Positions 1-30,206 of a DNA stretch of 30,206 bases are shown here, one piece after another; positions within the stretch are counted from its first letter, which is position 1, and the number at the start of each line of letters is the position of its first letter. Location: the NCBI GenBank assembly GCA_050303855.1, contig JBNLCO010000010.1, positions 1-30,206 of the forward strand, written 5' to 3'. This stretch comes from Candidatus Pacearchaeota archaeon (GTDB lineage Archaea > Nanobdellota > Nanobdellia > Pacearchaeales > GW2011-AR1). The position numbers and the translations under genes were made by a program. The notes below the pieces were generated by a model that did not search any database, was not told the DNA's origin, and saw only the letters and a program-made list of their open reading frames with translations.

Positions 1-146
1 GCAATTGTTGCAAGAGTATGTCCTGGGCTTGGATCGGAACCAGGAGGAGAGGTTTGTATTGCATAAACCCCTACACCAAAGATAAGGATTGCCAAAATTA
101 TAGCTAGAGTATAGTGTAGTTTATTTGAAAAATTATTCTTCACCAT
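1..146 (-). CDS. Partial CDS (N-terminal 48 aa visible) with signal-anchor/TM segment; hypothetical membrane or secreted protein, continues beyond window start
   Basis: Reverse complement from ATG at 146 reads MVKNNFSNKLHYTLAIILAILIFGVGVYAIQTSPPGSDPSPGH... with no stop before the window edge; hydrophobic stretch typical of a signal anchor; TATA-like tttataaa about 29 nt upstream on the minus strand. Confidence 0.4.
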   Translation of the reverse strand, partial: MVKNNFSNKLHYTLAIILAILIFGVGVYAIQTSPPGSDPSPGHTLATI

Positions 147-171
147 CTTGTTGCCTAAATAGATACAGGTA

Positions 172-179
172 TTTATAAA
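172..179 (-). promoter_or_regulatory. Candidate archaeal TATA box (tttataaa, palindromic) about 26-30 nt upstream of the minus-strand ATG at 146; implies a leaderless transcript
   Basis: Sequence motif and spacing only. Confidence 0.3.
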
Positions 180-185
180 TATTTC

Positions 186-2069
186 TTATCTTAATCTCAA
201 TGTTTCCAAAGTTCTTGGAACAACAGTTTCTACTCTATTTAGTTTATACAATGAAGAAGCAAGATCAAGTGACTTTGATACTTCTCCATGATTTATTATT
301 ATTCTTTTAGGTTTTGGCCTCATGTTATTAAAGAAAGATATAAGTTCATTTCTTCCTGAGTGAGGCGATAAACCCGAGACAAGTTCTACCCTCATTTTCA
401 CTTCAATATCTTGCATTCCATTTTCAGACTCAACTTTAACAAACCGATCTCCTTCTTGAAGCTTTCTACCTATTGATCCGGGTCCTTGATAACAACTCAA
501 GATTAGTAAGTTGTTGGGGTTATCTGAAAAGTATCTGAAGTATTCTAAAGATGCACCTCCTACAAGCATACCTGAAGTTGCGATAACAATACATGGCCCC
601 CCTTCAATTACTGCTTTTCTTTCTTGAGGGGATGCAACTCTTGCAAAAATATCTGCAGTGAAAGGATTTTTATCTTGGAAGATACTATCTCTAATCTTTG
701 CACTTAAGAAATCAGGATAAGCTGTATGGATTGCATTAACATCCCAGATCATACCATCAATATACATAGGAACTTTTGGAAGTTCTCCATTTCTCATTGC
801 TTCCTCTACTCTTAATACAGTTTCCTGAGCGTGTCCAAGCCCCAATTCAGGTAGAAGAACTTTTCCACCTTTTTCTATTGTTTCTCTTACCATCTTTAGG
901 AATTTCTCTTCAGTTTCTTTCCTTGGAGGAAGAACGTCGTCTTTAGATCCGTAAGTTGATTCTACTTGGATCGATTCTACTCGGGGGTATTTATTTACAG
1001 CAGGATCCAATAGTCTTGTTCTACCGTATTTTGTATCTCCAGTGTATATGAAATTGTGTAAACCATTTCCAATATTAATGTGAACTTGAGCAGAACCAAG
1101 AACGTGACCTGCATTGTATAAAGTGATTCTTATGTCAGGAGTAATGTCTGTAACTTCATTATAATTTAAAGCTATACTGTGTTTTACCATTTCCTGGACG
1201 TCTTTTGAAGAGAATAAAGGTGTTGCTGCTTGTTTATATGCAACGCCAATGAAATCCAAATTTAATAGTGCTGCAATATCTCTTGTAGGTGCGGTAAGAT
1301 ATACTGGGCCTTTATATCCCATTTTATAGATATAAGGAAGTAAACCACAGTGATCAAGATGAGCGTGGCTCAAGATAATTGCATCAATGTCATTTATATT
1401 AAATTCGGGAACATTAAAGTAAGGGAATTTATCTTCTCCTTGGGAAGATACGTCTATTCCACAGTCAAGTAAAACTTTAGAATTCTTGGTTTGTAAGAGG
1501 AAACAACTTCTTCCTACTTGCCTTCCAGAACCTAAACAAGTTAATCTAACCCAAGTATCCATTTTTTCAGGATTCCACTCTTTGAAGATTTTATTTCCAA
1601 TTTCATTAAGGAATTTTCTTCTGTAAGTATTATTTGCATACAAAACCTCTCTAATGTTGTCAGTTATTTTACTTTTTATTGCAGCAGCTCTTTGAACTTG
1701 AGGTGTCCATAATGTTTCTTTTCTTATTTGATCAAGTATTGAACCTTGTTTTCCAATAACCAATCCGGGCCTTTTTGCTTCTATAACAACTATACTTCTA
1801 TGAACGTCAAAAATAATTTCTGTAATGTCTGCATCAGATGGAACTATTTCTCTTATTTTCTTTTCAGCTTCTTCCTTTGAAGTTAATATTTTTCCATCTG
1901 CTCGTAACTCAATTCTTTTTTTGATTTCATCTACGACTCTCTTTACTTCATGCTCGCCTTCCCTGAAGAATTTTTCATTATCTGTATAAAGAACGATGTT
2001 TGCTCCCTCAAAGTTGGCCTCTTTGATTTTTCCACTCAATTTCTGAGTGATTTTGTTTAAAATTTCCAT
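186..2069 (-). CDS. fttA: Archaeal CPSF1 / FttA transcription termination factor (two N-terminal KH domains + metallo-beta-lactamase + beta-CASP)
   Basis: 627 aa; HxHxDH-type motif LSHAHLDHCG; KH-like GKQG segment near N-terminus; length and architecture typical of aCPSF1. Confidence 0.88.
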   Translation of the reverse strand: MEILNKITQKLSGKIKEANFEGANIVLYTDNEKFFREGEHEVKRVVDEIKKRIELRADGKILTSKEEAEKKIREIVPSDADITEIIFDVHRSIVVIEAKRPGLVIGKQGSILDQIRKETLWTPQVQRAAAIKSKITDNIREVLYANNTYRRKFLNEIGNKIFKEWNPEKMDTWVRLTCLGSGRQVGRSCFLLQTKNSKVLLDCGIDVSSQGEDKFPYFNVPEFNINDIDAIILSHAHLDHCGLLPYIYKMGYKGPVYLTAPTRDIAALLNLDFIGVAYKQAATPLFSSKDVQEMVKHSIALNYNEVTDITPDIRITLYNAGHVLGSAQVHINIGNGLHNFIYTGDTKYGRTRLLDPAVNKYPRVESIQVESTYGSKDDVLPPRKETEEKFLKMVRETIEKGGKVLLPELGLGHAQETVLRVEEAMRNGELPKVPMYIDGMIWDVNAIHTAYPDFLSAKIRDSIFQDKNPFTADIFARVASPQERKAVIEGGPCIVIATSGMLVGGASLEYFRYFSDNPNNLLILSCYQGPGSIGRKLQEGDRFVKVESENGMQDIEVKMRVELVSGLSPHSGRNELISFFNNMRPKPKRIIINHGEVSKSLDLASSLYKLNRVETVVPRTLETLRLR

Positions 2070-2093
2070 TTTGATTATAAAATTAGTTAATAA

Positions 2094-2726
2094 CTATTCT
2101 CTTTTTTTGTGAATTAATTCTGTTTTATCCCTCACTACCTCTTTAATTCCCTCTTTAGTTATTGTATATATGTTCATACCATTTCCTGTTGCCATATCCC
2201 TTTCCATTGAAGCCTTAAGAGATTCCTTTGCTAACTCAATACCTTCTTCTACTGACACTTCTGGTTTCCAAGTTCTTTCTAAGTATCCAAGAACATACAT
2301 CAAGCCAGATCCAATCCCCCCTGTAAAATCCTTAATCTTTAAAGGCAATCCCCCCGTAATTTCGTATAAAGAAGTAGTTCCATCTTCATCTACCCCTCCC
2401 AAAAGGAATCCACTGTATTGAACACCAATATTCGATAACAAGGAAGCTGACTCCTTTACAGTTGGTCTCTTTTTGCTTTTTAATTCCTTTAATCTTAATT
2501 CTGCAGAGAGTAATTTTGTAGCCCTCATAGCTTCAGTTGCATGACCTGCAATAGCCACAACTAGATAACCGTTAATGGGAATTACTTTTTGAACATCCTT
2601 GTTTGAAATTAACTGGCCACCAAGATTTGCTCGGTTATCTGCGGCCATTACAACTCCGTCTTTACAAACGATTCCAAGAATTGTCGTCCCTGTTTTTATA
2701 ATTTGTTTGTCTAATTGGGCATCCAT
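2094..2726 (-). CDS. psmB: Proteasome beta subunit (short propeptide; mature N-terminal Thr in ..IIKTG/TTILGIVCKDGVVMAADNRA)
   Basis: 210 aa; canonical 20S beta-subunit N-terminal signature TTxxGIxCKDGVVxAADxRA. Confidence 0.9.
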   Translation of the reverse strand: MDAQLDKQIIKTGTTILGIVCKDGVVMAADNRANLGGQLISNKDVQKVIPINGYLVVAIAGHATEAMRATKLLSAELRLKELKSKKRPTVKESASLLSNIGVQYSGFLLGGVDEDGTTSLYEITGGLPLKIKDFTGGIGSGLMYVLGYLERTWKPEVSVEEGIELAKESLKASMERDMATGNGMNIYTITKEGIKEVVRDKTELIHKKRE

Positions 2727-2785
2727 TTTACTAGAATAACATATAATAATGTCTAGAATTTATAGAAAATGTAAAACATAATATT

Positions 2786-3400
2786 TTATAAAGTTTTTGG
2801 TTCATTAAAAATGACTACAACGTCTTCGTCAGTTCCTTTAGCTGTTCTTGATTTCTCAAAAACCTCTCTACTTATGCTCTGGAACCCTACAGGGTTTGTT
2901 AGCCCATGATTGTGAACATAAATGCTTTCTTCATCATAACCCACTATTGGAACAAAATGCCCTTGATAGCCTTTTTCTGATTCATTTCTTACAATATTCC
3001 AATCAAGAAGTATTATTGGAACGCTCTTCTTTGTAACAAAACTTAAGAGTTCTTCTAAGGAAATACTAGATTCCGAGATGTTTACTCCAGCACAATTAGC
3101 ATCAGAGATAATTTTATCTTGATCTGAGAAAGTTTCAGAATATTTTTTATAAAAATCCATTTTTAGATTCTCTGGATTAACGCCAAGATGTCTTGAATAA
3201 AAAGAAGTTTTATACCCCAATCTTGAAGCGGCAGTGGATAGTTGTATACTATAAACTCCTTTTCCATCCTTTATTTCACATTCTTTTTCAATTTCTTCAA
3301 GAAGCCTATTATCTCCAAAATAAGAAAGAACCATCCTTAATGCCGTTGGCCCACAATTTGTTTTGCTAGTTTGTTTATAGAAAGGAACATCTAATTTCAT
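2786..3400 (-). CDS. Peptidase C39-like (papain-fold cysteine peptidase, BtrH/C39_2-like) domain protein, stand-alone
   Basis: 204 aa; motif QTSKTNCGPTALRMVLSYFG resembles the C39 catalytic Cys region; downstream His (GHFVPIVGYDE) and Asp/Asn candidates; no ABC transporter domain. Confidence 0.5.
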   Translation of the reverse strand: MKLDVPFYKQTSKTNCGPTALRMVLSYFGDNRLLEEIEKECEIKDGKGVYSIQLSTAASRLGYKTSFYSRHLGVNPENLKMDFYKKYSETFSDQDKIISDANCAGVNISESSISLEELLSFVTKKSVPIILLDWNIVRNESEKGYQGHFVPIVGYDEESIYVHNHGLTNPVGFQSISREVFEKSRTAKGTDEDVVVIFNEPKTL

Positions 3401-3442
3401 AACAACACATAATTTATTAAATATAAAAATTTTTCTTATGGA

Positions 3443-5230
3443 ATGGATTTTACTAAAATTAAGACAGAATGGGATTTTGACCCGTTGTTAAAAGAGGATT
3501 TCTCTCAAGAAAGGGAGAGAGTAAAGAAAGCTTTCTTGGGATTTAGAGATAAGTGGAAGGGTGATGAGAGATATTTAGAAGATCCGGCTGTTTTGAAAGA
3601 AGCTTTGGATGAACAAAACGTTTTGTTGAGAGACTATATGGGTTGTGAGGGATATTATTATCATCTCAGGGAGGAAAGAGATCAAGATGATGTTGAAATA
3701 AGATCTAAGGCAGGACAGATTTCTGATTTTATCAATGAAATAAATAATGAAATAATGTTTTTTGATTTGAATCTTGCAAAGGTATCAAAAGATAAACAGA
3801 AAGAATTCTTAGAATCGGATCTTCTGAAGACATATAATTATTATCTTAAGGTTTTATTTGAAAATGCAAAATATCATTTAAAGGAGGGGGAAGAAAAGAT
3901 AATGTCTTTGAAATCAATACCTTCTCGTTCTTTATGGGCCAGGATGGTTTCTTCTTTGTTGAGTAAAGAGACTAGAAAGGTATTGGACAATTCAGGAAAT
4001 ATGGTGGATAAAACATATCCAGAAATGACCGTTCTTATGCAAAGTTCCGATAAAGAAATCAGAGATGTTTCTGCAAAAGCATTTAATGAAATCATGGATA
4101 AATATGTAGAAGTTGCGGAATTTGAGATTAATGCCCTTCTTGAAGATAAAAAGATAAATGATAGTTTGAGAGGATTTTCTAGGCCTGATGAAGCAAGGCA
4201 CAGATCGGACTTAATTGAAACAGAAGTGGTAGATGCTCTTAGAGAAAGCGTTTCAAACAGAGGATTCAAGCTTTCAGAAAAATTCTATGATCTAAAAGCA
4301 AAGATTTTAGGTCTTGAGAAATTAAAATATTATGAAAGAAATGTGGAGCTGGGTTCTGTAAGAAAAGAATTTTCCTATGAAGAAGCCATTCAAATGGTAA
4401 GCAGAGTTTTCTATAAATTGGATAAAAAATTTGGAGAGATATTTGATGATTATTTGACTAAGGGACAAATAGACGTATTTCCAAAGAAGGGAAAATTTGG
4501 AGGGGCGTTTTGCACACATTGGTCTGTAAAAGACCCAACATATATTCTATTAAATTACGCAGGCAAGGTAAGAGATATTTCGACAATTGCTCATGAGGCA
4601 GGACATGGAATAAATAACGAGTTTATGAAAATGAAACAAATCCCTTTTTATTACGATACTCCAAAGTCTACTGCAGAAGTTGCTTCAACGTTTATGGAGG
4701 ATTTTGTTTTTGATGATTTACTAAATGAGGTAGAAGATGAAGAAAAACTGGGCTTATTACTTCAAAAACTAAACGAAGAGGTGGCTACAATAATGAGGCA
4801 AATTGCACTCTATAATTTTGAAATAGAACTTCATGAAACATATAGGAAAGAAAATTATCTTTCTAAGGAGAAAATTGCAGAAATGTTCATAAAACATATG
4901 CAAAGATACATGGGAGACTCTGTTGATTGCTCTGAGGCTGGAAATTGGTGGGTTTATTGGGATCACATAAGAGAGTATTTTTATGTGTACTCTTATGCTT
5001 CAGGACTATTGATTTCTAAGTCTATGCAAAAAATGGTTAGAGAAAATCCTGAGAATATTGAGAAAGTTAAAGAATTTTTATCTGCGGGAACTTCAGATAG
5101 TCCGAAAAATACTTTCCTTAAAATGGGGATTGATATAACAGATAAAGAATTCTGGGAAAAAGGATTGGACCAAGTTGAAAGTTTGTTAAATGAAACAGAA
5201 GAGCTTGCTAAGAAATTAGGCAAAATTTAA
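3443..5230 (+). CDS. pepF: Oligoendopeptidase F (M3B metallopeptidase)
   Basis: 595 aa; zinc-binding HEAGHG motif (IAHEAGHGINNEF); length and overall pattern of the M3B family. Confidence 0.85.
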   Translation: MDFTKIKTEWDFDPLLKEDFSQERERVKKAFLGFRDKWKGDERYLEDPAVLKEALDEQNVLLRDYMGCEGYYYHLREERDQDDVEIRSKAGQISDFINEINNEIMFFDLNLAKVSKDKQKEFLESDLLKTYNYYLKVLFENAKYHLKEGEEKIMSLKSIPSRSLWARMVSSLLSKETRKVLDNSGNMVDKTYPEMTVLMQSSDKEIRDVSAKAFNEIMDKYVEVAEFEINALLEDKKINDSLRGFSRPDEARHRSDLIETEVVDALRESVSNRGFKLSEKFYDLKAKILGLEKLKYYERNVELGSVRKEFSYEEAIQMVSRVFYKLDKKFGEIFDDYLTKGQIDVFPKKGKFGGAFCTHWSVKDPTYILLNYAGKVRDISTIAHEAGHGINNEFMKMKQIPFYYDTPKSTAEVASTFMEDFVFDDLLNEVEDEEKLGLLLQKLNEEVATIMRQIALYNFEIELHETYRKENYLSKEKIAEMFIKHMQRYMGDSVDCSEAGNWWVYWDHIREYFYVYSYASGLLISKSMQKMVRENPENIEKVKEFLSAGTSDSPKNTFLKMGIDITDKEFWEKGLDQVESLLNETEELAKKLGKI

Positions 5231-5994
5231 TTATTAATATAGGGTTTTCCTAGGAGAACTAATTGCTCTTTTGTTGCATAGTTAAAATTCTTCACGGGAC
5301 TTTTTGAATTTATTACTCCCCAGTTTCCAGACAATTTATCAAACACAATAGTGTTATCATGCAATAAACCATTTTTCTCTGAAGCAGAGTGTATCACTTT
5401 GTAATTCTCAGGAAGCCCCAATGCGCCCAAGATTTTCCTTATACTTTTTCCAGCGTCTCTGCAAATACCTTTTGTTATTTCTTTTCCAGTGGGATTATAT
5501 GTCTTCCGGGCTTGAGACAAATCGCTTTTAAAAAGTCCATCTTGTCTTTCTAGTTTCTTAATCCTATCAAAATCGTATTCAATTGAATTATTTACAGCAC
5601 TTCCAATAGTTTCAAGTATATTAGGCATAGATTCATTTCTTGAGTTCACCAAATTCATATATTGGGTTTTGGATGAATCATTTAAGGGTATCTCATTGAC
5701 ATATGTGGGCTCAAAATTTATTTCATCTAAATTGAATCCATATTTGTTTAATTCAAAAGGGATATATATTCCAGAACCAACTTTTACATCAATTGATTTA
5801 GGAGATTTATCAAAGTACAAATAGAGGTCTTCTATAAGCCAATCTTTAAGGACTTTACTAGGTTTTTGAATAAAACCAGAGACATTATTTCGTATTTCTT
5901 CTTCTGTGAATCCTGCATGTGCAATGCTAGCTTTATTTAAATATAATTTATCTTCAATGGTTGAAGGCACACCTTCTTTCATAATATTTCCCAT
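5227..5994 (-). CDS. Hypothetical protein with C-terminal transglutaminase-like cysteine protease core
   Basis: 255 aa; KGICRDAGKSIRKILGALGLP closely matches the TGase-like G-x-C-R-D-x-A...L-G-I-P core, followed by candidate His (LLHDN) and Asp (IVFD); 4-nt convergent overlap (TTAA) with pepF stop. Confidence 0.45.
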   Translation of the reverse strand: MGNIMKEGVPSTIEDKLYLNKASIAHAGFTEEEIRNNVSGFIQKPSKVLKDWLIEDLYLYFDKSPKSIDVKVGSGIYIPFELNKYGFNLDEINFEPTYVNEIPLNDSSKTQYMNLVNSRNESMPNILETIGSAVNNSIEYDFDRIKKLERQDGLFKSDLSQARKTYNPTGKEITKGICRDAGKSIRKILGALGLPENYKVIHSASEKNGLLHDNTIVFDKLSGNWGVINSKSPVKNFNYATKEQLVLLGKPYINN

Positions 5995-6057
5995 AAATAT
6001 TTTAGAGAATCAAAGTATTTAAACCTTACTAATGTTACTATTATAAAGTAAATAAAA

Positions 6058-8109
6058 TTAATTTATCCTTTGAGAAATTCCTGCTTCTTTCTTGAATCTT
6101 ATCACATTATCTACAAAACCTTCTATTTTTTGTTCATGCGAAACTATAATTAATTGTGCTACGTTTAATTGTTCTAAAACTTCACGCATTTTATCCAATT
6201 GTGCTGAGGAAAAACCGTCGGTTGGTTCGTCTAGAATTACAAGATCTTTTGTTTTGATTTTGCTTAATACTGAATTAATTACTTGGTTTAATGCAAGTCT
6301 ATATGCTAGAGCTATTGCGGTTCTTTCCCCTCCTGAAAGGTAGTTGTAATCTAATTCGTAATCTTGATGTTCAATTACTGGGGTGAATTCTGAATCCAAC
6401 CGAACATTGAAATTATCCGATACAAGCATTGAAAACCATATAGAAAAGAATTGAGAGAATTCGGTTCTAAGTTTTATAAGAACATTCTTTTCAATCATTG
6501 ATACTAAAGGAGTAAATTCCTTTGAGATCCAATTTTCAAGATTTGAAAGATAAGATAATTGCAGGAGTATTTCTTCGGATTTTGAAAGTTTTAATTTCAT
6601 GTCTTCTATGTAAGACGAGAAAACAGTTATCTCCCTATTGAGTTCTGCTAAACGTATTTCTGCCATTTTTTCTTCCTTTAGAGCATTTTCTAAAGATCTT
6701 TGTTTATCTTGGAAGATATTATCATATTTAGACAATTCAAAAATGGAATTCCTAAGATCACCCATATGAGTTGTTAAGAAATTTACGTCTTGGGTTATTG
6801 AGTTTGTCTGCTTTTCAAGAGTTTCCAAATAGTTTTTCTTTTCGTCTATGCTTTCAACTTTAACTTTCAGAAGTCTTAATTCCTGCACTTCTTTTTCTTT
6901 ATTTGATATTTCATATTCTATTTTATGTAATTCGGATATTGTTTTTTGTTTTGATAATTCAAAATCTTGTATTTTATGGATATTTTCAGACATATCCGAA
7001 TCAATTTTGTTTACTACATTGCTTTTGTAAACTGGGGCAACGTCTTGTAAACAGGTGGGACAAACTTCAAGATGGGAAATTTTCTTCCTTAGATCAATAA
7101 AGTCTTGATTTTTTAGGGATAGTGAACTTATGCTTGATAGAATGTTCATACTCTCATCATTAAGTAAATTTCTTTTATCTTTTAGAGTTTTTATTTCATT
7201 TTCGAGAGAAATAACTTTGGAACCATCAAAAGGTATCTTCACTAGATCTGCTATTTGATTTTTTAAATGAGAGATCATTTTTTGATTATCTGAAATCGAA
7301 TTGTTTTTTGTAGAAATCATTATTTGAGTTTTCTCAATCTCCTGCTGGAGTTTCGTTTTTTCCTCGACCTTTTTTGATATTTCATTAATTTCCTTTTGAG
7401 CCTCTTCCCTTAATGAAGTCTTTAGAAGTCTTTCTGCTTCAAGTTCTACTAATGAATCTTTTTTGTTTTGAAGTTCCTCTTCTTTTGTAGATAGTTCTAA
7501 TTTTTCTTTTTCAATGTTGATTATTTGGGCTTCCTTAATTCTCTTTTCTTCACGTATTTTTGATAGTACGAAGGAAGTATTTTCAAGAACTCTTTTGTAT
7601 TTGTCTATACCAAATACATATCTCAAAGTGTTTATTCTTGTTTCAGAGTCTTCAAGAATTATTTGTTTCATTTCTTCTTGGGGAGTATAAACGGTAAATT
7701 TATACAAGATATTTTGTTTTTTTGAGAACTCTTTTGGGTAGCATAAAAGATCTAGGACTTTATTTTTTAATTCAGTTACGGAAATTTCTTTTTTTTCTCC
7801 ATTTATTGTTATTGCGGAATAATCTTGAGAAATGGATTTACTTCCCCGTTTTATAGTTCGTTCAATTAAAACTTCGTTTCCATCAACTTCAAATTCTAGA
7901 GACACTCCTCCTTCCTGGGCATTATTTCTAAGGAGAGCTGAGCCTTTTTGACCAGGTTGTAACCCAAATAAAGCAAACTCTATTGCAAGAAGTATTGATG
8001 TTTTTCCAGAGCCAATATCTCCAGATAAAAGAGTAGATCCCTCTGTAAAAATAACTTCTTGATCTTCATAACTCCTTATATTTTTTAGATTTATTTTCTT
8101 TAATTTCAT
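6058..8109 (-). CDS. rad50: Rad50 DNA double-strand break repair ATPase (short coiled coil)
   Basis: 683 aa; Walker A GDIGSGKTS, zinc hook CPTC mid-protein, ABC signature LSGGERTAIALAYRLAL, Walker B LVILDEP; stop/start overlaps mre11 by 1 nt. Confidence 0.9.
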   Translation of the reverse strand: MKLKKINLKNIRSYEDQEVIFTEGSTLLSGDIGSGKTSILLAIEFALFGLQPGQKGSALLRNNAQEGGVSLEFEVDGNEVLIERTIKRGSKSISQDYSAITINGEKKEISVTELKNKVLDLLCYPKEFSKKQNILYKFTVYTPQEEMKQIILEDSETRINTLRYVFGIDKYKRVLENTSFVLSKIREEKRIKEAQIINIEKEKLELSTKEEELQNKKDSLVELEAERLLKTSLREEAQKEINEISKKVEEKTKLQQEIEKTQIMISTKNNSISDNQKMISHLKNQIADLVKIPFDGSKVISLENEIKTLKDKRNLLNDESMNILSSISSLSLKNQDFIDLRKKISHLEVCPTCLQDVAPVYKSNVVNKIDSDMSENIHKIQDFELSKQKTISELHKIEYEISNKEKEVQELRLLKVKVESIDEKKNYLETLEKQTNSITQDVNFLTTHMGDLRNSIFELSKYDNIFQDKQRSLENALKEEKMAEIRLAELNREITVFSSYIEDMKLKLSKSEEILLQLSYLSNLENWISKEFTPLVSMIEKNVLIKLRTEFSQFFSIWFSMLVSDNFNVRLDSEFTPVIEHQDYELDYNYLSGGERTAIALAYRLALNQVINSVLSKIKTKDLVILDEPTDGFSSAQLDKMREVLEQLNVAQLIIVSHEQKIEGFVDNVIRFKKEAGISQRIN

Positions 8110-9290
8110 TAAAAATTCAAAACCCTCCGCACATCTTCAACTAATCTAGAATTAAAGGTTTCATTCTTTTCATCTTCTTGTTTTTCCATTGAGAGTGAAT
8201 TCAATAGCTCGGGGATCATTTTGTTAAATTCTGAGAAATTTTCTTTGGAGTAAACCTTTATTGCTTCTTCTTCTATATTTTCTGAGGGTCCTTCTTGAAG
8301 AGCAAAATCAGAATCAAACTCCTTTGTTTTTAGGTCATGAGTATTCTTTAACATAAAATAAGCATTTTTTGATTTTACATACTCTTCAATTTTTTGGAAT
8401 TTGATATCGGAATTTCTTCCTTTAATTAATTCCCCCCTTACTCTTAATAGGATTATCTTATCTTCGAGGTTTCTTTTTTCTAATTCTGAAAGTATTTTAT
8501 CGGTTCCAGTTAAACCATCATCCAGTTCAACTGTTACTTTTTCAATTTTCTTTGTAGGTAATTTTATTCTCTCAATTTGCTGAGATGCATTTGTATCAAC
8601 AATCACGAAATGTCCCTGAGATAAATCTTCAAGCTCTCCAAAATTATTTGGGAAGAGTGGTCCAGGATAAACAAAACCGTCCGAATCATACAAAACATGA
8701 ATATGTCCAAGAGCATAATAATCTGCTTTTGGGAGCTCTGACGAATTAACTGAATCTATTGGAAGTGACCCTGCTACCCTGTCCAAAGTTGTATGTAACA
8801 TTAAGATTTTAAACATTCCTGGGGAATCATTTAGTTTTACTTTTCTTATTTCTTGAACTTCAAGCCCTGATTTCTTTCCAGGATATCCGTAAAGTGCTAC
8901 ATTGCCATGATTTATCGGATTTAGGTAAATTGTTCCATCTTTTTCTTCTGGGTTAAATACATTTTTACAAAAACCGGCTTTTTCTAGAACGTCAAGAAAA
9001 GTTTTTCCTGAAACAGAATAATCATGAGATCCCGCTATTATAAAACAAGGGATTTTTGCATCTTTTAATTTTTTAAATTCTGAAAAAGTATCTTTTAGTG
9101 TTTCGATTGGAGGATATGCAGAATCAAATAAATCCCCTGCAAAAAGAATAAAATCCACTTTATTTTCTATACAAATATCAAGGGCTCTTTTGAAGGAATT
9201 AAAATTAAGTTCGTTCATAGATTCTTGTTTCCACCCCCCGAGGTGGACATCTGCGATATGTGCAAATTTCACCATATTTAACAATCTCAT
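8109..9290 (-). CDS. mre11: Mre11 DNA repair nuclease (calcineurin-like phosphoesterase)
   Basis: 393 aa; phosphoesterase motifs HIADVHLG, GDLFD, GSHDY, GHIH; true start may be the Met 5 codons in (MVKFAHI..). Confidence 0.9.
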   Translation of the reverse strand: MRLLNMVKFAHIADVHLGGWKQESMNELNFNSFKRALDICIENKVDFILFAGDLFDSAYPPIETLKDTFSEFKKLKDAKIPCFIIAGSHDYSVSGKTFLDVLEKAGFCKNVFNPEEKDGTIYLNPINHGNVALYGYPGKKSGLEVQEIRKVKLNDSPGMFKILMLHTTLDRVAGSLPIDSVNSSELPKADYYALGHIHVLYDSDGFVYPGPLFPNNFGELEDLSQGHFVIVDTNASQQIERIKLPTKKIEKVTVELDDGLTGTDKILSELEKRNLEDKIILLRVRGELIKGRNSDIKFQKIEEYVKSKNAYFMLKNTHDLKTKEFDSDFALQEGPSENIEEEAIKVYSKENFSEFNKMIPELLNSLSMEKQEDEKNETFNSRLVEDVRRVLNF

Positions 9291-9346
9291 AAAAAAGTTT
9301 ATAATGATTTAGGAGCTGTTTTATATATAAATTTGATTGTGGTAAA

Positions 9347-9709
9347 ATGAGAAAAACGGAGAGGCAGATTATTTGGATATTTTTGACGGGTGTGATTATG
9401 CTTACAGGTTTAATTCTGTTCAAATATATTCCAATGAGCATCTATGGGCAGAATATCCTATTTGACGCTTCAGCACACGTGGTTTGGACGATGTTTATCC
9501 TTTATTTTGGGTGGTTCTTTATTGATCAAGACAAAAATATGAGGATTTTCTACTTTATTATTAGTGTTGGAATACTAGTTATTATATCAATTCAGAGAAT
9601 AATTGCCCACGAACATAATGAGGTAGGCATTTTGCTTGGATTTTTGGTTGGATCTTTAGGGATCTTGATTCCAAGATGGAAAGAATTCCTAAGAAACCTT
9701 GAATTTTAA
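9347..9709 (+). CDS. Hypothetical small integral membrane protein (3-4 predicted TM helices)
   Basis: 120 aa, strongly hydrophobic segments; no recognisable motif. Confidence 0.45.
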   Translation: MRKTERQIIWIFLTGVIMLTGLILFKYIPMSIYGQNILFDASAHVVWTMFILYFGWFFIDQDKNMRIFYFIISVGILVIISIQRIIAHEHNEVGILLGFLVGSLGILIPRWKEFLRNLEF

Positions 9710-9762
9710 ATTATATATTAGAATTTGAATAAGCTTAAATAAGTCTCTCATCTTGAGCTTAA

Positions 9763-10062
9763 ATGGAAGAAAAACCCATAAGCCCAATCGATTTTAAGAA
9801 TATTCCTGAGGGTTGGGAGAAAGTGGACTTAGGGAACAGTCTTGAGGATAAAGCAAAACAGCTAGATAAGAGAGTGAATAAAGTTGTTTGTATTGTCTAT
9901 CAACTTGAAAAAGACATTAAGAATTATGTAGGAGTATTAGACTCGTTTGTAACAAAGATCTATCAAATAAGTGATCCTGCTGATGATCTAGAATTTGAAT
10001 TTATTGAGGTTGATAAGATAAAAGAATTGTATATGGATTTAAAGCAATATCTCCCAGAGTAA
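9763..10062 (+). CDS. Hypothetical protein
   Basis: 99 aa ORF; 3' end overlaps the convergent methyltransferase gene by 24 nt. Confidence 0.4.
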   Translation: MEEKPISPIDFKNIPEGWEKVDLGNSLEDKAKQLDKRVNKVVCIVYQLEKDIKNYVGVLDSFVTKIYQISDPADDLEFEFIEVDKIKELYMDLKQYLPE

Positions 10063-10602
10063 TAATTCCTCAAAGAAAATCTTTTTTGATTTGACTAATC
10101 TTGATTTGTACCCTAATTTCTGAAAGGGAATTTCTTTTGCTAATGAACTTGTGATTAAGAGAATTCTCCCTGATTTAGAAAGAAAGTTCTTTGCTTGTCT
10201 TAGGAATTTTATAGATAATTCGTTTCCCAATTTACCTCCAGTAGTTGCAATCTTAGAATCTTCTGGTTCGTTTGAGTCCTCTGGAAGATAAGGAGGATTA
10301 AAGATTATGATATCAAACTTCTTTTTTGGTATTTTGGAGAATAAATTTGATTTAACACAATTGAATCCAAGCGATTTACAATGTTTTACTGCCTTTGGAT
10401 TTATGTCTGCTGAGATAATATTTTTAATTTTTATTCCAAGCTGTTTTACTGTTTGTAAATTTATTCCAGATCCAGAACCAATTTCAAGGAAAATTAATTT
10501 TGGATTTGAACCCAACAAATTTGGAACTGTTTGATTCAGGGCTTCTGACATCAAATACGAATCTTCTTCGGGTTGGTATATTTCGGGCATCTTAGAAACC
10601 AA
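10039..10602 (-). CDS. HemK/PrmC-family protein-glutamine N5-methyltransferase, small archaeal Mtq2-like form
   Basis: 187 aa; SAM motif I LEIGSGSG and catalytic NPPY (IIIFNPPYLPED). Confidence 0.75.
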   Translation of the reverse strand: MVSKMPEIYQPEEDSYLMSEALNQTVPNLLGSNPKLIFLEIGSGSGINLQTVKQLGIKIKNIISADINPKAVKHCKSLGFNCVKSNLFSKIPKKKFDIIIFNPPYLPEDSNEPEDSKIATTGGKLGNELSIKFLRQAKNFLSKSGRILLITSSLAKEIPFQKLGYKSRLVKSKKIFFEELLLWEILL

Positions 10603-11194
10603 ATGATCCTAGCAGTTCATAAATCTTATCTCTAAACAGGAACAATCCGGCTAGTACACCTAACATAATAATAAGAAGTATAACTAGAATTACAACCAAG
10701 GACCTTGGCTTTTTACTTGAATTAGGATAGCTAGATGCTCCTTTAGACATAGGAGGTTGTAGGCTGTTTGCCTCTTTTCTTGTGTTTACAGGCATAGGTC
10801 TTTTCATGGTCGTTTTCTTAGGGGAACCGTATGAAGAAACTATTTGTTTTTGATAGTGAGGGGTTTTATGGGGCAACTCACTTTGGCCTGTTTCTTTCGA
10901 AGTTTCAGGAGCTTTTTGTTCTGGATTTACTGAAGGTTTTAAATCTACAGAAGGTTTTGATTTGAATGCAGGTTTTAAATTAGGAGGAGACATGTGAGGA
11001 GGATTACCTGTCTCTTCGGAATCTACATTGGGTGCATTCTTTTTTCCTACAATCTGGGTTTTCAGAATTCCAGCGGCTTCTTCTATATCTTTTTTTGAGT
11101 ATCCTGCATTGTATAAAGACATCATTGCATCATACCAAGAATTTCCTCTTGATAATGCAGAAACAAGACCTCCGTACACCTCTAAATTAACCAT
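10592..11194 (-). CDS. Hypothetical tail-anchored protein: small N-terminal folded segment, long Pro/Ser/Lys-rich low-complexity linker, C-terminal TM helix
   Basis: 200 aa; C-terminal SLVVILVILLIIMLGVLAGLFLF; overlaps the upstream RNase J-like stop (8 nt) and the downstream MTase start (11 nt), so one operon. Confidence 0.5.
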   Translation of the reverse strand: MVNLEVYGGLVSALSRGNSWYDAMMSLYNAGYSKKDIEEAAGILKTQIVGKKNAPNVDSEETGNPPHMSPPNLKPAFKSKPSVDLKPSVNPEQKAPETSKETGQSELPHKTPHYQKQIVSSYGSPKKTTMKRPMPVNTRKEANSLQPPMSKGASSYPNSSKKPRSLVVILVILLIIMLGVLAGLFLFRDKIYELLGSFGF

Positions 11195-12536
11195 CTATCT
11201 TTACCACCTCACCATCCTTTGATAAGTGAATGTGTTCTTTTTCATATCCCATTTCTAAAGCTAGTTCTACCATTGCAGATTCTTGATCTTGAGATCCATG
11301 TGCGGGAATTATGTGGTTTGGTTCAAGTATTTCTACCAAATCCCTTAAATCCCCTCTACCCCCATGACCTGAAACATGGACATCTGTTTGTATTCTAACA
11401 CCTTTAGATCTTAAATGTTTATCCATTCTTGCTCTAGCTTCAATGTTTTCTGGAGCAGGTATTACACTTGAAGAAAATATGACATTATCTCCTTTTTTGA
11501 ATCTAAAATTTGTTTCTTCGTGGGAAATCCTATCTAAAATAGAACCTTTCTCTCCTTGATGACCTGTACAAACAACAAGATACCTTCCTCTATCTTTTTC
11601 AAGTTTTTTTAGGAAAGAATCCACTTGTCTACGATACTTTAGAAGTTTAACATCTCTAAGAAAAGGACATTCTCTTGCTCTATGAGCCGCCATAACATAT
11701 TTGTTTAAACTTCTACCCAGAAACACTATTTCTCGCTTAGTTTTCTTTGCAAAATCAACTATACTCTTTAACCTTGCAATATGGGAAGAAAAAGTCGTTA
11801 TAAAGAACGCACAATTCCTGTCTCTTACTGTTGACATAGCATCTTCTAACAAATGTCTCGCTATTCTCTCGCTGGGAGTTTTTCTATCTGTATCTGCATA
11901 AAGAGAGTCAACTACAAGACACTTTATGGAATTATTTCTTCCTAATTGTTTTAATCTCTTGTAATTTGGAGGAGGCTCCAATACAGGATAATTATCAAAT
12001 TTGAAATCAAGGGCATAAAACATTCCTCCGTCAGAAGAATGCCAGACACAGAAAACACATTGGATTGTTGAGTGTGTGGTGTGGATAAATTCTAATTTTA
12101 AATTTTTCTTGGCACCTTTTATCATTAAAGTTGTATTTGCTTTTACTATCGTTTTTTTGTTGGGCAGTGTTATTTTTTCGTCTTCTAAAATGGATTCCAA
12201 TAATTCCATTGTGAATCTTGTTGCAATTATTTCTGCGTTTGGGTAACGATGTGCAAGATAAGGTAGACCCCCCACATGATCAAGATGGGCATGCCCAATT
12301 ACAATGGCACGAACTTTATCAGACCATCCAAGTCTGTCTAAAACTTTGTCATCGGGTATTGCTTTTACTTCTCTAAGCATATCTTCAGTGTACTTCACAC
12401 GAGTTTCTCTCTCTTGTAGTTCCAATAAAGGTGGCAGATAAATCCCTGCATCAAAAATTATAACATCATCTCCTACTTTCATAGCAGTCATATTCTTACC
12501 AACCTCTTCAAACCCTCCAACTGTACATATCTCCAT
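11187..12536 (-). CDS. RNase J-like beta-CASP metallo-beta-lactamase ribonuclease (archaeal RNase J; aCPSF2 not excluded)
   Basis: 449 aa; N-terminal GGFEEVGKNMTAMKVGDDVIIFDAG resembles the RNase J GGxxEIGKN..DAG start; MBL motif VIGHAHLDHVGGLPYL; C-terminal HVSGHG. Confidence 0.8.
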   Translation of the reverse strand: MEICTVGGFEEVGKNMTAMKVGDDVIIFDAGIYLPPLLELQERETRVKYTEDMLREVKAIPDDKVLDRLGWSDKVRAIVIGHAHLDHVGGLPYLAHRYPNAEIIATRFTMELLESILEDEKITLPNKKTIVKANTTLMIKGAKKNLKLEFIHTTHSTIQCVFCVWHSSDGGMFYALDFKFDNYPVLEPPPNYKRLKQLGRNNSIKCLVVDSLYADTDRKTPSERIARHLLEDAMSTVRDRNCAFFITTFSSHIARLKSIVDFAKKTKREIVFLGRSLNKYVMAAHRARECPFLRDVKLLKYRRQVDSFLKKLEKDRGRYLVVCTGHQGEKGSILDRISHEETNFRFKKGDNVIFSSSVIPAPENIEARARMDKHLRSKGVRIQTDVHVSGHGGRGDLRDLVEILEPNHIIPAHGSQDQESAMVELALEMGYEKEHIHLSKDGEVVKIDG

Positions 12537-12635
12537 TCTATAATAAACCTCAATCCTCTTTTATAAAAATAATTAGGATATTTGGTTTATATATGTTTTC
12601 GGAAAGCTTTTATAATTTCAATTATTGGTTTTGAA

Positions 12636-13055
12636 ATGGAAAAAGAGTTTGAAGGTGTTGATCTCAAAAAGAAATTAAGTCCTGAAGAGTATCGTGTTTT
12701 ACGTGAAAGAGGTACTGAAGCTCCTTTTTCTGGAAAATATGTTGAATTTGATAAAAAAGGTCAGTTTGTATGCAAGGTTTGCGGAAATGTTATTTTTGAT
12801 TCATCGGCAAAGTTTGATTCTGATTGTGGATGGCCGAGTTTTTATGATGCTAAGAAAGACTCCGTTAAGTTAAAAACAGATTTGAGTCATGGCATGATAC
12901 GGAAAGAAGTTATGTGTGCTAAATGTGGAAGTCATTTGGGTCATGTGTTTAAAGATGCACCACACACTCCAACTGGGAACCGATTTTGTATAAATTCGGT
13001 TGCCTTGGATTTCAAGGACAAGAAAGATTATAATAATACTTTTAAGAGAAGATAG
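12636..13055 (+). CDS. msrB: Peptide methionine sulfoxide reductase MsrB
   Basis: Two CxxC pairs (CKVCG, CAKCG), GWPSF, HLGHVF, RFCINS motifs; start placed at the internal Met (MEKEFEG), since the ORF track's upstream extension looks spurious. Confidence 0.88.
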   Translation: MEKEFEGVDLKKKLSPEEYRVLRERGTEAPFSGKYVEFDKKGQFVCKVCGNVIFDSSAKFDSDCGWPSFYDAKKDSVKLKTDLSHGMIRKEVMCAKCGSHLGHVFKDAPHTPTGNRFCINSVALDFKDKKDYNNTFKRR

Positions 13056-13067
13056 TCTGTTAATTTT

Positions 13068-13601
13068 ATGGAAGAGTATGTTAAAAGAATTGATTCATCT
13101 CTTAATTATGTCAAAACACTTTACCCTAATTCCGCACTAGTTCTCCAAGTGGAAAAAGAGGGATTGATGTACGTTTTAAAATTTCCTCGATGGGGACGAC
13201 CAAAATATGTTGAAAATCATTTAAAACAAGAAGTTGACAATTTAAACTTAGCAAAAAATGTTCAAGGTATAACTCACCTGATTAAAAAATATAAGGATAG
13301 GCGGGATTACAAAAACATTATCTTAAAAGAATTCTTTGAGGGAGAACCAGTTTATTCTGTTGGAAAGATTAATGATTCGAAGCTCCAAATTAAATTGAGA
13401 AACACAATTGATGAGTTGCATTCTTTAGGAATTGCCAAACTAGATATAGATAACCAAAATATTGTCATTTCACCTGATAGACAAGATGTATTTTTGGTAG
13501 ATTTGGGTAGCGGCATTTTGGAAAAAAATATGTCTTTGTCTGAATTTCGAAAATTGAAAAAAGGGGATATAAAAGATTTAGAAGAAAATATCTTTCTATA
13601 A
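13068..13601 (+). CDS. Hypothetical protein, possibly a minimal atypical protein-kinase-like fold (Bud32/RIO/Kdo-kinase-like)
   Basis: 177 aa; YVLKF (candidate Lys), LDIDNQNIVIS (catalytic-loop-like D..N), FLVDLGSG (DFG-like); by-eye only, weak. Confidence 0.45.
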   Translation: MEEYVKRIDSSLNYVKTLYPNSALVLQVEKEGLMYVLKFPRWGRPKYVENHLKQEVDNLNLAKNVQGITHLIKKYKDRRDYKNIILKEFFEGEPVYSVGKINDSKLQIKLRNTIDELHSLGIAKLDIDNQNIVISPDRQDVFLVDLGSGILEKNMSLSEFRKLKKGDIKDLEENIFL

Positions 13602-13639
13602 ACAAAAAACTAATATACTTGCTTCCCATTAATTATTTC

Positions 13640-14119
13640 ATGAAAACTGAAAAAATAACATTTGGGGCAGGGTGCTTTTGGCATGTAGAATATGATTTCA
13701 AAAAAGTTGAAGGGGTTGTTAAAACCACAGTTGGATATATGGGAGGAGATGAAAATAAATATCCAAACCCTTCTTACAAAGAAGTGTGTTCGGATAAAAC
13801 TGGCTTTGTTGAAGTTTGTGAGGTGGAATTTGATCCAAAAAAAGTTTCGGTTAAAGAATTGGTAGAAACTTTTTGGGACATTCATGATCCAACTCAAATT
13901 AATAGACAAGGACCAGATGTTGGAAGCCAGTATAAATCAATCATTTTTTATTACAATTTTAAACAAAAGAAAATTGCGGAAGAATCACTTAAAAAACAAG
14001 AAAAAGAAATTGGAAAGAAGATTGTTACAGAAATACGAGAGGCCAGTAAGTTCTACAAAGCAGAAGACTATCATCAAGATTATTTGAATAAGAAGGGTTT
14101 GCAGAGTTGTAGGATTTAG
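13640..14119 (+). CDS. msrA: Peptide methionine sulfoxide reductase MsrA
   Basis: FGAGCFWHVEY active-site motif, GYMGG, EVxFDP; start placed at the internal Met MKTEKITF. Confidence 0.88.
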   Translation: MKTEKITFGAGCFWHVEYDFKKVEGVVKTTVGYMGGDENKYPNPSYKEVCSDKTGFVEVCEVEFDPKKVSVKELVETFWDIHDPTQINRQGPDVGSQYKSIIFYYNFKQKKIAEESLKKQEKEIGKKIVTEIREASKFYKAEDYHQDYLNKKGLQSCRI

Positions 14120-14153
14120 TTAGTTTTTTATATTCGGTTTTATTAGTTATTAT

Positions 14154-14429
14154 ATGAAAGCTTTAATCCCATCTCACAAAGAGAACAAAAGATATTTACT
14201 TGTTAGGGGAAAGAATTGTAGCAAAAATGTTGAGAAAGCAATTTTAGAGTTTGTGGGAAGTTTAGGATTGAGTAAATGTGGTTTGAGTTTTATTAGGTCG
14301 AATAAAGATGATTGTGTAATTTGTATTAATAGAGAATCTGTAGACAAGGTCAGAGCTTCTTTAGTAGTTTATCCTGAAAAAATGGAAGTCTTGAAGGTTT
14401 CTGGGACTTTGAAAGGATTGGGTAAATAA
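14154..14429 (+). CDS. RNase P protein component Pop5 (Rpp14/Rnp2 family), short form
   Basis: 91 aa; N-terminal LIPSHKENKRYLLV resembles the Pop5 LPPTLRDKKRYIAF start and C-terminal VLKVSGTLKGLGK resembles TLGVSGTIKRLKRK; also the conserved position immediately upstream of psmA. Confidence 0.65.
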   Translation: MKALIPSHKENKRYLLVRGKNCSKNVEKAILEFVGSLGLSKCGLSFIRSNKDDCVICINRESVDKVRASLVVYPEKMEVLKVSGTLKGLGK

Positions 14430-14518
14430 ATCACCAAAATCTTTAAATAATCAAGTTCTGGATTAGGATTAGGGTTGTTTTGAGTAAATTAATTAAATAG
14501 GAATTATTAGATTCTAAA

Positions 14519-15235
14519 ATGGATATGAATATGGATATGCAACATCAGGCAATGGGTTACGATCGTACAGCTACAATGTTTTCTCCTGATGGACATTTGT
14601 TACAGGTAGAATATGCTGAAAAGACTGTAAGATTAGGAAGTTCTAGTATCGGAATGTCTTGTACGGACGGTGTTTTTATCTTAGCGGATAAAAGAATCGA
14701 AGATAAACTTATTGTAAGAGAATCTGCTACAAAGGTGTCTGAAATCGATTCGCATATAATCGCGAGTTCAGCAGGAATCCTATCTGATGCTAGAGTTCTT
14801 ATTGAGAGGGCACAAGTTTTATCTCAACAACATAGAGTTACTTATGATTCTGCAATAGAACCTGAATTAATAATAAAAGAAATTGCAAACACAAAACAAC
14901 AGTTTACACAATATGGTGGAGCAAGACCATTTGGTGTTTCAATGATGGTTGCAGGTGTTAATGAAAATAGACCCCAGCTATTTGTCAGCGATATTACTGG
15001 AAATTATTTCTCTTATTATGCAAACTCCATTGGAGAAGGTGATGACAAAATTAAAGAAAAATTAAGAGAAAGGTACAACAAAAACTTAGGAATTAAAGAG
15101 GGTGTTAAGCTTGCTTTAGAAATATTTAAAGAGATAAAGGGAGATAAGTTTGATATAAGTAAATTTGAACTTGCTTACATAGACCAAGATAAGAAGATAA
15201 AAAGAGTTGAAGGTTTAAAGATTGAGGAAATATAA
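14519..15235 (+). CDS. psmA: Proteasome alpha subunit
   Basis: GYDRTATMFSPDGHLLQVEYA signature; four in-frame ATGs at the start (MDMNMDMQ), so the true start may be 14537. Confidence 0.92.
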   Translation: MDMNMDMQHQAMGYDRTATMFSPDGHLLQVEYAEKTVRLGSSSIGMSCTDGVFILADKRIEDKLIVRESATKVSEIDSHIIASSAGILSDARVLIERAQVLSQQHRVTYDSAIEPELIIKEIANTKQQFTQYGGARPFGVSMMVAGVNENRPQLFVSDITGNYFSYYANSIGEGDDKIKEKLRERYNKNLGIKEGVKLALEIFKEIKGDKFDISKFELAYIDQDKKIKRVEGLKIEEI

Positions 15236-15648
15236 TGTTAAGAGAAGAGGACAGTTCAGGAGATAATTTTTACGAGCATTGTTTGAGAAAGGAAATTTCT
15301 AGCCAAAAGGAGTTAAAATTATCCTATTCTCCAGGAGATATGAACCAATTTCATATGTCTGGGATGATGGAAGTTAAAGATATGAATTGTTTAATTGGAT
15401 ATTATCTTGCATTAAGGGATGATGAAAAAGGCGGTAAAAATTTCTTTGTAAATGATCTATTAACCCTTGGAGAGATTGATGAAGGGGAATTAGAGAAAGT
15501 AATTAATTTTAATGAGAAATTTGCAAAAAATCTAGATTGTTCGGGAATCACTGTTGAGGGAGGGGATGATGAAGTGAAGGGTTTTTATGAAAAGAAAGGA
15601 TATATTTTTGAGGAGGGAGAATATATTGGATTTAAAGAATTAAAATAA
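15235..15648 (+). CDS. Hypothetical protein, possibly a minimal GNAT-like acetyltransferase
   Basis: 137 aa; C-terminal VKGFYEKKGYIFEEGEYIGF resembles the GNAT FYEKxGF motif; TAATG overlap with psmA stop. Confidence 0.45.
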   Translation: MLREEDSSGDNFYEHCLRKEISSQKELKLSYSPGDMNQFHMSGMMEVKDMNCLIGYYLALRDDEKGGKNFFVNDLLTLGEIDEGELEKVINFNEKFAKNLDCSGITVEGGDDEVKGFYEKKGYIFEEGEYIGFKELK

Positions 15649-15658
15649 AATTTCTGAG

Positions 15659-15925
15659 ATGAGCATTCAAGATTTAAGAGAAGATTATGGAAAGGCTTGG
15701 GATTTGGACGAGATTGAAATTAGTATGGATTCTAAGTTGAGAGAAATGGGGGCAATTCTTTCTGGAGGAGATTTTGAAAAGGCAGATTTATTTAAAAATT
15801 ATACTAGAAGTTATTTTTTGTTAAGGGAAGCTGCTATGGAAAAAGGTATGGAAGACGAAAAATTAAAAAGGTATGATTCTACTTATCTTAATAATATTGA
15901 AAAATCGGTAAAAGAATTAAAATGA
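15659..15925 (+). CDS. Hypothetical protein (88 aa)
   Basis: ORF in operon context; ATGA overlap with the downstream sdo1 start. Confidence 0.4.
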   Translation: MSIQDLREDYGKAWDLDEIEISMDSKLREMGAILSGGDFEKADLFKNYTRSYFLLREAAMEKGMEDEKLKRYDSTYLNNIEKSVKELK

Positions 15926-16593
15926 CTAACGTAACAGCACGAATTAAGAAAGCAGGGAAACATTTTGAAGTTTTGGTAGATCTTGACGATGCTATGAAAT
16001 TTAAGAGGGGAGAAAGTAGTTTTATTCAGGCTGAAACACAAGATATTTTTAGAGATTTAAAGAAAGGAGATAAAGCCCCTACTTCAGATTTAATGGAAGC
16101 GTTTGGAACAGAAGATGTTAATGAAATAGTTAAGAGGATTGTTAAAGAGGGAGAAATCCAAACAACACAAGAATTTAGGGACGAGGAACATGAGAAAAAG
16201 ATAAAACAAGTTGTAGAATTCTTAGCAAGGAATGCTATTGATCCTCAGACAAGAAATCCCATTACTCCTGAAAGAATAAAGAGTGCTTTAGAACAGGCTC
16301 ATGTTAATATAAAAAATGCTTCAATTGAGAGCCAAATTGGAGATATTTTGGATGCTTTGACAAAGATAATTCCAATAAAGATTTCCACTAAAAAGGTAAA
16401 GGTTACAATTCCTGCTATGCATACTGGAAAAGCTTATGGTGCAATTTCAACTTATAAAAAATCAGAAGATTGGAAAGATGATGGAAGTTTAGAGGTAGTT
16501 GTTGAAGTTCCAGCAGGAATTATTATGGATTTTTACGATAAATTAAATTCTGTAACGCATGGAAGTGCTTTGACTGAAGAGATTAAAGAATAA
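15922..16593 (+). CDS. sdo1: Ribosome maturation protein Sdo1 (SBDS family)
   Basis: 223 aa; N-terminal ARIKKAGKHFEVLVDLDDAMKFKRGE and ..TSDLMEAFGTEDVNEIVKRIVKEGEIQ.. match the SBDS pattern; conserved position upstream of rrp4. Confidence 0.82.
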   Translation: MTNVTARIKKAGKHFEVLVDLDDAMKFKRGESSFIQAETQDIFRDLKKGDKAPTSDLMEAFGTEDVNEIVKRIVKEGEIQTTQEFRDEEHEKKIKQVVEFLARNAIDPQTRNPITPERIKSALEQAHVNIKNASIESQIGDILDALTKIIPIKISTKKVKVTIPAMHTGKAYGAISTYKKSEDWKDDGSLEVVVEVPAGIIMDFYDKLNSVTHGSALTEEIKE

Positions 16594-16602
16594 TTCTATA
16601 AA

Positions 16603-16734
16603 ATGGATGAATATATTAGCAAATTGGATCTAATTAGAGAGAATTACAAAGATTTAAATACTAACTGCCAGACTGAAATAGTAGATAGATTGTACTTCAA
16701 AATTAAAAATAGTAAAGATTTTGACAAAGATTAA
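16603..16734 (+). CDS. Possible small ORF (43 aa, MDEYISKLDLIRENYKDLNTNCQTEIVDRLYFKIKNSKDFDKD) between sdo1 and rrp4
   Basis: Not in the ORF track (below length cutoff); fills the sdo1-rrp4 gap exactly and ends 1 nt before the rrp4 ATG; no recognised homology. Confidence 0.2.
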   Translation: MDEYISKLDLIRENYKDLNTNCQTEIVDRLYFKIKNSKDFDKD

Positions 16735-16735
16735 G

Positions 16736-17473
16736 ATGGCTGAGAGAAAAGTTGTAATACCAGGAGAAGAAATTGTTTCTAGCGAGGGTTATTTACCTGG
16801 GGAGAATACCGAGAAAAGAGGAGAATCTATTGTTTCTTTGAGATTTGGACTTGCTGAAGAAATAAATAAGCTTGTGAAAGTTATTCCTTTATCTGGAGCT
16901 TACGTTCCAAGAAGAGGTAATGTTGTTATAGGAAAAGTTGAAATGCTTACTGGAAACGGTTGGGTTTTTGACATTGGTGGTGCAGATAACGGATTTTTAT
17001 CTTTGAATGAGGTTCCAAGATATGTTAATCAAAATGCAATGGATGAAGTTTTCAAAATAGGAGAGATGGCAGTTCTTAAGATTTGGAATATTGGAGGAAG
17101 AGGTATTGATTTAAGTATTAAATCAAGAGGATTAGGAAGAATTGATGAAGGAATTGTGTTTAAGGTTAATCCAAATAAAGTACCAAGAATAATTGGTAAA
17201 GAAGGGAGTATGATAAAGCTGATTAAAGAAAATACTAACTGCGATATAACTGTTGGGCAGAATGGATACGTCTGGATTGTTGGAGATAAGGTGGAGGATG
17301 AGATATTTGGAAGAAAAGCGATTGATTATGTTGTTGAAAATTCATTTGTTGAAGGTTTGACTGATTCTGTTGAGAAATGGTTTGAATCTCAAGGAATTAA
17401 GATTAAAAGATCAATGAGTGATATACAGGATGAAGTTACTGCAGAAGTTGAAGCAATGGAGGATGGAGAATAA
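16736..17473 (+). CDS. rrp4: Exosome complex RNA-binding subunit Rrp4 (S1 + KH)
   Basis: S1-like central domain, KH GxxG motif IIGKEGSMIKLIKE; start placed at ATG 16736, since the track's TTG extension is unlikely. Confidence 0.9.
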   Translation: MAERKVVIPGEEIVSSEGYLPGENTEKRGESIVSLRFGLAEEINKLVKVIPLSGAYVPRRGNVVIGKVEMLTGNGWVFDIGGADNGFLSLNEVPRYVNQNAMDEVFKIGEMAVLKIWNIGGRGIDLSIKSRGLGRIDEGIVFKVNPNKVPRIIGKEGSMIKLIKENTNCDITVGQNGYVWIVGDKVEDEIFGRKAIDYVVENSFVEGLTDSVEKWFESQGIKIKRSMSDIQDEVTAEVEAMEDGE

Positions 17474-18183
17474 TGGCAGAATTTAAGAGACCAGACGGAA
17501 GAAAAGTGAATGAAATGAGGCCTTTCGAGGCTAAAGTTGGAGTAATTCCAAATGCAGATGGAAGTGCAATGTATAAATCAGGAGATACTATTGCAATAGC
17601 TGCTGTTTACGGTCCAAAGAAAATGCATCCACAGCATTCACAAAATCCTGAAAAGGGAACTTTGAGATGCACTTACAATATGAATAGTTTTTCAGTTTCG
17701 GAGAGAATAAGACCTGGACCTTCAAGAAGAAGTATGGAAATTTCTAAGATAACTGAGTGGGCTCTAGAACCAGCTGTAATGTTGGAAGCTTATCCTAATC
17801 AGGTTGTTGATGTTCACATAAATATAATTCAAGCAGACGCTGGAACAAGATGTGCTGGGATAAATGCGGCTGCGATGGCTCTTGCTCACGCAGGAATACC
17901 TATGAAAGATATGGTTTGTTCTGTTTCTGTTGGTAAATTGGATAAGACTGTTGTGGTTGATTTAGACAAAACTGAAGAAGACTTTGAAGAAGGAGAAGGT
18001 CCAACGGATATCCCAATATCTATGACAAATTCAGGAGAGATAACTCACTTGCAATTAGATGGTAAAATAAATGCTTCACAATTAAAAGAAGCAATTGAAA
18101 TGGCTAAAGAAGCATGTAAACAAATTTATGAAGCTCAAAAAGAAGCATTAAAGAATGCAGTAGATATGGAGGGTAAAAAATGA
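17473..18183 (+). CDS. rrp41: Exosome complex exonuclease Rrp41 (RNase PH domain)
   Basis: RPDGRKVNEMRPFEAKVGVIPNADGSAMYKSGDTIAIAAVYGP classic Rrp41 N-terminus; ATGA-type overlap with rrp4. Confidence 0.9.
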   Translation: MAEFKRPDGRKVNEMRPFEAKVGVIPNADGSAMYKSGDTIAIAAVYGPKKMHPQHSQNPEKGTLRCTYNMNSFSVSERIRPGPSRRSMEISKITEWALEPAVMLEAYPNQVVDVHINIIQADAGTRCAGINAAAMALAHAGIPMKDMVCSVSVGKLDKTVVVDLDKTEEDFEEGEGPTDIPISMTNSGEITHLQLDGKINASQLKEAIEMAKEACKQIYEAQKEALKNAVDMEGKK

Positions 18184-18992
18184 GCGGAGAAGGAATTGAA
18201 ATAACATCCGATGTGAATGGAAGAAGAATAAAGAAATACCTAGACGAAGGTAAAAGATTTGATGGTAGAAAGCCAGAAGAATTTAGAGAACTAGTTATAG
18301 AGAGAGGTGTTTCAAAAAAGGCTGAAGGATCTGTTAAAGTTAAGTTAGGAAAGACGGAAGTTATTGTTGGAGTTAAATTAGATGTTGGTACACCATATCC
18401 TGATTCAAAAGATAAAGGAAATTTGATGGTGACTGCTGAGATTTTACCTTTGAGTTCTCCAAGAATAGAGTTAGGAAAGCCAGGATTTGATTCCATTGAG
18501 TTAGGAAGAGTTATTGATAGAGGAATTAGGGAAAGTAAATTAATTGATTTAGGAAAATTATGTATAACTGAAGGAGAAAAAGTTTGGACTGTATTTATTG
18601 ATATTTATTCAATAAATGACGATGGAAATTTACTTGATGCTGCTGGAATTGGAGCATTAGCTGCTTTGAAAGTTGCGAAGGTTCCCAAGTATGATAAAGA
18701 AAATGAGAAAATACTTTATGGAGAATATGAAGGAGATTTGCCCTTGAATAATGTTAATCCAATTTCGATAACTGTTCACAAAGTTGGAAATGGTCTATTG
18801 GTAGATCCTACAAGAGAAGAAGAAGATGTAAGTGAAACAAGAATAACTATGGGTGTTTCTGAGGGAGTTATTTCATCAATGCAGAAAGGTAATTCTAAAC
18901 CACTTAAGACTGAAGAAGTTATAAATGCTATAGAAATGGGAGAAAAAGTTTGGGGGGAATTGTTTAAAAACCTAGAAAAACAACTGAAATAA
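18180..18992 (+). CDS. rrp42: Exosome complex subunit Rrp42 (inactive RNase PH-like)
   Basis: 270 aa RNase PH-fold protein directly after rrp41 with a 4-nt overlap. Confidence 0.88.
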   Translation: MSGEGIEITSDVNGRRIKKYLDEGKRFDGRKPEEFRELVIERGVSKKAEGSVKVKLGKTEVIVGVKLDVGTPYPDSKDKGNLMVTAEILPLSSPRIELGKPGFDSIELGRVIDRGIRESKLIDLGKLCITEGEKVWTVFIDIYSINDDGNLLDAAGIGALAALKVAKVPKYDKENEKILYGEYEGDLPLNNVNPISITVHKVGNGLLVDPTREEEDVSETRITMGVSEGVISSMQKGNSKPLKTEEVINAIEMGEKVWGELFKNLEKQLK

Positions 18993-18993
18993 G

Positions 18994-19377
18994 ATGGCAG
19001 AACAAATGCACGATTTTACAAAATATGAGAGAGCAAGAATTATTGGAGCTAGAGCTTTACAGCTAGCTATGAATGCGCCCTTATTGATTAAATTATCTGA
19101 AGAAGATTTAGAGAAAATCCACTATGATGTTCTTAAAATAGCAGAAGTTGAGCTTGATTCAGGGGTTTTACCTATTTCCGTTAACAAACCTTTCCCGAAA
19201 AAGAAGGAAGGAATTTTGAAGAAGGTAGTTACTCCAAAGGTTAGTGATGAGCGAAAAGAGAAAATGGAAGAAGCTGAAGAAGAAAAAATAGAAGATGAAG
19301 GCGAGATAATGGAACTTGCTAACCCAGATGACGAAGCTGATGAAACAGAGTCTGGTGATGAAAGGGAAGATATGTAA
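18994..19377 (+). CDS. rpoK: DNA-directed RNA polymerase subunit K (Rpb6/omega homologue) with long acidic C-terminal extension
   Basis: TKYERARIIGARALQLAMNAPLLI and GVLPISV match the RpoK core; residues about 75-127 are Glu/Asp/Lys-rich low complexity. Confidence 0.82.
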   Translation: MAEQMHDFTKYERARIIGARALQLAMNAPLLIKLSEEDLEKIHYDVLKIAEVELDSGVLPISVNKPFPKKKEGILKKVVTPKVSDERKEKMEEAEEEKIEDEGEIMELANPDDEADETESGDEREDM

Positions 19378-19434
19378 GTTTAGCGGTATTTCTCAAACAA
19401 CAATTCTTAAAAACTAGTGATTTTTTGTGTAGAC

Positions 19435-20607
19435 ATGGTCGTAATAAAAGGGGTTGAAGCTAAAGCAGTTTTGGATTCTAGGGGTGAGAAGACTATTTCT
19501 GTTACAATTAAGACAGAAATAGGGGATTTTACAAGTTCCGCTCCAAATGGAAAATCCACAGGGAAGCATGAGGTTAAGAGTTATAAAAAAGATATTAATA
19601 CCGCGATAAAGAAAATGAAAGATTTTTCTGAATACTTTTCTGAGGAAATTATAGAGAAGTTTGATGATTTGAAAAGGGTTGAAGATATATTAGAGGGTCA
19701 TGTTGGTGCAAATACCCTTTTTGCATTTGAATCTTCTGTTTTGAAGGCTTTAGCTAGTGAACAACAAAAAGAAATATGGGAAATAATAGATCCTAGTACT
19801 CGTGATAGGAAGAAATTTCCAAGATTAGTAGGGAATTGTGTTGGAGGCGGAAAACATTCTTCAGGTGTTGAAAAGAAACCTGATTTCCAAGAGTTTGAAC
19901 TGATACCTGACAAGAAGACAGTAAAAGAAAATCATGATGCTAATATTAAAGCTAAAGAGCTTGTTGGAAATATGTTAATGGAGAAAGATAAAGAGTTTAC
20001 GGGTTTGAAAAATGATGAGAATGCCTGGGTTACTTCTTTGAATGAGAAAGAGGTATTGGATATATTAAATCAAACTAAAATTCCTGCAGGTTTGGATATT
20101 GCTGCTTCTAGTATCTATAAAAGAAGAAAATACCACTATGAGAATCCTATGTTGAAAAGAGATAAGGAAGAACAGGTAGGATATGTCTCTAATTTAATTA
20201 AGAATTATAATTTATTTTATATTGAAGATCCGTTTGGAGAAGAGGAATATGAAAGTTTTGCTCAATTACTCGCCAAACACCCAAATAGTCTGATTGTAGG
20301 GGATGATTTGACTGTTACAAGTTCAAAAAGATTACAAAAAGCCATAGAGATGAAAAGCATTAATGCAATTATTGTGAAGCCTAATCAGTGTGGGTCTCTT
20401 TTAGAAGTTAAGAGGGTTTGTGATTTAGCTAAAGCGAATAATATCAAGACTGTATTTTCCCATAGAAGTGGCGAGACTGATGAAAAAATTTTAGCAGATT
20501 TAGCTTTTGGTTTTGGTGCTGATTTCTTTAAATCAGGGACTGAAGGGGATGTTCGTGAAAAGAAAATATTGAGATTGATTGAGATTGAAGATAGTTTGAA
20601 ACAATAA
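19435..20607 (+). CDS. eno: Enolase (short, divergent)
   Basis: N-terminal AKAVLDSRGEKTISVTIKTE..GKSTGKHE; metal/catalytic positions retained (QEF, LDIAASS, IEDPF, IVGDDLTVT, KPNQCG, SHRSGETDE, KSGTEG); start placed at ATG 19435 rather than the track's GTG at 19417. Confidence 0.8.
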   Translation: MVVIKGVEAKAVLDSRGEKTISVTIKTEIGDFTSSAPNGKSTGKHEVKSYKKDINTAIKKMKDFSEYFSEEIIEKFDDLKRVEDILEGHVGANTLFAFESSVLKALASEQQKEIWEIIDPSTRDRKKFPRLVGNCVGGGKHSSGVEKKPDFQEFELIPDKKTVKENHDANIKAKELVGNMLMEKDKEFTGLKNDENAWVTSLNEKEVLDILNQTKIPAGLDIAASSIYKRRKYHYENPMLKRDKEEQVGYVSNLIKNYNLFYIEDPFGEEEYESFAQLLAKHPNSLIVGDDLTVTSSKRLQKAIEMKSINAIIVKPNQCGSLLEVKRVCDLAKANNIKTVFSHRSGETDEKILADLAFGFGADFFKSGTEGDVREKKILRLIEIEDSLKQ

Positions 20608-20650
20608 ACCCATCACAATCTTTTTAAACTGACTTTTTCTCTGAATTGTT

Positions 20651-21493
20651 ATGCCAAAGACAAAGAAAACAGAAGATAATGTTAGTGAAGAAGTTTCTGA
20701 GAAAGATATAGCTGAAGAAGCTGAAAAAGAATCTAATGATAATAGTAAGGAAGCTAAATCTGTAGAGGACAAGAAAAAAGCTCTACTTGAGAAAGCTGCT
20801 AAACTTAAGGAGAAATTAGGAGAGGAAGCTCCTACTTCTGAAGAACTTAAAGAACAAGTTAAAGCTAAGAAGAAATCTGATATGCTTGTTCCTCTTGAAG
20901 AATATGTTAAAGCTGGAATTTATTTAGGAACCAAAGTAGTCACTCCAGATATGAAACAATATGTTTATAGAAGAAGGGCTGATGGATTAGCAATATTCAA
21001 TACAGATATAATTGATGAGAAATTAAAAGAAGGGATAGTATATTTATCTAAGTTTAATCCTGAAGATGTTGTTTTAGTTTGTAAAAGACAAGCTGGATGG
21101 AAAGCTGTGGAGAAATTCTCTGAATTAACAGGGATAAGAGTATTCACAAAGAAATATCCCGCGGGGGTTTTGACAAATACTAATTTGCCTGATTTCTTTG
21201 AAAATGAATTAACAATTGTTACGGATCATTGGGTGGACAAGAATGCACTTAATGATACTTTGAGGGTAAACAAGAAAGTTTTGATGATCTGTGATACAAA
21301 CAATTTCTCAAAGGGATCTAACCAAATAATAATTGGAAATAATAAATCTCAAAAGAGTCTTGGAGTAATATTTTATCTTCTTTCAAGAGGTTATTTGAAA
21401 TCTAGAGGAGAAGATACTTCAAAGGTTCCAGATTTAGAATGGTGGACTGGAGAGATTGAAGATAAGGATAAAGGCGCTTCTAAGGGTGTTTAA
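20651..21493 (+). CDS. rps2: 30S ribosomal protein uS2 with an N-terminal Lys/Glu-rich extension of about 75 aa
   Basis: LVPLEEYVKAGIYLGTKVVTPDMKQYVYRRRADGLAIFNTD...GVLTN matches archaeal S2; N-terminal low-complexity KE-rich segment. Confidence 0.9.
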   Translation: MPKTKKTEDNVSEEVSEKDIAEEAEKESNDNSKEAKSVEDKKKALLEKAAKLKEKLGEEAPTSEELKEQVKAKKKSDMLVPLEEYVKAGIYLGTKVVTPDMKQYVYRRRADGLAIFNTDIIDEKLKEGIVYLSKFNPEDVVLVCKRQAGWKAVEKFSELTGIRVFTKKYPAGVLTNTNLPDFFENELTIVTDHWVDKNALNDTLRVNKKVLMICDTNNFSKGSNQIIIGNNKSQKSLGVIFYLLSRGYLKSRGEDTSKVPDLEWWTGEIEDKDKGASKGV

Positions 21494-21527
21494 TTAGTTT
21501 TATAAAATAGTTTTTCCTGAAAATTTC

Positions 21528-21884
21528 ATGGCGAAAAAGGGGTTGAAAAGAACGTTTAAGATTTTTAAAAAAGATTTGAATATTTTTTTGGGCATAGTAA
21601 TATTCTTATTATTGATTGGAAGCGCGTTCGCTATTGATTGGATTTTTGGAGTTGGATTTATAATAGGTTTTGGTCTTGCACTATACCATAGAATATTAGA
21701 AAGGAATTTCTTGATACCGGTTTTCATATTTTTAGGTGCTTGGATAATTAGGTTTGCAATCATATTTTTGTTCCCTTCAATAATTCATGCCAAGGATTTG
21801 TTTAGTTTAGGGATATCTTTAGTGATATTCTTGATACTGATTATAATTGGTTGGAGAATAAAGAGCGGGAAATTTAGATTTTAG
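21528..21884 (+). CDS. Hypothetical small membrane protein (3 predicted TM helices)
   Basis: 118 aa, hydrophobic; basic N-terminus. Confidence 0.4.
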   Translation: MAKKGLKRTFKIFKKDLNIFLGIVIFLLLIGSAFAIDWIFGVGFIIGFGLALYHRILERNFLIPVFIFLGAWIIRFAIIFLFPSIIHAKDLFSLGISLVIFLILIIIGWRIKSGKFRF

Positions 21885-21923
21885 TATAATAATTCTTAAA
21901 AAGAATATTAAATTATTTTTATT

Positions 21924-22253
21924 ATGAATAATCCAGTTCAAGCAACTTTAACAACCTTTGCTAATATTTGTTCTGAGAAACAAGAGCTTCCTTGTTTCGA
22001 TTATTCTGGTTTGACAAAATTCTTCCGAGAGGTTGAGAAAGATTACCCTCAGCCATTTAAGGAATCAATAATGAGCGAGGATAATATTTATGAGGGACTG
22101 TCCCCGTTTATAGTTTCTAGGGTAATTAAATCAGTTGCCCAGACCATCACCCTTACTTTCTTTCAAGCGCAGCATTATTGGTTTATGAAAAGCACAAGTC
22201 AGAATACCTTCCAGAAATCAAAGAAATTGCACAAAGATTCTACGACGAATTAG
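21924..22253 (+). CDS. Hypothetical protein (109 aa)
   Basis: ORF only; followed by a palindromic aagctt..aagctt hairpin, then a convergent gene. Confidence 0.3.
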   Translation: MNNPVQATLTTFANICSEKQELPCFDYSGLTKFFREVEKDYPQPFKESIMSEDNIYEGLSPFIVSRVIKSVAQTITLTFFQAQHYWFMKSTSQNTFQKSKKLHKDSTTN

Positions 22254-22292
22254 GATGTAATTTAGAAGGAAAGCTTGGAGAGAGAACAAAGC

Positions 22293-22751
22293 TTAGATTT
22301 TAAAGAATAACCATGATTTATCAGGCTTAGAACCGTAATGAGTTTTTATTAACGCATATTTTCCTTTAAGCTTTTTTCCTTTGAAATTTAATTCAATCTT
22401 TTTTGGATCTTTTTCCAATAATTCATAAGTTCCGTTATCCCAGATTTCAACTTTTCCTGCACCGTAATTTCCTTCAGGAATTTCTCCTTCGAAATCTTTG
22501 TAGGATAGAGGGTGATCTTCAACTTGTATTGCTAAACGTTTTGTTCCTTTTGTTTTTGGAGGTTCTTTTGGCACTGCCCAGGATTTTAGAACTCGGTTCA
22601 TTTCTAATCTTAGGTCCCAATGTAAGTGAGAAGCATGATGTTTGTGAATTACAAAGATATTTTCTTTAGTGTTTTTAGAAGAATCTTTTGAAGACAGAGG
22701 TTCACCTGATTTTTTTAAATCTCTTTTTTGTTTGTACTTTGTTAAAGACAT
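22293..22751 (-). CDS. Stand-alone DNA ligase D 3'-phosphoesterase (LigD PE) domain protein
   Basis: 152 aa; FVIHKHHASHLHWDLRLE...VLKSWAVPKEP...RLAIQVEDHPLSYKDFEGEIPEGNYGAGKVEIWDNGTYE matches the LigD PE domain signature almost motif-for-motif. Confidence 0.8.
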   Translation of the reverse strand: MSLTKYKQKRDLKKSGEPLSSKDSSKNTKENIFVIHKHHASHLHWDLRLEMNRVLKSWAVPKEPPKTKGTKRLAIQVEDHPLSYKDFEGEIPEGNYGAGKVEIWDNGTYELLEKDPKKIELNFKGKKLKGKYALIKTHYGSKPDKSWLFFKI

Positions 22752-22852
22752 TCTTTTATTATCAAGAGGATATTTGTTATAAATCTTTAGAGAACTGCAA
22801 CATATGAAAATTATTTCATAAGATTTATAAACCCGAATAATTTCTAGGGATT

Positions 22853-23434
22853 ATGAAAAAAAGATATGTGAGTTTAATTATTATCGCTGTACTTATTTTA
22901 GCAGTATGGGGTGTTGTAGGATATAGTCATGCAAGTGGAGAAAGTGCAAAGGTTTCTGATTTGACAGGTAATGTTATTTCTAATTTTGAAGGAGACAAAA
23001 GGGAAGTTATAATGGAAAGTAGTTATTTAGAGTTTGAAGGGTATAAAGTTGGAGGATCCCACGTAGGAACTTTTGAAGACATGGAAGCAAATGTTTATGT
23101 TGAAGGCGGAAAAGTTAAAGGTATCGAAGGTGTAGCGCAGGTTAGTTCCGTTAAGACAGACACTGCTGCAGTTGATAAACACTTACAAAATGATGATTTC
23201 TTTGATGTTGAAAAATACCCTGAAATAAAGTTTACTTCAACGAATGTTGATTACGAAAATTCTGAGATTACGGGTATTCTAGAATTCCATGGAGAAAGTA
23301 AAGAGATTACTTTCCCAGCTGAATTTAGTCAATCAGGAATACTAGCTGATTTTTACTTGGATTCAAAACCGTTTAACTTTAAGTTTACTGGAGTTAACCC
23401 AGAAGTTAGAATTAAGTTTGCTTTTAATTATTGA
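22853..23434 (+). CDS. YceI-like family protein (periplasmic/extracellular lipid- or polyisoprenoid-binding barrel) with N-terminal signal anchor
   Basis: 193 aa; N-terminal TM/signal; HLQNDDFFDVEKYPEIKFTST matches the YceI conserved region. Confidence 0.7.
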   Translation: MKKRYVSLIIIAVLILAVWGVVGYSHASGESAKVSDLTGNVISNFEGDKREVIMESSYLEFEGYKVGGSHVGTFEDMEANVYVEGGKVKGIEGVAQVSSVKTDTAAVDKHLQNDDFFDVEKYPEIKFTSTNVDYENSEITGILEFHGESKEITFPAEFSQSGILADFYLDSKPFNFKFTGVNPEVRIKFAFNY

Positions 23435-23873
23435 TTATTTTTATAAATACATTATCTCTGAAATTTATATTGTGTGGATTGAACCAATCTTAAAGATTCT
23501 TTGGAAAGTCGTTATTCGGTTAATCCAGATAGGACAAAAGAGTTAGTTAAACTTGATGAAGAACTTGTAGATTATGAGGTTAAAAGTCTCAAAGAATATT
23601 ACTTGTGGCTTGAAATTAAATTCCAACAATAAATATCGACGCTGTTATTGAATTTTATCAACGAAAATCTGTACAAAACATTTAAATACCCTTTTTTTCT
23701 GACATTATCGTTAAGATGGATGAGTACCTTAGTAATAATCAAAAATCAAATCGATTTAAGGTATGATGTATGTAGAAGCAGTCATCCATTTGACATCGAA
23801 TTTTATGATCTTATATTCAATAATTTAAATATTAGTGAAGTCTATGTTAAATGAAGTTGTTTGTGATAAACCT

Positions 23874-23881
23874 TTATAATT
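23874..23881 (+). promoter_or_regulatory. Candidate rRNA operon promoter: BRE-like aaacc + TATA tttataat, predicted TSS near 23905, just upstream of the putative 16S processing stem
   Basis: Motif and position only (about 120 nt upstream of the 16S 5' end). Confidence 0.3.
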
Positions 23882-24001
23882 CAATGGTTAGTTGAAGCCA
23901 ATAGTTAGGAGTATGTGTGAAGTGTTCTTGATATGTCTTATCATCAAGAATGCGCAATGGAAAATATTTTCTTTTAGAGATAATAATTTATGATATTGTT
24001 T

Positions 24002-25443
24002 AATTCCAGTTGATCCTGCTGGCGGCTGCGGCTCTCTGGTTTGCGCTTAGACATGCAAGTTATATTCTTAGAAATAGGAGTAAGCGAACTGCTCAGTAAC
24101 ACGTAGCTAATCTACCCTTAAGTCAAGGATAACCTCGGGAAACTGAGGGTAAACCTCGATAGGAGACATACCCTGGAATGATTTGTCTCTCAAACTCGTG
24201 CTTAAGGATGAGGCTGCGGCGGATTAGGTTGTTGGCGGGGTAAAGGCCCACCAAGCCGAAGATCCGTAAGGGCTCTTAGCGGAGAGGCCCTGAGAGGGAA
24301 TCTGAGACACTATTCCCAGCCCTACGGGGTGCAGCAGTTAGGCATCATCTACAATGCGCGAAAGCGTGATAGTTTGAGCCAGAGTGCTTTACAAAGTAAA
24401 GCTTTTGCCAAATCTAAAAATTTTGGCGAATAAGGACTGGGTAAGACGGGTGCCAGCCGCCGCGGTAATACCCGCGGTCCAAGTCGCAGCCATTTTTATT
24501 GGGTCTAAAACATCCGTAGCTTGCTTAACAAGTTTCTTGTGAAATCTGATATCTCAAGTATTGGGCGGGCAAGAAGTACTATTAAGCTAGAGACTGGTAG
24601 ACGTAACGAGTACGTTCGGAGTATCGGTAAAATGAGTTAATCCCGGACGGACTAACAACAGCGAAGGCACGTTACGAGGACAGTTCTGACAGTAAGGGAT
24701 GAAGGCTAGGGGCGCGAAAGGGATTAGATACCCCTGTAGTCCTAGCAGTAAACACTGTACACTAAACATCGGGACCTCTTCGAGAGGTTTCGGTGCTGCA
24801 GCGAAGGCGAAGAGTGTACTACCTGGGAAGTATAGGCGCAAGCCCGAAACTTAAAGGAATTGGCGGGGAGACACTACAACGGGTGACGCGTGCGGTTCAA
24901 TTAGATTTTACACCGTGAACCTCACCAGGAGCGACAGCAGAATGAAGGTCAGTCTGAAGGGCTTACCTGACACGCTGAGATGAGTTGCATGGCCGACGTC
25001 AGCCTGTGCCGTGAGGTGACCTGTTAAATCAGGTAACAGGCAAGACCCGCATCTTTATTTACTACGTGTACAATAAAGAGATTGCCTTGGTAACGAGGAT
25101 GAAAGTTCGGGCTACGTTAGGTGAGTACAGCCAGAATCCCCTGGGCTACACGCGCGCGTCAACGGCAGATACAATTGGATGCAACACCGAAAGGTGGAGC
25201 CAACCCCCTAAAGTCTGTCTCAGTCTAGATCGAGGTTTGCAACCCAACCTCGTGACACTGGAATCCGTAGTAATCGTTTGTTATCAGCGAACGGTGAATA
25301 TGTCACGGTCTCTTGCACACACTGCCCGTCAAACCAACCGAGTTTATTTATGATGAAACTTTTCGAAGGAGAATCTTGAGTAGACAAGGTAGGTTAAGTC
25401 GTCACAAGGTATCTGTAGGGGAACCTGCAGATGGATCACCTCC
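24002..25443 (+). rRNA. rrs: 16S rRNA, about 1442 nt (short); no intron
   Basis: Archaeal 5' end attccagttgatcctgctgg; gtgccagccgccgcggtaatac (515-536 site) at 24451; aaacttaaaggaattggcgggg at 24848; tgcatggccg at about 24978; cacacactgcccgtca at about 25318; 3' end ggatcacctcct at 25432-25443. Confidence 0.93.
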
Positions 25444-25546
25444 TATATTTTATATTAACCTTAAGGCAATCGCAAGAACTAGATTGTCTTCTACATACAA
25501 TCCGTTGCAGAAAATTTAAAAACTGCCGAGAGCTAACTTTAATCAA

Positions 25547-25618
25547 GGGCTCGTTGTCCAATGGTTAAGATACTTGACTTGCACTCAGGAGATCCGTGTT
25601 CGATTCACGGCGAGTCCA
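25547..25618 (+). tRNA. tRNA-Ala (anticodon UGC) in the 16S-23S spacer; CCA not encoded
   Basis: Hand-folded cloverleaf: acceptor gggctcg/cgagtcc with G3:U70 (Ala identity pair), anticodon stem cttga/tcagg, loop cTTGCac, T arm ccgtg-ttcgatt-cacgg, discriminator A. Confidence 0.85.
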
Positions 25619-25692
25619 TAGGTTTTTAGATTAATTCTGTAATACACTTAACATTAAACTCAAAGGAAAAAATAAAATGAATGGAGTAGAAA

Positions 25693-25995
25693 ATGAACCA
25701 CCCCGCACTGGAAGAGGAAGTAGGTCCAGTGGAAGCTGTATTAGAAGTTACAGTGGGCAGCGGAGAGGATACAAAGACTTCATTCCTTTATGCTTCAAGA
25801 ATTAACGGTAATGGATCTTGGAGATACATACGTGGAAACGGAAAGGGTTACAAGAAAGATATGGACCCTGAAAGACTTTCCGAGAATATGGTTAGAGCCA
25901 GTATTCAAAGAGGTTATACCGAATATCAGGTTCACTATCTTTGGAGTCCCAAAGGTGGCCAAGAGAAAGAAGGAATAGTAAAAATCAAAAATTAA
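25693..25995 (+). CDS. ORF in rRNA spacer (100 aa), SD-preceded, unknown function
   Basis: GGAG 6 nt upstream of ATG; higher GC than the genome background; stop overlaps the 15-nt motif AATCACACTCACAAA, then a hairpin; could be a chance ORF in structured spacer RNA. Confidence 0.3.
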   Translation: MNHPALEEEVGPVEAVLEVTVGSGEDTKTSFLYASRINGNGSWRYIRGNGKGYKKDMDPERLSENMVRASIQRGYTEYQVHYLWSPKGGQEKEGIVKIKN

Positions 25996-26008
25996 TCACA
26001 CTCACAAA
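25994..26008 (+). repeat. 15-nt direct repeat AATCACACTCACAAA, copy 1 (copy 2 at 26331-26345); each follows one spacer ORF and precedes a hairpin
   Basis: Exact 15/15 identity read directly from the sequence. Confidence 0.8.
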
Positions 26009-26051
26009 AATGAGAAGAATCCGAAGTGATTTTCGGGTTTAGGAAAACAAA

Positions 26052-26303
26052 ATGGCAATGAAATTGGAACAAATTGAAGGAATGAAAATTCCAGTTGGAG
26101 CTTCAATCAACATAAGTTTTTGGACAGGAAAGTTTGAATTTGATCTCTTCCAAGATAAGCCCCATGAAAGACAAGGTTGCTTTAAAGAGATTATGAACTT
26201 CCCCGGAATTGCCCCCACATTAAAATATACCGCAAATGATGAAGACGTAGAATGCGCAATCAAGTATATAGAAGACATAAAAATCCTAGATTACAAAAAA
26301 TAA
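26052..26303 (+). CDS. ORF in rRNA spacer (83 aa), SD-preceded, unknown function
   Basis: AGGA 7 nt upstream of ATG; followed by a second copy of AATCACACTCACAAA (26331-26345), then hairpin acttcag..ctgaagt. Confidence 0.3.
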   Translation: MAMKLEQIEGMKIPVGASINISFWTGKFEFDLFQDKPHERQGCFKEIMNFPGIAPTLKYTANDEDVECAIKYIEDIKILDYKK

Positions 26304-26330
26304 ATCACCGACGGAGAAATCCGTTTCACA

Positions 26331-26345
26331 AATCACACTCACAAA
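26331..26345 (+). repeat. 15-nt direct repeat AATCACACTCACAAA, copy 2
   Basis: Exact match to 25994-26008. Confidence 0.8.
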
Positions 26346-26479
26346 CAAAAACTTCAGTTTTAGACGGCTGAAGTGTGGGAATGGTTCGACATCCGAACGA
26401 TGACGGATCATTTTGAGAACACGAGTTGAAGAACTTGCTATGTTCGATCCAGAAATGGATTAAACATTTACGTTCAATG

Positions 26480-26498
26480 AAATAAGTAGCAGAATCCC
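26480..26498. repeat. 23S processing-stem arm (aaataagtagcagaatccc), perfectly complementary to 30131-30149
   Basis: 19/19 bp complementarity flanking the 23S; typical archaeal pre-rRNA bulge-helix-bulge (BHB) processing-stem architecture. Confidence 0.7.
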
Positions 26499-28390
26499 AC
26501 TTATAATAATGAATATTTTCATTTATGAAAATTTCTCAGACTATACTACTATTTATACTGATAGAAGGATAGCTTGGTTTTGGTTATGATGAAGGACGTG
26601 GCAAGCTGCGATAAGCTTGGGGGAGTTGCATGCAGACTTTAATCCCAAGATCTCCGAATCACGCAGAGATGCGAAAGTACGCCGGGAATTGAAACATCTT
26701 AGTACCGGCAGGAAGAGAAAATAAATAATGATTCCCTTACTAGCAGCGAGCGAAAAGGGAAGAGGGCAAACTGAATCTCCTTTTGAAAGGAAGGCAGAGA
26801 TGTGGTGAAGGTAAATGGCTAAGTCAACGAGTCAAAGTCAACTGGAAAGTTGTACCATAGAGGGTGATAGTCCCGTAGATTAAGTTGATATGTTGTTCTT
26901 CAAAGAGTAGGGCGTCTTGAATTAGGCGTCTGAATATGGCAGGATTAACTGCTAACCCTAAATAAAACCAAAGTCCGATAGCGCACAAGTACCGCGAGGG
27001 AAAGCTGAAAAGAACTCTTAACAGAGTGTGAAAAGATTTGAAATCTATCAGTTACAGTTGGCTACTGACTCGGCTATGCAAATAGCAGGTTTGTAGCGTA
27101 CGTTTTGAAAAACGGGCCAAGGAGTTTATCTATGTGGCAAGGCTAATCTATTATGTAGAGTAACCGAAGCGAAAGCAAGTATGAAAATGCGCTAGTCACA
27201 TGGATCAGACCTGAAGCGAGGTGATCTATCTATGAGCAGGATGAAGTCTTTCGAAAGGAGGATGGAGGTCCGAACCGGTGTTATGGACATGTACTCGGAT
27301 GACTTGTGGATAGGGGTGAAAAGCCAATCTAACTTCGCGATGGCTGGTTCCTGTTGAAATATGCCTCCGTATAGTCTTGTCTTGTTTGTTAGCGGTGTAA
27401 AGCTACGGATAGAGTTTGCAGGGTCAATCGATTACGGAACTCTTTTCAACTCAGAAGCTGCTAATTGCATAAGACAGGAAACAGGGTCGGTATGTAAGAT
27501 ACCGTTCCGAGACCTAAACAAAGGAGACTAGAGTTAAGGTCCCAAAATTCATGCTAAGTGTACCAAAAGTCGTCTCGAACCTGAGACACTGGGGATGTAG
27601 GCCCAGAAGCAGCCATCATTTAAAGAAAGCGTAACAGCTCACCCATTGAGGTTCAGGGCACTGAAAATGGACGGGGCTAAGCATGATACCGATACTTTAG
27701 CGGCACTCAGTAGAGTGTTCGGGTAAGCAGGCGTGGTTTCTGCGCAGAAAGTTCTTCGAGAGAAGGGCTGGAGCGGAAACTAATGAGAATCTTGGTAATA
27801 GTAGGATGTGATTATTCTGAGAATGAATAACGTCGAAAGGGCAAGGTTTCCTTAGCAATATATGTTAGCTAAGGGTTAGTCAGTAACCTAAGTTGTACCT
27901 TAACTGCGTATGACGATGGACATCAGGTTAATATTCCTGGACTAATTGAATCTTATATAGTGTATTCCGCTTTCGGATAGGCGAGCACCTGAAAGGGTGT
28001 TTTGGCAAAGAAAACTGTTGAGGGTAATCCTAAGATGCAGAAGAATTTGTTGGACAAAATCGCTGAGTCCAGGAGCCAGTGAAAAAAATATACTCTTGGT
28101 TCAATTATCTGTACCCACAACCGGCACTGGTGCCCAGGCTTAGTAGGCCAAGACGTGAAGGGAAAAACCGTTTGAGGGAATTCGGCATGTTAGCCCTGTA
28201 TCTTCGGATGAAGGGGTGTCTATCTTTGTGCGCTTAGTAATTTGTGTGCATTGGTAGATCTCAGTAACAAGGACGGCCCGACTGTTTACCAAAAACGTAG
28301 CCAAGTGCTAATCAGAAATGACGTGTATACTTGGTGAGACCTGCCCAGTGGTGGTGTCTTAAACTCCTTTTCAAGGGAGCTAAGGTCCAT

Positions 28391-28425
<35 letters not shown>

Positions 28426-29164
28426 AATTACGTTGCCTTACGGATTGTAGAAATATAATACGCTCCGAGAGTTATAGTAAAACGGTCAAAGAATTAAACC
28501 AAATGGAGAAAATCGAACTATATGCTGGAAAACCCGAGTATATCACTCTACGACGATAACTAATTTATTTATAGTTAGTTCGCGTGAAAATGAGATGATT
28601 GCGGATAATCAGCAGGAAAGACTAAATCCTTTATGGATTTCAGGTTTTACCGATGGTGAAGGATGCTTCCATGTATCCATAAACCAAATTCATAAAATGA
28701 GTTTAGGATGGCAAGTTCTTCCTGAATTTAGAATTGTTCAACATGAAAAAGATGAATCTGTTTTAGAAAAGATCAAAAATTATTTTGGTTTTGGAAATGT
28801 TAAAATTAACAGAACAGATAAACATGGAACAAGAAAAGAATTCAGAGCTAGAGGATTAGAAAATTTGAATAAAATTGTAGAATTTTTTAAAGAATACCCT
28901 CTTGAAACTTCGAAGAAAAATGATTTCAAAATCTTTTCTGAAGTTATAGAATTGATGAATAATAAAGAACATTTATCAAAAGAAGGACTAGATAAAATCG
29001 CCAAGCTAATTTCTCAAATGAATCGTAAACCAAATTTAAAGTATTTAGAATCCTCAGAGACTACACGTTCGACACTTCGAAAGGAGTGAAGATATAGTCC
29101 GACCTTTATAGCGATATAAAGAATTGTGTTTTGCTCTTTTAGATAAACACAGATTAACATAATG
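28426..29164 (+). mobile_element. 23S rRNA intron (probably archaeal BHB type) inserted between ...cttaaggta and gcgtaatgccttgtc (E. coli about 1932/1933, H69-H71 junction); boundaries +/- a few nt
   Basis: Exon1 + exon2 join to cttaaggta|gcgtaatgccttgtcatctgaatggtgacgcgcatgaatgg, which matches the universal CCTAAGGTAGCGAAATTCCTTGTCGGGTAAGTTCCGACCTGCACGAATGG with compensatory changes in the hairpin; the intervening 739 nt contains a LAGLIDADG ORF. Confidence 0.7.
28595..29089 (+). CDS. LAGLIDADG homing endonuclease, single-motif (homodimer-type), intron-encoded
   Basis: 164 aa; LNPLWISGFTDGEGCFHV = LAGLIDADG motif (GFxDGEG); basic C-terminal region; located wholly inside the 23S intron. Confidence 0.8.
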   Translation: MIADNQQERLNPLWISGFTDGEGCFHVSINQIHKMSLGWQVLPEFRIVQHEKDESVLEKIKNYFGFGNVKINRTDKHGTRKEFRARGLENLNKIVEFFKEYPLETSKKNDFKIFSEVIELMNNKEHLSKEGLDKIAKLISQMNRKPNLKYLESSETTRSTLRKE

Positions 29165-30130
29165 AGCGTAATGCCTTGTCATCTGAATGGTGACGCGCAT
29201 GAATGGTTTAACGAGGTTGTCGCTGTCCCCAAATGGAGCCCTCTGAAAATATTTTCCGGTGCACAGACCGGAGACGCCTAGTGGGAAGTGAAGACCTTGT
29301 GGAACTTTACTGCAACTTGTTGTTGTGAAATTAATCGAAACGCATAGCATAAGTAGGAGCGTCGAAGCAGTCATTTCGGTGGCTGTGGAGCGAAAGTGTA
29401 ATACTACTCATTTTGTTTAGTTTTGCTTACTGTTTACAGGACAGCAGCAGGCGGGCAGTTTGACTGGGGCGGTGCCCAGCCGAAAAGATATCGGTTGGAC
29501 CCAAAGACAAGCTCATCCGGCTTGGAAATCCGGAGATGAGTGCGAGGGCAAAAGCTTGTCTGACTGTGTTTCGAAAAGTAAGAAACGCAGGTACGAAAGT
29601 AGGGCCTAGTGAACCCACGTGCTTTTTTAATAGAAGCCGTGTCTGATAGAAAAGTTACCCCAAGGATAATAAGCTGGTCGCTCCCGATAGTCCACATTGA
29701 CGGAGCGGTTTGGTATTTCGCTGTCGGCTCTCCCTAACCTGCGCGTGCAGCAGCGTGCAAGGGTGTCGGAGTTCACGCATTAAAAGGGATCGTTAGCTGG
29801 GTTAAGAACGTCGCGAGACAGTTTGTATAATATCTACTAGGTGTGTTGTTGTCTGAGTGGAACAATCTTTTAGTACGAGAGGAACGGAGGTTGGGTGCCT
29901 CTAGTGAGCAGTTGTCATTTGGCAGGCTGCATAGCCACGCACTACTTGGATAAGAGCTGAATGCATCTAAGCTCGAAGCCAATCGCAAAACGAGACAACA
30001 AAGGCCGTTGAAGAAGACAACGTTGATAGAGCTATTGTGTAAGATTCAAGCTTCGGCGAGAATTTCAGCATATAGCAACTAATAGCCTCATTTGTATATT
30101 CTTGAGAAGTTTTTAGAAAAGCGTCATTAG

Positions 30131-30149
30131 GGGATTCTGCTACTTATTT
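30131..30149. repeat. 23S processing-stem arm (gggattctgctacttattt), partner of 26480-26498
   Basis: 19/19 bp reverse complement. Confidence 0.7.
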
Positions 30150-30206
30150 ATTGTAACATTTTTTAGGATAATTTTTAAAAACATTTTATTCATTTATTTA
30201 TTATGA

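Follow-up and report, generated by a model that had tools for sequence, protein, structure and literature searches.

The window, by which we mean the whole 30,206-nt stretch of DNA that was analysed, carries an rRNA operon on its plus strand, as are all features below unless stated otherwise. The 16S rRNA gene (24003–25444; Rfam RF01959, 1284 bits) is followed by an intronless tRNA-Ala(TGC) gene (25547–25618; ARAGORN and Rfam) and by the 23S rRNA gene (26541–30102; Rfam RF02540). The 3' end of the 16S gene reads GGATCACCTCCT, the anti-Shine-Dalgarno sequence. The two strands of a 23S processing stem, the 5' strand at 26472–26545 (its start is approximate) and the 3' strand at 30095–30156, cofold at -55 kcal/mol; the flanks of the 16S gene pair too, and both processing stems are intact. 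The locus therefore shares with the canonical archaeal operon, with its bulge-helix-bulge stems, the order 16S, tRNA-Ala, 23S on one strand, the spacer tRNA-Ala, and the long inverted repeats flanking 16S and 23S. In archaeal rRNA operons the spacer is generally described as non-coding and a few hundred nucleotides long, in contrast to the one to three predicted translatable ORFs and the lineage-specific RNA module found here. An insertion in the 23S gene carries a LAGLIDADG ORF at 28595–29089 (Pfam PF00961, LAGLIDADG_1, E 2.3e-28).

The full spacer measures 1097 nt, compared with 296–510 nt for whole spacers in ORF-less relatives, and its GC content is 0.35–0.40, compared with 0.28–0.30 in the intergenic DNA upstream of the 16S gene. 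The original prediction of an unusually long spacer with a GC content above that of its flanks was thus borne out. An independent Logan contig was identical to the window segment, so this segment is not an assembly artefact. Directly past the tRNA lies a run of five T residues (25623–25627), possibly a partial archaeal terminator, and nearly all relatives, ORF-less ones included, have a T-run after the tRNA. A second run of five T residues is present within the second spacer ORF (26120–26124). To judge by sequence, either run could function as an archaeal transcription terminator, which would speak against the expression of the spacer as part of the 23S precursor proposed below.

Two conserved coding sequences in the spacer

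Two same-strand ORFs, each preceded by a Shine-Dalgarno sequence, had been predicted in the spacer, and we confirmed their coordinates, lengths and GGAG and AGGA motifs. ORF1 (25693–25995) encodes 100 amino acids, with GGAG (25683–25686) 6 nt ahead of its ATG. ORF2 (26052–26303) encodes an acidic protein of 83 amino acids, with AGGA (26041–26044) 7 nt ahead of its ATG in the leader AGGAAAACAAA (26041–26051), which also precedes second or third cassettes in the related loci L046 and L074. Neither ORF overlaps an Rfam rRNA match or sits in an intron of a mature rRNA; both are situated downstream of the tRNA and ahead of the 23S stem. The ORF1 leader (25647–25692), kept across the leaders of distant family members, contains an A/T box, CTTAACATTAAAC (25647–25659), then AAGGA (25663–25667), an out-of-frame ATG (25677) and the GGAG motif. 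The A/T box is TATA-like and precedes a conserved ATG(G/A)A by about 26 nt, and we infer a putative promoter role for it. The 42-codon out-of-frame ORF starting at ATG 25677 was rejected as a gene because it is not conserved in L001; the equivalent of this ATG in L074 is the start of a family-B cassette. An antisense ORF (26039–26278) was rejected because its codon score was negative.

Scans of GTDB representative genomes and JGI metagenomes with family A peptide patterns gave no matches, and relatives were found instead with a DNA motif from the 23S stem. The sample of related spacers behind the slot counts below was collected with this one motif; its members are of Woesearchaeota/Pacearchaeota type, and they represent the matches listed rather than a census. 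ORF1 belongs to a family of proteins of 77–111 amino acids (family A), with four close and twelve distant homologues that are 21–61% identical to it, and in 15 of 15 distinct readable loci the gene occupies the interval from tRNA-Ala to 23S, on the strand of the rRNA genes. Codon substitution in family A gave dN/dS values of 0.23–0.60, with pS about twice pN; differences in the alignment peak at third codon positions, and gaps are in frame. The AF2 model of ORF1 was confident (pLDDT 85, pTM 0.74) and described an alpha+beta protein with a beta4-alpha-beta2 fold that matched no known fold. Sequence and fold searches of the PDB gave no ribosomal or biogenesis protein, and comparison with the DUF1508/YegP-like domain gave neither a significant PF07411 match nor a fold match to YegP structures.

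ORF2 has six homologues (family B, 30–43% identity), all of which occupy the same tRNA–23S slot and have conserved ends, LEKIKEMNIPVGTPIE at the N-terminus and IEDIKILEYKK at the C-terminus. Purifying selection on family B is weak (dN/dS 0.3–1.3). The conservation of its N-terminus extends to synonymous sites, so that constraint on the RNA may account for part of it. From a single sequence, AF2 gave an uninformative model of ORF2 (pLDDT 41). The codon-usage log-likelihood was 0.367 bits per codon for ORF1 and 0.280 for ORF2, positive in the annotated frame only in both cases, compared with 0.415 +/- 0.113 for the genes of the window. When the insert was shuffled 5000 times, an ATG-initiated ORF of 83 codons arose in 60 cases.

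These results show that ORF1 and ORF2 are conserved coding sequences, as the original prediction had favoured in treating them as genuine protein genes. Both families recur in rRNA spacers of related archaea, and they were found solely in the tRNA–23S slot. Our search of viral contigs revealed no relatives of either family, none of the spacer proteins bears a name in a collection of 15 billion proteins, and the literature searched contained no earlier description of spacer-encoded proteins in archaea.

An RNA module in spacers with and without ORFs

Each ORF is followed by an exact copy of the predicted 15-nt motif, AATCACACTCACAAA. Copy 1 (25994–26008) overlaps the ORF1 stop codon, copy 2 (26331–26345) is the one common to single-ORF relatives, and no match with fewer than three mismatches occurs elsewhere in the window. 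A homologous motif follows the ORF1 equivalent in L001, L045 and L046. Hairpin P1 (CUCA-CAAAAA-UGAG, 26001–26014), identified by folding and covariation, overlaps copy 1 and is followed by a P3-like hairpin, AAUCCGAAGU..AUUUUCGGGUU (26017–26040), which is near-identical in L046 and, at the P3 position, in the ORF-less spacer L019. Downstream of ORF2 there is a small GAAA-loop hairpin (GACGGA-GAAA-UCCGUU, 26310–26325) conserved in L004, L071 and L074, and then, beginning within motif copy 2, a P1' helix (CUCAC/GUGGG, 26338–26379) around the inner hairpin ACUUCAGUU/GGCUGAAGU, which has compensating replacement sequences in L001 and L046. The P3-like hairpin and the inner hairpin are the ccgaa/ttcgg and acttcag/ctgaagt stem-loops of the original prediction, and both regions fold beyond shuffled sequences (z -2.7 and -2.6, respectively). 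Hairpin P3 itself, AUGGUUCGA..CGGAUCAU, with the conserved sequence UUGAGAAC behind it (26380–26420), is conserved throughout the related spacers, where P3 takes one of two covarying forms (GGUUCCGAA/UUCGGAAUC or GGUGAGAGA/UCUCUUAUC).

The module made up of the motif, P1, P3 and UUGAGAAC is present in all related spacers, with or without ORFs, and the 15-nt motif is therefore not ORF-specific. The P1 pairing YUCA..UGAR covaries: 32 of 56 motif instances are paired (T-A in 20, C-G in 11), compared with a mean of 9.5 and a maximum of 20 in shuffles, and the spacer module folds with z scores of -2.6 to -4.4 against shuffles. An Rfam search of the spacer matched no known RNA family. By-eye checks of three further candidates, namely pairing of the motif with the 16S leader, a C/D box in the P3 region, and pairing of UUGAGAAC with the 23S leader, found none of them conserved in relatives, and they were rejected.

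In the window, the front of the module (motif, P1 and P3-like hairpin) is duplicated, so that one copy follows each ORF. This duplication is confined to the junctions and the RNA module and excludes the ORF bodies. The idea that ORF2 arose from ORF1 by tandem duplication and divergence was rejected (hhalign probability 0.1%; z 1.6 for a global DNA alignment of the 341-nt units).

Slot content among relatives

Among the matches listed, an ORF of at least 45 amino acids follows the tRNA in 47 of 68 complete spacers, and sense ORFs of at least 55 codons, one to three in each, are present in 43 of 64 unique spacers; the slot is thus filled in about two thirds of these relatives. The codon score was best and positive in frame in 42 of the 43 ORF-bearing spacers (mean 0.357, compared with -0.85 and -0.57 in the other frames), and all 43 beat 95% of shuffles. 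At least ten families are represented among the slot ORFs, with membrane peptides and a ParE toxin pair (L044) among them, and different families are preceded by the same leader types.

Close relatives differ in the content of the slot. The 23S 5' ends of L040, which has no ORF, and L165, which has a membrane peptide, are 98.4% identical, and those of L028 and L102, which carry different ORF families, are 96.6% identical. L046 has the two-cassette layout of the window with junctions that are about 90% identical and an unrelated second ORF, and in L074, where the junction repeats are the same, family B stands ahead of a family-A-like ORF. Family A occurs without family B in L001, L004 and L045, and family B without family A in L079, L099, L102, L119 and L127. 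An alignment with L001 and L004 had suggested that ORF2 was a window-specific insertion, which L046 and the family B homologues rule out. Slot content therefore varies between close relatives while leader and junction sequences stay conserved. The small mobile cassette of the original prediction is the closest of its candidates, given this turnover and the junction sequences common to different families; the recombination that it implies is deduced from layouts. The similarity of family A members did not track that of their 23S genes (Spearman -0.15), which would fit exchange between lineages and, equally, saturation.

In its working only, this arrangement resembles an integron cassette array: short ORFs in one orientation are each followed by a hairpin-forming repeat (behind each ORF here, in L046 and in L074), content is variable, and expression is presumably from one upstream promoter. 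We do not claim membership, since there is no integrase among the 20 neighbouring proteins scanned, which are ordinary archaeal core genes without a tyrosine-recombinase integrase, each cassette here has its own ribosome-binding leader, and the repeat belongs to an RNA module that is also found in ORF-less spacers. Unlinked or interrupted prokaryotic rRNA operons and chloroplast rRNA-spacer ORFs likewise have coding DNA between 16S and 23S. The known cases are ordinary genes standing between the rRNA genes, or isolated ORFs in organelles. The present locus differs from them in its slot-restricted families, its intact processing stems and the behaviour of its ORFs as exchangeable cassettes. Yeast TAR1 and mitochondrial humanin are proteins encoded in rDNA, and RIEP is encoded in the human rDNA intergenic spacer (PMC9992852). 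All three are, like ORF1 and ORF2, small proteins encoded within ribosomal DNA units, but they are single cases that lie antisense, intergenically or inside rRNA genes, in contrast to a conserved sense-strand slot in the transcribed spacer of an order-level clade.

Proposed expression and alternative explanations

We consider it probable that the segment from tRNA-Ala to the 23S stem is a conserved small-gene slot on the 23S precursor, holding fast-turnover accessory genes of Woesearchaeota/Pacearchaeota-type DPANN archaea, with expression and function that we infer. The slot in the window contains two cassettes, ORF1 (family A) and ORF2 (family B), each with its own Shine-Dalgarno sequence. 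The ORFs would be carried on a 23S rRNA precursor that arises by read-through from the 16S promoter, from the promoter-like box just past the tRNA, or from both. The coding RNA may be freed through cleavage by RNase Z at the 3' end of the tRNA and by the splicing endonuclease at the 23S stem, and then translated from its own ribosome-binding sites, in which case protein output would follow rRNA synthesis. The products would be fast-evolving accessory proteins rather than core parts of the ribosome, and the cassettes, to judge from the layouts, may be gained, lost and reordered via recombination between the junction repeats that they have in common, a process that the conserved rRNA flanks would help.

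A more far-reaching and distinctly tentative proposal is that this is an unrecognised DPANN gene-cassette system, in which unrelated short genes are inserted, duplicated, reordered and exchanged by recombination between junction repeats (AAAAATAAAATG on the 5' side; TACAAAAAATAA and the AATCAYAYTCA motif on the 3' side), with the near-invariant 16S/tRNA and 23S flanks as homology arms for transfer between lineages, and are translated from RNA left over when the rRNA is processed. The cell's most heavily transcribed unit would then double as an expression platform for fast-evolving accessory proteins.

An unlikely explanation, if the least unlikely of the rivals, is that the ORFs are selfish passengers without host benefit, in a slot that tolerates insertion, and that they spread by homologous recombination via the rRNA flanks in the manner of homing-endonuclease genes in rRNA introns. 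The patchy distribution and rapid turnover are consistent with this, as are the ParE pair in the slot of L044, the LAGLIDADG gene within the 23S of the same window and the family B dN/dS values near 1. Homing-endonuclease genes in archaeal rRNA introns are also protein genes in an rRNA transcription unit, patchy and with conserved rRNA flanks. However, ORF1 and ORF2 lie outside the mature rRNAs, have their own Shine-Dalgarno sites, occur in multi-gene arrays, and showed no LAGLIDADG, GIY-YIG, HNH or His-Cys box domain in Pfam searches. The purifying selection and confident fold of family A, the open frames with gene-like codon usage in 43 spacers among the matches listed, and the absence of relatives from the viral contigs also argue against selfish spread, and scans of the cassettes and of 20 window neighbours revealed no nuclease, integrase or transposase motif.

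Somewhat less likely again is that these are ordinary small genes between unlinked rRNA genes, the 16S–tRNA transcript ending at the T-run, the ORFs having their own promoter and terminator and the 23S gene a further promoter, so that nothing is translated from an rRNA precursor. There is a precedent for unlinked rRNA genes in archaea (bioRxiv 10.1101/705046), and the T-run behind the tRNA in nearly all relatives and the conserved A/T box in the leaders would suit such an arrangement. Between the last ORF and the 23S stem, however, we found no clear terminator or promoter-like box, and this stretch is instead a tightly conserved structured module. Moreover, the 23S stem requires a transcript start upstream of 26472, and ORF-less relatives retain both the T-run and the module in a spacer of 300–500 nt.

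We regard it as improbable that ORF1 is a lineage-specific ribosome-linked factor, that is, a ribosomal protein or pre-rRNA chaperone that would be made in step with rRNA because the precursor encodes it. Such a role could be read into the basic character of most family A members (pI 8.7–10.1), their conserved aromatic and basic beta-hairpin (YASRINGNGSWRY.R.NGQ) and a position that would give automatic co-regulation with rRNA. Against it, the ORF1 product of the window has a pI of 6.7, ribosomal-protein similarity was absent in sequence and in fold, and the family A HMM detected members in only 6 of the 68 spacers among the matches listed, unrelated proteins, membrane peptides included, replacing family A elsewhere.

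The toxin-antitoxin-like pair suggested in the original prediction, here of type II, is very improbable and is rejected. The two genes are small, adjacent and on the same strand, one product is near neutral and the other acidic, and a real ParE pair occupies the slot of L044, but families A and B occur alone in most relatives, their order is reversed in L074, family A has an unrelated partner in L046, and a 56-nt structured module separates ORF1 from ORF2. Searches with Pfam, PADLOC and NCBIfam models linked neither protein to a known toxin, antitoxin or defence family. Least credible of all is that these are chance ORFs in an A-rich, T-poor structured spacer conserved only at the RNA level, as the original prediction had allowed: the T-poor sense strand does yield fewer stop codons, synonymous sites are conserved in parts of the ORF ends, and the reading frame of some ORFs continues into the RNA module, giving the C-terminal tails NHKSYS and NHTQNEKMVPEEIPESV, but composition-preserving shuffles seldom yield such ORFs, and the chance reading is refuted by this together with the restriction of gene-like codon usage to one frame, the excess of pS over pN and in-frame indels of family A, and the confident ORF1 model, leaving intact that suggestion's other half, in which the repeats are RNA elements, insofar as they belong to the spacer module.

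The literature searched does not describe a coding slot in the spacer of archaeal rRNA operons. Prokaryotic rRNA operon spacers are treated as non-coding and are usually masked by gene callers and rRNA pipelines, which is why these proteins went unnoticed. Should the ORFs be translated, RNA set free during pre-rRNA processing would act as an archaeal mRNA, the amount of protein made would depend directly on rRNA synthesis, and ribosomes would work beside a folding rRNA precursor, so that some separation of the two would be needed. The conserved structured module behind each stop codon is a candidate insulator between translation and rRNA folding. Spacer sequence also gains value as a marker for long-read rRNA-operon surveys, and the slot offers a compact natural system for the rapid turnover, and possibly the birth, of small proteins in episymbiotic DPANN archaea.

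The rRNA operon and its setting

The rRNA operon of the window has the canonical archaeal frame, with the 16S gene at 24003-25444, tRNA-Ala(TGC) at 25547-25618 and the 23S gene at 26541-30102, all annotated on the + strand with Rfam and ARAGORN. Its processing stems are intact: the 23S flanks pair as a long stem (26472-26545 with 30095-30156, -55 kcal/mol), and the 16S flanks pair too. Upstream lie ordinary archaeal core genes (FttA, proteasome alpha and beta, Rad50/Mre11, RNase J, exosome Rrp4/41/42, RpoK, enolase and uS2), and the chromosomal context of the operon was confirmed by the conserved archaeal cluster just before it at 14519-21493 (proteasome alpha, exosome Rrp4/Rrp41/Rrp42, RpoK, enolase and uS2). 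The window 16S was 88-91% identical to that of MAGs labelled Candidatus Woesearchaeota, Pacearchaeota or Nanoarchaeota, which places the organism in this group of DPANN archaea. An independent Logan contig was identical across the spacer region, so the spacer arrangement is not an assembly artefact.

The 23S match spanned 3562 nt against a model of 2987 positions. An insertion of low GC (0.25-0.34) at 28450-29200 contains a 164-aa ORF (28595-29089, +) matching LAGLIDADG_1 (E 2.3e-28), and probably represents an rRNA intron that encodes a homing endonuclease. Several related rRNA loci carry a tRNA-Ala intron (L001/L002 at 151-242, L014 and L074; gene of about 92 nt), which the window tRNA-Ala lacks. 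Four other loci (L020, L028, L035 and L039) are Woesearchaeota-type archaeal rRNA operons on contigs filed as bacterial MAGs (Paceibacterota, Syntrophales, Patescibacteria and "bacterium"), which look like binning errors.

Two protein genes between tRNA-Ala and the 23S stem

The original prediction placed two ORFs with Shine-Dalgarno motifs in the stretch between tRNA-Ala and the 23S processing stem (the slot), and both are present: ORF1 at 25693-25995, with GGAG 6 nt upstream of its ATG, and ORF2 at 26052-26303, with AGGA 7 nt upstream. Both have homologues in the same slot of other rRNA spacers.

ORF1 is a real gene whose family, family A, is new. Three homologues of 52-58% identity came from a word-indexed search, and about a dozen more small proteins, of 77-111 aa, from a profile search against 1.84 billion representative proteins. 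At every readable locus (L001-L004, L006-L010, L041, L045, L046, L051, L128, L129 and L142) the gene lies between tRNA-Ala and the 23S on the rRNA strand. Among four close sequences, dN/dS was 0.23-0.60, differences were highest at third codon positions and all alignment gaps were in frame. The AlphaFold2 model, built from 16 sequences, was a confident beta4-alpha-beta2 arrangement (pLDDT 85, pTM 0.74), and comparison of family A with known protein families and folds gave no match. Most members are basic (pI 8.7-10.1), and the window copy has a pI of 6.7. The codons for YASRINGNGSWRY (25790-25830) are near-invariant, synonymous sites included, in six lineages (the window, L001, L003, L004, L045 and L046), against a pS of 0.3-0.6 in the rest of the gene; this could stem from codon preference or from a second constraint, on RNA or DNA, that overlaps the coding one.

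ORF2 is also a real gene, of a second family, family B. The first homology search with it matched only ORF2 itself, and alignment with L001 and L004 suggested a private 337-nt insertion, a reading overturned by the layout of locus L046 and by six slot homologues. These six, of 30-43% identity, came from the sample of related spacers, and all occupy the same slot; the family has in common an N-terminus, LEKIKEMNIPVGTPIE, and a C-terminus, IEDIKILEYKK. Codon usage of ORF2 was gene-like in its own frame only (0.280 bits per codon, compared with 0.415 +/- 0.113 for window genes), and shuffling the insert gave an ORF of this length in 60 of 5000 trials. Selection on family B is weak (dN/dS 0.3-1.3), and its N-terminus is conserved at synonymous sites as well. 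What speaks most strongly for coding is an open frame kept in seven lineages, although the middle of the protein is highly variable. Opposite ORF2 lies an antisense ORF of 79 codons (26039-26278, -), taken to be a by-product of the sense gene since it scores below zero for codon usage (-0.11 bits per codon). An inverted repeat of 14 nt with 93% complementarity connects a site in the 3' side of the 16S processing stem (25485-25498) with one inside ORF2 (26264-26277).

A conserved RNA module and a variable slot

As described originally, exact copies of a 15-mer, AATCACACTCACAAA, lie at 25994 and 26331, and both hairpins that follow the ORFs folded better than shuffled sequences. The motif, AATCA(Y)A(Y)TCA, follows the tRNA in essentially every related spacer; because these include spacers without ORFs, it is a spacer element and not an ORF-specific signal. 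It begins a module made up of a single-stranded (C)ACAAAUCAUA stretch, a hairpin P1 with the last part of the motif as its 5' arm, a hairpin P3 in two covarying forms (GGUUCCGAA/UUCGGAAUC and GGUGAGAGA/UCUCUUAUC), and AUUUUGAGAAC, after which the 23S stem starts. P1 covaries, with the motif Y pairing with the R of a downstream UGAR (T-A in 20 instances, C-G in 11), and it was paired in 32 of 56 instances, compared with a shuffle mean of 9.5 and maximum of 20. Nearly all ORFs stop 0-30 nt short of the motif. The front of the module (motif, P1 and a P3-like hairpin) has been duplicated in the window, which puts one copy behind each ORF; the second motif copy is the one common to single-ORF relatives.

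Related spacers were sampled by the 23S stem motif alone, and the ORF-bearing slot is general among them. Among the matches listed, an ORF of at least 45 aa followed the tRNA in 47 of 68 complete spacers of this type, and 43 of 64 unique spacers had an ATG ORF of 55 codons or more in the sense direction. Spacers of up to 510 nt had almost no ORF, and those of at least 620 nt nearly always had one to three. The codon score was best and positive in frame for 42 of the 43 ORF-bearing spacers (mean 0.357, versus -0.85 and -0.57 out of frame), and the ORFs of all 43 beat 95% of composition-preserving shuffles. The alternative that these are chance ORFs is refuted by the in-frame codon scores, the shuffle tests and the conserved frames.

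By BLASTP the slot ORFs fall into at least 10 families, including A and B, a group of 106-111 aa, two-helix membrane peptides and a family in L046 and L028; ORFs reading into the RNA module share C-terminal tails (NHKSYS, NHTQNEKMVPEEIPESV) that can link unrelated proteins in such searches. Since many slot proteins start with M(N/T)..LE(I/V)..DG, a single, highly divergent superfamily may underlie several of the groups. The slot of a Woesearchaeota MAG (JBDRGP010000006.1, spacer positions 950-1406) holds a ParE-family toxin (Pfam E 4.6e-10), its start overlapped by an upstream acidic ORF of 71 aa that is likely the antitoxin. That spacer measures 1.7 kb and has a further 78-aa ORF, and the 16S there carries an insertion of about 820 nt. 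For ORF1 and ORF2, the toxin-antitoxin pair first proposed as one candidate was rejected.

The candidate best supported is a gene cassette, as content varies and junctions are shared. Slot content differed between spacers 96-98% identical over the 23S 5' 350 nt: with close 23S 5' ends, L040 and L019 are empty and L165 encodes a membrane peptide, and L028 and L102 hold different families. Leader type tracks rRNA lineage, not protein family; one type precedes family A and the 106-111 aa group, and another precedes family B, membrane peptides and the L046/L028 family. L046 has the layout of the window (family A ORF, motif, P1, CCGAA hairpin, leader AAAACAAAATG, second ORF, motif again) with junctions about 90% identical and an unrelated second ORF. 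L074 (Ga0315547_1007378, spacer 350-1150) has three successive cassettes: first family B, then an ORF resembling family A, and last an ORF of 71 aa with a weak NCBIfam match (E 0.018) to the winged-helix end of MCM. Its family B start is the ATG kept in the window, out of frame, at 25677. The 42-codon ORF from this conserved ATG (25677-25805, +; out of frame with ORF1 and preceded by AAGGA) is also open in L046 and not in L001, and looks like a relic cassette junction, not a gene. A 5' junction, AAAAATAAAATG, and a 3' junction, TACAAAAAATAA, are common to cassettes of different families, and the pattern fits gain, loss and reordering of cassettes, which may proceed by recombination at these repeats. 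Scanning the cassette ORFs and window neighbours found no integrase, transposase or nuclease, and viral contigs yielded no relatives of family A or B. One viral-collection contig, L167 (IMGVR_UViG_3300001213_000187), matches the 23S processing-stem motif at 3794-3819, and may be a genuine virus or a piece of an rRNA operon filed wrongly.

Known systems and proposed expression

The nearest known kinds include homing-endonuclease genes in rRNA introns, such as that in the window's 23S, interrupted or unlinked rRNA operons, and ORFs in chloroplast rRNA spacers; integron cassette arrays are near in function. None of them fits the slot genes as a family, and searches of an open-access literature library turned up no account of proteins encoded in archaeal rRNA spacers. 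Protein genes within rRNA transcription units are known as a kind; what is new is the two protein families and the lineage-wide slot.

The ORFs would lie on the 23S precursor, since neither terminator nor promoter is evident between them and the 23S stem. Transcription could start at the 16S promoter, at a promoter-like box in the leader, or at both. In the leader, a T-run comes after the tRNA, and a conserved A/T box stands about 26 nt before an equally placed ATG(G/A)A that is itself conserved; Halobacterium provides a precedent for an internal spacer promoter. Processing of the tRNA 3' end and a cut at the stem would release the coding RNA, which would then be translated. We consider this whole picture, with accessory functions for the products, somewhat better than an even bet. 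Unrelated families, membrane peptides and a toxin pair share the same slot, and for that reason we think accessory, fast-evolving functions more likely than a role dedicated to the ribosome.
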